A stretch of DNA of 64,000 nucleotides, from assembly GCA_009929215.1 (NCBI GenBank), contig SAAX01000004.1, positions 1,032-65,031 of the forward strand, read 5' to 3'. The notes under the pieces are model-generated. The model was given only the letters and a program-made list of their open reading frames with translations. It was not told the origin of the DNA and searched no databases. A program made the position numbers and the translations under genes. Of this stretch, positions 1-64,000 are shown piece by piece; the stretch's first letter is position 1, and the number at the start of each line of letters is the position of its first letter. The DNA comes from Deltaproteobacteria bacterium (GTDB lineage Bacteria > Desulfobacterota > Desulfovibrionia > Desulfovibrionales > Desulfovibrionaceae).

Positions 1-1973
1 TGACCAATCTTCTGAACGACCTGAAGGACCACCCAGGCACAGTCAACATCAAGCTTATTGGCTTCAGCAGTTCAATAACCATAGACCTTGAAGCTCTTGA
101 GGGCAGCAGCAAGTACCAGAAGAATTTTGCCAAGTTGCTTGCGGAACTCAACGACGCAGAGGCTAGTGGTGCCACCAACTACGAGGCGGCCTTCACCGCT
201 GCCGCAAGCTGGTTTGCCGGAAATGCTGGCAATGGCAATACCAAGCTTACGTACTTCCTGTCGGACGGCGTACCCACTTCCCGAGATACGTGGTATGGCA
301 CAACCAATGATGGTGATGGCTCTCGTATGTCGGAAGATGAATTCACTGAAGCCTTGGCCCAGTACAACTCGCTCGTCGCTGCCGGGGTTCAGGTCAACGC
401 CATTGGCATTGGCACAGGCATTGATGCCAACGTCCTGAAGTACTTTGACAACACCCCTCTCCCTGGCGGTTCGGTCAGCACTTCCACAACAACCTTCAAC
501 GGAAACAATTACTCGGACACATTTACCTACACTGGCAAGGCTGGTGCGGTAAGCATCGTAAACAACGCAGCGGAACTTACGGCTGCGTTGAATGAGGGCA
601 CACCCGATGAACTTCGGGTTAACCTGGTATCCGTCGGCAAGGATACCGTGAACGGCGGTGCGGGCAACGACATCCTGTTTGGTGATGCCGTTAACGCCAA
701 CTGGCTGCTTCAGGACACCAGCTGGACATCCCCAGCCAAGGCCACTCTGAATCCCGGCGATTCAGTAAAGATCGTGCGTGAGTACGTGCTTGCAACTTCG
801 CTGCAGGGCACAACCCTTACAGGGGCAGCCCTTGAAGCCGCCATTAACGAAGCTATTTCGCGCGAACTTACCGAGCACAGCATGCTCTATGGTTTGAGTG
901 AAACTTCGCGGGGTGGTGCGGATACCCTCACCGGCGGCGATGGCAATGACATGCTCTTCGGCCAGGCTGGAGCGGATATTCTTGACGGTGGTGCCGGGCA
1001 TGACATGCTGGTGGGCGGTTCGGGTAATGACGAGCTTACTGGCGGCACAGGGGCGGATCTGTTCCTCTTCCACTCTGGCAGTGGCGCAGACATCATTACT
1101 GATTACAATGCAGCTCAGGGCGACGCTATTGTCCGGGTTGGTGATGCCGCCGCAGGCGACAGCATCACCGGCGCTAATGCGAGTGATGTCCATCGGGTCA
1201 ATGACGTACAGCAAGGGCATAACGTCACCATAGCTGATGGCAATAACCACCTGCTGGTTGGCAGTGGAGTTTCGACCGATGGCAATCACTACACAGGTGC
1301 GGAGGCACCGGGATTGACCTTTGATAATTCCCTTACGGGTGGTTCCGGCGACGACGTGATCTACGGCGGTGCTGGCAATAACTACCTCAATGGCGGCGCG
1401 GGCAACGACCACATAATTGGTGGCTCGGGTGACAGCTACCTCTTTGGTGGCGATGGAAACGACAGTCTGTATGGCGGGTCGGGCAACGACCACCTCTACG
1501 GTGGCGCAGGCAACGACAAGCTGGACGGCGGCGCAGGCAACGACTTCCTGGACGGCGGTACGGGCACCAATACCCTTTCGGGTGGTGCTGGCAACGACAT
1601 CCTTGTTCACCACAATGGCGACACCATCAGTGGCGGTCAGGGAATCGACGTACTGTTGACCGGCAATTCCACCAGCGACCTGAATACGCTGCTGACATCG
1701 GCCCAGGAAGTAGAAGTGGCCATCAAGGGAACTAGTGCTAACCCCAATGCCCCGCTGAGCCTCACGGATATCAGCAAGCTGGCAGACGTGGGCATCAACA
1801 TCAGCGATACGGCTGATGGAGCTGTCATGACTCTGTCTGACCAGTGGACGGCAACCGGAACGAACACTTTCACCAATTCCAGTGCTCATCTTGAGCTGAC
1901 CACCAACCTTACAGACAGCCACGATTCCGGCTCGTCCGCAGAAGTGGCCAAGTTCATACTGAACAACGGCTAG
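1..1973 (+). CDS. C-terminal part of a large RTX-type (hemolysin-type Ca-binding repeat) adhesin with a vWA-like segment. The 5' end lies upstream of the window.
   Basis: Frame 3 is open from nt 3 ([24 protein letters not shown]...), so track ORF 135..1973 (TTG) is only the tail. A vWA-like stretch is present (GATNYEAAF...[10 protein letters not shown]). There are two blocks of GGxGxD nonapeptides ([42 protein letters not shown]; [29 protein letters not shown]...). The repeat-free acidic C-terminal ~110 aa is as expected for a type I secretion signal region. Confidence 0.85.
1338..1607 (+). repeat. Tandem RTX nonapeptide-coding repeats (about 10 GGxGxDxLx units)
   Basis: Reiterated ggYgSNggcaacgac units translate to GGAGND/GGSGND motifs. 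They lie inside the adhesin CDS. Confidence 0.85.
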
Positions 1974-2025
1974 ACCAAATAACTGTTGGGCGGCATCCAC
2001 ATTCTGGGTGCTGCCCAACTAAAAG

Positions 2026-2071
2026 AACCCCGAGGGTATCTTGGTAGTACCAAGGTCTCCTCGGGGTTTTT
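2026..2071 (+). terminator. Intrinsic terminator downstream of the RTX adhesin gene
   Basis: A 10-bp outer stem aaccccgagg/cctcggggtt encloses an inner cttggt/accaag stem and is followed by a T run (2067-2071). Confidence 0.75.
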
Positions 2072-2194
2072 CGATTTGAACGGCGTCAGGCCTGCTGCGA
2101 CAGATGGGGCAAACTCACTCCTCTCACGGCATAAAAAAAGTGCTCCTGCAACAGAAGCACATTCGTTCAATGAAAATCAGCCACAAAAACGGAT

Positions 2195-2962
2195 TCAGGA
2201 CAGCAGGGAGATTATACTGCCAAGATCGCGCAACAGCGGGTCTTCCTCATCGGGCATGGCATCTTCCGCTGCCTTGGTCAGTATGTCTGCCTGTTTTACC
2301 AAAAATTCGGATTCACTGGCGTATGCGTCTGAGAGAGCGTCATTACCATTGTAGATGATGGTGGCAGTCGTTACATTTGTAGAAAGACTGCTGATAAGCG
2401 CATCAAGATCAAGAGTACCACTGCTCAAGTCTACGCTCGAGAGAGAATTGAGATACGACATATCATTCAGTTTAAAATTTGAATTGTCGTATCCCGTCTG
2501 TATTTTCACTGTTGCGGAATTACCATCGGCGCTGACTGTAAGGCGGCTGTCGCCTGTCCAGCCAGATTTGTCCAATAAAGAAATGTTGTTATATTTCGAG
2601 TTGGCAATGGTCGAAGTGATACCCTGAGCCAGAGCCGTGAATTTTACGCCGTTTACTGCGCCCTTGGTAGAGTCGGCCTTAACCTCCTGCGCAAGGGCCA
2701 GCATTTCTGTCAGATTATCAACAATTGTCGAAGCAGAGCTGGCAACAATGTCAGCGATATTTGACGCCTCAGTGGCATTTTTAGCCCCCTGGCGCAGCAT
2801 TGCAGAGTCACTTCTGATACGGCCAGTCAAAGCTTCGGCCATCATTTCCCTGCCGGATTTTTGCGTGATCGTCGGTGTTGCCTGCTGCACGCTATCCAGC
2901 AGCAGGCTCAGGCTGCTGCTTCTCAGGTATGTATAGGTCAGAAGCTGGTCAAAGAAGTCCAT
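2195..2962 (-). CDS. Short divergent flagellin-like (flagellin/FlgL superfamily) protein, 255 aa
   Basis: ATG at 2962. The N-terminal helical segment (AEALTGRIRSDSAMLRQGAKNATEASNIADIVASSASTIVDNLTEMLALAQE) resembles flagellin-N. NSKYNNISLLDKS resembles the FNGxxLLDGS motif. The C-terminal helical segment resembles flagellin-C. A sigma28 promoter lies directly upstream. The canonical N-terminal INTN-type motif is not seen. Confidence 0.55.
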   Translation of the reverse strand: MDFFDQLLTYTYLRSSSLSLLLDSVQQATPTITQKSGREMMAEALTGRIRSDSAMLRQGAKNATEASNIADIVASSASTIVDNLTEMLALAQEVKADSTKGAVNGVKFTALAQGITSTIANSKYNNISLLDKSGWTGDSRLTVSADGNSATVKIQTGYDNSNFKLNDMSYLNSLSSVDLSSGTLDLDALISSLSTNVTTATIIYNGNDALSDAYASESEFLVKQADILTKAAEDAMPDEEDPLLRDLGSIISLLS

Positions 2963-3003
2963 CCGCCACCCCTCTTCCGTAAGGATATCTGCTCCTGATC
3001 AGC

Positions 3004-3030
3004 TTATCGGCGGATTTTTTAAAAAACTTA
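3004..3030 (-). promoter_or_regulatory. Sigma28 (FliA)-type promoter for the flagellin-like gene
   Basis: The minus strand reads TAAGTTTT-N11-GCCGATAA. The -10 box is 8/8 to the GCCGATAA consensus, the -35 box is 6/8 to TAAAGTTT, and the TAAN-N15-GCCGATAA spacing is exact. It sits 41 nt upstream of the ATG at 2962. Confidence 0.75.
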
Positions 3031-3048
3031 GCTCGCGGGGTGAGTCTT

Positions 3049-3558
3049 TCAGACGGCTGCGTTCATGCGCCACAGTGCCCACGAAAGGGCCGTGGCAAAG
3101 CACACCCAGCACGCATACGGAAGCATGAGAACAGCAGCAACCATTGAGATGCGCCGCATAATAGCCACACAGCCCCAAACAGCCACAGCCAGGGCCGCGC
3201 ACACCACAAATGCGGCCATGCCCGCTGGCTTCAACCAGAAAACCACGGGCCACAACGCATTGAGGGCAAGCTGCCCCCACCAGCAGGTATGCGCCTGTGT
3301 ATACGCCCTTGAGGGGCGCATTGGCTTCTTTCTCCATACCTGCCATATTGCAAGACACATGCAGATATACAGCGCAGTCCACACTGGCGCAAAAATCCAC
3401 CCCGGCGGAGCCCAGGCAGGCTTTATCAAAGCGGCATAATACTGGGTGATGGAAACCTGCAAGGTAAAGTACGAACCAATCACGGCGGCAGCGCAGGTAG
3501 CAGCCAGATAACCAAGCAGCGTAATCAGTGGCAATTTGCTGTCCTGGGGTACATTCAT
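3049..3558 (-). CDS. tspO: TspO/MBR family tryptophan-rich sensory protein
   Basis: KPAWAPPGWIFAPVWTALYICMCLAIWQVW and a multi-TM Trp-rich layout. The start was moved to the internal ATG (MNVPQD...) to match the ~160-aa family length and to avoid overlap with the divergent gene. Confidence 0.85.
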   Translation of the reverse strand: MNVPQDSKLPLITLLGYLAATCAAAVIGSYFTLQVSITQYYAALIKPAWAPPGWIFAPVWTALYICMCLAIWQVWRKKPMRPSRAYTQAHTCWWGQLALNALWPVVFWLKPAGMAAFVVCAALAVAVWGCVAIMRRISMVAAVLMLPYACWVCFATALSWALWRMNAAV

Positions 3559-3609
3559 AAACACCGCCACAATATTTGTACTCAAAGAGTTCAACAAGAC
3601 AAATCGAGG

Positions 3610-4494
3610 ATGAAACGGCAGATGCATTTTGTAAAGGCAAAAGGAATTTTATCCGCAAAAAATGGCCTGAATCTTTACCGTGGCTGCACGCACGGCTGTA
3701 TTTATTGCGACTCGCGCAGCACCTGCTACAACATGGATCATGATTTTGAAGACATAGAGGTAAAAGAAAACGCCCTGGAGCTGCTTGATAGTGCCCTGAA
3801 GCGCAAACGAAAAAAATGCATGATCGGCACAGGTTCCATGACCGACCCGTATATTCCGGCAGAACTGAAACTCGGCAATGTGCGAAAAGCCTTGTCGCTG
3901 CTGCACCAGTACGGCTTTGGCTTTACGGTAATAACCAAGTCGGCCAGCATACTGCGCGACCTCGACCTGCTGCAAAAAATCAATAGCAAGGCCAAGTGCG
4001 TGGTGCAGATGACCCTGACCACGCACGATGAGCAGCTCTGCAAAAAGCTGGAGCCCAACGTAAGCACCACCGCAGAGCGGTTTGCCGCCCTGCTGCGCCT
4101 GCGCGATGCGGGCATACCCACCGTTGTGTGGCTCTGCCCCATTTTGCCCTTTATCAATGATACAGAGGAAAACATCGCCGGGATTCTGAACTACTGCACA
4201 GAGGCAAAGGCGCGCGGCATCATCTGCTTTGGCATGGGGCTAACGCTGCGCGACGGCAACCGACAATACTTCTACAGCCAGCTGGACAGGCACTTTCCCG
4301 GTATGAAGGAAAAATATATGCGCACCTACGGCACGCAATACATACTGGGCAGCCCCAACGGCAAACACCTGATGGACTTGTTTCACAGACACTGTGAGCA
4401 ACACGGCATCATGCACGACCCCGCGCAAATTTTTGAATACCTGAGCACGCTTGATGAAAAACAGCCACGCGAGCAGCTAAGCCTGTGGGGGTAA
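3610..4494 (+). CDS. SPL-family (SplB/COG1533-like) radical SAM protein
   Basis: CTHGCIYCDSR (CxxxCxxC) lies near the N-terminus. The remainder resembles spore-photoproduct-lyase-like radical SAM proteins. An alternative start is the ATG at 3622. Confidence 0.8.
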   Translation: MKRQMHFVKAKGILSAKNGLNLYRGCTHGCIYCDSRSTCYNMDHDFEDIEVKENALELLDSALKRKRKKCMIGTGSMTDPYIPAELKLGNVRKALSLLHQYGFGFTVITKSASILRDLDLLQKINSKAKCVVQMTLTTHDEQLCKKLEPNVSTTAERFAALLRLRDAGIPTVVWLCPILPFINDTEENIAGILNYCTEAKARGIICFGMGLTLRDGNRQYFYSQLDRHFPGMKEKYMRTYGTQYILGSPNGKHLMDLFHRHCEQHGIMHDPAQIFEYLSTLDEKQPREQLSLWG

Positions 4495-4910
4495 GGGAGA
4501 AGCTCCTTTTTGTTTGGAGCAAGCTGCGCCATAGAACAAATTGCACTTGCAGACAGATAAAATAATGTCACAAAGCTCACAGGCCACAACAGCATATCCA
4601 CACGCAGCACTTCTCAACCCGACCTGACAGAATTCATCAATTCCACCTCAGCCTGTTTAATAACCGCCGCATTTCGTTGTGGAACATACACCCCACTTTC
4701 ACGCTGCAATTCTTTTTATATTTCTCTGTAAAACCAACAGATCAACACGTACCCACCTTGATTTTTTTATCGCCAAGCCATACGGTTTGAACGTTTGGTC
4801 AACTAGTAAAAGATCCCAAGCCAGCAAGACATATGATGTTAGGCGTGCTGTCAACACAGCACAAGACTGTACTAAAAGATAAAATGCTTTCAATTCATCG
4901 GAGAAATACG

Positions 4911-6848
4911 ATGCATTTTCCCAACCCGAAATCAAAGTCGCCTTCAAAGTATACAATAGAACTTCAAAAACACCACCGCAACACACTGCCTTTTAATGAC
5001 AGGCGCGACTATGACGAAATGAATAAAGGCTTTATCGCTGCGCCTGAATCCAGAAAAATTTTTTCAAAAGATGGACAGGAAGTTTGGGATATAGGCAGCT
5101 ACGATTTTTTACTCGACGAAACACAGTTTGACAGCATCCATCCATCATTGCAGCGCCAGGCAACACTCAACATGGGCTATGGCCTGTATGAAGTTGTTCC
5201 TGATCATATCTGGCAGGTTCGCGGATTTGATCTGGCCAATATCAGCTTTGTAAAAGGCCGCACCGGCTGGATCATTATCGATGCCCTTACCTGCGAAGAA
5301 ACCGCCAAGGCATCGCTGGATTTCATCAATGCAACACTTGGCCCCCGGCCAGTTTCTGCCCTGATCATAACCCATTCCCATGTGGATCATTTTGGCGGCA
5401 TGCGCGCGCTGGTGGATGAGGCCGATGTGCGCAGCGGCAAAATTCCGGTCATAGCGCCAGACGGATTTCTTGAACATTCGGTTTCAGAAAACGTATACGC
5501 TGGCACGGCCATGCGCAGAAGATCCAACTATCAGTACGGCAACCGCCTGCCTCACAGCCCGGTTTGCCATGTTGACCAGTCCATTGGCAAAACGGCTCCC
5601 CGGGGTACCGTTGGCTTGATGGCTCCATCGCGTCTTGTATCTGCCGATATTGAAGAATTTTCTGTTGATGGCGTGAACATGATATTCCACAACACGCCCG
5701 GCACAGAAGCCCCGGCAGAATTCAATATCTATCTGCCTGAATTTAAGGCTTTTATGGCAGCAGAAAATATTTGCGCCACCATCCACAACATATACACATT
5801 GCGTGGTGCACTTGTACGTGACGCCTTGTTCTGGTCAAAAAAAATCAACGAAGCGCTGTACAGATTTGGCAATGATGTTGAAGTCATGTTTACCGTGCAT
5901 TCGTGGCCGCGCTTTGGCAACAAACGCATTCAGGAAGTAATGCGCGCCCAGCGCGATACCTACGCACACCTGAACAACGCTGTTTTGCATTACGCCAACA
6001 AGGGCGTGACCATCAACGAAATACACAACGTCTACCACCTGCCGGAGAGCCTCAAGCAGCAGTGGGCCGCCCACAGCTACCACGGCTCGGAAAAACACAA
6101 CTCACGCGCTGTCATAAACCGGTATCTGGGCTATTGGGATTGTAACCCCGCCACCCTTGCACCGCTTTCGCCGCACGAATCGGCCCCACTGTATGTGGAG
6201 ATGATGGGTGGCGCAGCCAACATCCAGGCCCGCGCCGCAACACTGCTGCAAGAGGGCAAATACCTGCTGGCCGTCGAAATTTTGAACAAGCTTGTGTATG
6301 CCGAGCCAGAAAATCAGGATGCCAAAGACCTGCTGGCAGACGCCTTTGAACAGCTGGGCTACCAGCATGAGAGCACCAGCCTGAGAAATTCATACCTGAA
6401 TGGCGCTTTTGAGCTTCGCTATGGATTTTTGGGCACAACCCTTACCGCTGTTCCCACAACCACAATACTTGCCATGACCACCGGGCTGTGGCTGGACTAT
6501 CTGGCTATTTGTATTGACCCGGAAAAAGCTGCTCAATGCGAATTTGCCATGAATCTGATCACACCCGACAACAGCGAAAAGTATGCGGTTGAGCTCAAAA
6601 ACGGCACGCTTACCAACATCAAGGGCTTTTTGTCGCCAGCGCCCGATGCCACAGTAACCATCAACAGAAGCGACATTGATGCCGTTCTGCTTGGCAAAAC
6701 CAGCCTGAAAGAACTTTTTTCCAGCGGCAAGGCTTCGCTTACGGGTACGCTCAACCCCTTTGAACTGTTGCAGGGCATGACAACAAAATTCAGCCAAAAC
6801 TTTGAGATCATGCCCGGCACGCAGGGCACAGTTAAAACACGGCCATAG
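4911..6848 (+). CDS. Alkyl/aryl-sulfatase (MBL-fold, SdsA1/YjcS/BDS1 type)
   Basis: THSHVDHFGG (HxHxDH) marks the metallo-beta-lactamase core. It is followed by a dimerisation region and an SCP2-like C-terminal region. The start was set at ATG 4911 (MHFPNPKS) with GGAG 8 nt upstream. No signal peptide is evident. Confidence 0.85.
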   Translation: MHFPNPKSKSPSKYTIELQKHHRNTLPFNDRRDYDEMNKGFIAAPESRKIFSKDGQEVWDIGSYDFLLDETQFDSIHPSLQRQATLNMGYGLYEVVPDHIWQVRGFDLANISFVKGRTGWIIIDALTCEETAKASLDFINATLGPRPVSALIITHSHVDHFGGMRALVDEADVRSGKIPVIAPDGFLEHSVSENVYAGTAMRRRSNYQYGNRLPHSPVCHVDQSIGKTAPRGTVGLMAPSRLVSADIEEFSVDGVNMIFHNTPGTEAPAEFNIYLPEFKAFMAAENICATIHNIYTLRGALVRDALFWSKKINEALYRFGNDVEVMFTVHSWPRFGNKRIQEVMRAQRDTYAHLNNAVLHYANKGVTINEIHNVYHLPESLKQQWAAHSYHGSEKHNSRAVINRYLGYWDCNPATLAPLSPHESAPLYVEMMGGAANIQARAATLLQEGKYLLAVEILNKLVYAEPENQDAKDLLADAFEQLGYQHESTSLRNSYLNGAFELRYGFLGTTLTAVPTTTILAMTTGLWLDYLAICIDPEKAAQCEFAMNLITPDNSEKYAVELKNGTLTNIKGFLSPAPDATVTINRSDIDAVLLGKTSLKELFSSGKASLTGTLNPFELLQGMTTKFSQNFEIMPGTQGTVKTRP

Positions 6849-6999
6849 CACCCGCAAATTCGCATTGTGGCATTCCTGTATTCTGTGCACGGGATGCCAC
6901 AATGTCATATTTCAAGCTCAGCCACCAAACCCAGTTGCCTTGCCAGCGTTTGAGGATTCGATTCATTTCAAATGGCACTTAACTCGCTGCGGTCTTTTA

Positions 7000-7665
7000 A
7001 TGCAAAACGAAAAAGAATCACTCAGCCTTTCTCTTGGTCAAGAAATCAAGACCCCCCGCGCGGCTGCCGCTGCGGGAATAGTATTTTCGCTTTTACTTGC
7101 AGCCACCATGATTCTGTTACGGCTTTCGGGCTTGCCTGCCATGCGGGGCCTTCCTGAACAGACCTGGAACGCCCCTGACGTATCGCTGGCTCTGCATCTT
7201 GTGCCTTTTGCGGGCATTTCCTTCATCTGGTTCATGGGGGTGCTGCGCGACAGGCTTGGCAAGGCAGAAGACCGCTTTTTTGCAACCGTATTCTGGAGCA
7301 GCGGAATTCTGTTTCTTGCCACATTTTTTGTTTCTGCGGCAGTGGCGGGCGCAACAACAGGTATTTTGCTCTCCAGCCCTGGCCAGCCCGATACGGCTCT
7401 GTATCGAATGGGCAGAGAAATAAGCGCGCACCTTTTAAATATTTTTTCACTGAAAATGGCAGCAGTATTCATAATATCCACAGCCAGCCTGGGCCTGCGC
7501 ACCAAGATTATGCCGCGCGGGATAGCCCTGACAGGTTACCTGTTTGCGTTGCTGCTTCTCATAAGCTCGAGCTTTGCAGACTGGCTGCCGCTGGCCTTTC
7601 CCTGCTGGATTTTTATTGTGAGCGCGTACATATTGGCGGACAACTTTAAATCACTCGAAAAATAA
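7000..7665 (+). CDS. Hypothetical polytopic membrane protein (221 aa)
   Basis: There are five to six hydrophobic helices. The internal ATG at 7000 (MQNEKESL) was chosen because the upstream part of the track ORF overlaps the sulfatase 3' end. No family was recognised. Confidence 0.55.
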   Translation: MQNEKESLSLSLGQEIKTPRAAAAAGIVFSLLLAATMILLRLSGLPAMRGLPEQTWNAPDVSLALHLVPFAGISFIWFMGVLRDRLGKAEDRFFATVFWSSGILFLATFFVSAAVAGATTGILLSSPGQPDTALYRMGREISAHLLNIFSLKMAAVFIISTASLGLRTKIMPRGIALTGYLFALLLLISSSFADWLPLAFPCWIFIVSAYILADNFKSLEK

Positions 7666-7762
7666 GCTGATTTAGCGCCCTCCCCGCCCTGAAAGTATGC
7701 CAAAAGCAGCAATATGTTGCTGGCATGCCTCGCGGAGTGTGAGGCAGAGGCAAAGATAGATA

Positions 7763-7792
7763 AAAAGGCCGCCCAGAAATGAGCGGCCTTTT
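7763..7792. terminator. Bidirectional intrinsic terminator hairpin
   Basis: aaaaggccgc-N10-gcggcctttt is a 10-bp stem with A/T runs on both sides. It lies between convergent genes. Confidence 0.7.
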
Positions 7793-7872
7793 GAATGAAC
7801 AAACATCAAAGAGGCAGATCGTCTGGTGGCTGGCCTGACACCAGTCAACCCATCCAGCACATGGTCCCTTTG

Positions 7873-8288
7873 CTAAAGACTTAGAGTGATGACCTCTCCA
7901 GAGGGCATAATAATCTTCCCGTATTCTTCGCCCGGCTGTGGAAGCATATCACCCGACTTCAGCCATGTCAGAAACCCTTCGATAGCGGGATGTACAATCG
8001 TGCGAAGCCCCATGATTTCATCCTCACACCCCACAAAATCCATGGAAAGAGTAGTTCCTCCTACATATTTCCAGCCGTTAAACATCATGAGATTCTGCTG
8101 CCTCAACAAAAAATATTTTGAGCAAGCTCAACCTTAAATTCCATATATCCTCCATGAGTATTCTTCTCCAGCCTTGCGGCCAGAGCATTAAAAACTGCTC
8201 TATGAAAAATATCAATATATCTATATACCGTCAACGGTTTCAAAACGTTACTTGAACAGCCCATCGCAACACACTCGCTCACTGGCAA
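7873..8288 (-). pseudogene. Frameshifted small ORF (61-aa and 78-aa pieces that would form a ~138-aa protein). Function unknown.
   Basis: Track ORFs 8103..8288 and 7873..8109 overlap at a coding-strand T6 run (attttttg, 8107-8118). The second frame is open back to 8127, so a 1-nt indel in the run fuses ...VELAQNIF to LLRQQNLMMFNGW.... Confidence 0.4.
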
Positions 8289-8319
8289 GGGGCTGCATGC
8301 GCTTTCTGCCTATGAAGCA

Positions 8320-8667
8320 CTAGTACTTTTCTGCAATCGGCAGTTTCTTTCCGATATCAAGCACAATCTCATGCACTGTCACATGAAACCACTGCTTAAA
8401 TAGCCGTAAATCCATTTTCTTGGGCCACGCCTCTTCATCCGTGTACCACCCCGCAAGCTCCTCTTCAAAGATTACCTTGAAATTCTTCTTGATCAACGTT
8501 TCAGGATCATCACCATCGAGCGAATCATCCACAAGGTACATGCGTGAGTATGACAGGATAGATTCATCGGGAATTTCAGCGGCCTCGGCATCGGTGCTTT
8601 GAACCCATTTGATGAAAGGCTCTTTGGGAATAACCGTAATGGCGGCTTTGTTAATGAGCTGCTGCAT
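8320..8667 (-). CDS. Hypothetical acidic cytoplasmic protein, 115 aa
   Basis: ATG at 8667 is preceded by GGAGGTG at 5-nt spacing. The protein is acidic (many D/E) with no TM helix or signal peptide. No family was recognised. Confidence 0.65.
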   Translation of the reverse strand: MQQLINKAAITVIPKEPFIKWVQSTDAEAAEIPDESILSYSRMYLVDDSLDGDDPETLIKKNFKVIFEEELAGWYTDEEAWPKKMDLRLFKQWFHVTVHEIVLDIGKKLPIAEKY

Positions 8668-9016
8668 GTGTCACCTCCAATTTGGGGCATATGAGCAGAA
8701 CCAGTAGGCTAAAAACAGATCAGATATGCGTACCCCTGCCCAATACTGCCCTTAGGGCTCCAGCTTTTGGTAGTCCACATCTGAGCACCCCCCAGAATCA
8801 ATTACTGCACTCAACAACAGGCATCTTTGAATGCATTCAGTCTGATTGCTTCCTCTCATCATATCTGTTTAGAAAATACTGGTCAAAACAAGGTCATCAG
8901 AATACCATAAGAAAAAAGTATTAGCACAGAAGTATAAATCACGATAACGCATAAAGCGCGCACGACATCTTAAAACGGATTTCATATGCGCCCATACAGC
9001 ACTATCGAGGAGCAGC

Positions 9017-10594
9017 ATGCTTAATCTGAATACAATATACGGTAAATTTATCAAATACACTATTTTACTTTTGATAGTGCCACCTTCAATATTTTTAACA
9101 TCTTATTTCTATTCCTTTAGAAAAGAAGTCATCACAGATGCTTACACTGACATCTGCGATGAGATCACCAATCAGCAAACAGCGATTTCAGGCTGGTTAA
9201 CCCACCATGAAGATCTGCTTAAATTCGTTGCATCAAGCCCCAATATCGTGCAACAGCCAGAAACAATGCTGGTCATTTTTCAAGCATTCCTAGCAGCACA
9301 TAATGACTTTAACAGCATCATTTTTTTTGACAAACACGGCAACGTCAAGGAAACCATATCCCCCGTTGCATCTGCAAACATTGCCGACAGAGAATATTTT
9401 ATTCGCGCGCGCAATGGCCAAGCGACCATCACATCTCCCCTGGTAAGTCGATTTTCTGGGGAGAACATCGTCGTTATATCGCAACCAGTCTATGGCAATG
9501 CAAATACATTTGAAGGCGTAATAATCGGTGCCATCAGCTTTAAGACCCTGCTTGAAGAGTTTTCTCTTGCCGAAACCAACAACTCTGCACGCCCATACTT
9601 AATTGACGCACAAAGCCAGACCCTTCTGGCCAATATGGGCAAAGACAAGGCCCCAACGATTATTCCCCCGCAAAAGGCAGATGCCGCCCCACAGAGCTAT
9701 CTCAATTCAAACGGAATTCGGGTTCTTGGCGTTAGTGCGCCCATCAATGACGGCAAGTGGCGCATTGCCATTGAAAAGCCATATAGCAGCATTCTAGGCA
9801 GAATGGATTCTTTTTTATTGCGATTTGCTCTCGTCTCGATGCTAAGCCTTGCAATACTCCTTCCATTTATAAAAAAGCATATTTCTGCGACCGTAAAACC
9901 AATTGAAACAATATCAACTCTGTCAACAGACCTTTCACACAACGTTTCAAATGCTGCCTGCCCATATATAGATACAAGCAAGACCCCACAAGAAATAGTT
10001 AATTTGTACCACAATTTCTGCGATATGGCAGAAAAACTTTCCTCATACGTTCAGAAACTGGAACAAAACAACCTGACCGACCCCCTAACGGGCCTTGCAA
10101 ACAGGCGATGCCTTGAAAATGATGGACGCAAGGTTATTGAAATTTGCCGTCGCAGCGGCGTTGCCTGTAGCTGCCTGGTTCTGGATCTGGACCACTTCAA
10201 AAACGTCAACGATACCTATGGGCATCAGACTGGCGATGTGGCCCTGCAAACCGTCAGCGCCATTTTGAAAAACAATACCCGAACTTCTGACATCTGTGCC
10301 CGCTTTGGTGGAGAAGAATTCACAATACTTGCATCGTCAACCACGGCAGAGGCAGCCATGTGCCTTGCCGAAAAAATTCGTGCAGATGTGGAAAAAACTC
10401 CAATTATACACGGCGCTTTGACGTTTAATATCACCGTGAGCATTGGCGTTGCAGAGATACTTCAAGAGAACCATTCGCCCAGCTCTGCCCTGGAGGAAGG
10501 CATTCGCGCCGCAGACTGTGCAATGTACACAGCAAAAAAGACAGGCAGGAATCGGGCAGTGCAATGGAGTGGCGAGCAATGCGGTACGGCATAA
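9017..10594 (+). CDS. Diguanylate cyclase with an N-terminal TM helix, a periplasmic Cache-like sensor domain and a C-terminal GGDEF domain
   Basis: RFGGEEF active-site motif, DHFKNVNDTYGHQTGD, and two TM segments flanking a ~250-aa Cache-like region. RBS GAGGAG lies before the ATG. Confidence 0.9.
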   Translation: MLNLNTIYGKFIKYTILLLIVPPSIFLTSYFYSFRKEVITDAYTDICDEITNQQTAISGWLTHHEDLLKFVASSPNIVQQPETMLVIFQAFLAAHNDFNSIIFFDKHGNVKETISPVASANIADREYFIRARNGQATITSPLVSRFSGENIVVISQPVYGNANTFEGVIIGAISFKTLLEEFSLAETNNSARPYLIDAQSQTLLANMGKDKAPTIIPPQKADAAPQSYLNSNGIRVLGVSAPINDGKWRIAIEKPYSSILGRMDSFLLRFALVSMLSLAILLPFIKKHISATVKPIETISTLSTDLSHNVSNAACPYIDTSKTPQEIVNLYHNFCDMAEKLSSYVQKLEQNNLTDPLTGLANRRCLENDGRKVIEICRRSGVACSCLVLDLDHFKNVNDTYGHQTGDVALQTVSAILKNNTRTSDICARFGGEEFTILASSTTAEAAMCLAEKIRADVEKTPIIHGALTFNITVSIGVAEILQENHSPSSALEEGIRAADCAMYTAKKTGRNRAVQWSGEQCGTA

Positions 10595-10660
10595 GGGGCT
10601 CTACCTCAAAGACGGGGGCATAGCGCCCCAAAGAAAAAATGGGCATACCAAATACAAGAA

Positions 10661-10692
10661 AGGGCTAGCTCGGTTTTCACCGAGCTAGCCCT
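10661..10692. terminator. Strong hairpin between the cyclase gene and tRNA-Pro (bidirectional terminator candidate)
   Basis: A 13-bp perfect stem agggctagctcgg/ccgagctagccct with a 6-nt loop. Confidence 0.7.
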
Positions 10693-10704
10693 TACGTCAT
10701 TCAC

Positions 10705-10781
10705 TGGTCGGAGCGAAAGGATTCGAACCTTCGACTTCCTGCTCCCAAAGCAGGTGCGCTACCAGGCTGCGCCACGCTCCG
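10705..10781 (-). tRNA. tRNA-Pro (anticodon UGG)
   Basis: Hand-folded cloverleaf. Acceptor CGGAGCG/CGCTCCG, D stem GCGC/GCGC, anticodon stem CCTGC/GCAGG with loop TTTGGGA, T loop GGTTCGAATCC, and an encoded CCA. Confidence 0.95.
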
Positions 10782-10810
10782 AAAAAAAACCCGCGCCGTT
10801 GTGGCGCGGG
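10782..10810 (-). terminator. Canonical intrinsic terminator in the 36-nt spacer between tRNA-His and tRNA-Pro
   Basis: The minus strand reads cccgcgcc-acaac-ggcgcggg followed by T8, which abuts nucleotide 1 of tRNA-Pro. Confidence 0.7.
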
Positions 10811-10817
10811 AAAATTG

Positions 10818-10894
10818 TGGGGCGAAAGATGGGACTTGAACCCACGGCCACCTGGGCCACAACCAGGTGCTCTACCTACTGAGCTACTTCCGCC
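10818..10894 (-). tRNA. tRNA-His (anticodon GUG) with encoded G-1
   Basis: G-1 pairs with C73. Acceptor GCGGAAG/CTTTCGC, anticodon stem CCTGG/CCAGG with loop TTGTGGC, T loop GGTTCAAGTCC, and an encoded CCA. Confidence 0.95.
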
Positions 10895-10905
10895 ACGGGA
10901 AGATT

Positions 10906-10934
10906 CATATACGCAGGTATTTTTTCTTTTGCAA
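10906..10934 (-). promoter_or_regulatory. Sigma70-type promoter for tRNA-His
   Basis: The minus strand reads TTGCAA-N17-TATATG, ending ~11 nt upstream of the mature tRNA 5' end. An A/T-rich UP-like tract lies upstream. Confidence 0.6.
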
Positions 10935-11124
10935 GCATTTTTTCCACATAGCTCCATCTGGATTTTATCTAGAAAAGTAACTACACTCCCCAAAGTCGCT
11001 CGGCGCGGTAAAAAATGCCGTTCCGCAGCCTTCATAATTCTTCATATTTGTAAGCCAGCAGCGCCATTCACGATCGCAGAACGCTGGCAACATAGTGCAG
11101 CAAAAAAATATTTCGGGGACACAC

Positions 11125-12375
11125 ATGGACAAACTGGTTATCGAAGGCGGCGTTCCGCTTACTGGCGCTATCGAGGTTAGCGGCTCAAAAAATGCAGCTC
11201 TGCCCATTCTTTTTGCCTGCATACTGCTGTCAGAGCCGGTCACCATAACCAATGTGCCCAACCTGCGCGATATACACACCACCATCAAGCTCCTGAACAT
11301 GTTGGGCTGCAACTGCGAATACGCCGACCATCGGGTGCAGGTGCAGCCCGGCAATTTACTGCCAGAGGCCCCCTATGACCTGGTACGCACCATGCGTGCC
11401 TCGGTGCTGTGCCTTGGCCCTCTGCTGGCCCGCATTGGTCAGGCCCGCGTGGCCCTGCCCGGCGGCTGCGCCATCGGTGCCCGCCCCGTAGACCAGCACC
11501 TCAAGGGGCTGGAGCTTATGGGCGCGAGCTTTCAGCTTGAAGAAGGCTACATCATTGGCCGCTGCCGCAAGCTCAAGGGCGCGCATATTTCATTCGATAT
11601 GCCAACCGTGGGCGGCACAGAAAACCTGCTTATGGCCGCAGCCCTTGCCGAGGGCGAAACCGTGCTCGAAAACGCCGCGCGCGAACCAGAAATTGTTGAC
11701 CTTGCAAACTTTTTGCGGGCCTGCGGCGCAAAAATCGAAGGACACGGCACGTCAGTAATCCGTATTGAAGGCGTCACCTCACTGCACGATGGCGAATATC
11801 CCGTCATGCCCGACCGCATAGAAGCCGGAACATTCCTTGTTGCTGCGGGCATTACCGGCGGCGAACTGATGCTGCGCAACTGCCCCTTCAAGGATCTGGA
11901 AGCGGTCATTCTCAAGCTGCGCAGCATGGGCATGGAAATCACCAGCACCCCCGAGGGCGTGCTGGCGCGTTGCGCTGGCCGCCTGCGCGGCACAGACGTA
12001 AAAACCCAGCCCTACCCCGGTTTTCCCACCGACATGCAGGCCCAGCTCATGGCGCTTATGTGTCTGGCCGAAGGGGCCAGCGTGGTGGAAGAAAGCATTT
12101 TTGAAAACCGCTTCATGCATGTGCTTGAACTCATGCGCATGGGCGCACAGATCAAGGTTTCTGGGCACACGGCCATGGTGCGCGGCGTGCAAAAGCTCAC
12201 CGGCGCGCCAGTGATGGCCTCTGACCTGCGCGCCAGCGCCTCGCTGGTGCTTGCGGGCCTTGCGGCCAAGGGCGTTACCGAAGTGCGCCGCATCTACCAC
12301 CTTGACCGTGGCTACGAAAGCATCGAGCACAAGCTCAACGCCGTTGGCGCGCGCATTCGCCGCGAACACGAATAA
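11125..12375 (+). CDS. murA: UDP-N-acetylglucosamine 1-carboxyvinyltransferase
   Basis: [29 protein letters not shown]...; full-length MurA-like sequence with the conserved catalytic-loop region. The start was moved to the internal ATG. Confidence 0.95.
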
Positions 12376-12462
12376 TCACCTGAGCCGCTGCCCCAACCGG
12401 GATGCAGCCCCACAGGCATTGATAAAGATGTTTTGCCCCACTGCGGGCTTCAGGAGAATCCC

Positions 12463-13176
12463 ATGAAACGACTGGCTCTTGTTTTGCTGCTGCTTTCCAT
12501 GGCGCTGATCAACGGCTGCGCCTACACTGGCTATTCCATCTATGACGACCAGCGGCTTATGGGAACCATCTCCGACGACAAGGAACTCTCGGCAAAAATC
12601 AAAACTGCCCTGCTGGACGAAAGCTTCTCTGGCGGTTGGTCTGTGGCGGTTTACAGCTTCTACGGTCATGTCTTCCTCGTGGGTGAAGTGCCCGAAAACA
12701 TGCAGGACAAGGCCGTAACCATCGCCAACCGTTACAAGCCCCGCACGGTCACCACGCACTGGTTTACCCCCGCTACCAGTGAAACAAGCAATATTGTGCT
12801 GGCCACCAAACTGCGTACAGACCTCATTGGAACCAAGGGGCTCTCGTCCACGCGCATAGACACAGAGGTCAATTCTGGCCGCGTGGTTTTGCTGGGTGTG
12901 GTCAAGGATGAATCGGAAAAACAGCTTGCCATACAGGCCGCACGCGGCGTTGCTGGCGTAACTACGGTGACAAGCTACCTCATGCTGCCCCAAAAGGCGG
13001 GCCAGCTCGACAACATACAGCCTGAACACGCTGCAGGGGTTAGCCCCATGGACGGCAGCATGGAACCCTCGGGCAGCGGCAGCACGCCGAGTTATGGCAA
13101 CCCCAGCGGCAGTGCGGGCGGTAGCTCGGGCAACTCAGGCGGCGCTGGCGGCGTGGAATCGCGCGATCTGCCGTAG
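12463..13176 (+). CDS. BON-domain lipoprotein (OsmY-like) with a Gly/Ser-rich tail
   Basis: Lipobox LINGC after a signal peptide ([19 protein letters not shown]). Two BON-like segments are present (...[34 protein letters not shown]). RBS AGGAGA. Confidence 0.8.
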
Positions 13177-13201
13177 CCAGCCCATCGACATAAAAACAAT
13201 C

Positions 13202-13239
13202 AGCCCCCAAGACAGAATCTGTTTTGGGGGCTTTGATTT
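13202..13239. terminator. Bidirectional intrinsic terminator between convergent genes
   Basis: agcccccaa ... ttgggggct stem with an inner gacag/ctgt extension. T-rich tracts follow on both strands. Confidence 0.7.
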
Positions 13240-13308
13240 GGCCTCGCAAAAAATTATGGGCAAAGCGTGCCCAGCAGAGTGCGCAATCTTGCACCAACCA
13301 GATACAGC

Positions 13309-13812
13309 TTAACCCAACTTTTCCCGCAACTTCGCACCCAGACGGCACAACACGGGGTTGCCCTCGGCCTCAAAGCCCTTCCAGCCGCTCTCCACATAGG
13401 CAAGCAGTGCGGCCACGGTTTCCAGCGCGTCTTCCACGCTGTCGACCCAGCCGTTCACCGCACCGTGCAGCATGAGCCCCGGCCCTTCCAGCGGGCCGCG
13501 TATGCCCAGCAGCGGAACCCCGGCACCGGCGGCCAGCCCCACCTCTACCCCGGCGTCCTGCCCAGAAGCTCCGTAATAAATCACCATATCTGCCCTCAGG
13601 CAGGCGTGGTGGCAAAAGGCGTACACCTCGCCGCCGTCACGGTCGGTATCCATCCATATGCGGCGCTCGGCGGGGGTGAGCCCGGGCGGCGGCACGGCCT
13701 TGTCTGTCCAGTCCAGCATGCGGCAGCCCAAGGTCCGCAGCTCGCGCCCCAACAGGCGTACTCCGTGTTTGTGCTTGAACGATCCGGCAACATAGATGGT
13801 CAACTGAGCCAT
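13309..13812 (-). CDS. Nucleoside 2-deoxyribosyltransferase-like superfamily protein
   Basis: MAQLTIYVAGSFK... followed by ...DMVIYYGASGQDAGVEVGLAAGAGVPLLG, the typical NDT-like Rossmann pattern. RBS AAGGAA. The start was moved to the internal ATG. Confidence 0.6.
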   Translation of the reverse strand: MAQLTIYVAGSFKHKHGVRLLGRELRTLGCRMLDWTDKAVPPPGLTPAERRIWMDTDRDGGEVYAFCHHACLRADMVIYYGASGQDAGVEVGLAAGAGVPLLGIRGPLEGPGLMLHGAVNGWVDSVEDALETVAALLAYVESGWKGFEAEGNPVLCRLGAKLREKLG

Positions 13813-13921
13813 TGGTTCTTGTTCCTTTGCAGAAGCTGGCAAACTGCTGGCAGCCCCCGGTGACAGTTTGGGCCAGCATGGTGGCAGACTGGTGGCGACT
13901 GGTGCAGACTGGTGGGGTGAG

Positions 13922-14425
13922 CTAAAATTCTATGCCCGGCGCAGCCTTTACGCCAGTGCGCCAGGGGTGCTTGACTTCTGTCATGGAGGTGACCAGATCC
14001 GCCGCTTCAACCAGCCAATCGGGCGCGTTGCGGCCAGAGAGCACCAGATGCCGCCCGTGAGTGCGGGCCGCTGCCATGAGCTCTTCCAGTTCCTGCCGTT
14101 CAACAATGCCCGAACCAAGAGCGTACAGGCTTTCGTCCAGCACCAGCATATCTACCTGATCAAGCTGCGCCCGCGCCCATTCAAGCACGCGCAGGGCCGC
14201 CTGACGGTGCGCGGGGCGATCTGCATCGTTGCGCAAAAAACCCATTCCACCTGCAAAAAAACGCTCGTCCAGCAGCCTTGCCAGCATGGCCTGCTCGCCC
14301 GCCTGCCCGCTGCGCTTCATAAACTGCCCAAAGGCCACGGTCATGTTCTGCCCAAGGGCGCGCACGGTCTGCCCCACGCAGGCACTTGTTTTGCCTTTGC
14401 CGTCACCCGTGTACACAAGAATCAT
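13922..14425 (-). CDS. cobO: Cob(I)yrinic acid a,c-diamide adenosyltransferase (CobO/BtuR type)
   Basis: ILVYTGDGKGKTSACVGQTVRALG P-loop, DMLVLDE, and KHPWRTGVKAAPGIEF at the C-terminus. The ATG at 14425 overlaps the upstream stop (TAATG). Confidence 0.9.
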   Translation of the reverse strand: MILVYTGDGKGKTSACVGQTVRALGQNMTVAFGQFMKRSGQAGEQAMLARLLDERFFAGGMGFLRNDADRPAHRQAALRVLEWARAQLDQVDMLVLDESLYALGSGIVERQELEELMAAARTHGRHLVLSGRNAPDWLVEAADLVTSMTEVKHPWRTGVKAAPGIEF

Positions 14426-15429
14426 TATTTCCAAACTCCCGGAATCTGCACACTGCACGCGGGGCATTTGCCCTCCAGGCCGCGCGCCCGCGTATCGTAC
14501 ATGTCGCGTTCTATAACCACAGCCCCGCACGCGGGGCAAAAGGTATTGCTGCCCAAGGCACTGCGGGCATTGCCAATATACACATACTGCAAACCGGCCT
14601 GACGCCCTAGGCTCCAGGTTTTTTCCAGCGTAGCCAGGGGCGTGTCCGGGTGGTCGATCATCAGGTGCGCACCGTGAAAGCCCGAAATATGCCAGGGCGT
14701 ATCCGGCCCCAGTTCATCGCGAATAAATCCCGCCAGTTCGGCAAGCTCCTCCTGCCCGTCGTTGACGCCGGGAATGATCAGCGTTGTGACCTCAAGCCAC
14801 CAGCCCATTTTTTTGATAGCCTTCAGATTGTCCAGCACGGGCTGAAGGCGGGCCCCGCAATATTTGCGGTAAAAACCGTCACTAAACGACTTCAGATCCA
14901 CATTGGCCGCGCAGACACATCGGCTCAGGGCCGACAGGCAATCCTTGGACATGTAGCCATTGGTCACAAGCACGTTGCGCATACCCTTTTTAAGAGCCAT
15001 GCCCGCTGTTTCGTACATCAGCTCAAAAAACACCGTGGGCTCATTATAGGTATAGGCAATACTGCGGGCGTGGTTACTCTCGGCCAGGGCCAGCAGATCC
15101 TGTGGCGCAACCCGTTTGCCCGGCACTACGCCGTTTTCGGGCACATGCGCAATACTGCTGTTCTGACAAAATTTACAGGAAAAATTGCAACCGGCACTGC
15201 CTATGGAAAAAATTTTGCTGCCCGGCAAAAAATGGTACAGGGGCTTTTTTTCTACAGGGTCCATTGCCGCAGCCGTTACAACCTGGCTGACCAGCGAAAC
15301 CAGCTTGCCGCGCATATTGACGCGCACCCCGCAAATGCCCTTGGCCCCGTTGCGCAAACGGCATCTGTGCGCGCACAGACGGCACACAACGGTTCCGTCA
15401 GGCTGAGAATCCCACAGCGCTGCAAACAT
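14425..15429 (-). CDS. AmmeMemoRadiSam-system-type radical SAM enzyme (PflA-like activase fold)
   Basis: N-terminal Cys cluster (VVCRLCAHRCRLRNGAKGICGVR), DPVEKKPLYHF, and the radical SAM motif GCNFSCKFCQN. RBS GGGAGAGG lies inside the upstream gene's 3' end. Confidence 0.8.
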   Translation of the reverse strand: MFAALWDSQPDGTVVCRLCAHRCRLRNGAKGICGVRVNMRGKLVSLVSQVVTAAAMDPVEKKPLYHFLPGSKIFSIGSAGCNFSCKFCQNSSIAHVPENGVVPGKRVAPQDLLALAESNHARSIAYTYNEPTVFFELMYETAGMALKKGMRNVLVTNGYMSKDCLSALSRCVCAANVDLKSFSDGFYRKYCGARLQPVLDNLKAIKKMGWWLEVTTLIIPGVNDGQEELAELAGFIRDELGPDTPWHISGFHGAHLMIDHPDTPLATLEKTWSLGRQAGLQYVYIGNARSALGSNTFCPACGAVVIERDMYDTRARGLEGKCPACSVQIPGVWK

Positions 15430-15431
15430 GC

Positions 15432-16568
15432 TTAACGCCTCTCCCTTCCATCGCGGCTTCTGTCTGCATCGCGGTGGTCATACGGTGAATTGCCCTGCTG
15501 GCCCGGGCGCGTATCATACCTGTCACCACTGCGAGGATCATGCTGGCCTGAATGTTGACCGGGGTATTGGCCCGAATGCTGGCCGGGATACGGCGAAGGC
15601 GGCGGGCCATTATAGTGGCCATCGTATCTGTCGTCGTGACGGCGGTCGTCGGGCCGCCCATCGCTGTGTCGCCTGTCAGGCTGCCGATGCCGATCATGGT
15701 CGGGCGGCCTGCCATACTGCACTGGCGGCTGCCACATAACCGGGGGCTGCATGTACGGCTGACCGGGTCTGGGCATGGGCACATAGGGATTGCCCCCCCA
15801 GTGGTTGCCATCGGGGTAAATTTGCGGCGCGACAAAGAACGTACCGTAGTTCTGCTGCTCAGGAGGGGCAGGCGGCACTACAGAAGTTACAATATCGCCA
15901 GTTTGAGGATCGCGATACTGGGTGGCGATGCCCCGGTCGTTGTAATTTTCGCCCTGTAGCTGGCTTGTGCCATACACAACATCGCCCCCCTGCGCGCCAG
16001 AATAGGGCGCAGAAGGATATGGCCCAGAAGGATATGGCCCAGAAGGATATGTTGCAGCCGGATACGGAGCTGATGGATACGGCGCATAGCCGGGTTCATA
16101 GTTGGGCGCAGCAACCGAACCAGGCATGGCAGCGGCATTGGGAGCCTGTGCAGCAGGACTGGTGGAAGAATCCGCCGCAGTGCCCGGGGCAGGCAGACCG
16201 CCAATAGACGAATAGGGCATCATGCCCCCTGAGGGCCAGGGCGCTGGGCCATCCGCTGTGCCTGTAGCACCAGCTTGTGGTGTTGAGGCTTGTGGTGCGG
16301 CAGCAACCTGGCCGGGGGCTGATGCATGGCCCACCGCTGCGGGCTGGCCTGCCGCCTGTACGGCGGCGCTGGACGTATCCTGAACGCTTTGCTGGCCCTG
16401 CCCGCCTTGTTGGGCCTGCGGGGCATGCGCCGCAGGCTGGACTGGCCCAAGCTTTGCTCCAGTTACGGGTGCGCGGTATCCCGCAACGTTTTCTGCTGCA
16501 TCGGGCGCAACGAGAGAAACGAACGTCAGTACGGCGCAGAAAAAAATCTCACTGGCATATCCACGCAT
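15432..16568 (-). CDS. Secreted low-complexity Pro/Gln/Tyr/Gly-rich protein with a His/Asp/Arg-rich C-terminus (378 aa)
   Basis: ATG at 16568 is preceded by AAAGGAG. Signal peptide MRGYASEIFFCAVLTFVSLVAPDAA. Repeats include YPSGPYPSGPYPSAPY and GQHSGQYPGQHSGQH, plus DRRHDDRYDGHY-type runs. The stop lies 2 nt before the radical SAM start. Confidence 0.65.
   Translation of the reverse strand: MRGYASEIFFCAVLTFVSLVAPDAAENVAGYRAPVTGAKLGPVQPAAHAPQAQQGGQGQQSVQDTSSAAVQAAGQPAAVGHASAPGQVAAAPQASTPQAGATGTADGPAPWPSGGMMPYSSIGGLPAPGTAADSSTSPAAQAPNAAAMPGSVAAPNYEPGYAPYPSAPYPAATYPSGPYPSGPYPSAPYSGAQGGDVVYGTSQLQGENYNDRGIATQYRDPQTGDIVTSVVPPAPPEQQNYGTFFVAPQIYPDGNHWGGNPYVPMPRPGQPYMQPPVMWQPPVQYGRPPDHDRHRQPDRRHSDGRPDDRRHDDRYDGHYNGPPPSPYPGQHSGQYPGQHSGQHDPRSGDRYDTRPGQQGNSPYDHRDADRSRDGRERR
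16011..16052. repeat. 15-bp tandem repeat (agaaggatatggccc, about 2.8 copies)
   Basis: Direct reading shows agaaggatatggccc agaaggatatggccc agaaggatatgt. It encodes the YPSGP repeats of the minus-strand gene. Confidence 0.85.
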
Positions 16569-16711
16569 GGCACGCTCCTTTCCCCTCCGACCCCATTCTA
16601 GCAGTGCCGGCAGGGCTGGTCTATGAAAAAACACGCGGGAAGAGGCGTAAAAAGTCGCTTGGGGTTTGCCAGAAGCTGTGTTATGTAGAGCAGATTCAAA
16701 GGAGGCATCGG

Positions 16712-17770
16712 ATGTCCAGCGACCGCGCAAAAGCCTACACACAGGCAGGCGTTGATATCGAGGCGGGAAACTCACTGGTTTCGCGCATCAAAGGCATGGT
16801 TCAGAGCACGCAGACCAGAGGCGTCATTTCCGACATTGGCGGCTTCGGCGGCCTGTTCCGGCCTGACCTCAACGGCATGACTGAGCCTGTGCTTGTTTCT
16901 TCCACCGACGGTGTGGGAACCAAGCTCAAAGTGGCTTTTGCCTGCAACAAGCACGATACCGTGGGCATCGACCTTGTGGCCATGAGTGTCAACGACATTC
17001 TGGTGCAGGGTGCAAACCCCCTGTTTTTTCTCGACTACTTTGCCACCGGCAAGCTTGATGTAGAAATAGCCCAAACCGTCATTGGCGGCGTGGCCGAAGG
17101 CTGCCGTCAGGCAAATTGCGCGCTGCTTGGCGGTGAAACCGCCGAAATGCCCGACATGTACGCAGACGGCGAATACGATCTGGCCGGTTTTTGCGTGGGT
17201 ATTGTGGACAATGCCAAGCTCATCGACGGATCGGGCATTCAGGTGGGCGACAAGATTATCGGCATCGCCTCCTCGGGCCTGCATTCCAACGGCTTTTCGC
17301 TGGCCCGCAAGGTGCTTGCGCAGAGCGGTCTTGCCTTCACCGATCCCTTCCCCGGAGCGGACGGCGCAACGGTTGGCGATGTGCTGCTGACCCCCACCAC
17401 CATCTATGTGGAGGCGGTGCGCCCCCTGCTGCGCGACATGAACGTAAAAGGCATGGCCCACATCACGGGCGGCGGCTTTTACGACAATATTCCCCGCGTG
17501 TTGCCCACTCAGGTGGAAGCGCGCATCAATTTTGGCAGCTGGCAGATGGCCCCGGTCTTTAACTGGCTTAAAGAAGCGGGCAACCTCAGCTGGCCTGAAA
17601 TTTTGCAGATATTCAACGGCGGCATCGGCTTTGTGCTGGTTGTGCCCGCCGATCAGGCCGAAGAAGCCATCAGCCGCATCCAGGCCTTCAAGCTGCGGGC
17701 CTGGTGCATAGGCGACATCGCCCGCCGCTCAAAGGATGACGACCAGGAACAGGTTCTCATCAACTTTTAG
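16712..17770 (+). CDS. purM: Phosphoribosylformylglycinamidine cyclo-ligase (AIR synthetase)
   Basis: MSSDRAKAYTQAGVDIEAGN..., DGVGTKL, and GGETAEMP motifs. RBS AAAGGAGG lies before ATG 16712. Confidence 0.95.
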   Translation: MSSDRAKAYTQAGVDIEAGNSLVSRIKGMVQSTQTRGVISDIGGFGGLFRPDLNGMTEPVLVSSTDGVGTKLKVAFACNKHDTVGIDLVAMSVNDILVQGANPLFFLDYFATGKLDVEIAQTVIGGVAEGCRQANCALLGGETAEMPDMYADGEYDLAGFCVGIVDNAKLIDGSGIQVGDKIIGIASSGLHSNGFSLARKVLAQSGLAFTDPFPGADGATVGDVLLTPTTIYVEAVRPLLRDMNVKGMAHITGGGFYDNIPRVLPTQVEARINFGSWQMAPVFNWLKEAGNLSWPEILQIFNGGIGFVLVVPADQAEEAISRIQAFKLRAWCIGDIARRSKDDDQEQVLINF

Positions 17771-17986
17771 TCTGTATAAAGGGCCGCCTGCAAAAACGGG
17801 CGGCCCTACTGTATGACAAACCCGCAGCGCGGGACACAGGCCGCCATTGGCGGCAACGCCGCCGCGCGGAAATTCCGGCGGCTTTTTTATTTTTGCGGTG
17901 CTGGTTGTGCAGGGTCTTACCGCCAGCCAGCAAGCCCCATTTTGCCCGCACGCGGCTTTTGCCGCCACAATCAGCAGGAGGCTTTC

Positions 17987-18454
17987 ATGAACGGTGCCAT
18001 CAGTTGCCTTGGCAATGCCATATGGTTTTTGTGTGGCGGCATTGTCATGGGGCTTGTGTGGTGGATTTACGGGCTGCTTTGCTTTGTATCCATTGTGGGC
18101 ATTCCGTGGGGCAGGGCCTGCTTTGTCATGGGCAACTTTGCCTTTTTTCCCTTTGGTAAAATGCCTGTAGCGCGCGACGTGCTTACAGGCAAGCAGGATG
18201 TGGGCACGGGCCCTCTGGGTACGGTGGGCAATATCATCTGGCTTGTGCTGGCAGGAATATGGATAGCCATGGGGCATCTGCTTTCGGCCATCATGTGCGC
18301 GGTGACCATCATCGGCATTCCCTTTGCGTGGCAGCACGTCAAGCTGGCGGCTCTGGCACTCAGCCCCATTGGCAAGACCATTGTTCCAGCTCATCTGGCC
18401 GATGCGGCCGAACGCGCCGCCGCCGAACGCGGTTTTCGCGAAGGGCGCTTTTAG
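17987..18454 (+). CDS. YccF-domain inner-membrane protein
   Basis: Duplicated YccF motif (GNAIWFLCGGIVMGLVWW...IVGIPWG and GNIIWLVLAGIWIAMGHL...IIGIPFA). RBS AGGAGG lies before ATG 17987. Confidence 0.85.
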   Translation: MNGAISCLGNAIWFLCGGIVMGLVWWIYGLLCFVSIVGIPWGRACFVMGNFAFFPFGKMPVARDVLTGKQDVGTGPLGTVGNIIWLVLAGIWIAMGHLLSAIMCAVTIIGIPFAWQHVKLAALALSPIGKTIVPAHLADAAERAAAERGFREGRF

Positions 18455-18467
18455 AGTGGCAAAATTG

Positions 18468-18506
18468 GGGCAGGCCCCGCGCTACCCCTAACCGCAGGGC
18501 CTGCCC
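18468..18506. terminator. Hairpin between convergent yccF-like and tetR-like genes
   Basis: A 10-bp GC-rich stem gggcaggccc/gggcctgccc with a 19-nt loop. There is no clear T tract, so Rho-independent function is uncertain. Confidence 0.45.
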
Positions 18507-18526
18507 TCTCACACATGGTACATGGT

Positions 18527-19135
18527 CTAGTTGTTGGGGCTTTCGCCAAACAGCTCTGCCATTTGCCGTGCGTAAAACTGCTTCATGAATTCCAGATCAA
18601 TCTTGGGCGAATTTTCGCCCCGCAGCAGGTTGACCACCAGGGCGGCCCCCATAAGCTGCGCCAGTATCAGGTCGGCGCGGGTGGCTGTGTGCTCGCCCGG
18701 CAGTATGGCCATGATCTGCTCGCGCACCTTGTCATACGTATCGGTCATCACATCCGACACATGCGGATCAAGCGCAGAAAGCGCCGTGATGCGAAAATCC
18801 GTCACCCAGGCGCTTTGCGCGCCTTCGCTCAAAATACCGCTCATGGCCAGATTGGTTCTTTCCAGCGGCGAAACGTCGGGCAGGGCAGCATTGCCCTCGT
18901 CATTAAGTATGCTCGCCACTTCAAGAAAAAGATTCCGCTTCGAGCCAAAATAGCGGCTGATCAATGCCGGGTTCACCCCAGCCTCTGCACCAATCTCACG
19001 TATCCCCACGCTAACATAGTTGGCGGTAGCAAAAAGCCTTCTTGCTGCTTGCAGTAAACGGTTGCGCGTTTCTGCGGCATTACGCTTCTGCTGTGGCGCT
19101 GAAACTTTCTTGCGATCAGAAACCATTGTATTCAT
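18527..19135 (-). CDS. TetR/AcrR family transcriptional regulator
   Basis: N-terminal HTH: RNRLLQAARRLFATANYVSVGIREIGAEAGVNPALISRYFGSKRNLF. Confidence 0.9.
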   Translation of the reverse strand: MNTMVSDRKKVSAPQQKRNAAETRNRLLQAARRLFATANYVSVGIREIGAEAGVNPALISRYFGSKRNLFLEVASILNDEGNAALPDVSPLERTNLAMSGILSEGAQSAWVTDFRITALSALDPHVSDVMTDTYDKVREQIMAILPGEHTATRADLILAQLMGAALVVNLLRGENSPKIDLEFMKQFYARQMAELFGESPNN

Positions 19136-19161
19136 CCTCTATGCTTGTTGTTGCTTGACAC

Positions 19162-19205
19162 AGCTCTGATGTTAGAGCTAGTGTTTTGTGTAATCAATCG
19201 ATTAC
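19162..19205. promoter_or_regulatory. Two inverted repeats in the tetR promoter region (operator candidates)
   Basis: AGCTCT-N6-AGAGCT (19162-19179) and GTAATC-AATC-GATTAC (19190-19205), 27-70 nt upstream of the tetR ATG. Confidence 0.45.
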
Positions 19206-19668
19206 CCACTTTCACTGGAAAGCGCAAGATTTTTATTGCGCAGACATAGTCGCAGGTCAAAAGATACTGCCATGCCAGCAACCGAAACAAAGTTTGCAAT
19301 GGCCATACTGAAAGTCCAGATAGCTGATTACAAAGGCGTATACATCAACGGATATCCGCCATGCTACATAAATGCGATGCTTTCAAATTTTTTTTCAGCA
19401 CCAAAAGCCTGCGGGTACTCACTGTGATGCAGTATTGCTTGGAGGTCGTCGCACCTGAAAAGGTGCTCTTAAGGCAGATAGGAATGCCGTACCCTTGAAC
19501 GGGCCCAGTGCTCAGGCCGATTTATCGGATTGAATGATCAGGCCGGGTGATGGATAGAAAGGTATTTGCAATATTTTATTGTTCCCGGTGCGTTGCACGC
19601 CGGGCATACAAACAAAACGCTTCTCGAACGTGTAGGCCTTGCTGGTCATTGCCGCGACCTGCCAAGGC

Positions 19669-20403
19669 CTACCGTTTGGAAGCACAGCCCCCCTGACACA
19701 AATGCCCAGGCCCAAAAGGCACAAGCCTGCCAGCGGCAAAGGCATTAAGACAGTCTGCCACAGTGGGTAGGTTGGCATTGTAATACACGGCAATGCCCGC
19801 CGCCTGCAAAGCCTGCAGGGGCCGCATGCCCATGCCGCCCGCCAGCAAGGTATTTACCCCTAGCCGCAAAAGGGCCTGCACCGGGCTGTCGCAGTCGCCG
19901 CCCTGATGCATGGGGTTGGGCTGCACGTCCATCTCCAAAATTTTGCCGTTTTCAACCCTAGCCAGGGTATAGACCTGACAGCGGCCAAAATGCACGTGGG
20001 GCGTAGCCTCTGGCCCACCCGGTATCAGGCTGGGAATCGCCACAAGTATGCCGCGTGCGGCAGCATCGCTCTTGATGGCATCATCCCCCACATCATCCTG
20101 CCCATCAGGGGCATCCACGGCATATACCCCGCCTTCAATGCGCAGGGCCTGCCCTAGCACAAGGGCCTGAGCCACACTGCGGCGGGCGCGGCGCAAAAGT
20201 CTGCCAAAGGTATGCCGCGAAACACCCATACGGGCGGCGGCCTCGTCCATGTTCAGGTCTTCATGGTCGGCCAGACGCAAGGCCTCCAACCCATCCAGCG
20301 ACAGCACCACCTCTTCAAGCTCGTGCAGTGGAATCCCGTTGGGTTTGAAACAACTGTTTTTGGGCAGCGCACTAACGCGCCTGCAATGGCAAGGTCTTGG
20401 CAT
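19669..20403 (-). CDS. DUF134 (UPF0251) putative DNA-binding domain fused to a NifX/NifB-like (MTH1175-like) domain
   Basis: The N-terminus MPRPCHCRRVSALPKNSCFKPNGIP...LSLDGLEALRLADHEDLNMDEAAARMGVSRHTFGRLLRRARR is DUF134-like. The C-terminal half (HFGRCQVYTL...LLAGGMGMRPLQALQAAGIAVY) is NifX-like. Alternative starts are at 20427 and 20472. Confidence 0.8.
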   Translation of the reverse strand: MPRPCHCRRVSALPKNSCFKPNGIPLHELEEVVLSLDGLEALRLADHEDLNMDEAAARMGVSRHTFGRLLRRARRSVAQALVLGQALRIEGGVYAVDAPDGQDDVGDDAIKSDAAARGILVAIPSLIPGGPEATPHVHFGRCQVYTLARVENGKILEMDVQPNPMHQGGDCDSPVQALLRLGVNTLLAGGMGMRPLQALQAAGIAVYYNANLPTVADCLNAFAAGRLVPFGPGHLCQGGCASKR

Positions 20404-20700
20404 AATTTCCCAGCAATATGGTTTCATTTGAGAATAAGCCAATGAAAAGGCATGCGCAAGGGGCGCAGACAATGCGGGCTCGACATTTGGCGGCGATCTG
20501 CCGCACTATGCCAACCACAACAGTACATGGCCGAACCTGAAGCAAGTGGGGTAAGCCTGATTCAAGTCCGGCCATGTTTTCATGGGCCACTCGGCAAAAC
20601 GCCTGTACGGGGCGCTATCAGTGGCCCTTGTTGCGCTGCCCAACGCGGATATGGGCAGGCGCAAATGGAGGGTATAGGCGCGTCAAACTACGGCCAGACC

Positions 20701-21066
20701 TCAGGCCTGGATTTCGTTCAGCAGTCGCACTATCCGGCGGGCATCATCCTCGCCGGGCGCTGGCGGCAACGAGGCAAGAATGCCCAGGCCTTCCATGACA
20801 TCGTGAAAGACCTCCTCCGCCATTTCGGTAACAACCGCCGTGTGCACCAGCGCATTTGCGCGCATGATGCCAATAACATCCTGCCGCGCCTGTTCCTGCG
20901 TGGGTGCATCAACAACCACCAGATGCGGGGCCTGCCGCTGCACGCAAGCAGTGCACTCCGCAGCATCGGCCACAGTGGTTACGGCGCAGCCCTGACGTTC
21001 CAGCTCCTCAACAAAGGGGGCAAAAACAGCGGGTCTGCCCGTCTGCAACAAGATGGAGCGCTTCAT
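20701..21066 (-). CDS. Receiver (CheY)-fold-like protein without the N-terminal acidic pair, 121 aa
   Basis: The beta-alpha pattern MKRSILLQTGR...PHLVVVDAP...AVVTEM is receiver-like. No output domain is present, and the canonical DD pair is absent. Confidence 0.5.
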   Translation of the reverse strand: MKRSILLQTGRPAVFAPFVEELERQGCAVTTVADAAECTACVQRQAPHLVVVDAPTQEQARQDVIGIMRANALVHTAVVTEMAEEVFHDVMEGLGILASLPPAPGEDDARRIVRLLNEIQA

Positions 21067-21072
21067 GACGGT

Positions 21073-21450
21073 CTAATGCCCGCCGCCGCAGGTATGCTCA
21101 GGAGTGAATTCCACAAGCTTGCCCTGGCAAAAAGCCTGCACAGCCATGCCCACGGTGGGCTGGTTGCCTGCAAAATACACGCTGATGCCCATCTGGTTAA
21201 AGCCCATCAGCGGGCGCATGCCCATGCCGCCAGCCAGAAGCGCGTTTACTCCGTGCGAAGCCAAATACTGCACTGGGGCCATGCAGCCACCCTGCTGGTG
21301 GGGAATGGGGGGAAGCGTGGACTGGCCTGACACCTGACCATTTTCAAGCTCAACAATGGTGTAAATGTCGCAATGCCCAAAATGCATGCCCATGCCAGAA
21401 TCCATACCACCGGGCATTTGCGAAGGAATTGCCAGAATAGTCTTGCTCAT
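21073..21450 (-). CDS. NifX/NifB-like (MTH1175-like, orange-protein family) cluster-binding protein
   Basis: HFGHCDIYTIVELENG..., PHQQGGCMAPVQYLASHGVNALLAGGMGMRPL, and a C-terminal CGGGH. Confidence 0.85.
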   Translation of the reverse strand: MSKTILAIPSQMPGGMDSGMGMHFGHCDIYTIVELENGQVSGQSTLPPIPHQQGGCMAPVQYLASHGVNALLAGGMGMRPLMGFNQMGISVYFAGNQPTVGMAVQAFCQGKLVEFTPEHTCGGGH

Positions 21451-21462
21451 GATGTTTTCCTT

Positions 21463-22374
21463 TTACAGATTGTTTATGGCGCCCCGCCGTACTGGCTGCG
21501 CAGCTAGAGCGCACACACGCTCCCAGGCTGCGGCCAGCAGCTCGGCAAGAGCTGATTTTTCTTCGGTAAGAGTCTGCCGCCGCACCATGGCCTGCGTTAC
21601 CAGCGGGCTGAAGGGCAACTCGCCCAGCAGGTGATGGCCGCCCTCTTCAATCATGGAGTGGATGCGGGCGGTTTCTTCGACGTTGAGGTCGGCCTTGTTG
21701 ATGAGCACCGCCACTGGAATACGAAAATGCGCGCACAATTCGGCCACCCGGCCAAAATCGTGCCGCCCGGAAGGTGTTGGCTCAACCACCGCCACGGCCA
21801 GCGAAGCACCGGAGAGGGAGCTGATAACAGGGCAACCCACGCCAGGCGAGCCATCGCACAGCACAAGCTCTGCCCCAATGGCCGTGGCTTTTTCGCGGGC
21901 CTGGCGCTTAAGCAGTGCAACCAGCCGCCCGGAATTTTCCTGCCCCGGGTCAAGCTGGGCGTGTACAAAGGGGCCAAAACGCGTTTCGCTCACATACCAC
22001 TGGCCGCAGTGCCGCTCTGGAAATTCCACAGCCTGAACCGGGCACAGCTTGTGACACACGCCGCAGCCCTCGCAGCCCAGCTCGTCAATGCTGTATACGC
22101 CGTCGGCAAGGTGCACCGCGTCAAAGCGGCACAACTCGGCACAACGCCCGCATGCGGTGCAAAGATCAGGATTGATGCGGGCCGTGTTGCCCGATATGAA
22201 GGCCTCGCACTGCTGTACCTGCGGGTTAAGCAGAATGTGCATGTCCGGCACGTCCACATCCAGATCGCAGAGCACGGCCTTTTGCCCACGGGCGTGCGCC
22301 AGCGCGGCAAATGCAGCGCAAACCGTGGTTTTTCCCGTGCCGCCCTTGCCGCTCAAAACAACTATCTCATGCAT
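21463..22374 (-). CDS. MinD/ParA-type P-loop ATPase with two 4Fe-4S ferredoxin-type Cys motifs
   Basis: VVLSGKGGTGKTT, CTACGRCAELC and CEGCGVCHKLCP. ATG 22374 overlaps the upstream stop by 8 nt. Confidence 0.85.
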   Translation of the reverse strand: MHEIVVLSGKGGTGKTTVCAAFAALAHARGQKAVLCDLDVDVPDMHILLNPQVQQCEAFISGNTARINPDLCTACGRCAELCRFDAVHLADGVYSIDELGCEGCGVCHKLCPVQAVEFPERHCGQWYVSETRFGPFVHAQLDPGQENSGRLVALLKRQAREKATAIGAELVLCDGSPGVGCPVISSLSGASLAVAVVEPTPSGRHDFGRVAELCAHFRIPVAVLINKADLNVEETARIHSMIEEGGHHLLGELPFSPLVTQAMVRRQTLTEEKSALAELLAAAWERVCALAAQPVRRGAINNL

Positions 22375-23272
22375 GGTGCGTGCCCTCCGCAAATTTACGC
22401 AAGGTACCTGCAAGCTCGGCAAAACGCTGCCGCCAGCGTTGGCCTGTGGCGCCTTGCGCCTCTGTGGGAGGTAGGCCGTGTGCGTAGGCTTCGGCGGCCT
22501 CGCGCTCAAAGGGCAACTCTGCAAGCACGGGCAGTCTGGTCCCGGCGCACCATAAACGCATCTCATCTTCGCACGCGGTATTGCCCTGCATGCCCACACG
22601 GTTTATCACCACGGCAACGGGCCGCCCCAACTGCGCAAATGCAGCGTGCGCCAGCTTGAAATCGTACAAACCAAAGGGCGTGGGCTCTGCCACCAGCAAC
22701 ACGGCATCGGCATTGCGGGCAGCTGTCATGGCCGGGCAGCTCACGCCGGGGGGCGCGTCCATAAGCACGTCTGCGGGGTGAACCTTGAGCGCTGCGGCCA
22801 GTTTGCGCTCCTGCGCACGCAACAGGGGTGGGGTCATGGCCTCGCCCACGCGGGTACGCCCCATGAGAAAGGGCACGTCACGCCCGCCAGCTTTGGCCGT
22901 ACCCAGCAGCAAGGCACCCAGTTCGCGCTGTGCCACGCGCAGCGCCTGCTCTGGGCACACCGCAAAACAGCCTCCGCAGCCGTGGCACATATCCTGAAAA
23001 TACACAGGCTTTGCGCCCAGCATGGCAATGGCTCCATAGGCGCATATGGGGCGGCATGCGCCGCAGCCGGTACACTTTTCTGTCAGCAGTTCCGGCACCT
23101 CAAGATAGACGGTTTCCGGCTCTGCAAGGTTTGGGTGCAACAATAGGTGCAGGTTGGGCGCTTCCACGTCAGCGTCGGCCAACATAAGGTCGCCCTTCCA
23201 CTGTGACGCAAGGCAGGCGGTTACGGTGGTCTTTCCCGCGCCGCCCTTGCCGCTGGCGATGACAATGCGCAT
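22367..23272 (-). CDS. MinD/ParA-type P-loop ATPase with two 4Fe-4S ferredoxin-type Cys motifs
   Basis: MRIVIASGKGGAGKTTV, CTGCGACRPIC and CHGCGGCFAVCP. Confidence 0.85.
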   Translation of the reverse strand: MRIVIASGKGGAGKTTVTACLASQWKGDLMLADADVEAPNLHLLLHPNLAEPETVYLEVPELLTEKCTGCGACRPICAYGAIAMLGAKPVYFQDMCHGCGGCFAVCPEQALRVAQRELGALLLGTAKAGGRDVPFLMGRTRVGEAMTPPLLRAQERKLAAALKVHPADVLMDAPPGVSCPAMTAARNADAVLLVAEPTPFGLYDFKLAHAAFAQLGRPVAVVINRVGMQGNTACEDEMRLWCAGTRLPVLAELPFEREAAEAYAHGLPPTEAQGATGQRWRQRFAELAGTLRKFAEGTHHA

Positions 23273-23278
23273 AGGGTC

Positions 23279-23629
23279 CTACTTGTTGGGTGCAGTGGCC
23301 GGACTGACCGAACCTTCTGCAAGACAGCGCACGGCATCGCCCACGCTGCGGTTGTCCATATCCTGATACACGTCCAGCCCCGCCGCCTTGAGCGCCATAA
23401 AGGCTTTGGGCCCCACATAGCCGCTCATGACAGCCTGCACGCCCATGCCCGCCAGCTTCTCTGCGGTCTGTATTCCAGCGCCCTGAGCCGCGGCCTGCGA
23501 TGCTCCGTTGTCCACATAGTCCGCTTGCATGGTTTCCATATCGACAACAACAAAACCGCCAGCCCGGCCAAATCGCGGATCAACCATCGATTCCAGCCCC
23601 GGCCCTTCGCTTGAAACGGCAACTTTCAT
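23279..23629 (-). CDS. NifX/NifB-like (MTH1175-like, orange-protein family) protein
   Basis: MKVAVSSEGPGLESMVDPRFGRAGGFVVVD...GIQTAEKLAGMGVQAVMSGYVGPKAF. The start was set at the second ATG (23629), 7 nt after AAGGAGA. Confidence 0.85.
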   Translation of the reverse strand: MKVAVSSEGPGLESMVDPRFGRAGGFVVVDMETMQADYVDNGASQAAAQGAGIQTAEKLAGMGVQAVMSGYVGPKAFMALKAAGLDVYQDMDNRSVGDAVRCLAEGSVSPATAPNK

Positions 23630-23657
23630 GTGCATTCTCCTTGTTTTTGCTCAAATG

Positions 23658-23685
23658 AGCATAATCCTACGCGACAAATTGTCAA
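23658..23685 (-). promoter_or_regulatory. Sigma70-like promoter of the NifX/MinD-FeS operon with an overlapping inverted repeat
   Basis: The minus strand reads TTGACA-N16-TATGCT. The inverted repeat GACAA-A-TTGTC (23673-23683) overlaps the -35 box. Confidence 0.55.
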
Positions 23686-23690
23686 GTGCA

Positions 23691-23734
23691 TAAAAATAAA
23701 ATCCGCCGCATCAGCCAGTTGCTGCATGCGGCGG
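23691..23734 (-). terminator. Intrinsic terminator after the amine dehydrogenase-like gene
   Basis: The minus strand reads ccgccgcatgcag...ctgatgcggcgg followed by ATTTTATTTTT. Confidence 0.75.
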
Positions 23735-23769
23735 TAGCTTCGCCAATGGCGATTGGGAAGGAAAGATGT

Positions 23770-24846
23770 TTACTTGTTCACGTAATGATCAAGGGGTTTG
23801 ACGCGGTAGCAGTTGACCGGCATGAGGTCGGTGGTCACATAGCCGGGTGCGGCATTGATGAGGTCGGGTATGCGGTTGACTATGGTGGCGCAGGTAAGCT
23901 CCACCGTGGCGGGCCGGGTGATGACCACCTGGGTATCGGGCTCGCCCATGAGCGTCCAGTCGTTGCAGTCAACTTCGCCGGGGGCGTAGACCTTGCCCAC
24001 GCACTCGCTTTCAATGACTATGCCCTCTTTCGTCTCTGTGGTTACCACGGCAGACATGCCCGTGGCGTGCCCGGCGGGAATGGTCATGCCCAGCGTTTCA
24101 GACCGCAGCTCGGCATTGTGGGTTTGCGGCACGCACTTCTGCACCTGACTTGTGACCGTAAGGCCCAGCCGCTCGGCCAGCCAGCCGTTGACATTCCACA
24201 TATACGAGGGCAGGAACTCGCCCTTTTCAATAAGCTGCTGGCGCTCGACGGGTGAAATCGCATCGGCGGCGGCAATTTCCTTTTCAAAGGCTGGCAGGTC
24301 AAGGCCCGCGCCGTGGGCCTTGGCAAGGGCAATGCCGTAGTCTTCTACGTTGTAACTGGAGCTGCCCTTGATGCGCTTGATGGTGTGCATGGCCCCTGCC
24401 AAGGTGGCAATAAGGTTACCCCAAAACACATCCTGATAGCCCGAGCCGCAGATGGTGCAGCCGTTCTTCTTGGCCAGGGCGTCCACTTCGCGGGTGAGCG
24501 CGGGCGACGAATTCATGGGAAAGATAGCTTCTTCATTGGTGGTGATGGCGTTAACGCCGTTTCTGGCGCAGAGCATAAGTGCCTCGGCTATGTCGCGCAT
24601 GAGGCTCATGGTGGTGATGATGCAGGCATCGGGCTTGAGCGCCGCCAGCACCTTGTCGGCCTCGCTGGCGTGGTGCACCACCACGCCCCGGTCTGGCCCG
24701 CCAATGACAGACCCGATATCGCGACCCACAACCGCCGGGTTCACATCAAAGGCCGCCACAATCTCCGCGCCTTTTTCGTACACATAGCGCATGGAATATT
24801 TTGACATTTTTCCACAACCATACTGGGCAATCCGCAATTTGCTCAT
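23770..24846 (-). CDS. NAD(P)H-dependent amine dehydrogenase family protein (2,4-diaminopentanoate dehydrogenase / DapB-N-like)
   Basis: MSKLRIAQYGCGKMSKYSMRYVYEKGAEIVAAFD forms a Rossmann N-terminus. The length (~358 aa) and overall pattern match the Ord-like family. Confidence 0.7.
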   Translation of the reverse strand: MSKLRIAQYGCGKMSKYSMRYVYEKGAEIVAAFDVNPAVVGRDIGSVIGGPDRGVVVHHASEADKVLAALKPDACIITTMSLMRDIAEALMLCARNGVNAITTNEEAIFPMNSSPALTREVDALAKKNGCTICGSGYQDVFWGNLIATLAGAMHTIKRIKGSSSYNVEDYGIALAKAHGAGLDLPAFEKEIAAADAISPVERQQLIEKGEFLPSYMWNVNGWLAERLGLTVTSQVQKCVPQTHNAELRSETLGMTIPAGHATGMSAVVTTETKEGIVIESECVGKVYAPGEVDCNDWTLMGEPDTQVVITRPATVELTCATIVNRIPDLINAAPGYVTTDLMPVNCYRVKPLDHYVNK

Positions 24847-24999
24847 GAGTTTCCTCCTGGTTTTGGATATGCGTTATCCTGAAAATTGCTTTCAACTAGA
24901 GCATACGCACCGCTTGTGAAAAAACAAGCATGTCACGGAAAAATAAAATTAGCGCGTTTCAATCACACATCAGCCACGCCAGCCACCAGCACAGCAGGC

Positions 25000-25032
25000 A
25001 AAAAAAGCCCCCGAATCCAAAGATCCGGGGGC
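25000..25032 (-). terminator. Intrinsic terminator after pgk
   Basis: The minus strand reads gcccccggatc-tttg-gattcgggggc (one mismatch) followed by T7. Confidence 0.75.
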
Positions 25033-25070
25033 CTGAATCAGCTATAAACGGAGCCGCGTTGCGGCAAGAA

Positions 25071-26240
25071 CTAGCCCCTTTCTTCCAGTGCGGCTACCGA
25101 AGGCAAAACCTTGCCTTCAAGCAGTTCAAGCGACGCGCCGCCGCCGGTCGAAATATAGCCCATTTTGTCAGCCAGGCCGTACTTTTCTACCGCAGCCACA
25201 GAATCACCGCCGCCCACAACCACAAAGGCCTTGGAATCGGCAAGATAGTGTGCCAGCGCCTTGGTTCCCTCACCGAAAGGATCGGTTTCAAAAGCACCCA
25301 CAGGGCCGTTCCACACCACGGTCGCGACCTTGGAGAGCAGCTTTTTGTACTGCGCCACAGTGTCGCGGCCAATGTCCAGAATCATCTGGTCGGCGGGCAC
25401 GTCGCCCACGGCGCGGGTTGTTGCCGCCTGACCGGGGGCCAGTTCTTCGGCGGTTACCACATCCACGGGCAGGGGCATATCCCTGTTGAGGGTCTTGGCC
25501 TGCTCCATGATGCGTTTGGCTTCGGGCACAAGGTCTTCCTCATACAGCGACTTGCCTACCATGTATCCGGCAGCGGCCAAAAAGGTATTGGCAATGCCGC
25601 CGCCCACGATGAGCACGTCCACTTTTTCAAGCAGGTTCTCAAGCAGGGCCAGCTTGGTGGAAACCTTGGAGCCGCCGATGATGGCAGCCAGCGGGCGGGC
25701 GGGGTTGTCGAGCACCTTGGCAAAGGCATCAAGCTCGGCCTGGAGCAGCGGCCCGGCGCAAGCCACCTTGGCCACGCGCACAGCACCCTCGGTGGAGGCA
25801 TGCGCACGGTGGGCAGCACCAAAGGCGTCCATCACATACACATCACCCAACGCGGCCAGCTGCGCAGCCAGGGCGGGATCATTCTTTTTTTCCCCCTTGA
25901 GAAAACGCACGTTCTCCAAAAGGGTAACTGCGCCGGGGGCAGCCTTGGCTTCGTCAAGCGTGGCGGCAAGAGCCACGGGCAGGCCCAGCAGCTCAGAAAG
26001 ACGCGCAGCCACGGGCTTGAGCGAAAACTCTTCTTCGTACTGGCCCTCGGTGGGCCGCCCCAGATGCGAAAGCAGCACCACGCCCGCGCCTTTTTCCAGA
26101 GCGGTGCGGATGGTGGGCAAGGAAGCGCGGATGCGCTTGTCGTTGGTGACCTTTCCGTCCTTCATGGGGACATTGAGGTCTTCACGAATCACAACGGTCT
26201 TGCCCGTCAGTTCCAGATCCTGCATTTTCTTGATAGGCAT
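25071..26240 (-). CDS. pgk: Phosphoglycerate kinase
   Basis: [44 protein letters not shown]...LLSHLGRP. Full length, 389 aa. Confidence 0.97.
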
Positions 26241-26284
26241 ATGTGTTCTCCCTGTCAGAGGATTGGCCCAGTTTGGCAGAGGGG

Positions 26285-28288
26285 CTACTTACCCTGCTGC
26301 AAAAGCTCTTCCGCCAGTTCCAGCACATGCGCCACGGTAAAGCCCAGGCGCTCAAAAAGCACCTTGGCAGGTGCGGATGCGCCAAAGCGCTCCATGCCAA
26401 CCACGGCTCCGTCAAGGCCCACATACTTGCGCCAGTAGTCCGCAGCTGCGGCTTCAATGGCAATGCGGGCGCGCACGCTGCGGGGCAGCACGCTTTCCTT
26501 GTAGGCCGCGTCCTGCGCGTCAAAAATCTCGGTGCAGGGCATAGATACCACGCGGGCCTTGCGGCCATTGGCGTTCAGCTGCTCTGCCGCCTCAAGGGCC
26601 AGACCCACTTCGGAGCCTGTGGCCATAAGGATGATCTCGGGCGTACCCTTGCAGTCGCGCAGCACATAGCCGCCGCGCTCGATGGCCTCTACCTGCGCAT
26701 CGGTGCGCTGGCAGAAGGGCAGATTCTGACGCGAAAGTGAAAGCCCGGTGGGCGTGTGGGTATTTTCAAGGGCACAACGCCAGGCCACGGCGGTTTCCAC
26801 CGTATCGCAGGGACGCCACAGGTTGAAATTGGGCATCAGGCGCAGCATGCCAAGCTGTTCCACGGGCTGGTGGGTGGGGCCGTCCTCGCCCACGCCGATG
26901 GAGTCGTGCGTCAGCACCCACACAGAGCGGATGCCCATGATGGCAGCCAGACGCAGGGCGTTTTTGGCCTGATCGGCAAAGGACATGAACGTACCGGCGT
27001 AGGGAATAAAGCCGCCGTGCAGGGCAAAGCCGTTCATGATGGCGCTCATGCCGAATTCGCGCACGCCGTACGAAATATAGTTGCCCTCGTGGGTCTGCAC
27101 ATCCATGTGCTCGGAAGAGCTGGTGAGCGTGCCCACCGAGCCGGTAAGGTCGGCAGAGCCACCCACCAGTTCGGGCAGATAGGGAACAAGGCATTCCAGC
27201 GCTTTTTTGGAGGCCACGCGGGTTGCCGTGGTTTCTGCCTTGGTCACGGCGTCTGCCACCATGTTCTGGGCAATGGTAGCCCAACCGCCGGGCAGTTCGC
27301 CGCGCATGCGGCGGGTAAATTCGGCAGCCAGCTCAGGGTTGGCCTTGGCATAGTCGGCAAAAACGTGTTCCCAGGCGGCCTCGTCGGCCTTGCCCTTTTC
27401 ACGCGCGTCCCACGCATTGTACTGATCCTGCGGCACGCTGAAGGGTTCCTCTGTCCAGCCAAGGGCAGCGCGGGTGGCGGCAATGCCCTCGTCGCCCAGG
27501 GGCGAACCGTGGCAGGAGGAGGAATCGGCCTTGGGCGAACCAAAACCAATATGAGTGTGGCAGATGATCAGGCTGGGGCGGCTGTGGTCTGACTTGGCCT
27601 CGGCAATGGCTGCGTCGAGGGCCGAGGCGTCGTGCCCGTTGATGGGGCCGATGACCTGCCAGTGGTAGGCGCGGAAGCGCGCGGCCACGTCTTCGTTAAA
27701 CCAGCCGTCGATCTTGCCGTCGATGGAAATACCGTTGGAATCATAGAGGGTGATGAGCTTGCCCAGACCCCAGGTTCCGGCCAGCGAGCAGGCTTCGTGC
27801 GAAACACCTTCCATCAGGCAGCCGTCGCCGGTGAACACATAGGTGTGGTGGTCCACAATCTTGTGTTCGGGCGTGTTGTAACGGGCGGCCAGCATGCTTT
27901 CGGCCAGGGCCATGCCCACGGCGGAGGAAATGCCCTGCCCAAGGGGGCCGGTGGTCATTTCAATTCCCAGATCGGGTTCGTATTCCGGGTGGCCTGCGGT
28001 TTTGGCGCCCCACTGGCGGAAGTTGCGCAGCTCTTCCATGGGCAGATCGTAGCCCGTGAGGTGCAGCAGGGCGTAGAGCAGCATGGAAGCGTGGCCGTTG
28101 GAGAGCACAAACCTGTCGCGGTCAAACCAGCGGGGGTTGGCGGGATTGTGCTTGAAACCGTGACGCCACAGGGCTTCGGCCATGTCGGCCATTCCCAGAG
28201 GTGCGCCGGGATGACCGGAGCGGGCTTTTTCAATGGCGTCCATGGCAAGGGCGCGGATGGCATTGGCGCACTGTCTGCGGGTGGGCAT
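26285..28288 (-). CDS. tkt: Transketolase
   Basis: [40 protein letters not shown]... plus the ThDP motif GDGCLMEG. The start was moved to the internal ATG, preceded by GAGGAAAGAG. Confidence 0.97.
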
Positions 28289-28299
28289 GACTCTTTCCT

Positions 28300-29019
28300 C
28301 TATTTTTGCGTGATATGGTTGGCGGCGCGTCGTTTCAGGGCAAGTTCCGCAGGGCGGGGCGTTCTGCCCGCCAAGGGAGCCATGAAGGCGGCAAGCCGCT
28401 TGTCGTATGGTTTGTGGCCAAAAAAGGCCGAGCCGGAAACAAGAACCTCTGCACCGGCATCCACAAGCTGGGCCGTATTTTCGGGGCACACGCCGCCGTC
28501 GATCTGGATAAGCGCCTCTGCCCCGCCGTTGGCGTCGAGCATCTGGCGGGCGGCGCGAATCTTGTCAAACGTGGCGGGAATAAAGGCCTGACCCGAAAAA
28601 CCGGGGTTCACGCTCATGAGCAGCAGCATGTCCATATCTGCCGCCAGCCAGCGCGCCGCGCTCACATCCGTGCCGGGGTTGAGGGCAAGGCCCGCCTTGC
28701 AGCCCATGGCCCGTATGGCCGTAAGGGTGCGCTGGGGGTGCTTGTCGGCCTCGGCGTGGATAACCAGCATGTCGGCCCCGGCCTTGTAAAAGTCGGCAAT
28801 GTAGCGGGCCGGATCATTCACCATGAGGTGCACGTCAAAAAAAAGCCCGCTGACAGACCGCAAGGCCTTGATCAACGGGGGTCCAAAGGTGATGTTGGGC
28901 ACAAAGGCCCCGTCCATCACGTCCAGATGCAGCCAGGTGACACCAGCGGCCTCAAGAGCGGCAAGCTCTTCGGCCAGTCGGGCAAAATCGGCAGACAGCA
29001 ATGAGGGCGATAAGATCAT
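28300..29019 (-). CDS. rpe: Ribulose-phosphate 3-epimerase
   Basis: [19 protein letters not shown]...[17 protein letters not shown]...[10 protein letters not shown]. The start was moved to the internal ATG. Confidence 0.95.
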
Positions 29020-29164
29020 GGTTATATCGAGGGGCTTGTTGCGGGGGAGGGCCACCAACAGAAAGGGTCGCCTCCCCCGCGTCCCTTCCCTGAAATTTTC
29101 GGCAGGCATCTGCCGCATCTGTTACCCACGCCCACAGGGCGCGACATCGAGCCCGCTGGGCAGT

Positions 29165-29518
29165 CTACTTTTCGCTGAGCAGGCGGTGCAACGATATAAG
29201 TTCGCGCTGAAGCATGCGCATAAAGTTCGGATCGGGCACTGCCGCCACCCTTTCGGGCAGGCTTTCGTCCACCACAGCACTGCCCGCAAGCACGCGGCGC
29301 GCGCCTTCAATGGTCATGCCCTGCTCGTGCAGCAACTGCTTGATACGGCGCAGCAGGGCCACGTTTTCTTCAGTGTACAAGCGCTGGCCCTTACCGGTGC
29401 GCAGGGGTGCCAACTGGGGAAACTCCGTTTCCCAGAAGCGCAGCACATGGGTTTTGAGGTCGAGCAGTTCCGCGACCTCACCTATGCGATAGGTATTGTC
29501 GGGCGTGTGGTCCGACAT
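29165..29518 (-). CDS. MerR family transcriptional regulator
   Basis: YRIGEVAELLDLKTHVLRFWETEFPQL...GKGQRLYTEENVALLRRIKQLL. Confidence 0.9.
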   Translation of the reverse strand: MSDHTPDNTYRIGEVAELLDLKTHVLRFWETEFPQLAPLRTGKGQRLYTEENVALLRRIKQLLHEQGMTIEGARRVLAGSAVVDESLPERVAAVPDPNFMRMLQRELISLHRLLSEK

Positions 29519-29596
29519 GCTCTACCCCTCCTGGCACTCTCTGACCATGTGGCGGAAATGCGCAGGCCCGAAAAGCCGGGCCTGCGCGCACTGTAT

Positions 29597-32008
29597 TTAG
29601 ATCTTTACGCCCAGAGCGCTCACCAGTGACTGTGCCACCTTCTCCCGCTCTTTGTCCACTTCCGTATCCTTGAGGGTACGCTCCGCATGGCGGAAGGTAA
29701 GCCGGAAGGTGAGGTTGCGCACGGATTCTTCGCCCTGCTCCACCTTGGGTTCAAAGCAGTCTACCAGGGCCACATCTTCCAGCAGGGCAACCTTGAGCCC
29801 CTGCACATGGGCAATGATATCGGCCACTTTAAGGCCAGCCCCGGTGGTAACGGTAATGTCGCGGCGCACGGGCGGGTACACAGGCAGCGGCGCAAAACGC
29901 ACCGTTGCCGCATCGTGCAGCTCGCGCAAAACTTCAAGATTCAGTTCGGCCAGCCACACGTCCTTGCGGGCGTGGTATTCGTCGGCCATGGCGGGCTTGA
30001 CCCGGCCCATGAAGCCCGCGGCACGCCCCTGCACAAAGATGTTGACGCAGGGCAGCAAAAAGGCGTGTTGCTGCGCAAGCTCGTAGGTGGGCGCTTCAAG
30101 GTGCAGGTAGTGCAGCAGGTTTTCCACCACGCCCTTGAGGTCGCCGTAGTCCATGTCGCCTTCTGCCTGCGGCCATGCCGTATCGTAGCGCGCGCCGTAG
30201 AGCAGCACGCCCAGCATGCCCGTTTCGCGGGCAGTGGTTTCTGAAGCGGCATCGGCCTCAAAGATGTTGGCCAGTTCAAACAGCCGCAGGCCCTGAGCGC
30301 CCTGAGCCAGGTTGTTGCGCAGGTCGTACAGCAGGCCGGGGGCCAGCGCGGTGCGCAGGGCGTCCTGCTCTGCCGACAGCGGGTTCATGATGGAGATGCG
30401 GCCCTCGCGCGGCAGGGTAAGGTGATCCATATCCTTATGGCCCACAAAGCTGTAGTTCACGGCTTCGTTGAGGCCAAGGCCAGCGCCCCAGTGCTTGAGG
30501 CGCGACCAGAATCCGTAGCGCGATTCCGGCTCGCCAGCGCGGTCAAGATTGCGGACAATGGGGGGCAGCACAGGGGCGATGGTATCAAGCCCGTGCACGC
30601 GGCCCACTTCTTCAATCAGATCGGCCTCGCGGGTGAGGTCGGGCCGCCACGAGGGCTGGCTCACGCGCCACACGGGGCTGTTTTCGCCCTTGTCCACGGT
30701 GCAGCCCATGCCGATGAGCACCTTTTCGTCAAATTCATTGGTCAGGTGCACGCCCAGCAGCGCATCGGCCCGCGCGGGGCGAAATTCTATGCTGGCCCCC
30801 TTGAAGGGGCAGGGTTCGCTGCTGGAAAGCCCACGTTGCACACGCCCGCCGCTCATTGCGGCCATCATGGCGCAGGCACGGTCGAGCGCCCATACGGTGC
30901 GCTGCTGGTCGATGCCGCGTTCGAAGCGGTACGAGGATTCGGACGACAGGCCCAGACGGCGCGAAGTTTTGCGGATGGTGGCGGGCTTGAACACCGCACT
31001 TTCCAGAAACACGTTGGTGCTGCTGTCGGTGATTTCGCTGTCCAGACCGCCCATAACGCCAGCCAGCGCAACGGCGCGGGCTCCGTCGCGGATGCAGAGG
31101 TCGGCAGCGGTAAGCGTGCGCTCCTGACCGTCCAGGGTGGTGAACTTGTCACCTTCCTGAGCGCGGCGCACCACGATGCGGCCACCTTCGAGCTTGTCCA
31201 TGTCAAAGGAATGCAGGGGCTGACCGCATTCAAAAAGAATGTAGTTGGTCACGTCCACAATATTGGAAATGGGGCGCACACCCACGGCATGCAGGCGGTG
31301 ACGCAGGCGCATGGGCGAGGGCCCGATCTTGACGCCCGTGATCACGCGGCCAGAATACAGCCAGCAGTGTTCGGGGTCTTCAATATCAATGGGAACCAGC
31401 ACTTCCGGCCCGGCTGCGTCAAGCTCCAGCGGCAGCTCGGGGATGGAGAGCGGCAGGTTGCACGCAAGGGCGGTTTCACGCGCGAGGCCCAGCACCGAGA
31501 GGCAGTCTGCCCGGTTGGGCGTGATGGAAATATCGAGCACCTCGCGGTCCAGCGCCAGCTGATCCACGAGGGGCTTGCCCACCACAAAGCTTTCGGGCAG
31601 CACCATGATGCCTGTGTGGTCTTCGGTCAGACCCATCTCACGCTCGGAGCAGATCATGCCAAATGAGGGCGCGCCGCGCAGCTTGGCTTTTTTGATCACC
31701 ATGCCGTCGGGCATTTTTGTGCCCACCAGCGCCACGGGAACCTTTTGCCCGGCAGCCACGTTGGGCGCTCCGCAAACGATATCCAGCAGTTCACCCTGCC
31801 CGGCATCGACCTTGCACACATGCAGGTGGTCAGATTCCGGGTGGTTGTCGCACGAAACCACATGCCCCACCACAATGGAGCTGATGGCGTCGTAAGGCCG
31901 CCTGATGTCTTCCAGCTCCAGGCCGAGCATGGTCAGGCGGTCGCCCAGCGCCTCGGCCGTTCCTTCATACGGAGTAAATTCACGCAGCCATGAAAGTGAG
32001 AGCAGCAT
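29597..32008 (-). CDS. pheT: Phenylalanine--tRNA ligase beta subunit
   Basis: MLLSLSWLREFTPY... The 803-aa protein carries tRNA-binding, B3/4, B5 and FDX-ACB-like regions. Confidence 0.97.
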   Translation of the reverse strand: MLLSLSWLREFTPYEGTAEALGDRLTMLGLELEDIRRPYDAISSIVVGHVVSCDNHPESDHLHVCKVDAGQGELLDIVCGAPNVAAGQKVPVALVGTKMPDGMVIKKAKLRGAPSFGMICSEREMGLTEDHTGIMVLPESFVVGKPLVDQLALDREVLDISITPNRADCLSVLGLARETALACNLPLSIPELPLELDAAGPEVLVPIDIEDPEHCWLYSGRVITGVKIGPSPMRLRHRLHAVGVRPISNIVDVTNYILFECGQPLHSFDMDKLEGGRIVVRRAQEGDKFTTLDGQERTLTAADLCIRDGARAVALAGVMGGLDSEITDSSTNVFLESAVFKPATIRKTSRRLGLSSESSYRFERGIDQQRTVWALDRACAMMAAMSGGRVQRGLSSSEPCPFKGASIEFRPARADALLGVHLTNEFDEKVLIGMGCTVDKGENSPVWRVSQPSWRPDLTREADLIEEVGRVHGLDTIAPVLPPIVRNLDRAGEPESRYGFWSRLKHWGAGLGLNEAVNYSFVGHKDMDHLTLPREGRISIMNPLSAEQDALRTALAPGLLYDLRNNLAQGAQGLRLFELANIFEADAASETTARETGMLGVLLYGARYDTAWPQAEGDMDYGDLKGVVENLLHYLHLEAPTYELAQQHAFLLPCVNIFVQGRAAGFMGRVKPAMADEYHARKDVWLAELNLEVLRELHDAATVRFAPLPVYPPVRRDITVTTGAGLKVADIIAHVQGLKVALLEDVALVDCFEPKVEQGEESVRNLTFRLTFRHAERTLKDTEVDKEREKVAQSLVSALGVKI

Positions 32009-32038
32009 AGTTCGTCCTGTTTCCGCGCCGTGGCGTGG

Positions 32039-32506
32039 TTATTTGAAACTCCAGGCAGGAGTTTGATTTTGCGGATTGGGCAGAGGGCGCTCGTAGCGGT
32101 CACTCTGACCCGCACCCGGCCCATACGCTCCGGGGTGGGGGCGCTGACGGGCGGGTTTTTCTTCCGGCTGGCGGTCGTCAATGGTATTGCCGTAGGCATC
32201 TGTATAGCCCATGCCGCCCTCGGCCGTGCGCCCCGCGCTTTTGCTGGGCAGGGCCTCAATGCGTTTGGGCTCGCCGGGCGGGTCCATGCCCGAATTGCGC
32301 GGGCTGTAGGCAGAGGCCGCCAGAGCCGAAGGCACAGCCAGCCACCGCGGGCTGCCCGGCACAAGCGAGGCCGCAGCCAGCAGCGCAAGCAACACAAGTG
32401 CGAGCGGCAGCGCCTTACGCGAAGGGCGCGAGGGGCGCAAGGGGTGCTGTCGGCGCTGGCAGGCAGGTGCGGTGCTGCGGGCTATATGGCTGATTATTCT
32501 GGGCAT
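32039..32506 (-). CDS. Hypothetical Pro/Gly/Arg-rich membrane-anchored or secreted protein (155 aa) inserted between pheS and pheT
   Basis: ATG at 32506. One hydrophobic segment (ALPLALVLLALLAAASLV). Third-position G/C bias is like neighbouring genes. It fills the pheS-pheT gap almost exactly. The RBS is weak, and no family was recognised. Confidence 0.5.
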   Translation of the reverse strand: MPRIISHIARSTAPACQRRQHPLRPSRPSRKALPLALVLLALLAAASLVPGSPRWLAVPSALAASAYSPRNSGMDPPGEPKRIEALPSKSAGRTAEGGMGYTDAYGNTIDDRQPEEKPARQRPHPGAYGPGAGQSDRYERPLPNPQNQTPAWSFK

Positions 32507-32527
32507 ACTTATTTACCTGGGCAAAGC

Positions 32528-33565
32528 CTAATGGGCAAACTGGCCGAGGAAGCGCACGTCGTTTTCAAAGAACATGCGCAGGTCGCCGATGCCGTACTTG
32601 AGCATGGTCACGCGTTCCACGCCCATGCCAAAGGCAAAACCGCTGACGTCGGCGGGGTAGCCGACGGCTTCAAAGACCGCAGGGTCAACCATACCGCAGC
32701 CCAATATTTCAACCCAGCCCGTGGTTTTGCACACGCGGCACGGGGCATCGCCAATGTGGCCCTTGCCGCCGCACATGCAGCACGAAATGTCCACTTCTGC
32801 CGAAGGCTCGGTAAAGGGAAAGAAGCTGGGGCGAAAACGCACCTGGGTTTCAGCACCAAACACCGCGCGCACAAAAGCCGTAAGCGTGCCGCGCAGATGG
32901 GCCATGCTGATGCCCTCGCCCACCACAAGACCCTCAATCTGATGGAACATGGGGGTGTGGGTAATGTCGCTGTCGCGTCGGTACACCTTGCCTGGGGCGA
33001 TCACAGCCAGAGGAGGCTTGCGCGCCAGCATGGTGCGGGCCTGCACGGGCGAGGTGTGCGTGCGCATGAGCACCTTTTCGGTAACATACAGGGTATCCTG
33101 CATGTCGCGGGCGGGGTGTTCGGGCGGCATGTTGAGGGCTTCAAAATTGTAGTAGTCGATTTCCACTTCGGGGCCTGAGGCCACGTCAAAACCCAAGCCC
33201 TGGAAAATCTGGCAGATTTCCTCGGTCACCAGGGTGGTGGGGTGCAGGCTGCCGCGCCAGGGGGCGCGACCGGGCACAGAGGGGTCGAAACGGCGCAGGG
33301 CCTCGGCTTCGCGTCCGGCTTCAAGGGCTGCCTTGCGGGTTTCAAACAGGGCATTGCAGCGTTCTTTGACGCTGTTGGCAGTCTGGCCCACGGCGGGCCG
33401 CTCTGCGGGAGCAAGCGAAGGCAGCTGGGCCATGATCTGGGCAATGCGACCCTTGCGACCCAGAACATCCACGCGCAAAGCCTCAAGGGCATCCAACGAA
33501 GAAGCCTGGCCCAGACCTTTTTCAAGTTCAGGAACCAGGCTTTCCAGTGCAGAAATCAGATCCAT
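32528..33565 (-). CDS. pheS: Phenylalanine--tRNA ligase alpha subunit
   Basis: [18 protein letters not shown]... plus class II motifs (...[16 protein letters not shown]...GMGVERV). The start was moved to the internal ATG. Confidence 0.97.
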
Positions 33566-33740
33566 AGCGGATATCCCAATGCCGCGTGGTGCGGCGTTTG
33601 TTAAGGGAGGCGCGGTTGCTGAAAGGGAGAGCTGCGGGGTGGCCAAAAGACAGGCCCGACCTGCGGCAGCACGCCATTTCTGCGGCCCACGCTTCCTCAC
33701 GGCATGAATTCGCCCTGCCTGCCGGGTATTCCGGCAACAC

Positions 33741-33785
33741 AAAAAAATCAAGGCGCGGACGGCGCTTGTGCACCGCCCGCGCCTT
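33741..33785 (-). terminator. Intrinsic terminator/attenuator between rplT and pheS
   Basis: The minus strand has a 13-bp stem aaggcgcgggcgg/ccgtccgcgcctt (one mismatch) followed by GATTTTTTT. Confidence 0.75.
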
Positions 33786-33883
33786 ATACCATGCAAGGCC
33801 CCGCTCCCGCAAGCCGCACTGTTCCAGTAGGAAACATGCGTCGCTGCCAGGAGGCTGCGCCTCCGGCGCGGGGAGCGCCACTC

Positions 33884-34237
33884 TTAATTCAGAGCGGCCT
33901 TGGCCAGATTGACGATCTTGGCGAAGTCGTCCTTGTGATAAACGGCAAGGTCAGCCAGAACCTTACGGTTCAGCTCAATGCCAGCCTGCTTGAGGCCGTG
34001 CATGAAGCGGCTGTAGGACAGACCGCTCAAACGCGCACCGGCGTTGATACGGAGAATCCACAGAGTACGGAAATCGCGTTTCCGCAGCTTGCGGCCCACA
34101 TAGGAATACTGCATCGAGCGTTCCACAGCCTCACGCGCGGTACGGTACAAACGGCTGCGGCCGCCGCGAAAACCCTTGGCTGCGGACAAATATTTTTTAT
34201 GACGACGATGACTTGCAAGACCTCTCTTTACACGCAT
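33884..34237 (-). CDS. rplT: 50S ribosomal protein L20
   Basis: [32 protein letters not shown]... RBS GAAGGAGG. Confidence 0.97.
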
Positions 34238-34555
34238 ATGCGCTGCCTCCTTCTCCCAACCAGGCGGAGGAATGCCCGTTGGGGAGCGTAAAAAACTCCA
34301 GGCTCTCAAATGAGAGACGCGGATTGAACGTCAGTCGCGGCTCCGCATGCGCCGCCGATGCCGTAGCATCGCGCTAATTCACCTTAGTCCCTACAGAATT
34401 TGCCTTACACACCACGGCAAAAGCCGAGATTTGCGCAGGATTTTTACTTGCTGGCAAGAAAGCCAAGCGGCGCGCCGAAGCGGAGCATAGCTTTCTATGT
34501 GACCGAGGCGCGCCCGCGTAGGCTGCCGCAGTCAGCAAGCAAAAAGACAAGCAAA

Positions 34556-34753
34556 TTAGCCGTTGGGCAGCATCCGGCGCACAGCCTTCTCATTGGTCTG
34601 ATCCACGGTGGTGGACTGACCCAAACGCATTTTGCGGCTGGCGGCCTTCTTGGTCAGAATGTGGCGCAAGTTCTGGCGGCGACGCTTGAACTTACCGCTG
34701 CCGGTCTGCGAAAAACGCTTGGCGGCGGAACGCCGAGTTTTGATCTTGGGCAT
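34556..34753 (-). CDS. rpmI: 50S ribosomal protein L35
   Basis: [36 protein letters not shown]... Confidence 0.97.
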
Positions 34754-34874
34754 GGCGTACTCCTTAAAAACGAATTCACTTGGTCGCCGTTTTACGGGCG
34801 CACCAAGGGAAGGGCATAATGCCCCAAAGCAACGTCCCGCGCAAGGAAAAATTCATCCTCCCCGCGCAAACGGC

Positions 34875-35411
34875 CTACGACTGTTTCTTGGGCACCAGCA
34901 TCATCTGCAAGGTGCGGCCTTCGGCACGGGCTTCCTGATCAACCTTGGCAATATCGGCAAGGTCTTGCACAACCCGTTCAAGAATGGCCATACCGCGATC
35001 TTTATGGACAATTTCGCGGCCTCTGAAAAACACCGTAATCTTGCAGCGGTCGCCCTCTTCAAGAAAACGGCGGATGTGGCGGACCTTGGTTTCGTAATCG
35101 TGGTCGTCCGTCTTGGGGCGAACCTTGATTTCCTTAATCTGCACCACGGCCTGCCGCTTTTTGGCTTCCTGCTTCTTTTTCTGCTGCTCATACTTGAACT
35201 TACCGTAGTCCATTATGCGACAAACGGGCGGTTCAGAAGTGGAAGCCACCTCCACAAGATCCAAGCCGGCTTCTTTGGCCAGGGCAATAGCATCGTTGCG
35301 TTGCAGAATTCCAAGCTGCTCGCCATCGGCGGCGATCACGCGCAGTTCACGTGCGCGGATCATCTCGTTGCGACGCACGCCGTCTTGCGGCATGTCGCGA
35401 CGGAATCTCAT
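34875..35411 (-). CDS. infC: Translation initiation factor IF-3
   Basis: ...RRNEMIRARELRVIAADGEQLGI...LDLVEV...PPVCRIMDYGKFKYEQ... The start is taken as ATG 35411, 1 nt after the thrS stop. The true start codon is uncertain because IF-3 genes often use rare starts. Confidence 0.9.
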   Translation of the reverse strand: MRFRRDMPQDGVRRNEMIRARELRVIAADGEQLGILQRNDAIALAKEAGLDLVEVASTSEPPVCRIMDYGKFKYEQQKKKQEAKKRQAVVQIKEIKVRPKTDDHDYETKVRHIRRFLEEGDRCKITVFFRGREIVHKDRGMAILERVVQDLADIAKVDQEARAEGRTLQMMLVPKKQS

Positions 35412-35412
35412 A

Positions 35413-37344
35413 TTAGGCGAAGCTATAGCGCATCCCTCCTTGTTTGAAAGGCTCCTCGGCGTCCGCCCGGATAAGCGCGGCGATTTCCGCTACGGACTTG
35501 AGCCCCAGATTGTCCCCACTGCGCAGGCGCACATTGGCGCCGCCCGCCTGCACTTCTTTTTCACCAACCACCAGAATAAACGGAACCTTGGCCAGCTGCG
35601 CCTCGCGCACCTTGAAGCCAAGCTTTTCGTTGCGCGTATCGGCTGTGGCGCGGATACCCAGCGCCTTGAGCTCGTCGCACATCTTCAGTGTAGCTTCATC
35701 ACCGGCATCTGTCACTGTGAGCAGACGGGCCTGCTCAGGCGCAAGCCATGTGGGCAGCGCACCGGCAAAGTTTTCAACCAGAATGCCAATGAACCGCTCG
35801 AGCGAGCCCATAATGGCGCGGTGCACCATGACCGGCCTGTGCCGCTCGCCGTCCTGACCCACATAGGTGAGGTCAAAACGCTCCGGCAGAGTAAAATCAA
35901 CCTGAATGGTCGAGCATTGCCATTCACGGCCAATGCAGTCAAGCAGGCGCACGTCAATTTTGGGGCCGTAGAAAGCGCCGTCGCCCGCGTTGATCTCGTA
36001 GGGCAGGCCAGCCTTTTCAACAGCGCTGGTGAGGGCGTTGGTTGCCAGTTCCCATGCTTCGTCCGTGCCAATGCTGCTTTCGGGGCGGGTAGAAACGGCC
36101 ACCTTGTACTGGAAGCCGAACAGGTTCATGAGGTCGCGGATAAGGTGAATGACCTCAAGAATTTCGCCTTCAAGCTGCTCTGGCGCGCACAAAATGTGCG
36201 CATCGTCCTGGGTAAACTGGCGCACGCGCAAAAGCCCGTGCAGCACACCGCTTTTTTCGTGGCGGTGCACCACACCCAGTTCAAAATAACGCTGGGGCAG
36301 ATCGCGGTAGCTGTGCAGCTCGTTGCCGTAAATAAGCATGTGCGAGATGCAGTTCATGGGCTTGACGCCGTAGGCGTCTTCCTCAATCTGCGTAAAGTAC
36401 ATGTTTTCGCGGTAGTGGTCGTAGTGGCCCGATTTCTGCCACGTTTCCACGCGCAAAAGCTGCGGCCCCTGCACAATTTCGTAATTGCGCTTGAGGTGCT
36501 CGCGCCGCCAAAAATCTTCAAGTATGGTGCGCACCATCATGCCACGGGGCAGCCAAAAGACCATGCCGGGCGCAACATCTTCCTTAAAGGTAAAGAGGTT
36601 GAGCTCGCGGCCAAGCTTGCGATGGTCGCGGCGCTTGGCTTCTTCAAGCTGCTTGAGGTAGGCATCCAGCGCCTTTTGGTCGGCAAAGGCCGTACCGTAG
36701 ATACGCGAAAGCATGCGATTTTTTTCATCGCCGCGCCAGTAGGCACCGGCAACACTCATGAGCTTTGCCGCCTTGGCAAAGCCCGTGTGCGGCACGTGGG
36801 GGCCACGGCACAGGTCAGTAAAATCACCGCAAGTATAGAGCGACACCGTGTCGGCGTCGATGCTTTCAATCAGCTCTACCTTATACGCTTCACCCATGGC
36901 GCGAAAAACCTCAACGGCCTCGGCCTTGGGCAACACCTTGCAGGTAAAGGGCTCGCGCGCATCGGCAATGCGCTGCATTTCCGCTTCGATGGCGGCAAAA
37001 TCTTCGCTGGAAAAAGGCTTTTCGACGTCAAAATCGTAGTAAAAGCCGGTATCGATGGAGGGGCCAATAGTGACCTTGGCAGTGGGGAAGAGGCGCTTGA
37101 CCGCCGCAGCCATAACATGGGCGGTAGAGTGACGGATCATTTGCAGGCCTTCGGCCGAGTCGGCATACACGGGCGCAAGCTCGGCGCAGCCTTCAGGCAG
37201 GGGTGCGGAAAGATCCAGCAGCGCACCATTATCGGCGCGAGCGGCCACAACGGCCTTGAACTTTTTACCGCTCAAGGCTTTTTGCAGAGCAGAGGCAACA
37301 GAATCACCAGCCTCCACCGTCTGCCCTTCCACGCGGACTTCCAT
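35413..37344 (-). CDS. thrS: Threonine--tRNA ligase
   Basis: [20 protein letters not shown] (TGS domain), HSTAHVMA, and class II core motifs. RBS AAGGAG. The start was moved to the internal ATG. Confidence 0.97.
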
Positions 37345-37374
37345 GAGAAACTCCTTAAAAACTTCCGGAGGCAC

Positions 37375-37407
37375 ATAAAACAAAGTGGGGAGGTAAACCT
37401 CCCCACT
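37375..37407 (-). terminator. Intrinsic terminator-like hairpin between tRNA-Val and thrS (possible attenuator)
   Basis: The minus strand reads agtggggagg-ttta-cctccccact followed by TTGTTTT, only ~30 nt upstream of the thrS ATG. Confidence 0.65.
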
Positions 37408-37504
37408 GCGCCGAATCCGGTCTTCGGGTCGCATAGTGCGACCTGTGCTATGGGCGGGGCCAAGGCCTTCCGCCGTTTAGGGGAACTATCCCCGAAGAGT
37501 CATT

Positions 37505-37581
37505 TGGTAGGAACGAACAGACTTGAACTGTTGACCCCTTCCGTGTCAAGGAAGTGCTCTAGCCACCTGAGCTACGCTCCT
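37505..37581 (-). tRNA. tRNA-Val (anticodon GAC)
   Basis: Hand-folded. Acceptor AGGAGCG/CGTTCCT, D stem GCTC/GAGC, anticodon stem CTTCC/GGAAG with loop TTGACAC, T loop AGTTCAAGTCT, and an encoded CCA. Confidence 0.93.
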
Positions 37582-37596
37582 ACATGGGCAAGAGGC

Positions 37597-37625
37597 TATA
37601 TAGCTACTCCCCATGCCCCCGTCAA
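37597..37625 (-). promoter_or_regulatory. Strong sigma70-type promoter for tRNA-Val (and possibly the downstream thrS operon)
   Basis: The minus strand reads TTGACG-N17-TATATA with a long A/T-rich UP-like tract upstream. The -10 box ends ~15 nt before the tRNA 5' end. Confidence 0.7.
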
Positions 37626-37816
37626 CACTTTTTTGTCACATTGCCGCAATTTATTGCAAAATAATCTTTCAAACTCGCCTGATCCGCCAATTTTTCAGCC
37701 AATATTTTTTGACCAAAACTGCGGGCATCAGCCCAACACAACCGCCCTGCCCGCCCCCGCTTGTGTCCTCACTTGCACCCTCACTTACGAAGACACGCAC
37801 AGGGGGGCAGCAGAAA

Positions 37817-39184
37817 CTAGATGGCTCCAGACTGGCGCACTTCTGCCAGCCAAGCGCCAAAACATTCCTGCGCGCGGGCAGAATACAGGGCTTTGCGGTC
37901 TTTTTTGCGGGCCTTTTCGCCCAGCTCTGGCACAAGGCCAAAGTGCGCGTTGGAAGGCTGAAAATGCTTTACAGGTGTGCGCAGATGGTTGAGCAACCCG
38001 CCAAGAGCGCTCTCTACAGGCGGGGGCGGCAGCTCGTGCCCACGGGCGCGGGCGTCGAGCAACATGCCCAGCCACAGACCGCTGGCGGCAGATTCCACAT
38101 AACCTTCCACGCCGGTGATCTGCCCTGCCAGGTACACGCCGGGGCGCGCCCGCAGCGAAAGATCCGGCGCCAGCACTTCTGGCGCGTTCACATAGGTATT
38201 GCGGTGCATGCTGCCAAAGCGCGCAAATTCCGCATTCTCCAGGCCGGGAACCAGCCGGAACACGCGAGTCTGTTCGCCCTGAGTGAGCTTGGTCTGGCAG
38301 CCCACCAGATTGCAGGTTTCGCTGTTGGCATTCTCGGCCCGCAGTTGCAGAATCGCCCAAGGGCGGCGGCCCGTGCGCGGGTCATCAAACCCCACGGGCT
38401 TCAGCGGCCCAAAGGTCAAGGTGCGGGGGCCGCGCTCGGCAAGGGCCTCGATGGGCATGCAGCCCTCAAAATGCTTTTCCTGCTCAAAATCGTGGGCCGA
38501 AACCTTTTGCGCCTCAAGCAGGGCCGCATAAAAAATGTCGTATTCGTCACGGTTCATGGGGCAGTTGAGGTAGTCGCCCTCGCCTTCGCCCTCGCCGTTT
38601 TCCTGCCCGTAGCGCGAGGCGCGGAACACCACATCCATATTAAGGGAATGTGTCCACACGATGGGCGCAATGGCATCGTAAAAATAGCAGTGCTTGGCAC
38701 TCAGCGTTTCGGCCAGCGAGGCAGAAATACCGTCTGACGCCATGGGGCCAGCGGCCAGCACAACCGCCCTGCCCTCGCCGTAAAAAGGCGCAAGCACGGG
38801 ATCGTCGAGCGATTCCACCTGATGATGCACAAGGGTAAGGTTGGCCTGGGCGCTCACGCGCTCGGTCATGGCGCGGGCAAAAGCCTCGCGGTCAACGGCC
38901 AGAGCCTTGCCCGCAGGCACGCGATGGGCGTCGGCCAGTTCCATAAAATCGCTGCCAAGGGCGCGCATTTCGGCCTTGAGCAGACCCACGCCAGAGGTAA
39001 GCTCGTCTGAGCGCAGAGAATTGGAACACACAAGCTCGGCCAGGTGATCACTGATATGGGCAGCCGACCTGTGGGCAGGCTTTTGTTCAAACAGGGTTAC
39101 GGAGTGACCGGCGCGGGCCAGATGCAGGGCGCATTCGCACCCGGCAAGGCCGCCGCCCACCACTGCTATGGACATGGTTTGCAT
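37817..39184 (-). CDS. trmFO: Methylenetetrahydrofolate--tRNA-(uracil54-C5)-methyltransferase TrmFO
   Basis: MQTMSIAVVGGGLAGCECALHLARAGHSVTLFEQKP... Full-length Gid/TrmFO-like. RBS AAGGAGA. An alternative ATG is at 39175. Confidence 0.93.
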   Translation of the reverse strand: MQTMSIAVVGGGLAGCECALHLARAGHSVTLFEQKPAHRSAAHISDHLAELVCSNSLRSDELTSGVGLLKAEMRALGSDFMELADAHRVPAGKALAVDREAFARAMTERVSAQANLTLVHHQVESLDDPVLAPFYGEGRAVVLAAGPMASDGISASLAETLSAKHCYFYDAIAPIVWTHSLNMDVVFRASRYGQENGEGEGEGDYLNCPMNRDEYDIFYAALLEAQKVSAHDFEQEKHFEGCMPIEALAERGPRTLTFGPLKPVGFDDPRTGRRPWAILQLRAENANSETCNLVGCQTKLTQGEQTRVFRLVPGLENAEFARFGSMHRNTYVNAPEVLAPDLSLRARPGVYLAGQITGVEGYVESAASGLWLGMLLDARARGHELPPPPVESALGGLLNHLRTPVKHFQPSNAHFGLVPELGEKARKKDRKALYSARAQECFGAWLAEVRQSGAI

Positions 39185-39398
39185 ACATTCTCCTTGCCGC
39201 GCAGCTTGTAAGAAAACCCGCCTGTTGGCAAGACCTGGCCGCCGCCCTTTGCAAAACCGTCTGTCAGCCAATCAACATGCACAGGCCCAATAGCCAGCAA
39301 AGCTCCTGATTCAAAACGTAAAAAGCGCCCCGATCTCTCGAGGCGCTGGCATAAACCTGCTCTGACATTTTACGGGCGCAAATCAGCACGGCACGGCA

Positions 39399-39683
39399 TC
39401 AGCATGCCCTGTCAGCTTGCCCGCAAGTTGCAAGAATTTTGTACACCGCTTTTTCAGAAAGAAAATAGCGCTCCGCCAGTTGCGGCACAGTCCAGCCCGC
39501 CTTGCGGCACGCGGCCATTTCGCTGTTTCTGGCAGCCCGTTGCGCACGGTTGGGAGCAACCTCGCCCCACTGCTTTCTGTTTTCTTCCTTACGGGGAATG
39601 TACAGATACTCCCCGTCAACATATTCCTGTATGGCCCGCAGCAGATGCTGCGGCAAAACATGTGTGGCCTTTTTATAGCCCAT
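39399..39683 (-). CDS. Small CD3324-family / Mor-like HTH protein (94 aa)
   Basis: MGYKKATHVLPQHLLRAIQEYVDGEYLYIPRKEENRKQWGE...GWTVPQLAERYFLSEKAVYKIL. RBS AGGAGGA. Confidence 0.65.
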   Translation of the reverse strand: MGYKKATHVLPQHLLRAIQEYVDGEYLYIPRKEENRKQWGEVAPNRAQRAARNSEMAACRKAGWTVPQLAERYFLSEKAVYKILATCGQADRAC

Positions 39684-39991
39684 GGTGCTTCCTCCTGCTG
39701 ATGATTCAGGACGGAGCAAGGGCTATTGCCTAAACATTCACGCTGTTATGCAATAGCCCCTGCTAAGCACAACAGGCAGAATCCTTGTAAGTGTTCATCC
39801 AATATTCCTGTTCGTGGTTTGTGAATATCTGTTTTTATACCGCCCACCATATGCCGTCAACGGGTTGGTTGCTCAACACCGCGCTTGCCCCCGCCGAAAA
39901 CCTGCGCTACTAACAACTGATGCACGACGATCTTTCAGCACAGCACGCCGCCAACCCAACGCAAGACGCAGGCATGGCGCACGAATCAGGC

Positions 39992-40462
39992 ATGGCCCCC
40001 GTGGACATTGCCTTTGTGCGCGCTGGTGCGCGTGAGCTCTACGCCCAGGGGCACGATGATTTTCTGGCCCCCGCCACCAGCCAGTCGGCAGGCATGGATC
40101 TGCGCGCCTGCCTTGAAGGGCCGGAGGCTGTCATCCCCGCCGGGGGCAGGTTTAAGGTATGCACGGGCATCAGCGTGCAGCCCCGCGCCGCTGGCATTGC
40201 CGGTTTTGTGTATTCGCGCAGCGGCCTTGGCGCGCGCGACGGCATTACCGTTGCCCAGGGCGTGGGCATCATCGACCCGGACTATACCGGTGAAATTCTG
40301 GTGTTCCTTCTGAACACCTCTGGTCACGAGCGACGTATTCAAAACGGAGAGCGCGTGGCCCAGCTTATTTTTCAGCCCTACGTGCGACCCCGATGGCGTG
40401 AAGTTTCGGAACTGTCAGCCACAGAGCGCGGTTCCGGCGGTTTCGGTCACACCGGGCGCTGA
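39992..40462 (+). CDS. dut: dUTP diphosphatase
   Basis: SAGMDLRA, GIIDPDYTGEI and ERGSGGFGHTG motifs. The start was set at ATG 39992 to match the usual ~155-aa length. Upstream in-frame ATGs at 39920 and 39974 are possible. Confidence 0.9.
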   Translation: MAPVDIAFVRAGARELYAQGHDDFLAPATSQSAGMDLRACLEGPEAVIPAGGRFKVCTGISVQPRAAGIAGFVYSRSGLGARDGITVAQGVGIIDPDYTGEILVFLLNTSGHERRIQNGERVAQLIFQPYVRPRWREVSELSATERGSGGFGHTGR

Positions 40463-40536
40463 TACTCTGCACTGGCCACCGCCGGTGTCTTTCATCCATT
40501 CCACCATTCATACGTTCACCGAGAAGGAGTTTGTCC

Positions 40537-41736
40537 ATGTCACAAGCTTTTGCCGCCGTGAAAGCCGGGGAAGAGAGCCTGCTCTGCCGTTCCTACAGCC
40601 GTTACCCGCTGGCTATCGTCCGAGGCAAGGGATCGCGACTTTGGGACGTGGACGGCAAGGAATATGTCGACCTGCTGGCTGGCATTGCCGTAACAGCTCT
40701 TGGGCACTGCAACGATGAAATCTGCGCGGCTCTGGAAGCACAGGCCCACAAGCTCTGGCACGTGAGCAACCTGTTTTATCAGGAAGAACAGCTCGAGCTG
40801 GCAACGCTGCTGCTCTCTACCAGCCACCATGGCAAGGCCTTTTTCTGCAACTCTGGCGCAGAAGCCAACGAGGCCTGCATCAAGCTGGCTCGCCGCTACA
40901 TGCGCAGCGTCAAAAAGCGCGATGCCTACGAAATAATCACCCTGGGCGGCTGTTTTCATGGCCGTACCCTGGGCGCGCTGGCAGCCACCGGGCGCGAAAG
41001 CCTGAGCCAGGGCTTCACCCCCCTGCCAGAGGGCTTCAAGCAGGTTGCGGCTGGCGATCTGGCAGCGCTAGAGGCTGCCATCACCCCGGCCACGGCTGCG
41101 GTGTTGGTTGAGGTGGTGCAGGGTGAAGGCGGCGTTGTGCCCCTGCCCGCAGACTATCTGCACGGCGTTGAAGCCCTGTGCCGCAAGCACGACATACTGC
41201 TGATGTGCGACGAAGTTCAGGCGGGGTTGTGCCGCACCGGCAAGTTCTGGGCCTTCCAGAACTATGACATCACGCCCGACATCATCAGCATGGCCAAGTC
41301 GCTGGCCAACGGCCTGCCCATGGGTGCCATGCTGGCCACGGACGAAGTTGCCCAGGGCTTTGAGGCTGGCAGCCACGCCACCACCTTTGGCGGCGGCGCG
41401 CTGGTTTCTGCCGTGGCGGCCAAGACCGTTGAAATCATGCTGCGTGACCATTTGTCCGAGCGTGCCGGGGCCCTTGGCGAACACATGAAGGAACAGCTGG
41501 CCGCCTTGCAGCAGCGTGTACCCGGCAAAATCCGCGAGGTGCGCGGCCTTGGCCTCATGCTGGGCATCGAACTGACGGTTTCTGGCAAGGATGTGTGGGA
41601 AGAACTGCTGCGCAGGGGCTACATTTGTAACCTCAGTCACGGCGTAACCCTGCGCCTGTTGCCGCCGCTGAATATCGATCAGGCCGATCTGGACAGTTTT
41701 GTGGCCACGCTTGAGGATATTCTGAAGGCTTTTTAA
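40537..41736 (+). CDS. argD: Acetylornithine aminotransferase (class III PLP aminotransferase)
   Basis: YSRYPLAIVRGKGSRLWDVDGKEYVDLLAGIAVTALGHC..., DEVQAGLCRTG, and the PLP-Lys region SMAKSLANG. ATG 40537 lies 7 nt after GAAGGAG. Confidence 0.9.
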   Translation: MSQAFAAVKAGEESLLCRSYSRYPLAIVRGKGSRLWDVDGKEYVDLLAGIAVTALGHCNDEICAALEAQAHKLWHVSNLFYQEEQLELATLLLSTSHHGKAFFCNSGAEANEACIKLARRYMRSVKKRDAYEIITLGGCFHGRTLGALAATGRESLSQGFTPLPEGFKQVAAGDLAALEAAITPATAAVLVEVVQGEGGVVPLPADYLHGVEALCRKHDILLMCDEVQAGLCRTGKFWAFQNYDITPDIISMAKSLANGLPMGAMLATDEVAQGFEAGSHATTFGGGALVSAVAAKTVEIMLRDHLSERAGALGEHMKEQLAALQQRVPGKIREVRGLGLMLGIELTVSGKDVWEELLRRGYICNLSHGVTLRLLPPLNIDQADLDSFVATLEDILKAF

Positions 41737-41815
41737 AAATAAGGCCCCTCACAGGGCTTTACAGAAGCACAATTGTACACTAAATAGTGCTCCCTGAAAT
41801 ATTCTGCAAAACTTA

Positions 41816-41850
41816 CGGCAACCCCGCTCTGCGGGGTTGCCGCTTGCTTT
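41816..41850 (+). terminator. Hairpin after argD
   Basis: A 12-bp stem cggcaaccccgc/gcggggttgccg with a 3-nt loop, followed by cttgcttt (a weak T tract). Confidence 0.55.
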
Positions 41851-41867
41851 ACCCAAGGAGTTGAAAA

Positions 41868-42089
41868 ATGGACGTTTTTGACCAGGCTACCGAACTGGAG
41901 CGTCTTGACCGCGAATCGGCCCTCATGCGTGCGCGTGCCGCTGTGGACCGTGGCGGCCCCGAATGGATCAACGGCGTGGCCTGCTGCCGGGAATGCGGCG
42001 ACCCCATTCCCGCCAAGCGCCTTGAGGCCCTGCCCGGCGTTGGCCTGTGCCGCGCCTGCCAGGAAGAACGCGAAGGCAGCCGCGACTAA
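41868..42089 (+). CDS. TraR/DksA-family C4 zinc-finger protein (73 aa)
   Basis: CRECGDPIPAKRLEALPGVGLCRACQ (CxxC-N17-CxxC). RBS AAGGAG. Confidence 0.85.
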   Translation: MDVFDQATELERLDRESALMRARAAVDRGGPEWINGVACCRECGDPIPAKRLEALPGVGLCRACQEEREGSRD

Positions 42090-42293
42090 AACCTGCGCTG
42101 CGTACTGCTGGGCCCAACCTCAATGGCAGCACTGGCGGCGTTGGCTTGAAAGATTGCCAACCAGCCGCCCAAAATGTGCATGATGACCGTGCATCCCCCA
42201 TATGGCAGAGATGCACATGCGGGCCTTGGCCTTTCTGTAATCATTCACAGCGCACGCCTTGACTCTGCGTCAAATTGGCTAACCACGCCCTCG

Positions 42294-42323
42294 GGGCCTG
42301 CCCATCGGCAGGGCCTTTTTTTT
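42294..42323 (+). terminator. Intrinsic terminator ending a ~230-nt structured 3' region after the TraR-like gene
   Basis: ggcctgcc-catc-ggcagggcc stem followed by T8. Confidence 0.75.
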
Positions 42324-42403
42324 CGCCCCAGCTTTGGCGCGGCAGCCGCACGCCTAAATTTTGCGCCCCAGCAGTTCTTCTTTACCGCCGTATTTGCCAC
42401 ACA

Positions 42404-42442
42404 ATACAAAAGCGCCCTGTCAGCAAAATACCGACAGGGCGC
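42404..42442 (-). terminator. Intrinsic terminator after the PiT transporter gene
   Basis: The minus strand reads gcgccctgtc-N11-gacagggcgc followed by TTTTGTATT. Confidence 0.75.
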
Positions 42443-42486
42443 ATACGGACACTCAAACCGATTTGTTGCGCAGCGCGCCGATTCGG

Positions 42487-43491
42487 TCAGTTCCAGATAA
42501 AATGCAGCAGAAAATAAGATATGTAGCCGATACCCGCCGCTGCGGGCAGGGTAAGCACCCATGCAGTCATCATGCTGGCAGCTACATTCCAGCGCACGGC
42601 TGAAAGCCGCTTGGTGGAGCCCACGCCAAAAATGCAGGCCGAAATGGTGTGCGTGGTGCTGACCGGCGCGCCCATGAGCGATGCCCCGGTAATTACCATG
42701 GCAGCGGCGCTTTCAGCAGCAAAGCCGTGCACTGGCTCAAGCTTGAAGATGCGGTGCCCCATGGTTTTAACGATCTTCCAGCCGCCCACGGCCGTGCCAA
42801 GGGCCATGGCCCCCGCGCACGAAAGCTTAACCCACATGGGCACTTCCACAGTGTCGATCTTGCCAAAAATCAGCAGGGCGAGCGTGACGATACCCATGGT
42901 TTTTTGCGCATCGTTGAGGCCGTGGCTCGTGGCCATAAAGGCGGCAGATACAAGCTGCAACCGCCTGAACGATGCATTGACCGTGCGCCGGTGTATTCGC
43001 CCGCAAATCCAGAAAATAAGCCACATGCAACCAAAGCCCATCACATAACCGGCCAGGGGCGAGGCCACCAGCGGAACCAGCACCTTGTCCCAAATGCCCT
43101 TGACGTTCAGGGCGCTGAATCCCGCATCGGCCACGGCCGCGCCGATAAGCCCGCCAATGAGCGCGTGCGACGAAGACGAAGGGATGCCGAAATACCAGGT
43201 TATGCAGTTCCAGGCGATGGCCCCCACAAGGGCCGCCAGCACAAGAACATGGCTGCCCTCAACAACCTGCGGCAACACAATGCCGCTGCCAAGGGTTTTG
43301 GCCACCTCTGTACCCAGCAATGCCCCGCCAAGATTCAACAGCGCCGCTGCCCCCACCGCAAAACGCGGCGTAACCACCTTGGTGGAAACCACGGTGGCAA
43401 TGGCATTGGCGCAGTCGTGCGCGCCATTGGTGAAGTCGAACACCAGGGCCACCAGCACGATGAGCGCCAGCAGCACGGGGATATCAAACAT
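42487..43491 (-). CDS. Inorganic phosphate transporter, PiT family
   Basis: FDFTNGAHDCANAIATVV and the repeated C-terminal PVSTTHTISACIFGVG motif. The protein is polytopic. Confidence 0.92.
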   Translation of the reverse strand: MFDIPVLLALIVLVALVFDFTNGAHDCANAIATVVSTKVVTPRFAVGAAALLNLGGALLGTEVAKTLGSGIVLPQVVEGSHVLVLAALVGAIAWNCITWYFGIPSSSSHALIGGLIGAAVADAGFSALNVKGIWDKVLVPLVASPLAGYVMGFGCMWLIFWICGRIHRRTVNASFRRLQLVSAAFMATSHGLNDAQKTMGIVTLALLIFGKIDTVEVPMWVKLSCAGAMALGTAVGGWKIVKTMGHRIFKLEPVHGFAAESAAAMVITGASLMGAPVSTTHTISACIFGVGSTKRLSAVRWNVAASMMTAWVLTLPAAAGIGYISYFLLHFIWN

Positions 43492-44113
43492 TTTTCAGCA
43501 CCGCTTCTTCAATGGTTTCGGCCAGGGCATTGACCTGCTCAAGCAGAATATTCATGCGCTCGTAAGCCTGGCTCCATTTGAGCACCCGCATGAGGGCCTT
43601 GCTTGTGAGTTCCTGATGTTCGTCCATCAGTTCTGCCAGCCCAACGGCCAGCACCATATCGCATTCGCTGCGAAGCCCGCGAAAGGCGCGGGTTTTATGG
43701 CAGTCGCGCCTGTTGGCGAGGCCTTGAAGCATTTCATTGGTCAGGTCGAGCATGGCGCTGATGGTGCGCGCCATTTGCAGGGCGGGAAAGCGGATGGAGG
43801 CAAATTCAAAAATATGCAACCGCGTGCTCAGGCTGTGCAGGCAGTCCATGCACTCTTCCTGCTCCTGGTTGATACGCAGGATGTCCTCGCGGTCAATGGG
43901 CGTGATAAAGGTCTGCGAAAGAGCCCGGATGATCTTACTGTGCAGCAGGTCGGCCTCTTCTTCCAGAAAGGCTATTTCCTTGTGCACATGGTCCATGTTG
44001 GAAACGTCTTCCAGCATGTTTACCAGCAGGGCGGCCATGCGGCGCAGCAGATCGTTCTGCTCGGTGAGCATGGAAAAAAACGGGGCGGATTTGGGCAATA
44101 GGGCAGGAAACAT
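43484..44113 (-). CDS. DUF47 / TIGR00153-family PhoU-like phosphate transport regulator
   Basis: MFPALLPKSAPFFSMLTEQ...EEEADLLHSKIIRALSQTFITPIDREDI. There is an 8-nt overlap with the PiT start. RBS AAGGAGA. Confidence 0.85.
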   Translation of the reverse strand: MFPALLPKSAPFFSMLTEQNDLLRRMAALLVNMLEDVSNMDHVHKEIAFLEEEADLLHSKIIRALSQTFITPIDREDILRINQEQEECMDCLHSLSTRLHIFEFASIRFPALQMARTISAMLDLTNEMLQGLANRRDCHKTRAFRGLRSECDMVLAVGLAELMDEHQELTSKALMRVLKWSQAYERMNILLEQVNALAETIEEAVLKNV

Positions 44114-44480
44114 CCCTTCTCCTTAAAGCTGGTTGCGGGCGCTGCGCGCCACCAAATGGTAGCTGCCCCGCACAGGCAGACCTGTGCTGTTCAGCTGTGA
44201 CGAATACGACACCGTTTCGTCATCTGTTTGACCTAATCCATTTATACCGGGCAGAAGTTTGTGCCAAGAGAAAACAGGGGGACAAATTGAACTTTTCAAT
44301 TTTTCAAAAATAAATCAAATCATGGTAGCATGTTATCAAAAGATTTTTTTGCCGTTTTTCCGCTGCTGCCGCTGATTTTCGACCTTTTTTCGGCCTATGG
44401 ATTGATTGATCAATCTATAGCCGGAACAAGCCTTGTGCGCGGCACGCTGCCTAAGACGGCGTGCCCGCTGCCGAACGCAG

Positions 44481-45554
44481 TCAGTACCCGGTGTTGAGCC
44501 ATTCCAGCGCGCGCCGTGCGGCGGGCTCTGGCAAAAATGTCCAGGGAGGCGGCACAATGCAGGTTGCGCCCGGAAGGGTCAGGCAACCGTGGTGTAAAAA
44601 GAATACAGAGGGGGATGCGTCAGCGTCTTCATCGGCGCTGGCAAAGCCGTACAGGGGGTCATTCCACAGGGGATGCCCAAAAGAAGCGGCATGGGCGCGT
44701 ATCTGATGGCGCGCGCCACGGCGGATGCGACAGCCCGCAAGGGTCAGGCCCACGCGGTGGAATTGCGAATCCTCGTCAAACGCGGGCAGGTTCAGCTCTG
44801 GCCCGTCAAAATAGTACAAGGGGAAAAATTCTGTCCAGCGCGTACGGCCCGTGTCGCGTTCCAGCACCCTGCTTTTGTTGCGCTTGTCTGTGCGCAAGGC
44901 GCGCCTGACCGTAAAGTCTTCTTCAAGCCGCCCTGCCAGCAGGGCCACATAGCGTTTTTCGCAGTGGCCGGCCACTTCGAGTCGGCGAAAGTCATCCGCT
45001 GCTTCGGGGCTGAAAGCCCCGCACACCAGACCAGATGTGCCGTGGTCAAGCCGCTGGAGCAATTGGGGGCAGGAGCCCGCCAAAGAATCTACTGAACTGG
45101 CAAGCAGTTGCGGCAACATTCCTTCGAGGCTTGGAGCCGTGCCCCCCACCAAAGCAGCCGTGTGCAGCCCTGCGGGCTTGAAGAAAAAACACAGCTCGCC
45201 CTGTACCGCCAGCAGGCGGGGTTCGCACTGATTGCTGTCCATGCCGGGAGCGCACGCGGCGCTCTGCTCCTCGGTTTCCGCCAGGGGTGCGACGTCTTTC
45301 GGTTCCTGCACAGCATCCTGCAAGATTACCACATCCCCCTTGCGCAGGCGCTGGGCCGCACTACAGGCGCGGCCATTGACCAGCACCAGGCCGTTTTCAA
45401 TGCAGCGTTTGCGGCCCCGCAAACCCATCTGGGGCAAAAGCAGGCTCAGGGCAAAATCGAGCCGCTGGCCCACCATATTTTGGCTTTCTGCCTCAAACTG
45501 TGTTGGCGTCAGCGAGGGCGCGGCGGAATCTGTAGATGAAATATCGTTGCTCAC
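44481..45554 (-). CDS. RluA/RluD-family pseudouridine synthase with an S4-like N-terminal domain
   Basis: GQRLDFALSLLL...NGRACSAAQRLRKGDVV (S4-like), QRLDHGTSGLV (catalytic Asp motif), and GARHQIRAHAASFGHPLWNDPLYG. The GTG start overlaps the upstream TGA (GTGA). An alternative ATG is at 45476. Confidence 0.85.
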   Translation of the reverse strand: MSNDISSTDSAAPSLTPTQFEAESQNMVGQRLDFALSLLLPQMGLRGRKRCIENGLVLVNGRACSAAQRLRKGDVVILQDAVQEPKDVAPLAETEEQSAACAPGMDSNQCEPRLLAVQGELCFFFKPAGLHTAALVGGTAPSLEGMLPQLLASSVDSLAGSCPQLLQRLDHGTSGLVCGAFSPEAADDFRRLEVAGHCEKRYVALLAGRLEEDFTVRRALRTDKRNKSRVLERDTGRTRWTEFFPLYYFDGPELNLPAFDEDSQFHRVGLTLAGCRIRRGARHQIRAHAASFGHPLWNDPLYGFASADEDADASPSVFFLHHGCLTLPGATCIVPPPWTFLPEPAARRALEWLNTGY

Positions 45555-46750
45555 AGGGTCACCGAACTGCCGGGCACAAGTTCCAGCAGGGCTTTGGCGG
45601 TTAGTTCCGGCACATGGCGCTGGGGATCGTTTTCGTTCACCAGGTCTTTTTCCACCAATCGCACGCCCATACGGGCCAGAGCCGTGCGCTCGTCGTCGTC
45701 CAGCCCGCCCTCATAGCGGCCATGCAGGGTATCTACCAGTACGGTATGCAGCAGTGCTTCGCTGGGCGCATCGGGCGCATCCTCGCGCAGATGGCGCAAA
45801 ATCATGGCCGCCTGCCCTGCCACCGTAAGCCCGTGCAGCTCTGCGTCTGTGCCAGTGTTGGGAATAAAAATCTTGGGGCACGAAACAGCGGCAATGGCCT
45901 TGCCCACGTTTTGCGGCAGCAGGTTGGCCAGCACGCTGGTGTAAAAGCTGCCCATGGGATAGCAAATGGCCCCCGCAGAGCGCAGGTAGGCCGCCGAAGC
46001 GGGCGCAAGCGGAGGGCGGCACGGGGTTTGCGGCTTCTTTGAGCCGTCATGGTTGCGGTCGGGCTCGTGCACGGTCAAAAACAGCCGCCGCACCGCAACG
46101 CTCAAATTTTTAAAATGGTGCTGCCCTATCACAATCGAGCCGTCTTCCAGCTCTGCCGCCAGGTGCAGGCTTTCGCTCACAATGGGCAAAACCACGCCAC
46201 GCGTTTGCAAAAGGCGGCTCAAAAAGGCCAGCACCGGGCCAAAAACGCGTTTGTGGTGCAGATAGCCGCCAGCCAGAATCAGGTTGCCCACGCAGGCCCG
46301 AAAGGGGTCAAAATCGTCGGGCATGCGCTGCAAAAAAAAGTTGAAATGCAAGCGCAGGGCATCGGCAAACAGGGGGGGCATATCTGCCCAAACGGGGTGC
46401 GTTTCGCTGCCCATGCTGCGCAGCTGTTGCCGCAACGGCTCTGGATCAGCATGCTCTTCACAGTTATCCGGCAATCTGCTGGCGCAGAATGCCATGACTG
46501 CGGCTGGCACAACGGCGCTGTCGGCAAGGGCCAGCAGGCGGTTGCGAATATCACCCACGGCGGGCATGGCAAAAGAACGCCGCAGGGCGGCAGAACTGCC
46601 GCCGGAATCAAAGGGCGTTACCAGATGAACAGAATTGTGCGTGTAGTGGATCAGTTGGCGGCTAAGGTCGCGCAGGGCCGTACCGCCCGTAAAAAAAACA
46701 AGTCGTGGACCCAATGGCGGAAAACAGAAAGGCGAAGAATTTTCGCTCAC
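45551..46750 (-). CDS. CofD/YvcK (UPF0052)-family protein, divergent subgroup (399 aa)
   Basis: RLVFFTGGTALRDLSRQL...HLVTPFDSGGSSAALRRSFAMPAVGDIRNRLLALAD matches the GGTG...DDGGSSG...GDxRN signature of the family. The start is set at GTG 46750 (GGAG 6 nt upstream), overlapping the upstream TGA. The longer track ORF would overlap 59 codons of the exonuclease gene. Confidence 0.75.
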   Translation of the reverse strand: MSENSSPFCFPPLGPRLVFFTGGTALRDLSRQLIHYTHNSVHLVTPFDSGGSSAALRRSFAMPAVGDIRNRLLALADSAVVPAAVMAFCASRLPDNCEEHADPEPLRQQLRSMGSETHPVWADMPPLFADALRLHFNFFLQRMPDDFDPFRACVGNLILAGGYLHHKRVFGPVLAFLSRLLQTRGVVLPIVSESLHLAAELEDGSIVIGQHHFKNLSVAVRRLFLTVHEPDRNHDGSKKPQTPCRPPLAPASAAYLRSAGAICYPMGSFYTSVLANLLPQNVGKAIAAVSCPKIFIPNTGTDAELHGLTVAGQAAMILRHLREDAPDAPSEALLHTVLVDTLHGRYEGGLDDDERTALARMGVRLVEKDLVNENDPQRHVPELTAKALLELVPGSSVTL

Positions 46751-47406
46751 ACCGAGCTCCCTGCGGCCTGCATATCGCCTTGGGGCAGGACATCGCAAAG
46801 ATTGCGACAGGAGGGTATGAGGCCCATCTCGCACATGCGCAAAAAGATCAGCCGACCAATCCAGGCATCGGTGGCGGCATAGGCAATCTGACGGGGGGAC
46901 AGTTCCATGAGGCTCCAGTTGGAGCACTGGGAACCTTTTGAAATGCGCCAGCCAAAAAAGTTTGCGGCAAGGGTGCGCAGCCCCTGGCTGGGCAGCTTGT
47001 GTGCGCGGGCAACACCGCCAAGGTCAACAAGCCCGGCGGGTTCAAAGTCGTACACCTTGGCAAGGTCGCGCATGTCATCGCGAATGCCCACGCCAGCCTT
47101 GACCTGATCGGGGTTTGCCAAAATTTCAACAATGTGCGGGCCAAAGGGCAAAAATGCCAACTGTACAAGGTACACGGCATTGGCGGTTGCCAGCTGGATG
47201 AGCGCAGGAGAATTGCGCCGCCCCTTGCGGAATGAGGGCCGCGTTTCCGTATCAAATCCAAGCAGGTCGGCAGAGCGCAAATCGGGCAGCGCTTGTTTCC
47301 AGTCGTCCAGGGAACGAATAACCTGCACCGACCCTTCGTAATGACAAAGAGGCATGGCGTTGATTTCTTCGCAACTCAGCCGACGGCGCAAAACATCCAT
47401 ATCCAT
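46747..47406 (-). CDS. 3'-5' exonuclease domain protein (RNase D / WRN-exo, DEDDy type)
   Basis: LLGFDTETRPSF, ALIQLAT, GVGIRDDMRDL, and YAATDAW motifs. The ATG lies 3 nt after the mnmE stop. Confidence 0.85.
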   Translation of the reverse strand: MDMDVLRRRLSCEEINAMPLCHYEGSVQVIRSLDDWKQALPDLRSADLLGFDTETRPSFRKGRRNSPALIQLATANAVYLVQLAFLPFGPHIVEILANPDQVKAGVGIRDDMRDLAKVYDFEPAGLVDLGGVARAHKLPSQGLRTLAANFFGWRISKGSQCSNWSLMELSPRQIAYAATDAWIGRLIFLRMCEMGLIPSCRNLCDVLPQGDMQAAGSSV

Positions 47407-47409
47407 AGG

Positions 47410-48834
47410 TTACTTACCAATGCAGAATTGGGCAAATATGCTGTTCAGCACTTCAGCCGGGCTTGAAAGCCCGGTAACTTCCCCCAGATACGAGGCGGCC
47501 ATATCAAGCCTGACCGCACAACAATCATAAGGCTGCCCAGCGACCACATCCGCACGCAGCCCTTCAAGCTCTTTCAAGGCCTTTTCCAGCGCCAGCGACT
47601 GCCGCGCGTTGGGCGCAAGTCCGTCTTCTGGCGGGGTATCCGCGCTGCCCCCAAGCAACACGGAACGCAGTGTTGCGGCAAGCTCGTCAACATATGTATC
47701 GGAAAGTGCGCTCACTGCGCAACACATTCTAGTGCCAATCCACCGAGGAGGAAATACTTTTGGCATACAAATGTCGCATTTGTTCCATACCACAAGCAGC
47801 GGTATATCGCCAACGGCTTCCAGCACCTCGCGGGCAGCGGGTTCTGGGCAAGTATCTGCGGCTGCGCCTTCTTCACCCAGCTTGGCCCCGTCCAGCACCA
47901 ACACCACAAGATCGGCCTGTGAAAGTTTTTTGCGGCTGCGGCTTACACCCAGCTGTTCTACGGTTTCCTCGGCATCGCGCAGCCCCGCAGTATCCGTAAG
48001 ACGCACGGGCAGACCATCGAGCAGACAGGTTTCTTCCAAAAAATCTCTGGTCGTGCCGGGTATGTCAGTAACCAGCGCCCGTTCGCGGCCCAGCAGGGCG
48101 TTGAGCAGGCTCGACTTGCCCGCATTGACGGCCCCGGCCAGCACCACCTGCGCCCCCTGCTGCGCTATCTGTGCACGTCGGCTGCCCGCCAGCAGGCGGT
48201 GCACCGCCAGCATCACGCCGTCAAGCACCTCACACAGGGCGGCGGGCTCCATACCCTCCACTTCTTCGTCGGGAAAATCCACGGCAAGGCACATCTGGGC
48301 GCGCAGCATTTCAAGCTCATCGCGCAATTCTACAGTGCGCTGCCCAAGCAGACCATCCAGCCGATTAAAACCGTAGCGCAGCGCCTCGCGCGAGGGTGCG
48401 GCAATAAGCTCTGCCACAGCCTCGGCCTGGCTAAGATCCATGCGGCCATTCACAAAGGCGCGGCGCGAAAATTCGCCCCGATCTGCCTGACGCGCCCCAT
48501 AACGGATGGCACTTTCAAGCACTGCCTGCACCAGATACGCGCCACCGTGGCTGTGGATTTCGGCCACATCTTCACCCGTAAAGGTGCGAGGCCCGGGCAT
48601 GAACACGGCTAGGGCATCGTCCAGCGCCTCGCCGTTCCAGTCGATAACCCGCCCCCGGTGCAAATGCCAGGGAGTAAAATTTTCTACAATCGCCGAAAGG
48701 GGCAGAAACATGCGGGCAAGTACCTCTTTGGCACGCGGCCCCGAAATACGCACAATGCCAATGCCCCCCGAACCGGGAGGTGTCGCGATGGCAGCGATGG
48801 TGTCGTTGCGCTCTGGCTGCATTGCTGTTTCCAT
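47410..48834 (-). CDS. mnmE: tRNA uridine-5-carboxymethylaminomethyl(34) synthesis GTPase MnmE
   Basis: DTIAAIATPPGSGGIGIVRISG, G-domain GAVNAGKSSLLNAL...DTAGLRD, and the C-terminal FCIGK. Confidence 0.96.
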   Translation of the reverse strand: METAMQPERNDTIAAIATPPGSGGIGIVRISGPRAKEVLARMFLPLSAIVENFTPWHLHRGRVIDWNGEALDDALAVFMPGPRTFTGEDVAEIHSHGGAYLVQAVLESAIRYGARQADRGEFSRRAFVNGRMDLSQAEAVAELIAAPSREALRYGFNRLDGLLGQRTVELRDELEMLRAQMCLAVDFPDEEVEGMEPAALCEVLDGVMLAVHRLLAGSRRAQIAQQGAQVVLAGAVNAGKSSLLNALLGRERALVTDIPGTTRDFLEETCLLDGLPVRLTDTAGLRDAEETVEQLGVSRSRKKLSQADLVVLVLDGAKLGEEGAAADTCPEPAAREVLEAVGDIPLLVVWNKCDICMPKVFPPRWIGTRMCCAVSALSDTYVDELAATLRSVLLGGSADTPPEDGLAPNARQSLALEKALKELEGLRADVVAGQPYDCCAVRLDMAASYLGEVTGLSSPAEVLNSIFAQFCIGK

Positions 48835-48951
48835 TTCATCCCCTGCTTACTTGCCCAAAAATCTGATCTGACACAGCTCTGGATTTGTGCTGCCCCGTGT
48901 TGCCAGCCGACTTCTGCCAGCTCACAGGCTGACTGCACATCGGTGGCCGCA

Positions 48952-48999
48952 AAAAGCGTTGCCGGAGATATGCCCCACTGGGCCTTTTCTCCGGCAACG
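48952..48999 (-). terminator. Intrinsic terminator after jag, separating it from mnmE
   Basis: The minus strand has an 11-bp stem gttgccggaga/tctccggcaac (19-nt loop) followed by GCTTTTT. Confidence 0.7.
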
Positions 49000-49069
49000 T
49001 AACAAGCTCACTTGGGCTGAACAGCCCGCTTGCGGTGACGCTTAGGCGCGTGTGGCGTGAGGCTGAACG

Positions 49070-50605
49070 CTAGGCGCGTTCTCCCTTTTTACGCATGATC
49101 ACAACACGCTTCATGGGGCCATCACCCGTGCTGCGGGTTTGCACGTCTGCCGCTTCCTGCAAGCACACATGCACAATGCGCCTGTGGTACGAGGAAAGCG
49201 GACGGGTTGAATACGAGCGCCCGCTCTGGCGAACCTTGTCTGCCAGGGCCAGCGCCATTTCGCGCAGTTTTTCGTCCTGACGGCGGCGGTACTCGCCAGC
49301 ATCAAGTTGCACACGCACGGCGGCGTTCATGCCACGCGAAACAATGCGCGATATCATATACTGCAATGCCGCAAGGGTTTGCCCTTCGCGGCCAATCAGC
49401 AGCCCGGAATCTTCGTCACACTCAATGCCAACATACACCCTGCCGCCGCCGATTTTAATGGCAATGGCCACCTCGTCACCAGTGATGGGACGAATGAGCT
49501 TGCGCACGGTATCGCCCACCAGGGCTTCAAGCTTGGCGGCATCAAGCTGTTCAAGTGGTGTAACGGGCAGACCTTCGCCTGCGGCGTCAAAGTCCTCTTC
49601 AAGGCCATCCAGCGCCGCATCGGTCTTGGGGGCACGCTCTGGGCGTGCTCCATCGCGGTGCGTGGGGCGCGTATCGCCCCTGCCGTTACCCCTGCCTTCA
49701 GAACGGGCATCGTTACGGCGGCTCCGCGATTCACGCGCGGCAGATTCCGTGACGTTGCCAGCTTCTACAGCCTCGTCGCCCTCTCCATTTCTGCCTGTGC
49801 GGTCACGGCGGTCGTTACGGTCGTTGCGGCCATTTCGGCTTGTAGGCTTGCTGCCGTTCCTGTCCTGCTTGCCGTTGTGGTCATTGCGATCATTACGGTC
49901 GTTGCGTCGGTCAAAGGGCTTGTCGGCCGGTTTTTCCAGCACGTTTCCGTTACAGGCGGCGTCAAGGGCCTCTTCGCTTTCATACGAATCAAGCGACGGA
50001 GGCCTGTTGCGGTTGCGCCCACGGTTACGGCGGTCATCCTGCTGCTGCCCACGCGGAGCCCGGGAATCCTGCCCGCGCTGGTCTTGCCCTCTCTGGTCTG
50101 GCCCACGTTCTGCCGAGCGGGACTCTTGCCGTGTGCGGTCGCGGCCTTCGTCGCGGCCTTTTTCGGCCTGGGCCTCAGCTGGCTTTTGAGCAGATGCCAC
50201 GGGGGCTTCTGCGCCTGTGGAAGCAGGGGCAGGAACGGCCGCGGGGGCTGGTCTGCCGCCGTTTTTGCGCGTCTCTGCCGAGGCAGGGGCTTCATCGCCG
50301 CCACCCTGATTGGCAGGTTGACCAGAACCTTGCCCAGAACCCTGGACAGACCCCTGGGCAGCCCCCTGTGCAGACGCAGCGTTATCACCGCCCTTTCTGC
50401 CCAGGATACTGTCTACCGCTTCGCGCAGCTGCACGCGGCGGGCCCGAACCTTGGCCTTGCGTGCGCCAACGATACCGAAGATGCCCGACTTGGCATCCTG
50501 CACAATCTCGATCTCAAGTTTTTCGCGCGCTGTGTTAAAGTAGCCGCAGGCTTCCTCTATGGCGCCGTCCAGATCCTTGCCCTGGAATTCCTTAAACCCT
50601 TCCAT
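49070..50605 (-). CDS. jag: Jag/KhpB-type RNA-binding protein (Jag_N, KH, R3H) with a ~275-aa low-complexity insertion
   Basis: The N-terminus MEGFKEFQGKDLDGAIEEACGYFNTAREKLEIEIVQDAKSGIFG is Jag_N-like. The C-terminal KH (LLIGREGQTLAALQYM) and R3H (SYHRRIVHVCLQ) are present. The middle is rich in G/Q/R/D/N repeats (RNDRNDRNDHNGKQDRNG, GQDQRGQDSR). Confidence 0.88.
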   Translation of the reverse strand: MEGFKEFQGKDLDGAIEEACGYFNTAREKLEIEIVQDAKSGIFGIVGARKAKVRARRVQLREAVDSILGRKGGDNAASAQGAAQGSVQGSGQGSGQPANQGGGDEAPASAETRKNGGRPAPAAVPAPASTGAEAPVASAQKPAEAQAEKGRDEGRDRTRQESRSAERGPDQRGQDQRGQDSRAPRGQQQDDRRNRGRNRNRPPSLDSYESEEALDAACNGNVLEKPADKPFDRRNDRNDRNDHNGKQDRNGSKPTSRNGRNDRNDRRDRTGRNGEGDEAVEAGNVTESAARESRSRRNDARSEGRGNGRGDTRPTHRDGARPERAPKTDAALDGLEEDFDAAGEGLPVTPLEQLDAAKLEALVGDTVRKLIRPITGDEVAIAIKIGGGRVYVGIECDEDSGLLIGREGQTLAALQYMISRIVSRGMNAAVRVQLDAGEYRRRQDEKLREMALALADKVRQSGRSYSTRPLSSYHRRIVHVCLQEAADVQTRSTGDGPMKRVVIMRKKGERA

Positions 50606-50643
50606 ACGAACCCCTTTGTGTCACGCGAACCCGCCGGGGCGGC

Positions 50644-52293
50644 CTATTTCGCTACGGCTGTAGAGAACTTCTTCGCCATCATCCTCTGCTGCGCAATGGA
50701 CAGGACGTTGTTGACCAGCCAGTACAGTACCAGACCAGAGGGGAAGCTCAGGAACATGGCGGTGAAGATCAAGGGCAGGAACATCATGATCTTCTGCTGG
50801 GTGGGGTCAGTAGCCGGGGGGCTCATCTTCTGCTGGATAAACATGGTCAGGCCCATGATAACGGGCGTAATATAGAAAGGATCCTTGGCCGAAAGATCGG
50901 CCAGCCACAGAATATCCGTGCCGGGCACATACGAGATAAAGGGAGCGTGGCGCAGTTCGATGGAGGTAAGCAACGCCTGATACAGACCAAAGAACACGGG
51001 CATCTGGATAAGAATGGGCACGCAGCCACTGGCCGGATTAACCCCATAGGTCTTGTAGAGCGCCATGACTTCCTTGTTCATGAGCTCCTTGTTGTCCTTG
51101 TGCTTTTCACGGATAGCCGCCATGTGGGGCTGAAGCTTCTTCATCTTTTCCATAGAAGCATAGCTCTTGGCCGTAAGCGGCCAGAACAGCGCCTTGATGA
51201 GCACGGTCAACAGAATGATGGCAACGCCCCAGTTGTTGACGTACTTCTGGAAAAATTCGAGCAGCCACAGCAGGCCCTTGGCGATAACGTGGAACATGCC
51301 AAGGTCGATGCTCTTGGAAAGCTGGTCGGACACGGCGGCAAGTTTAGCGCGTTCCTTGGGGCCAAGCCAGTAAGAAACGGTCAGTTCGCGTTCCTGGCCG
51401 GGGCCAAGCATCACTTCAGGCTCTTCAACAGCAGCGCGAAACACATTCTGCTGCATGCGGCCTTTGACTGTCACATTATTGATATCGCCGGGCAGCACTG
51501 CTGCCAGAAAATAGGTGCTCATGGTACCGGCCCAATAAATCTTACCAGTAACCAGCGAACCTGTGGTTTCAAGAGTTTGAGGCGACGATTCTTCGCCAAG
51601 GCTACCGTCGTTGTCCCAGGCAAGGCGCATGGCATCATAACGGTCACCAGCGGCATTGCTGGCATCGGCGGCAACGGTGTAGCTCACGCGCACGCTGCGG
51701 GCCTGATCGGTAGTGTTCACCACACGAATTTTTTCGCGGATCAGATAGGTGTCGGCGCTAAAGGTCATTTCGCGCACAACACGCAGGTTGTCCACTTCGC
51801 CGTTAAACCGCAGCACGCCCTGCTGGCCTGCAGCAATGTTCAGGCCGTTTTCGGCGTTTTCAACAGACCACTGGCCAGTGCTCCACGAGGGCTGGCTGTT
51901 AACCACAAGGCCCAGAGGGGCAACCGTGGCGGTCTGGGAATCGACAAGATTGACCAGGGGAGAATCGGACGCAAGGCCGGTCTGGTACTGCTTGAGCTTG
52001 AAAGAGCGCAGTGCGCCGCCGCCGGTATGAAAAACGGCTTCGTAAAGGGGAGAATCGACCTTGAGGTCGCGTCCGGGGGCGGGGGTAAACACGGGCAGCG
52101 CCTGCTGGGCGGCAGCTGCGGCCTGCTGCTGCACCTGCTGCTGTTGGGCGGCCTTTTGCTCCTGCTGTTGCTGGGCAACCACAGCCGGATCAGGCTTGCG
52201 AACCCATCCCATGTATTCGGACAGGTAACTCCAGCCCACAATAACGACGAGGCACAAAAGAATGGCGATGATCAGATTTTTTCCGTCTTGCAT
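50644..52293 (-). CDS. yidC: Membrane protein insertase YidC
   Basis: MQDGKNLIIAILLCLVVIVGWSYL..., a large periplasmic domain, and the conserved C-terminal 5-TM core (WGVAIILLTVLIKALFWPL...). An alternative GTG start at 52305 overlaps the yidD stop. Confidence 0.95.
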   Translation of the reverse strand: MQDGKNLIIAILLCLVVIVGWSYLSEYMGWVRKPDPAVVAQQQQEQKAAQQQQVQQQAAAAAQQALPVFTPAPGRDLKVDSPLYEAVFHTGGGALRSFKLKQYQTGLASDSPLVNLVDSQTATVAPLGLVVNSQPSWSTGQWSVENAENGLNIAAGQQGVLRFNGEVDNLRVVREMTFSADTYLIREKIRVVNTTDQARSVRVSYTVAADASNAAGDRYDAMRLAWDNDGSLGEESSPQTLETTGSLVTGKIYWAGTMSTYFLAAVLPGDINNVTVKGRMQQNVFRAAVEEPEVMLGPGQERELTVSYWLGPKERAKLAAVSDQLSKSIDLGMFHVIAKGLLWLLEFFQKYVNNWGVAIILLTVLIKALFWPLTAKSYASMEKMKKLQPHMAAIREKHKDNKELMNKEVMALYKTYGVNPASGCVPILIQMPVFFGLYQALLTSIELRHAPFISYVPGTDILWLADLSAKDPFYITPVIMGLTMFIQQKMSPPATDPTQQKIMMFLPLIFTAMFLSFPSGLVLYWLVNNVLSIAQQRMMAKKFSTAVAK

Positions 52294-52301
52294 GAGGGCG
52301 T

Positions 52302-52565
52302 TCACTCCTGGGACAGTGGCGGGACGTCACGAGGACGCCTTGGTGGTGGAACAGGGTCGTAACCTGAGCCGCCCCAGGGATGACAGCGGGCAAGACGCTT
52401 GAGCGCAAGCCAGCCCCCCCGAAAGATGCCGTGGGTCATGATGGCCTCTGCGGCATAGGCGGAACAGGTAGGATAATACCGACAGGCGGGGGGAAGCACT
52501 GGCGAGATACAAAGCTGGTAAAAGCGTATGGGTAAGATGCACAGGTTACGCAGCAAATGACTCAT
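52302..52565 (-). CDS. yidD: Membrane protein insertion efficiency factor YidD
   Basis: [36 protein letters not shown] overlap with the rnpA stop. Confidence 0.93.
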
Positions 52566-52966
52566 GGCAGCCCATCCAATGCCGGGCGGCCCGGCTCACG
52601 CCGAACCAAACGCCGCATCAGCGGCAAAAGCTCGGCGGCCACGCTGGCCAAATCCAGCGCAGCCTCTCCGGCATGCTTTTTGGCAACGGTAACGATGTCG
52701 GCTTCTTTAGGCAAATCGCTGCGGTGCAAACGATAAAACTCCCTCAAAAGCCTTTTGACGCGATTGCGCACTACGGCATTGCCAACCTTGCGAGATACAG
52801 CCATGCCCGTGCGCGAAGCTAGACCGGGACAATTGCCCGACAGCACAAAAACAAGAAAATGCTCGGTGTGCAGACGCCTGCCCCGCTCATAGCAAGCCAC
52901 GAATTCCGCCCTACGGCGTATCCGCAGATGCTGCGGCAGACCATTCTGATGCATGGGAATACCCAT
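52562..52966 (-). CDS. rnpA: Ribonuclease P protein component
   Basis: LRIRRRAEF...[20 protein letters not shown]. Position between rpmH and yidD. An alternative ATG is at 52954. Confidence 0.92.
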
Positions 52967-52990
52967 GTAGAACGGGGCAAGCCCGCCCCG

Positions 52991-53125
52991 CTAGGCGCTC
53001 AGAACCTTACGGCCCTTGGCGCGGCGGCGACGAATGATGGCGCGCCCGCTGGGGGTGGCCATGCGGGTGCGGAACCCGTGGGTGCGGGCCCTTCTGATTT
53101 TGCTCGGCTGATATGTTCTTTTCAT
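52991..53125 (-). CDS. rpmH: 50S ribosomal protein L34
   Basis: [53 protein letters not shown]. Confidence 0.97.
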
Positions 53126-53651
53126 GGCAGACTCCTTAAAAAATTTCCGGCAGGGCCTTGGGGCTACACCGGATCGATGCGGCACGCCGGGCCTGAGCGG
53201 TTTGGGGCTACCCCCGGCTTTTAAGCGCGGAGAGCGGCTTTGCCCTGGCGTTAAAATATATGGAACAAGCTACATACACGGCAGCACGGGCTCCGTCAAG
53301 CGCCAGTTGCCCCAATCAACGCGCGACTATCATGCCCGTGTAAGCGCAGGGGCGCAAGAGCAATCATGCCCCCACCTCAACAATTTTTGCTCGCTAGTTA
53401 CCGCTGGTGCGGCGGCATAAAAAATCGCCCGGATTTATTGTATACCTATGCGTGGGAACAAACCAGTCAACGAGTTGCGCAGACAGCCAAGCCACACCGT
53501 ACGCGCAGAATTATTCTGCAAAATTGTGCAAGGCAACGGGCAGTCAAACCTGCTCAGCGCTAACGCAAAACTCACAGAGGCGGCACAGCAAAATATGCCC
53601 CAACCAAATGTCTGCACGCTTGTTAGCGCAATTGAGGTGCGAATTACTTAC

Positions 53652-54356
53652 TCAGGGCCTGGCGTTGGCGCGGGGCAAAACATCCTCGGCAGAAATGGCT
53701 GGCACAGGCACAGGAGTTTGACTGCCAGAAGCTTGGCCATTCATTCCTTGAGCGCCAGACCCCGGCATGCCAGCGCCCTGCGTTGCGCTACTGCCCCCCA
53801 CCCCGCCAACCGGCGACGCGGCAGCAGCCGAATAGGGAGAATCAGCCCCTGAAACTGTGTTGGCCTTTGGTGCGGAGGCCGCTCCTGCGCCACTCAGCGG
53901 CGGTATGGCCGAGGTATTTGCCGGGGGGCTGGCCGGGGAGCTGGCCGGAGTACTGACAGGAGCAGCAAGGGATGTTTTGCCCACTCCCTTGGGGGGCGCA
54001 GTGGACACATTATTGGCGGCCTCTGCGGGTGCGGCCTTTGCAGGCTTGGCCTTGCGGGCGTGACGCACCGGCGCCTTTTTGTTTGCGGGAGGCGTCAGCG
54101 TCAGTTCCGGCACGGCGGCAGGATCCACAAACCGCGCACCTTCAAGGGCTATCTGTCGTGGAGCCACCAGAGTATTCTGATACAGCCGCCCGCCTCCGTT
54201 ATGCAGCCACACATCATTAATATTGGTTGCACCCGAAGCCGTACGCGCAGGAACCTGCGACGGCAGGGGGTCTCCTTCAGCTGCACTGACAGATAAAAGC
54301 GGACAAACAGAAACAGCCACTGCCGCAAGCAAGGGCAATATAACTGACTTGTACAT
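53652..54356 (-). CDS. Secreted low-complexity Ala/Pro/Ser/Gly-rich protein
   Basis: ATG 54356 follows GAGGTGAG. Signal peptide MYKSVILPLLAAVAVSVCPLLSVSAAEG. A ~90-aa structured N-terminal part is followed by a long A/P/S/G-rich tail. Confidence 0.6.
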   Translation of the reverse strand: MYKSVILPLLAAVAVSVCPLLSVSAAEGDPLPSQVPARTASGATNINDVWLHNGGGRLYQNTLVAPRQIALEGARFVDPAAVPELTLTPPANKKAPVRHARKAKPAKAAPAEAANNVSTAPPKGVGKTSLAAPVSTPASSPASPPANTSAIPPLSGAGAASAPKANTVSGADSPYSAAAASPVGGVGGSSATQGAGMPGSGAQGMNGQASGSQTPVPVPAISAEDVLPRANARP

Positions 54357-54665
54357 GGAACTCACCTCTACTGCGCTTATCGGTCAAAAGCTGCATAAAC
54401 TTTAGCCCACCTCAGCACATGCCACCTCTTGCCAAGCTATAGAACTGCACGCAAAACAAACCTTGCACATTCAGAGCCCCGACCACATAACTACATGACA
54501 CTCCAAAAAATGTTGCACAGCCCAACCCTGGGCTTCGCAGTCATTGACAGGCCGCGATGGCTTCGGCACATTCAATGCCATACCAATATTTATAAATTTT
54601 CCACGCCGCCATGGCCGCAATGGCTGCAACACGTATTAATTTTCAGGCAATAATCAGGAGTCAGC

Positions 54666-55229
54666 ATGCCCACCAAGCCAGAACTTACAACAGCACCCAC
54701 TGCGCCAGCCCCCTGCATCACCCTTATTGGCATGGCTGGTGCTGGCAAGTCTACGGTTGGCTATGCGCTGGCTCAGGAACTGGGATGGGCACTAGTGGAC
54801 AGCGACCACCTTATCGAGGCCACCTACGGTGCGCGCCTACAAGATATAACCGACGCCCTTGGCAAGTCGGCTTTTCTGGATACAGAGGCCAAGGTGATTG
54901 CCGCCATCAAGGCGCACCGCACGGTTATTGCCACGGGCGGCAGCGTTATTTACCGCGATACGGCCATGCAACACCTTGCTTCCCTTGGGCCCATTGTATT
55001 TATCGATGTGCCCTTTCGCCTTATTGAAGAGCGCATAGCACGCAACCCCGAACGCGGCATCGCCATGAACCCTGGCGAAAAACTTGAAGATATCTTTAAC
55101 GAGCGCCTTGCCCTGTACAGCCACTATGCCACCATACGCTGCCCCGCCGAGGGGAAAAATCCCGCCCAGTGCGCACGCTGGATTTGCGACCACCTGCCCC
55201 ACAATTTTTTGCAGGACGACCGCGCGTAA
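54666..55229 (+). CDS. aroK: Shikimate kinase
   Basis: ITLIGMAGAGKSTVGYALAQELGWALVDSDHLIE...IATGGSVI. RBS AGGAG. Confidence 0.9.
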   Translation: MPTKPELTTAPTAPAPCITLIGMAGAGKSTVGYALAQELGWALVDSDHLIEATYGARLQDITDALGKSAFLDTEAKVIAAIKAHRTVIATGGSVIYRDTAMQHLASLGPIVFIDVPFRLIEERIARNPERGIAMNPGEKLEDIFNERLALYSHYATIRCPAEGKNPAQCARWICDHLPHNFLQDDRA

Positions 55230-55420
55230 AACACCAGACTGGGCGCACCAGCAGACAACGACAGCCGCTATTGCCAACGGTAGCAACTGTTCCACCCGCC
55301 GTAGCCAACTGCCAGCACCCCACCGCTGCATATGAGCAGCGCAAAAAGACACGCCCTGCCCGCGATACTACCCACCCGACGATTCCATAAAGGATGCTTC
55401 TTACTACCCTGATATACATG

Positions 55421-55457
55421 ATAAAGCGGTCAGAGCACGCAGTTCTGACCGCTTTAT
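55421..55457. terminator. Bidirectional terminator between convergent aroK and the lipoprotein gene
   Basis: ataaagcggtcaga-N9-tctgaccgctttat. The A/T-flanked stem serves both strands. Confidence 0.75.
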
Positions 55458-55623
55458 TATGTATTCTCAACCCGCATGCCAACTGAGGGCCAGCAAACAA
55501 AAAGCGGGGCAAAAGCCCCGCCAAAATTCCTTTACGCCTCAGCAGTATGCGCCAGGCAAAGGACACCCGCTCCGGCAGAACGCAGCATGACGCAACGCAC
55601 GGCCAGAGCGGCATCATTGCATA

Positions 55624-56199
55624 CTAGTACTGCCAGACAGAACCGTCGTAGCGGATCAGTTCGTTAAGGTTGCGAGCCTTAACCTGTTCGCATGAGGCGG
55701 TGGTGATTGCTTCCTGCTTGGTCTTGCCGCGGCATTCCATCACCTTTTCCTGGTAACGGATAAAGCCCACGTACTGGCCGCTGGCGCCGGGGCGCAGTTC
55801 GGTGGTCACGTTGGACGCGTCCACTTCAATGTAGCTGGAAACAAAGCCTTTGCTGTCCTGGCGCACCTCTCGGGATGCCTTGGAGGGCATAACCGTGCGT
55901 GCAGCCTGGGCGGCAAGCTTGTTGCCTACCATGGTGAGTTCGGCGGCGACCTGTGCTTCGGTCTTCGCGCCTTTTTTGGTGGCAGCGGGCTTAACTTCAG
56001 CCGATTTTTCGGCCTTGGTTTTACCTTTCTTGCCCTTGGCGTCCTTGGCAGGAGCCACGGGGGCCGGGGCCGGTTCGGGGGCTGCGGCCTGTTCCTGCGG
56101 CTGAGCGGGTTTTACTTCTTCAGAAGAAGAACCGCCAAACCAGGCGCAACCGCCGGTGGCCAAGCCCATAGCGAGAATGAGTGCCAGAATCTTACGCAT
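55624..56199 (-). CDS. Hypothetical lipoprotein (191 aa)
   Basis: MRKILALILAMGLATGGC lipobox, a Pro/Ala/Lys-rich linker, then a ~100-aa C-terminal domain. RBS GAGGTG. Confidence 0.7.
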   Translation of the reverse strand: MRKILALILAMGLATGGCAWFGGSSSEEVKPAQPQEQAAAPEPAPAPVAPAKDAKGKKGKTKAEKSAEVKPAATKKGAKTEAQVAAELTMVGNKLAAQAARTVMPSKASREVRQDSKGFVSSYIEVDASNVTTELRPGASGQYVGFIRYQEKVMECRGKTKQEAITTASCEQVKARNLNELIRYDGSVWQY

Positions 56200-56279
56200 G
56201 TGCAGTGCACCTCATAAAAAGCCGGGCGGCATACACCACCCGGCTTTTGCTTTAATTCGACTGAAGCGAAGGCCTGCGA

Positions 56280-57275
56280 TTACTCGAAGGACACTTCGGT
56301 GCGCCGGTTCATGGCGCGACCTTCGTCGGTCTTGTTGTCATACTTGAAGGACTTGCCACGACCGATGGCGGTCATGCGGCTGGAGGGGATACCCTGCTTC
56401 ACAAGGTAGTTCTTAACCGCGCTGGCGCGTTCCTGCGAAAGCTTCATGTTGTAGGAGTCGGAGCCCACGTAGTCGGTCCAGCCAGAGAGAACAACGCGCT
56501 TGTTGGGGTTGTTCTTGATCAGGTTGGCGGCTTCGTTCAGGATGCCCATGGCCTTGCCGTCAAGGGCGTAGGAATTGAAGGCAAAATGCACGCCGCGCAG
56601 CACGATGACGTCTTCGTCCTTGCAGAACACGGAAAGCACAAAGCGTTCAACAGCGGCGTCGCTGGTGGCGAGGTCTTCAGCGCGCACCACAACGGCGTTG
56701 GAATTCAGGGCAGCGATCTTTTTGACGTTGGCTTCACCGTTGGGGGTGTCGGCCAGCGAGATCACATGCACAACCAGGTTACGCTGGCTGGCGTACATCT
56801 GGCTCACGACCTGCACGAGGTCGGTACCACGGTTGTTGTCGCCGTCGGTAACGAGGATCAGGGCGGCGTCGCGCTTCATGCTGGAGATGAAGGGTTCATA
56901 AGCCTGAAGGCCATTGCCCATGCTGGTCATACGACCAAAAATCTGGAAGTCGCTGCGCAGTTTCTTAAGGCCAGCGGCCATGGCGGCGCGATCCCAGGGG
57001 CCCTGGGCGACAATGGCGCCGTTGGGCGAAAGGGTGTGCAAGCCACCGTTGTAGCTCAGAGCGGGGATAGCGGCGTTAACGCGCGTAAGCACGTTTTTGG
57101 CCACAACAATCTTGTCCTGCTTGAGCTTGTCGTTCTTCATCATCATGGAACCAGAGTAGTCCACGACGAAGTCGAAGCTTTCAATTTTCTTGTTGCAAGC
57201 CGGAGCGGCCGCAGCGGCCACGGCGTAGCTCAGAACAAGAGCGGCCGCAAGAGCAAGAAGACGAAACGATTTCAT
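56280..57275 (-). CDS. vWA-domain / OmpA-C-like domain outer-membrane-associated protein
   Basis: Signal peptide MKSFRLLALAAALVLSYAVAAAAAP, MIDAS-type DFVVDYSGSM, and a C-terminal OmpA-like peptidoglycan-binding motif (GWTDYVGSDSYNMKLSQERASAV...NRRTEVSF). RBS GGGAGG. Confidence 0.88.
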   Translation of the reverse strand: MKSFRLLALAAALVLSYAVAAAAAPACNKKIESFDFVVDYSGSMMMKNDKLKQDKIVVAKNVLTRVNAAIPALSYNGGLHTLSPNGAIVAQGPWDRAAMAAGLKKLRSDFQIFGRMTSMGNGLQAYEPFISSMKRDAALILVTDGDNNRGTDLVQVVSQMYASQRNLVVHVISLADTPNGEANVKKIAALNSNAVVVRAEDLATSDAAVERFVLSVFCKDEDVIVLRGVHFAFNSYALDGKAMGILNEAANLIKNNPNKRVVLSGWTDYVGSDSYNMKLSQERASAVKNYLVKQGIPSSRMTAIGRGKSFKYDNKTDEGRAMNRRTEVSFE

Positions 57276-57588
57276 ACTGCCTCCCAAACGTTGTTAGTGT
57301 CGTCGATATACCGTCAACAACAGTAAATCGCGGTGTGCCCGCCACGTTACCGGCTCACTCACAGCCATAGGCCTTGGAGACGGCAACTGCTTTTGACATA
57401 CCCGCGTTTGGGAAAAACCGCAAGTTGTAAATAGGAAAGACTCTTTAGCTTTTGCACTACACTTTAACTGATGCGCGCCCGCCATCCTGCCAAAATTATT
57501 TTTTCCAGCCCACACGCATGGGGCTCGGGCCAGCGCTGGACAGCCCGTCGGGGCTGGGGCATACTTGGCAGTGAACCAAGGATTTTCC

Positions 57589-58494
57589 ATGCCTGCACTG
57601 ACTTTTTCCAAATGGAGCCCTGGGGGTAACACCACCCTGCTCTTTCCCGACACCGGGCAGCGGCCCGCCGAACAGGCGCGCCTTGCGGCCCTGGCGCTTG
57701 ATCCAGCCATGCTTGGCGGAGAGCAGGCGGGATTTGTGCATCTTGCGCAGGGCAGGTTGCGCATGGCGGGCGGAGAATTCTGCGTCAACGCCAGCCGCGC
57801 CGTGGGGGCCCTGCTGGCCTATACCGCCCAGGGTATCAGCCAGGAGCAGGGCGTGCTGGAGGGGCTGGCCCCCGGCCTTGCACAACCGATGCGCGATGCT
57901 GCCGAAGAAGTTCCCGAACGTACTGACGAAATTCAGGTTTCTGGCTGGAACAGCCCGGTGCGCCTGCGCACCCGGGGCGCGGCCCCGCTCTGGCAGGTAG
58001 AAGCCCTGCTGCGGCTGCCAGCGTGCTCCATTACCACGGTTGAACAGGGCGCTCATCTGGTGCGCTTGCCGGGCATCTGCCATTTGCTGCTCGGCGGGCC
58101 AGCCCACACCCTGCCCGACGATTGTTACGCTGTGGCCGCCCAGATGCGCCAGCGCCATAACCTTGATAACGAACCCGCCGCTGGTGTTATCTGGTGGCGC
58201 GAATGTCAGGGCCAGCTCGACATGCTTCCCCTTGTGCATGTGCGTGATGCGGACACGACTTTTCTTGAAAACGCCTGCGGTTCCGGCGCATTGTCTCTCG
58301 CCCTGCTTCTTGCGCGTTCGGGCACGCGCCGCGCATTTTCCATCATGCAGCCCGGCGGCTCTGCCCTTGATGTACGCCTGTTTACCGAAAACGGCGCAGA
58401 AATGGCAGGCGTGGATGGGCCAGTGGCCCTGGTGGCCCGGGGCAAGGCATGGCTGCCAGAGCCAGAAGTCTACACCCGTCCCCGTCAGGCCTGA
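57589..58494 (+). CDS. Diaminopimelate-epimerase-fold (DapF/PhzF superfamily) protein, divergent paralogue
   Basis: FSKWSPGGNTTLLF (compare FxKMHGxGNDF), MAGGEFCVNASRA (compare the first Cys motif, CGNGxRC) and ENACGSGALSLA (compare the second motif, ACGTGA). ATG 57589 lies 7 nt after AAGGA. The stop lies 3 nt before cbiD. Confidence 0.55.
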   Translation: MPALTFSKWSPGGNTTLLFPDTGQRPAEQARLAALALDPAMLGGEQAGFVHLAQGRLRMAGGEFCVNASRAVGALLAYTAQGISQEQGVLEGLAPGLAQPMRDAAEEVPERTDEIQVSGWNSPVRLRTRGAAPLWQVEALLRLPACSITTVEQGAHLVRLPGICHLLLGGPAHTLPDDCYAVAAQMRQRHNLDNEPAAGVIWWRECQGQLDMLPLVHVRDADTTFLENACGSGALSLALLLARSGTRRAFSIMQPGGSALDVRLFTENGAEMAGVDGPVALVARGKAWLPEPEVYTRPRQA

Positions 58495-58497
58495 TTC

Positions 58498-59715
58498 ATG
58501 ACCACCAAGCTGCGAGAGGGCTTTACCACAGGCAGTGCCGCCACCGGCGCGGCGCTGGCCGCTTTGCAACTGCTGCGGCAGGGTTGCGCGCCAGATACGG
58601 TACGCGTGCCGCTGCCGCCCTTTGCCAGCACCCAGCAAGGCGAGCAACCAGTGCCCCGGGGCTGGCTTGAGCTGCCCATCGCGGCCTGTGAATCTGGGCC
58701 CGCGCCAGAGCTGGCCGCATGTTGGGCCGCCAATAATTTTACACACTGCGATCCGCCCCCGCAGGGCATCATACGCTCGGCTCACGCCAGCATAATCAAG
58801 GATGGCGGCGATGATCCCGATGCAACATCGGGCGCGCGCATAAATGCCACAGTGGTTGAAAGCGCCACGCCACAGGACAGCGCAGAGGTTGCAGAGCCCG
58901 GCAACATCATTATAAAGGGAGGGCCGGGGGTCGGGCGTGTCACCCTGCCGGGGCTTCCCGTGCCGGTGGGGCAGGCGGCCATTAACCCTGTGCCGCGCCA
59001 GCAGATTGACCTGGCCTTGCGGGCGCAGGAACATGCACAGCCCCACGATCCCGCGTATGCGTGCAGCACAAGGCTGACAGTTTATGTCAGCGTGCCGCAG
59101 GGGCTTGAGCTGGCGCACAAAACCTTCAACCCCCGGTTGGGCATTGAAGGCGGCATTTCCATACTGGGAACGCAAGGCACTGTGCGGCCTTACAGCCATG
59201 CCGCATGGAAGGCCACCATCGAGCAGGGCCTGGCGGTTGCCGCAGCCACGGGCTGCCGCACGCTGTGCCTGACCACGGGCAGACGCTCGGAACGGCTGCT
59301 CATGGAACGGTATCCAGAGCTGCCCGAACGCTGTTTTGTGCAGGTTGCCGACTTTGCGCAGTTTTCGCTGCACGCGGCCGGGGCCATGAACTTTGAGCGC
59401 ATTGTGTGGGGCTGTTTTTTTGGCAAGCTGGTCAAGCTGGCCCAGGGGCACGCCTACACCCACGCCAAGGATTCTACCCTCGACATGCAGAACCTGGCGC
59501 AACAGGCCAGTGCGGCCAAGGCCGCTTGCGCCAGCGAGATTGCCCGCTGCATAACGGCAGCGCACGCGCAGGAACTGCTGCTGACAGACGCCGCCGGGGC
59601 GCGAGTGCTTGAGCAGGTGGGGCAACAGGCCATGCAGACGGCCAAAAATTTTGCGGGGCAGGCCGTGAGCCTGCACCTTTTTCATACTGACGGCAGGGAA
59701 TTATTGGCACTATGA
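58498..59715 (+). CDS. cbiD: Cobalt-precorrin-5B (C1)-methyltransferase
   Basis: MTTKLREGFTTGSAATGAALAA..., GPGVGRVTLPGLPVPVGQAAINPVPR, and GISILGTQG motifs. Confidence 0.92.
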   Translation: MTTKLREGFTTGSAATGAALAALQLLRQGCAPDTVRVPLPPFASTQQGEQPVPRGWLELPIAACESGPAPELAACWAANNFTHCDPPPQGIIRSAHASIIKDGGDDPDATSGARINATVVESATPQDSAEVAEPGNIIIKGGPGVGRVTLPGLPVPVGQAAINPVPRQQIDLALRAQEHAQPHDPAYACSTRLTVYVSVPQGLELAHKTFNPRLGIEGGISILGTQGTVRPYSHAAWKATIEQGLAVAAATGCRTLCLTTGRRSERLLMERYPELPERCFVQVADFAQFSLHAAGAMNFERIVWGCFFGKLVKLAQGHAYTHAKDSTLDMQNLAQQASAAKAACASEIARCITAAHAQELLLTDAAGARVLEQVGQQAMQTAKNFAGQAVSLHLFHTDGRELLAL

Positions 59716-61664
59716 AACAACAAGTCTCACTGCCCGGCTTTGCCGTGCCATCCCACACACCCTCGGCTTCTGCAACGGAACGCGAGGCGGGCCTTGCTGC
59801 CTCTACTGCCCCGGTCTCCGATTCAGAACTGGCAGCAGAATCGGTCGCAGCGCTGGCGCCAGAATTGGCACCAGAGCAGGCGACTGTGTTGGCGACAGAC
59901 ATATCGTTGCAGCCCGTGCAGCAAGAGCCGCACGGCGATAGCCAGGTTACCGCCGCGCCCGACCTGCCGCAGACAGAAACTGAACCCGCCCAGTCCACGC
60001 CTGCTTCTGTAGAGGACGCTCCTGCCCCGCCGCCAGCCGTCAGCCCCGAAGCCGCGCCCGCCGCAAGTGTGGAACCCGCCCTAACCGCCGCGCCCGCCCC
60101 AGACGCGGACGCCGCCCCAACCGTAGATCCCGCATGCCCCGCGCCACTGCGGGCAGATATTTCTACGCCTGCGTCTGCACCAAGCTCTGAGCCAAAATCA
60201 GCGCCCAATCCCGGGCCAAGTTCAGCGCCCACACCTGCTTCTGGCGGCACGTCCGATCAGGACGACTGGCCGCCCATGTCGGAGATGTTGCAGTCTTTCT
60301 TTGTTTTTGAGCCCACCATCGCCGCGCCCGAACCCATCACAGTCATGGGGCTCGACTGCGCCCGCCCGCGCGGTCTGGCTGGCCTTGCCGAAGCCCAGCG
60401 CCAGCTTGCTGAACAGGCCGACGTTATCTGCGCCGGGCGCAGCCTGCTTGAAGAATTTTCTGGCCGCAGCCTCACAGCCGAGGCCGAAACCACGCAAAGC
60501 GCCCAAAGCCCCGATTCGCAGTGCACGCCCCTCAAGGCCCGCCTGCTGCCCCTCAGCACCCCGCTTGAGCCGCTGCTCACCCGCATGAGCCAGTTGCGTG
60601 CCGCTGGCGAGCGTGTACTGGTGCTGGCAGACGGCGACCCTCTGCTTTTTGGCATTGGCGCAACCCTGGTGCGCCGCCTTGGCCCCACTGCGGTGCGCCT
60701 GCTGCCTGCGGTCAGCTCGTTGCAACAGGCTTGCGCGCGGCTTTCACTGCCGTGGCACAAGGTTATCTGCCTTTCGCTGCACGGGCGCGACGACCTGCGC
60801 CCCCTCAACGTGGCCTGCGGCAAAAACACGCCGCTCTGCATCCTTACCGACGCGCGCATGTCGCCCGACGTTCTGGCCCGCCACCTGCTCGACAGGGGCG
60901 TTGACTGGTTTGACGCGCACATTTTTGAACGCATGGGCGCAGCCGACGAAACCGTCAGCCATCTGAGCCTTGCCGATGCCGCCAGCCGCGAATTTGGCCC
61001 GGCATGCACCATGATTCTGGTTCCCGCCGCACCCGCACGCCGCCCGCATCTGGGGCTGGATGCCGACCAGCTTGCGGTTGACCGGGGCCTGATTACCAAA
61101 AAGCCCGTACGGGCAGCGGCATTGGCCCTGCTGCGCATTGAGGCCGGGCATGTGGTGTGGGATTTGGGCTCTGGCTCAGGTGCTGTGGCCCTTGAGGCAT
61201 CTGTGCTGGCGCACGAAGGCCGCGTTATTGCGGTAGAACGCTCTGCCGGGCGCGCCATGGGCATTCAGGAAAACCGCCGCCGCTTTGGCGCTGCCAATGT
61301 GGAAGTGCGACTGGGCCAAGCGCCGGACTGCCTGCCCGGCTTGCCTGATCCGCAACGGGTATTTATTGGCGGCGGGCTTTCCGGCGACGACGGCGATGAC
61401 ATTCTGGGCCATGTGTGCCTGCGTTTGCCCGTGGGGGGCCGCGTGGTGGTCAGTTGCGTGCTGCTCGACAGCTTCAGCCTGTGCCGCCGTTTTTTTGAAG
61501 ACATGGCCTGGCCCGTGGAAATTTTGCAGATATCTGCCGCCGAGGGCAAAACGCTGGGCGGCGATGTGCACCTGTCGGCCATGAACCCGGTATTTTTGCT
61601 GGCCGCTCAAAAACCCGCGCCCGCCCCCATCCAGGCTGGCGCACAACAGCCCGAAGGCAGATAA
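59712..61664 (+). CDS. cbiET: Bifunctional cobalt-precorrin-7 (C5)-methyltransferase / cobalt-precorrin-6B (C15)-methyltransferase (decarboxylating), CbiE-CbiT fusion, with a ~190-aa Pro/Ala-rich N-terminal extension
   Basis: ATGA overlap with the cbiD stop. The CbiE part is ITVMGLDC...VLVLADGDPLLFGIGATLVRRLG. The CbiT part is VVWDLGSGSGAVALEAS...VIAVERS...VFIGGG. Residues 1-190 are A/P/S/E-rich with no recognisable domain. Confidence 0.88.
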   Translation: MKQQVSLPGFAVPSHTPSASATEREAGLAASTAPVSDSELAAESVAALAPELAPEQATVLATDISLQPVQQEPHGDSQVTAAPDLPQTETEPAQSTPASVEDAPAPPPAVSPEAAPAASVEPALTAAPAPDADAAPTVDPACPAPLRADISTPASAPSSEPKSAPNPGPSSAPTPASGGTSDQDDWPPMSEMLQSFFVFEPTIAAPEPITVMGLDCARPRGLAGLAEAQRQLAEQADVICAGRSLLEEFSGRSLTAEAETTQSAQSPDSQCTPLKARLLPLSTPLEPLLTRMSQLRAAGERVLVLADGDPLLFGIGATLVRRLGPTAVRLLPAVSSLQQACARLSLPWHKVICLSLHGRDDLRPLNVACGKNTPLCILTDARMSPDVLARHLLDRGVDWFDAHIFERMGAADETVSHLSLADAASREFGPACTMILVPAAPARRPHLGLDADQLAVDRGLITKKPVRAAALALLRIEAGHVVWDLGSGSGAVALEASVLAHEGRVIAVERSAGRAMGIQENRRRFGAANVEVRLGQAPDCLPGLPDPQRVFIGGGLSGDDGDDILGHVCLRLPVGGRVVVSCVLLDSFSLCRRFFEDMAWPVEILQISAAEGKTLGGDVHLSAMNPVFLLAAQKPAPAPIQAGAQQPEGR

Positions 61665-61666
61665 AC

Positions 61667-62455
61667 ATGGATACCGCAGCGCGCGCCGGGGTTGCACCCG
61701 GCACGGTCACATTTGTTGGGGCTGGCCCCGGCGACCCCGACCTCATGACCATCAAGGGGCGCAAAGCCATTAAAGAGGCTGCCCTTGTGCTCTATGCGGG
61801 CTCGCTGGTTCCGCGCGAGGTAGTGGCCTGCGCAGCACCGCAAGCCATGGTTGTGGATTCCGCCCCGCTGACGCTGGAGCAGTGCCACGCTCTCGTGCGC
61901 GCTACCGCCCTGGAGGGCCGCCCGGTAGCCCGTGTGCATACGGGCGATCCCTCGCTGTACGGTGCGCTGCGCGAACAGGCCGCCCTGTTGGATGCGGACG
62001 GTATTCCCTGGCGGGTGATACCGGGCGTTACCGCCGCCTGTGCCGCTGCCGCCGCCGGGGGCATTACCTTTACCGTGCCGGAAGTAACCCAAAGCCTCAT
62101 TATCAGCAGGCTTGAAGGCCGTACCCCGGTTCCCGCTCGTGAGCACCTGCACCTGCTGGCCGAGCACAAGGCCTCCATGGCCGTGTATCTTTCGGCCGCC
62201 TCGGCCCAGGCCCTGCAAGACGAGCTTTTGCGCAGCCTGCCGCCAGAAACCCCAATTTTCTGCGCCCACATGGTCAGCTGGCCAGAAGAGCAACTGTACT
62301 GGACCACCCTGGGCGAGCTTGCCCAGTGCATCACCAGCCACAACCTTACCCGGCAGACAGTCTTTCTTGTGCTGCCCGCAGAAAACAGCCAGGGTGCGCC
62401 CTCGCGCCTCTATGCAGCCGACTTTGCTCACGGCTACCGCCCTGCTCAGGGCTGA
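61667..62455 (+). CDS. cbiF: Cobalt-precorrin-4 C11-methyltransferase
   Basis: GTVTFVGAGPGDPDLMTIKGRKAIKEAALVLYAGSLV...VARVHTGDPSLYGA. Confidence 0.93.
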   Translation: MDTAARAGVAPGTVTFVGAGPGDPDLMTIKGRKAIKEAALVLYAGSLVPREVVACAAPQAMVVDSAPLTLEQCHALVRATALEGRPVARVHTGDPSLYGALREQAALLDADGIPWRVIPGVTAACAAAAAGGITFTVPEVTQSLIISRLEGRTPVPAREHLHLLAEHKASMAVYLSAASAQALQDELLRSLPPETPIFCAHMVSWPEEQLYWTTLGELAQCITSHNLTRQTVFLVLPAENSQGAPSRLYAADFAHGYRPAQG

Positions 62456-62605
62456 TTCTCCCTTCGCATAATTTCCTCACAGCACAAATTCAGGCAGGGT
62501 GCTCTGACGCATCCTGCTTGAATTGCGCCCTTTTTCCATATCTGCCATCCTGATACACAACATTATCGTGACACGTTTGTAAAATTTATTTGTACTGTTA
62601 TTACT

Positions 62606-62767
62606 TGAATCATGAAGTGAATCGATTCATACGTTGCTGGTTTTTTGACATTGTGCGATTGTTTGTTTTTTCACAATACATAAAAATCAGCTCACAGTAT
62701 CTAAATTAATCTACATGTAGATATGGATTTGCAGTCCATATCTCTCACCCATTGTCATAACGACAAT
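62606..62767. promoter_or_regulatory. A/T-rich control region with five inverted repeats upstream of the aldehyde dehydrogenase gene
   Basis: - TGAATC at 62606 plus the perfect 12-nt palindrome TGAATCGATTCA (62618-62629)
- ATTGTG-N16-CACAAT (62650-62677), overlapping a TTGACA box (62645-62650)
- the perfect 14-nt palindrome ATCTACATGTAGAT (62709-62722)
- ATATGGA-N7-TCCATAT (62721-62741)
- ATTGTC-N5-GACAAT (62751-62767). Confidence 0.6.
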
Positions 62768-62793
62768 CATGGTTTTTAAAAAAGGTGTGATTC

Positions 62794-64000
62794 ATGAACA
62801 AACCAGACATTCAGAATTCGTACTCCCTATTCATTGACGGCCAGTGGAAACCGGCCTCCGACGGCGGCACATTCGAGACATTTTGCCCCGCCAACGGCGA
62901 ACGCCTTGCCACCTGCGCCGAAGCCACCAAGCAGGATGTGGACGATGCCGTAACGGCGGCTACCAAGGCCTGGCACAGCTGGAAAAAAGTAGACCCCATC
63001 GAACGCGCCAATTTGCTGCTGAAAATTGCCGACCTTATCGACGCCAACAAAGAGCACATGGCAATGGTCGAAACTCTGGACAACGGCAAGCCCATTCGGG
63101 AAACCCTGAATGTGGATATTCCTTTTGCCGCCGACCACTTCCGTTATTTTGCGGGCGTTGTGCGCGCCGACGAGGGCACTGCCGTAATGCTGGACGAAAA
63201 CACCATGTCGCTGGTGTTTCGCGAACCCATCGGCGTGGTGGGCCAGATTGTGCCGTGGAACTTCCCCTTCCTCATGGCCGCGTGGAAGCTGGCCCCCGTG
63301 CTGGCCGCTGGCTGCTGCACCGTTTTCAAGCCCTCCAACCACACCTCCCTTTCTGTGCTTGAACTGGCCCGACTCATTGGCGGTGTGCTGCCCAAGGGCG
63401 TATTCAATGTCATTACCGGGCGCGGCTCACGCTCTGGTCAGTTCATGCTTGAGCACCCCGGCTTTCGCAAGCTGGCCTTTACCGGCTCCACAGAAGTGGG
63501 CCGTCAGGTGGGCCTGGCCGCTGCCAAGCGCCTTATTCCCTCAACCCTTGAACTGGGTGGCAAGTCGGCCAATATCTATTTTCCCGACTGCCAGTGGGAT
63601 CTGGCCATGGACGGCCTGCAACTGGGCATTCTGTTCAATCAGGGCCAGGTATGCTGCGCCGGTTCGCGTGTGTTTGTGCACGAGGACATCTACGACAAGT
63701 TTGTGGCCGATGCCGTGGAACGCTTCAACCGCGTCAAAGTGGGCCTGCCGTGGAAGCCCGAAACCCAGATGGGCTCGCAGATTTACGAATCGCATCTCAA
63801 GGCCATTCAGCTTTGCATTACGCAGGCCAAGGCCGAAGGAGCCACCGTGCTCTGCGGCGGCGAGCGCGTCACCGAGGGCGAGATGGCCAAGGGCTGCTTT
63901 ATGCGGCCAACTCTGCTCGGCAATGTCACCAACAGCATGCGTGTGGCGCAGGATGAAATATTCGGGCCGGTGGCGGTCATCATCAAGTTCAAAACAGAAG
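62794..64000 (+). CDS. NAD(P)-dependent aldehyde dehydrogenase. The 3' end lies beyond the window, and the gene is absent from the ORF track.
   Basis: Own translation of frame 1 from ATG 62794: MNKPDIQNSYSLFIDGQWKPASDGGTFETFCPANGERL... It contains VGQIVPWNFP, FKPSNHTS, the Glu motif ELGGKSANIYF, and the catalytic-Cys motif FNQGQVCCAGSR. The frame is open to nt 64000. Confidence 0.92.
   Translation, partial: MNKPDIQNSYSLFIDGQWKPASDGGTFETFCPANGERLATCAEATKQDVDDAVTAATKAWHSWKKVDPIERANLLLKIADLIDANKEHMAMVETLDNGKPIRETLNVDIPFAADHFRYFAGVVRADEGTAVMLDENTMSLVFREPIGVVGQIVPWNFPFLMAAWKLAPVLAAGCCTVFKPSNHTSLSVLELARLIGGVLPKGVFNVITGRGSRSGQFMLEHPGFRKLAFTGSTEVGRQVGLAAAKRLIPSTLELGGKSANIYFPDCQWDLAMDGLQLGILFNQGQVCCAGSRVFVHEDIYDKFVADAVERFNRVKVGLPWKPETQMGSQIYESHLKAIQLCITQAKAEGATVLCGGERVTEGEMAKGCFMRPTLLGNVTNSMRVAQDEIFGPVAVIIKFKTE

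Follow-up and report, generated by a model that had tools for sequence, protein, structure and literature searches.

The 64-kb stretch of DNA that was analysed (the window) carries on its minus strand four genes arranged head to tail, as read from the sequence. The first gene of the unit is mnmE (47410..48834), encoding the GTPase of tRNA U34 cmnm5 modification, and it is followed by the genes for a 219-aa stand-alone DEDDy 3'-5' exonuclease (46747..47406), a 399-aa CofD-like protein (45551..46750) and a divergent 357-aa pseudouridine synthase whose N-terminus is S4-like and whose catalytic domain is of the RluA family (44481..45554). The mnmE TAA (47412-47410) is separated from the exonuclease ATG (47406-47404) by a 3-nt spacer (CCT), the exonuclease TGA (46749-46747) shares bases with the CofD-like GTG (46750-48) in the GTGA at 46750-46747, and the TGA of the CofD-like gene shares bases with the GTG of the RluA-type gene (GTGA, 45554-45551). 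A Shine-Dalgarno-like GGAG (46757..46760, minus strand) lies 6 nt 5' of the CofD-like GTG within the 3' end of the exonuclease gene, and public gene calls made independently on four metagenome contigs choose the same GTG start for the 399-aa frame. Re-reading of the sequence confirmed, base for base, all coordinates, spacers and overlaps of the original prediction, and the claim of a tightly coupled four-gene unit is supported.

The unit had also been proposed to be set apart from jag, and folding supported this: a terminator-like hairpin (48999-48952, minus strand; -33 kcal/mol, z = -3.1 vs shuffles) is located within the 235-nt jag-mnmE spacer, with a U-run after it, the sequence that follows being GCUUUUUG. 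The hairpin was overlooked by a simple terminator scan because of its long loop. The spacer is species-specific and measures only 6 nt in locus L005. Pfam calls place jag/khpB (49070-50605) and yidC (50644-52305) upstream on the same strand, and the universal rpmH-rnpA-yidC-jag-mnmE block, which anchors the unit, is kept wherever a related locus has sufficient flanking sequence. On the downstream side, Pfam calls on identical public contigs revealed a syntenic minus-strand pair, PhoU_div (DUF47; 43484-44113) and a PHO4/Pit phosphate transporter (42487-43491), starting 367 nt past the RluA-type gene. This pair was found 41-367 nt downstream of rluA in all 26 loci in which PhoU_div was detected, the window included, and is regarded here as context that is possibly a functional clue.

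In profile searches the mnmE product exceeded the TIGR00450 cutoff (326.6 bits vs 252.6) and also matched PF10396, PF12631 and PF01926. The pseudouridine synthase contains the RLD catalytic motif and scored 57.5 bits with PF00849 (cutoff 26.8), whereas its S4 match was weak (17.8 bits), its TIGR00005 score (83.6 bits) stayed under the cutoff of 192.7, and its nearest solved structure, RluD, was matched at only 4e-9. The exonuclease matched PF01612 (1.7e-21) and has no HRDC or helicase domain. Its best PDB match was the WRN exonuclease domain 2e6l (7e-18), to which the catalytic motifs DxE, D and YxxxD align as GFDTET, RDD and YAATD; EXD2 and NrnC (6e-8) were also among the best matches, and RRP6, Mut-7 and RNase D were matched as well. 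Like the WRN exonuclease domain, EXD2, NrnC and the RNase D catalytic domain, it is built of one DEDDy domain (about 200 aa) in which the catalytic residues are complete. It scored above no equivalog cutoff in the profile search, reaching with the RNase D model TIGR01388 only 28 bits (cutoff 299). The earlier assertion that the three neighbours of the CofD-like gene are all tRNA/rRNA enzymes is thus weakened, since the exonuclease, nearest to WRN, EXD2 and NrnC among solved structures, is not clearly an RNA enzyme.

For the CofD-like protein, membership of the GAK family had been suspected from a motif, and the HMM search that had been called for bore this out: it scored 435.6 bits with TIGR04357 ("GAK system CofD-like", NCBIfam; cutoff 340) and 1e-35 with PF01933, whereas the YvcK model TIGR01826 gave 111 bits (cutoff 196) and no CofD equivalog model was matched. 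The AF2 model (pLDDT 91.5) has the YvcK-type structures 2hzb, 2o2z and 2ppv as nearest neighbours (target-normalised TM 0.76-0.82), compared with 0.52-0.63 for CofD/FbiA, so the fold is predicted to be YvcK/GlmR-like rather than CofD-like. With CofD/FbiA, the 2-phospho-L-lactate or PEP transferases of F420 biosynthesis, it shares PF01933 and the overall Rossmann-like fold, but it is no more than 11-13% identical to them, and the surroundings of its gene showed no F420 biosynthesis genes. With YvcK/GlmR of B. subtilis and L. monocytogenes (UPF0052) it has in common the motifs GGT, DxGGSS, GD(I/L)RN, GS(F/L)Y(T/S)S and a C-terminal RH; however, it is about 23% identical and some 80-90 residues longer than the YvcK-type structural matches, Ser49 takes the place of the second Asp in the DD pair, and neither yvcJ/rapZ nor whiA is a neighbour here.

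The family-invariant residues, common to the exonuclease-linked and GAK-type clades in the alignment, are all kept in the CofD-like protein. In B. subtilis GlmR, UDP-GlcNAc binding and the interaction with YvcJ require the residues Y265 and R301-H302 (PMC7525490), with which Y270 and R378-H379 align. Listeria GlmR has uridyltransferase activity, with D40 and N198 as predicted catalytic residues (PMC10128056); these correspond to D48 and, in our reading of the shared motif, N298. Given the kept invariant residues and the equivalents D48, N298, Y270 and R378, the protein most likely retains the ability to bind a ligand of the nucleotide-diphospho or nucleotide-sugar type. The exonuclease-linked members also have signature residues of their own, W121 in 61 of 71 and H379 in 69 of 71, both present in none of the GAK-type proteins. 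Apart from the CofD fold, no recognisable RNA-binding domain was found in the protein by domain search or in the predicted structure.

We observed that the linkage between the exonuclease and CofD-like genes reaches well past close relatives, to about 35% CofD-like identity. In the locus survey the exonuclease lay upstream of the CofD-like gene in 47/47 Desulfovibrio-type loci with upstream sequence and was adjacent in 45 of them, the stop and start overlapping by 4 nt in most and by 8-20 nt in some. In the Nitratidesulfovibrio-type loci L045 and L048, phoB-pstB-phoU lies in a gap of about 3 kb between the two genes. Three deep members, with 35-43% CofD-like identity, retain the same operon, and in these the exonuclease, the most conserved of the trio, is 59-60% identical. 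RluA was found downstream in 31 of the loci and absent in eight with enough downstream flank; wherever present, its junction with the CofD-like gene measured -11 to +7 nt, with a single exception (+63, L046). Thus, of the proposed three-gene module, the exonuclease/CofD-like pair is conserved, but the RluA-type gene is dispensable.

Every exonuclease-linked locus belongs to Desulfovibrionaceae and keeps mnmE upstream, which implies that much of the synteny is explained by shared ancestry. Co-occurrence independent of mnmE or in other phyla was therefore not borne out: in other lineages the TIGR04357 family is found within a cassette of XXXCH, amphi-Trp, PhoU-kinase, ATP-grasp and HprK-B genes with no RNA gene nearby. 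In the NJ tree the exonuclease-linked proteins grouped into one clade of 78 leaves, which contained no locus of GAK context. Its bootstrap support was moderate (40/60 replicates for known-context loci), and strict monophyly was recovered in 23/100 replicates when representatives of unknown context were included.

The canonical GAK cassette, of which no mention was found in the literature searched, is modular. A PhoU-APH-kinase fusion is present in nearly all canonical cassettes, a minimal PhoU + HprK-B + CofD-like version exists in Solidesulfovibrio, and reduced forms occur at L062, L069 and L079. The CofD-like protein of the window is 41-45% identical to cassette-borne members (e.g., Maridesulfovibrio sp. 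FT414, L075), but it lacks their "TGKExxP" loop after the GQH motif, and its gene has no XXXCH, amphi-Trp, PhoU-kinase, ATP-grasp or HprK-B neighbour, being coupled instead to the exonuclease and RluA-type genes behind mnmE. The reported absence of the ATP-grasp and XXXCH partners was upheld, and phmmer searches of the partner proteins against every ORF (E<=1) detected none of the GAK partners in the 64-kb window; none was found within ±10 kb of about 50 exonuclease-type loci either.

Taken together, we tentatively favour a reading, still well short of probable, in which the CofD-like protein would be a ligand-dependent partner or regulator of the exonuclease. It would bind a nucleotide-diphospho or nucleotide-sugar type ligand, be produced in a fixed ratio with the exonuclease and gate its 3'-end trimming of stable RNA, the substrates being common to MnmE and the RluA-type enzyme; the CofD-like protein itself would modify no RNA. 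GlmR, which alternates between GlmS and the RapZ homologue YvcJ depending on UDP-GlcNAc, is a precedent for such ligand-dependent partner switching. Several observations count against this regulator role. A physical link between the CofD-like protein and the exonuclease is backed by no interaction prediction or fusion protein, inertia can be enough to preserve a 4-nt overlap, RluA is lost in eight loci, about 3 kb separate the two genes in L045 and L048, the characterised enzymes nearest to the exonuclease use DNA or dinucleotides, and clade support is only moderate. Among about 400 family members no exonuclease/CofD-like fusion was found; the only long protein, P0152, seems to result from an ORF called too long.

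Somewhat unlikely, by our estimate, is that the CofD-like gene is an operon hitch-hiker, its product keeping a GAK-family phosphotransfer or ligand role tied to PhoU-type signalling and being merely co-transcribed with the exonuclease and RluA, in which case the neighbours tell little of its substrate. PhoU-type genes stand beside the TIGR04357 family in four different architectures (the PhoU-APH-kinase fusion, the Solidesulfovibrio minimal cassette, phoB-pstB-phoU in L045/L048 and PhoU_div + Pit at 26 loci), the characterised superfamily members CofD/FbiA and GlmR bind or act on small molecules, and RluA is dispensable. However, PhoU_div + Pit is widely found as a pair by itself, it is preceded here by an untranslated gap, as against the overlapping exonuclease and RluA junctions, it is absent from the RluA-less sublineage (e.g., L005/L036), and the L045 phoU is about 500 nt from the CofD-like gene.

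The hypothesis of the original prediction, that the CofD-like enzyme catalyses a phospho- or nucleotidyl-type transfer directly onto RNA or a modified nucleoside precursor together with 3'-end trimming and pseudouridylation, appears improbable. The gene does lie behind mnmE with translational coupling on either side, to the exonuclease gene and to that of the RNA pseudouridine synthase; the reactions of the superfamily (CofD; GlmR with its uridyltransferase activity) are phosphodiester or nucleotidyl transfers at a nucleotide phosphate, the putative catalytic residues are kept, and W121 and H379 could signal an altered substrate. To our knowledge, however, no CofD/YvcK superfamily member has a polynucleotide substrate; no RNA-binding domain is recognisable beyond the CofD fold, the family's neighbours in most lineages are genes for kinases, small amphi-Trp proteins and an ATP-grasp ligase, none of them an RNA gene, the linkage is limited to one bacterial family, and RluA is lost in part of the clade.

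It is quite improbable that a relocated GAK component moved beside mnmE-exonuclease and works in trans with HprK-B, ATP-grasp and amphi-Trp proteins encoded elsewhere. The score above the trusted cutoff of the GAK model and the modularity of the cassette would allow it, but partners are missing from the window and the surveyed flanks, the clade has its own signature residues, and no second TIGR04357 locus from any exonuclease-type assembly was present among the best 80. The best 120 HprK-B relatives, where named, came from Maridesulfovibrio, Pseudodesulfovibrio, Humidesulfovibrio, Salidesulfovibrio, Paucidesulfovibrio and Zixibacteria, with a few isolates or MAGs labelled "Desulfovibrio sp." whose placement is unresolved (JC010, JC022) and one Marinifilum-labelled record; none was a named gut-type or sensu stricto Desulfovibrio species (e.g., D. 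desulfuricans, D. piger), and the large gut-Desulfovibrio clusters found with the CofD-like protein contributed none. Finally, DNA-end processing, with a WRN-like DNA 3'-5' exonuclease aided by the CofD-like protein in repair or processing of damaged 3' ends, is highly improbable: the best solved homologues (WRN, EXD2) and a second TIGR04357 paralogue of Maridesulfovibrio-type genomes, whose gene in 5/5 loci either precedes nfo (endonuclease IV, TIGR00587 301 bits) by 21-29 nt or overlaps it, which gives the family two independent nuclease associations, speak for it, but the nfo pairing was seen only in a single genus, mnmE and the RluA-type gene nearby encode RNA enzymes, and DEDDy similarity cannot tell DNA from RNA substrates, RRP6, Mut-7, RNase D and NrnC being matched too.

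An RNA substrate for the CofD-like protein is thus speculation, a matter of guilt by association, and the PhoU/phosphate neighbourhood is an equally good clue as the RNA-gene context. The arrangement itself extends the rnpA-yidC-jag-mnmE operon, is inherited vertically and is restricted to Desulfovibrionaceae. In it, a TIGR04357 gene has parted from its usual partners and shows translational coupling to the DEDDy exonuclease gene and, in most genomes, also to that of the divergent S4/RluA synthase. We read this real and conserved arrangement as a lineage-specific re-wiring of the TIGR04357 family.

The original prediction had described four tightly packed minus-strand genes, and its coordinates, spacing and overlaps were fully borne out on the window sequence. 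The mnmE gene (47410-48834, minus strand) ends in TAA, and the ATG of a 219-aa DEDDy exonuclease (46747-47406, minus strand) lies 3 bases past this stop codon. The 399-aa CofD-like protein is encoded at 45551-46750 (minus strand) from a GTG that overlaps the exonuclease TGA (GTGA at 46750-46747; a GGAG precedes it by six bases), and the GTG of the 357-aa RluA-type protein (44481-45554, minus strand) overlaps the CofD-like TGA (GTGA at 45554-45551). Four identical metagenome contigs with public gene annotation have the same start for the CofD-like gene.

Upstream of this unit, jag and mnmE are separated by a spacer of 235 nt (window 48835-49069), which contains a hairpin of 12 bp enclosing a further stem of 4 bp (-33 kcal/mol, z = -3.1), followed by GCUUUUUG. 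A simple terminator scan missed this hairpin because of its long loop. The long spacer and its strong hairpin are specific to the species group of the window, and at the related locus L005 jag and mnmE are only 6 nt apart; since the gap varies among relatives, the separate transcription of mnmE from jag would differ by lineage. The adjoining Jag/KhpB protein (511 aa; window 49070-50605, minus strand) carries, between Jag_N and KH/R3H, a low-complexity insert of about 300 aa rich in Arg, Asp, Asn, Gly and Gln (RNDRNDRND... repeats), and the length of its orthologues in related loci, from 288 to 586 aa, indicates that this linker grows and shrinks fast. When the window was searched with Rfam at the gathering threshold, no element was detected near 44-49 kb, and the sole matches were three tRNA genes at 10708-10893 and 37508-37581 (minus strand).

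The assignment of MnmE is unambiguous (TIGR00450, 326.6 bits). The exonuclease consists of a single stand-alone PF01612 domain (77.3 bits, cutoff 23.6; 1.7e-21), and its catalytic D-E-D-D-Y residues are found in GFDTET, RDD and YAATD, which align to the DxE, D and YxxxD motifs of WRN. Among proteins of solved structure it is nearest to the WRN exonuclease domain (7e-18), EXD2 and NrnC, whereas RRP6, Mut-7 and RNase D are more distant. RNase D has HRDC domains, which the single-domain window protein lacks, and the TIGR01388 score of 28.1 bits falls far short of the cutoff of 298.95. The similarity to the Inquilinus NrnC is weak (6e-8); NrnC is a dinuclease that forms octamers and whose active site admits only dinucleotides. 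With all catalytic motifs aligned and the RNase D models far under their cutoff, the 219-aa protein appears to be an active 3'-5' exonuclease, the sequence of which fits a DNA, an RNA or a dinucleotide substrate without deciding between these classes. The RluA-type protein matches PF00849 (57.5 bits, cutoff 26.8) with a weak S4 region, and its QRLDHGTSG carries the catalytic Asp of the (H/Q)RLD motif. It scores under every subfamily or equivalog cutoff (TIGR00005, 83.6 against 192.7) and is only distantly RluD-like.

The suspicion that the third gene resembles the 'GAK system CofD-like' subgroup proved correct: the 399-aa protein matches TIGR04357 with 435.6 bits (cutoff 340) over model positions 1-368 of 368, and also PF01933. 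Its AlphaFold (AF2) model is of high confidence (pLDDT 91.5), and in Foldseek it matched the YvcK/GlmR structures 2hzb, 2o2z and 2ppv with E values of 5e-21 to 3e-20 and TM(target) of 0.76-0.82. CofD/FbiA are clearly more distant (TM 0.52-0.63 at 11-13% identity); with these the protein shares the broad PF01933 but no CofD equivalog match, and there are no cof or fbi genes in the annotated flanks. The protein nevertheless differs from YvcK/GlmR as well, scoring 111.3 bits with TIGR01826 (cutoff 196), and in place of the yvcJ/rapZ (and whiA) synteny its neighbours are the exonuclease and the RluA-type gene. In an alignment of 22 sequences, 27 of the 27 family-invariant columns (FFxGG, FDxGxS, GDxRxR, GN, GQ, PxGSFxxS, K, E and D) are intact in the window protein, so it does not appear to be a decayed relic.

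The TIGR04357-type family is large. At E<1e-30 it comprised 278 cluster representatives at 50% identity, all eight of those tested exceeded the TIGR04357 cutoff, and relatives of the CofD-like protein turned up in at least 577 species when one genome per species was scanned. The 80 best loci, every one selected through its CofD-like gene, were taken with ±10 kb on either side and annotated by phmmer with the window proteins and the proteins of a reference GAK cassette defined on locus L075. These loci fell into two genomic settings. The first comprises 50 loci (L008-L056 and L065) labelled Desulfovibrio or Desulfovibrionaceae, apart from two implausible bin labels, in which the CofD-like protein is 45% to 94% identical to that of the window. 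The exonuclease gene lies upstream of the CofD-like gene in all 47 loci with upstream sequence, with yidC-jag-mnmE further upstream wherever the flank suffices, and no GAK partner was found within ±10 kb of any of these exonuclease-type loci. The contigs of L054 (CAVJEZ010000045.1, assembly label Odoribacter splanchnicus) and L055 (CAVLCT010000016.1, label Bulleidia sp.) carry the full Desulfovibrionaceae-type yidC, jag, mnmE, exonuclease, CofD-like, rluA, phoU, pit block, and their labels probably reflect bin contamination.

The second setting comprises 30 loci with at most 45% identity to the window protein, from Maridesulfovibrio, Pseudodesulfovibrio, Solidesulfovibrio, Desulfobacterales, Desulfarculus, Zixibacteria, Eisenbacteria and a Neptuniibacter bin. 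The exonuclease and mnmE are absent from all 30 (±10 kb). The CofD-like gene is found here in the GAK cassette, together with genes for an XXXCH-domain protein (TIGR04358), a 382-aa protein without assigned function, an amphi-Trp protein (TIGR04354), a PhoU-APH-like kinase fusion, the GAK ATP-grasp ligase (TIGR04356), the HprK-related kinase B (TIGR04355) and a second amphi-Trp protein. Of the 30 loci, 24 have all or nearly all of this cassette and the others a reduced form. The 64-kb window contained no GAK cassette gene, even at E<=1.

In most exonuclease-type loci the end of the exonuclease gene overlaps the CofD-like start by 4 nt, and in some by 8-20 nt; the FFxGG motif follows 18-134 nt past the exonuclease stop, and the RluA-type gene, where present, overlaps the CofD-like gene or nearly abuts it. 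Even around P0157, P0179 and P0259 the genes keep the order mnmE, exonuclease, CofD-like, RluA; these are the proteins of three of the most divergent family members placed (35-43% identity), and their YidC proteins are 60-72% identical to those of Desulfovibrio loci, indicating that they also belong to the Desulfovibrionaceae. In such deep comparisons the exonuclease is best conserved (59-60% identity), and the CofD-like and RluA-type proteins fall to about 36-43%. RluA was found in 31 loci and is missing from 8 with at least 1.2 kb of downstream sequence; in the RluA-less L005 and L036 an M50-like peptidase and trpS come next instead. The Nitratidesulfovibrio-type loci L045 (1754-11215) and L048 (372-5556) retain the order mnmE, exonuclease, CofD-like with two Fe-S cluster proteins inserted between mnmE and the exonuclease and phoB-pstB-phoU between the exonuclease and the CofD-like gene, downstream of which a DUF3313 protein, not RluA, is encoded. 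The conserved module of the original prediction is supported only for one bacterial family, the Desulfovibrionaceae, where it is deep and stable, and it is absent everywhere else; the linkage is neither limited to a few close relatives nor spread beyond that family, which goes halfway towards the refutation that the original prediction had named.

In a neighbour-joining tree of 223 family members, all proteins from an exonuclease context were placed in one 78-leaf clade without any cassette-context locus inside it. No outsider among the loci of known context entered this clade in 40 of 60 bootstraps; once representatives of unknown context were added, the clade was strictly monophyletic in only 23 of 100. 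The clade is marked by W121 (61 of 71 members) and H379 (69 of 71), neither of which occurs in cassette-type proteins, and it is missing the TGKExxP loop that cassette-type proteins possess after the GQH motif. The exonuclease-linked CofD-like proteins thus appear to share one origin; the tree supports this moderately, and the two marker residues do so independently of the tree. We conclude that the window carries a lineage-specific, vertically inherited operon behind mnmE, in which translational coupling joins an apparently orphan CofD/YvcK-fold gene to a DEDDy exonuclease gene and usually also to that of an RluA-type synthase.

What the CofD-like protein might do was judged from its likeness to GlmR. 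Through the BH3568 alignment, its R378-H379 pair aligns with R301-H302 of Bacillus subtilis GlmR and Y270 with Y265; Y265 and R301 are needed for the binding of UDP-GlcNAc and for the interaction with YvcJ (PMC7525490). R378 is kept in 36 of the 71 clade members, compared with the nearly universal H379. The predicted catalytic residues of the Listeria GlmR, D40 and N198 (PMC10128056), would have their counterparts in D48, which is invariant, and N298, which is nearly so; the N298 match comes from our reading of a shared motif and not from a printed alignment. We tentatively suggest that the CofD-like protein retains the binding of a nucleotide-diphospho or nucleotide-sugar type ligand, that it would partner the co-translated exonuclease in a GlmR-like, ligand-dependent manner, and that the pair may serve the 3'-end maturation or turnover of stable RNA. 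We regard this reading, which leads the others by a small margin, as possible but not probable.

It is also conceivable, if somewhat doubtful, that the CofD-like gene is an operon hitch-hiker and that its real link is to PhoU and phosphate. PhoU-type genes adjoin the TIGR04357 family in four architectures. The first is the PhoU-kinase fusion of the canonical GAK cassette. The second is a minimal cassette at L062 (7532-11122) of Solidesulfovibrio alcoholivorans, cut down to genes for a PhoU-domain protein, the HprK-related kinase B and a CofD-like protein; it suggests that these three form the core of the GAK system. The third is the phoB-pstB-phoU set that precedes the CofD-like gene at L045 and L048. 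In the fourth, found in 26 exonuclease-type loci including the window, PhoU_div and Pit genes lie 41-367 nt downstream of rluA; in the window the PhoU_div (DUF47) and PHO4/Pit transporter genes (42487-44113, minus strand) overlap each other by 8 nt and are separated from the RluA-type gene by a 367-nt spacer. The PhoU_div/Pit pair is conserved much better than RluA (49-86% identity in the 26 loci where it was detected). Weighing on the other side, the junctions with the exonuclease and RluA-type genes overlap, whereas an untranslated gap sets the PhoU_div/Pit pair apart.

The proposal of the original prediction, that the CofD-like enzyme is itself an RNA-modifying transferase, is unlikely: its companions in the operon do include a pseudouridine synthase and MnmE, but no superfamily member is known to act on a polynucleotide, and we do not favour an RNA substrate for it. 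A related proposal is that the exonuclease-linked clade adds a phospho- or nucleotidyl group to the 3' end of an RNA (or DNA), or takes one from it, once the co-translated DEDDy exonuclease has exposed that end. The same logic would apply to a second TIGR04357 paralogue of the Maridesulfovibrio type (401 bits, above the cutoff), which is found some 7 kb away from the canonical cassette and directly upstream of nfo (endonuclease IV), with a gap of 21-29 nt or an overlap, in five of five loci (L075:17744-19798, L059:16939-18956, L072:16900-18949, L091:4001-6015 and L092:1-1543). Independently of the exonuclease linkage, the family is here paired with a nuclease for a second time. A metagenome scan for this paralogue returned three loci, of which two, from close relatives, showed the CofD-like/nfo pairing, a sample too narrow to generalise. 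We consider such end-directed transfer improbable; if true, it would give the CofD/YvcK superfamily its first activity directed at a polynucleotide.

That the CofD-like protein is a relocated GAK component acting in trans, as its family membership might suggest, is likewise improbable. The named sources among the 120 best relatives of the HprK-related kinase B were Maridesulfovibrio, Pseudodesulfovibrio, Humidesulfovibrio, Salidesulfovibrio, Paucidesulfovibrio, Zixibacteria, unplaced 'Desulfovibrio sp.' isolates or MAGs (such as JC010 and JC022) and one Marinifilum-labelled record; none was named Desulfovibrio sensu stricto, such as D. desulfuricans or D. piger. None of the 120 came from a very large cluster either, whereas the gut-Desulfovibrio clusters of CofD-like proteins reach 802 members. 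Moreover, the exonuclease-type assemblies contributed no second family locus to the 80 best, and Maridesulfovibrio genomes hold two family copies within one locus. The source names, the lack of very large clusters and the lack of a second locus argue indirectly against GAK partners elsewhere in exonuclease-type genomes, and we favour, short of proof, the view that the CofD-like gene is truly orphaned from them. In Desulfovibrio-type genomes the label that automatic annotation assigns, 'GAK system CofD-like protein', misleads because no GAK system lies beside the gene. DNA-end processing by the exonuclease pair, for which the WRN likeness and the nfo pairing might be cited and to which the company of MnmE and an RluA-type synthase is to be opposed, is very unlikely.

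A defence function was rejected, as PADLOC was blank for the trio and for the GAK partners, bar a meaningless 12.9-bit BrxH match. A Rosetta-stone fusion was rejected as well: the only long family member, P0152 (721 aa), begins with a low-complexity stretch that contains no domain and is unlike any neighbour protein, and it is probably an over-extended ORF call; P0162 and P0191 have short N-terminal extensions only, and no fusion of CofD-like and exonuclease domains was seen among the family members. Literature searches on the GAK system, amphi-Trp, HprK-related kinase or CofD-like found nothing relevant, nor was a paper found under DVU1082 or DVU1086, which we take to be D. vulgaris Hildenborough locus tags.

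To our knowledge, only two branches of the CofD/YvcK superfamily are understood, F420 biosynthesis and the control of UDP-GlcNAc by GlmR, and we know of no function or literature for the large TIGR04357 branch. The family itself was already known computationally, and what is new here is the genomic arrangement. Its interest is moderate and lies mainly in a simpler experimental route into this branch: the set of exonuclease, CofD-like protein and pseudouridine synthase is easier to enter than an eight-gene cassette, the relatives in the host lineage include genetically tractable species, and exonuclease-type species are abundant in gut metagenomes; one CofD-like cluster alone has 802 member sequences. 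If phosphate is the real link, the arrangement would provide the first handle on the role of the GAK cassette. If the exonuclease link is true, the idea of a GlmR-type metabolite-sensing partner would extend to the processing of RNA or DNA ends.
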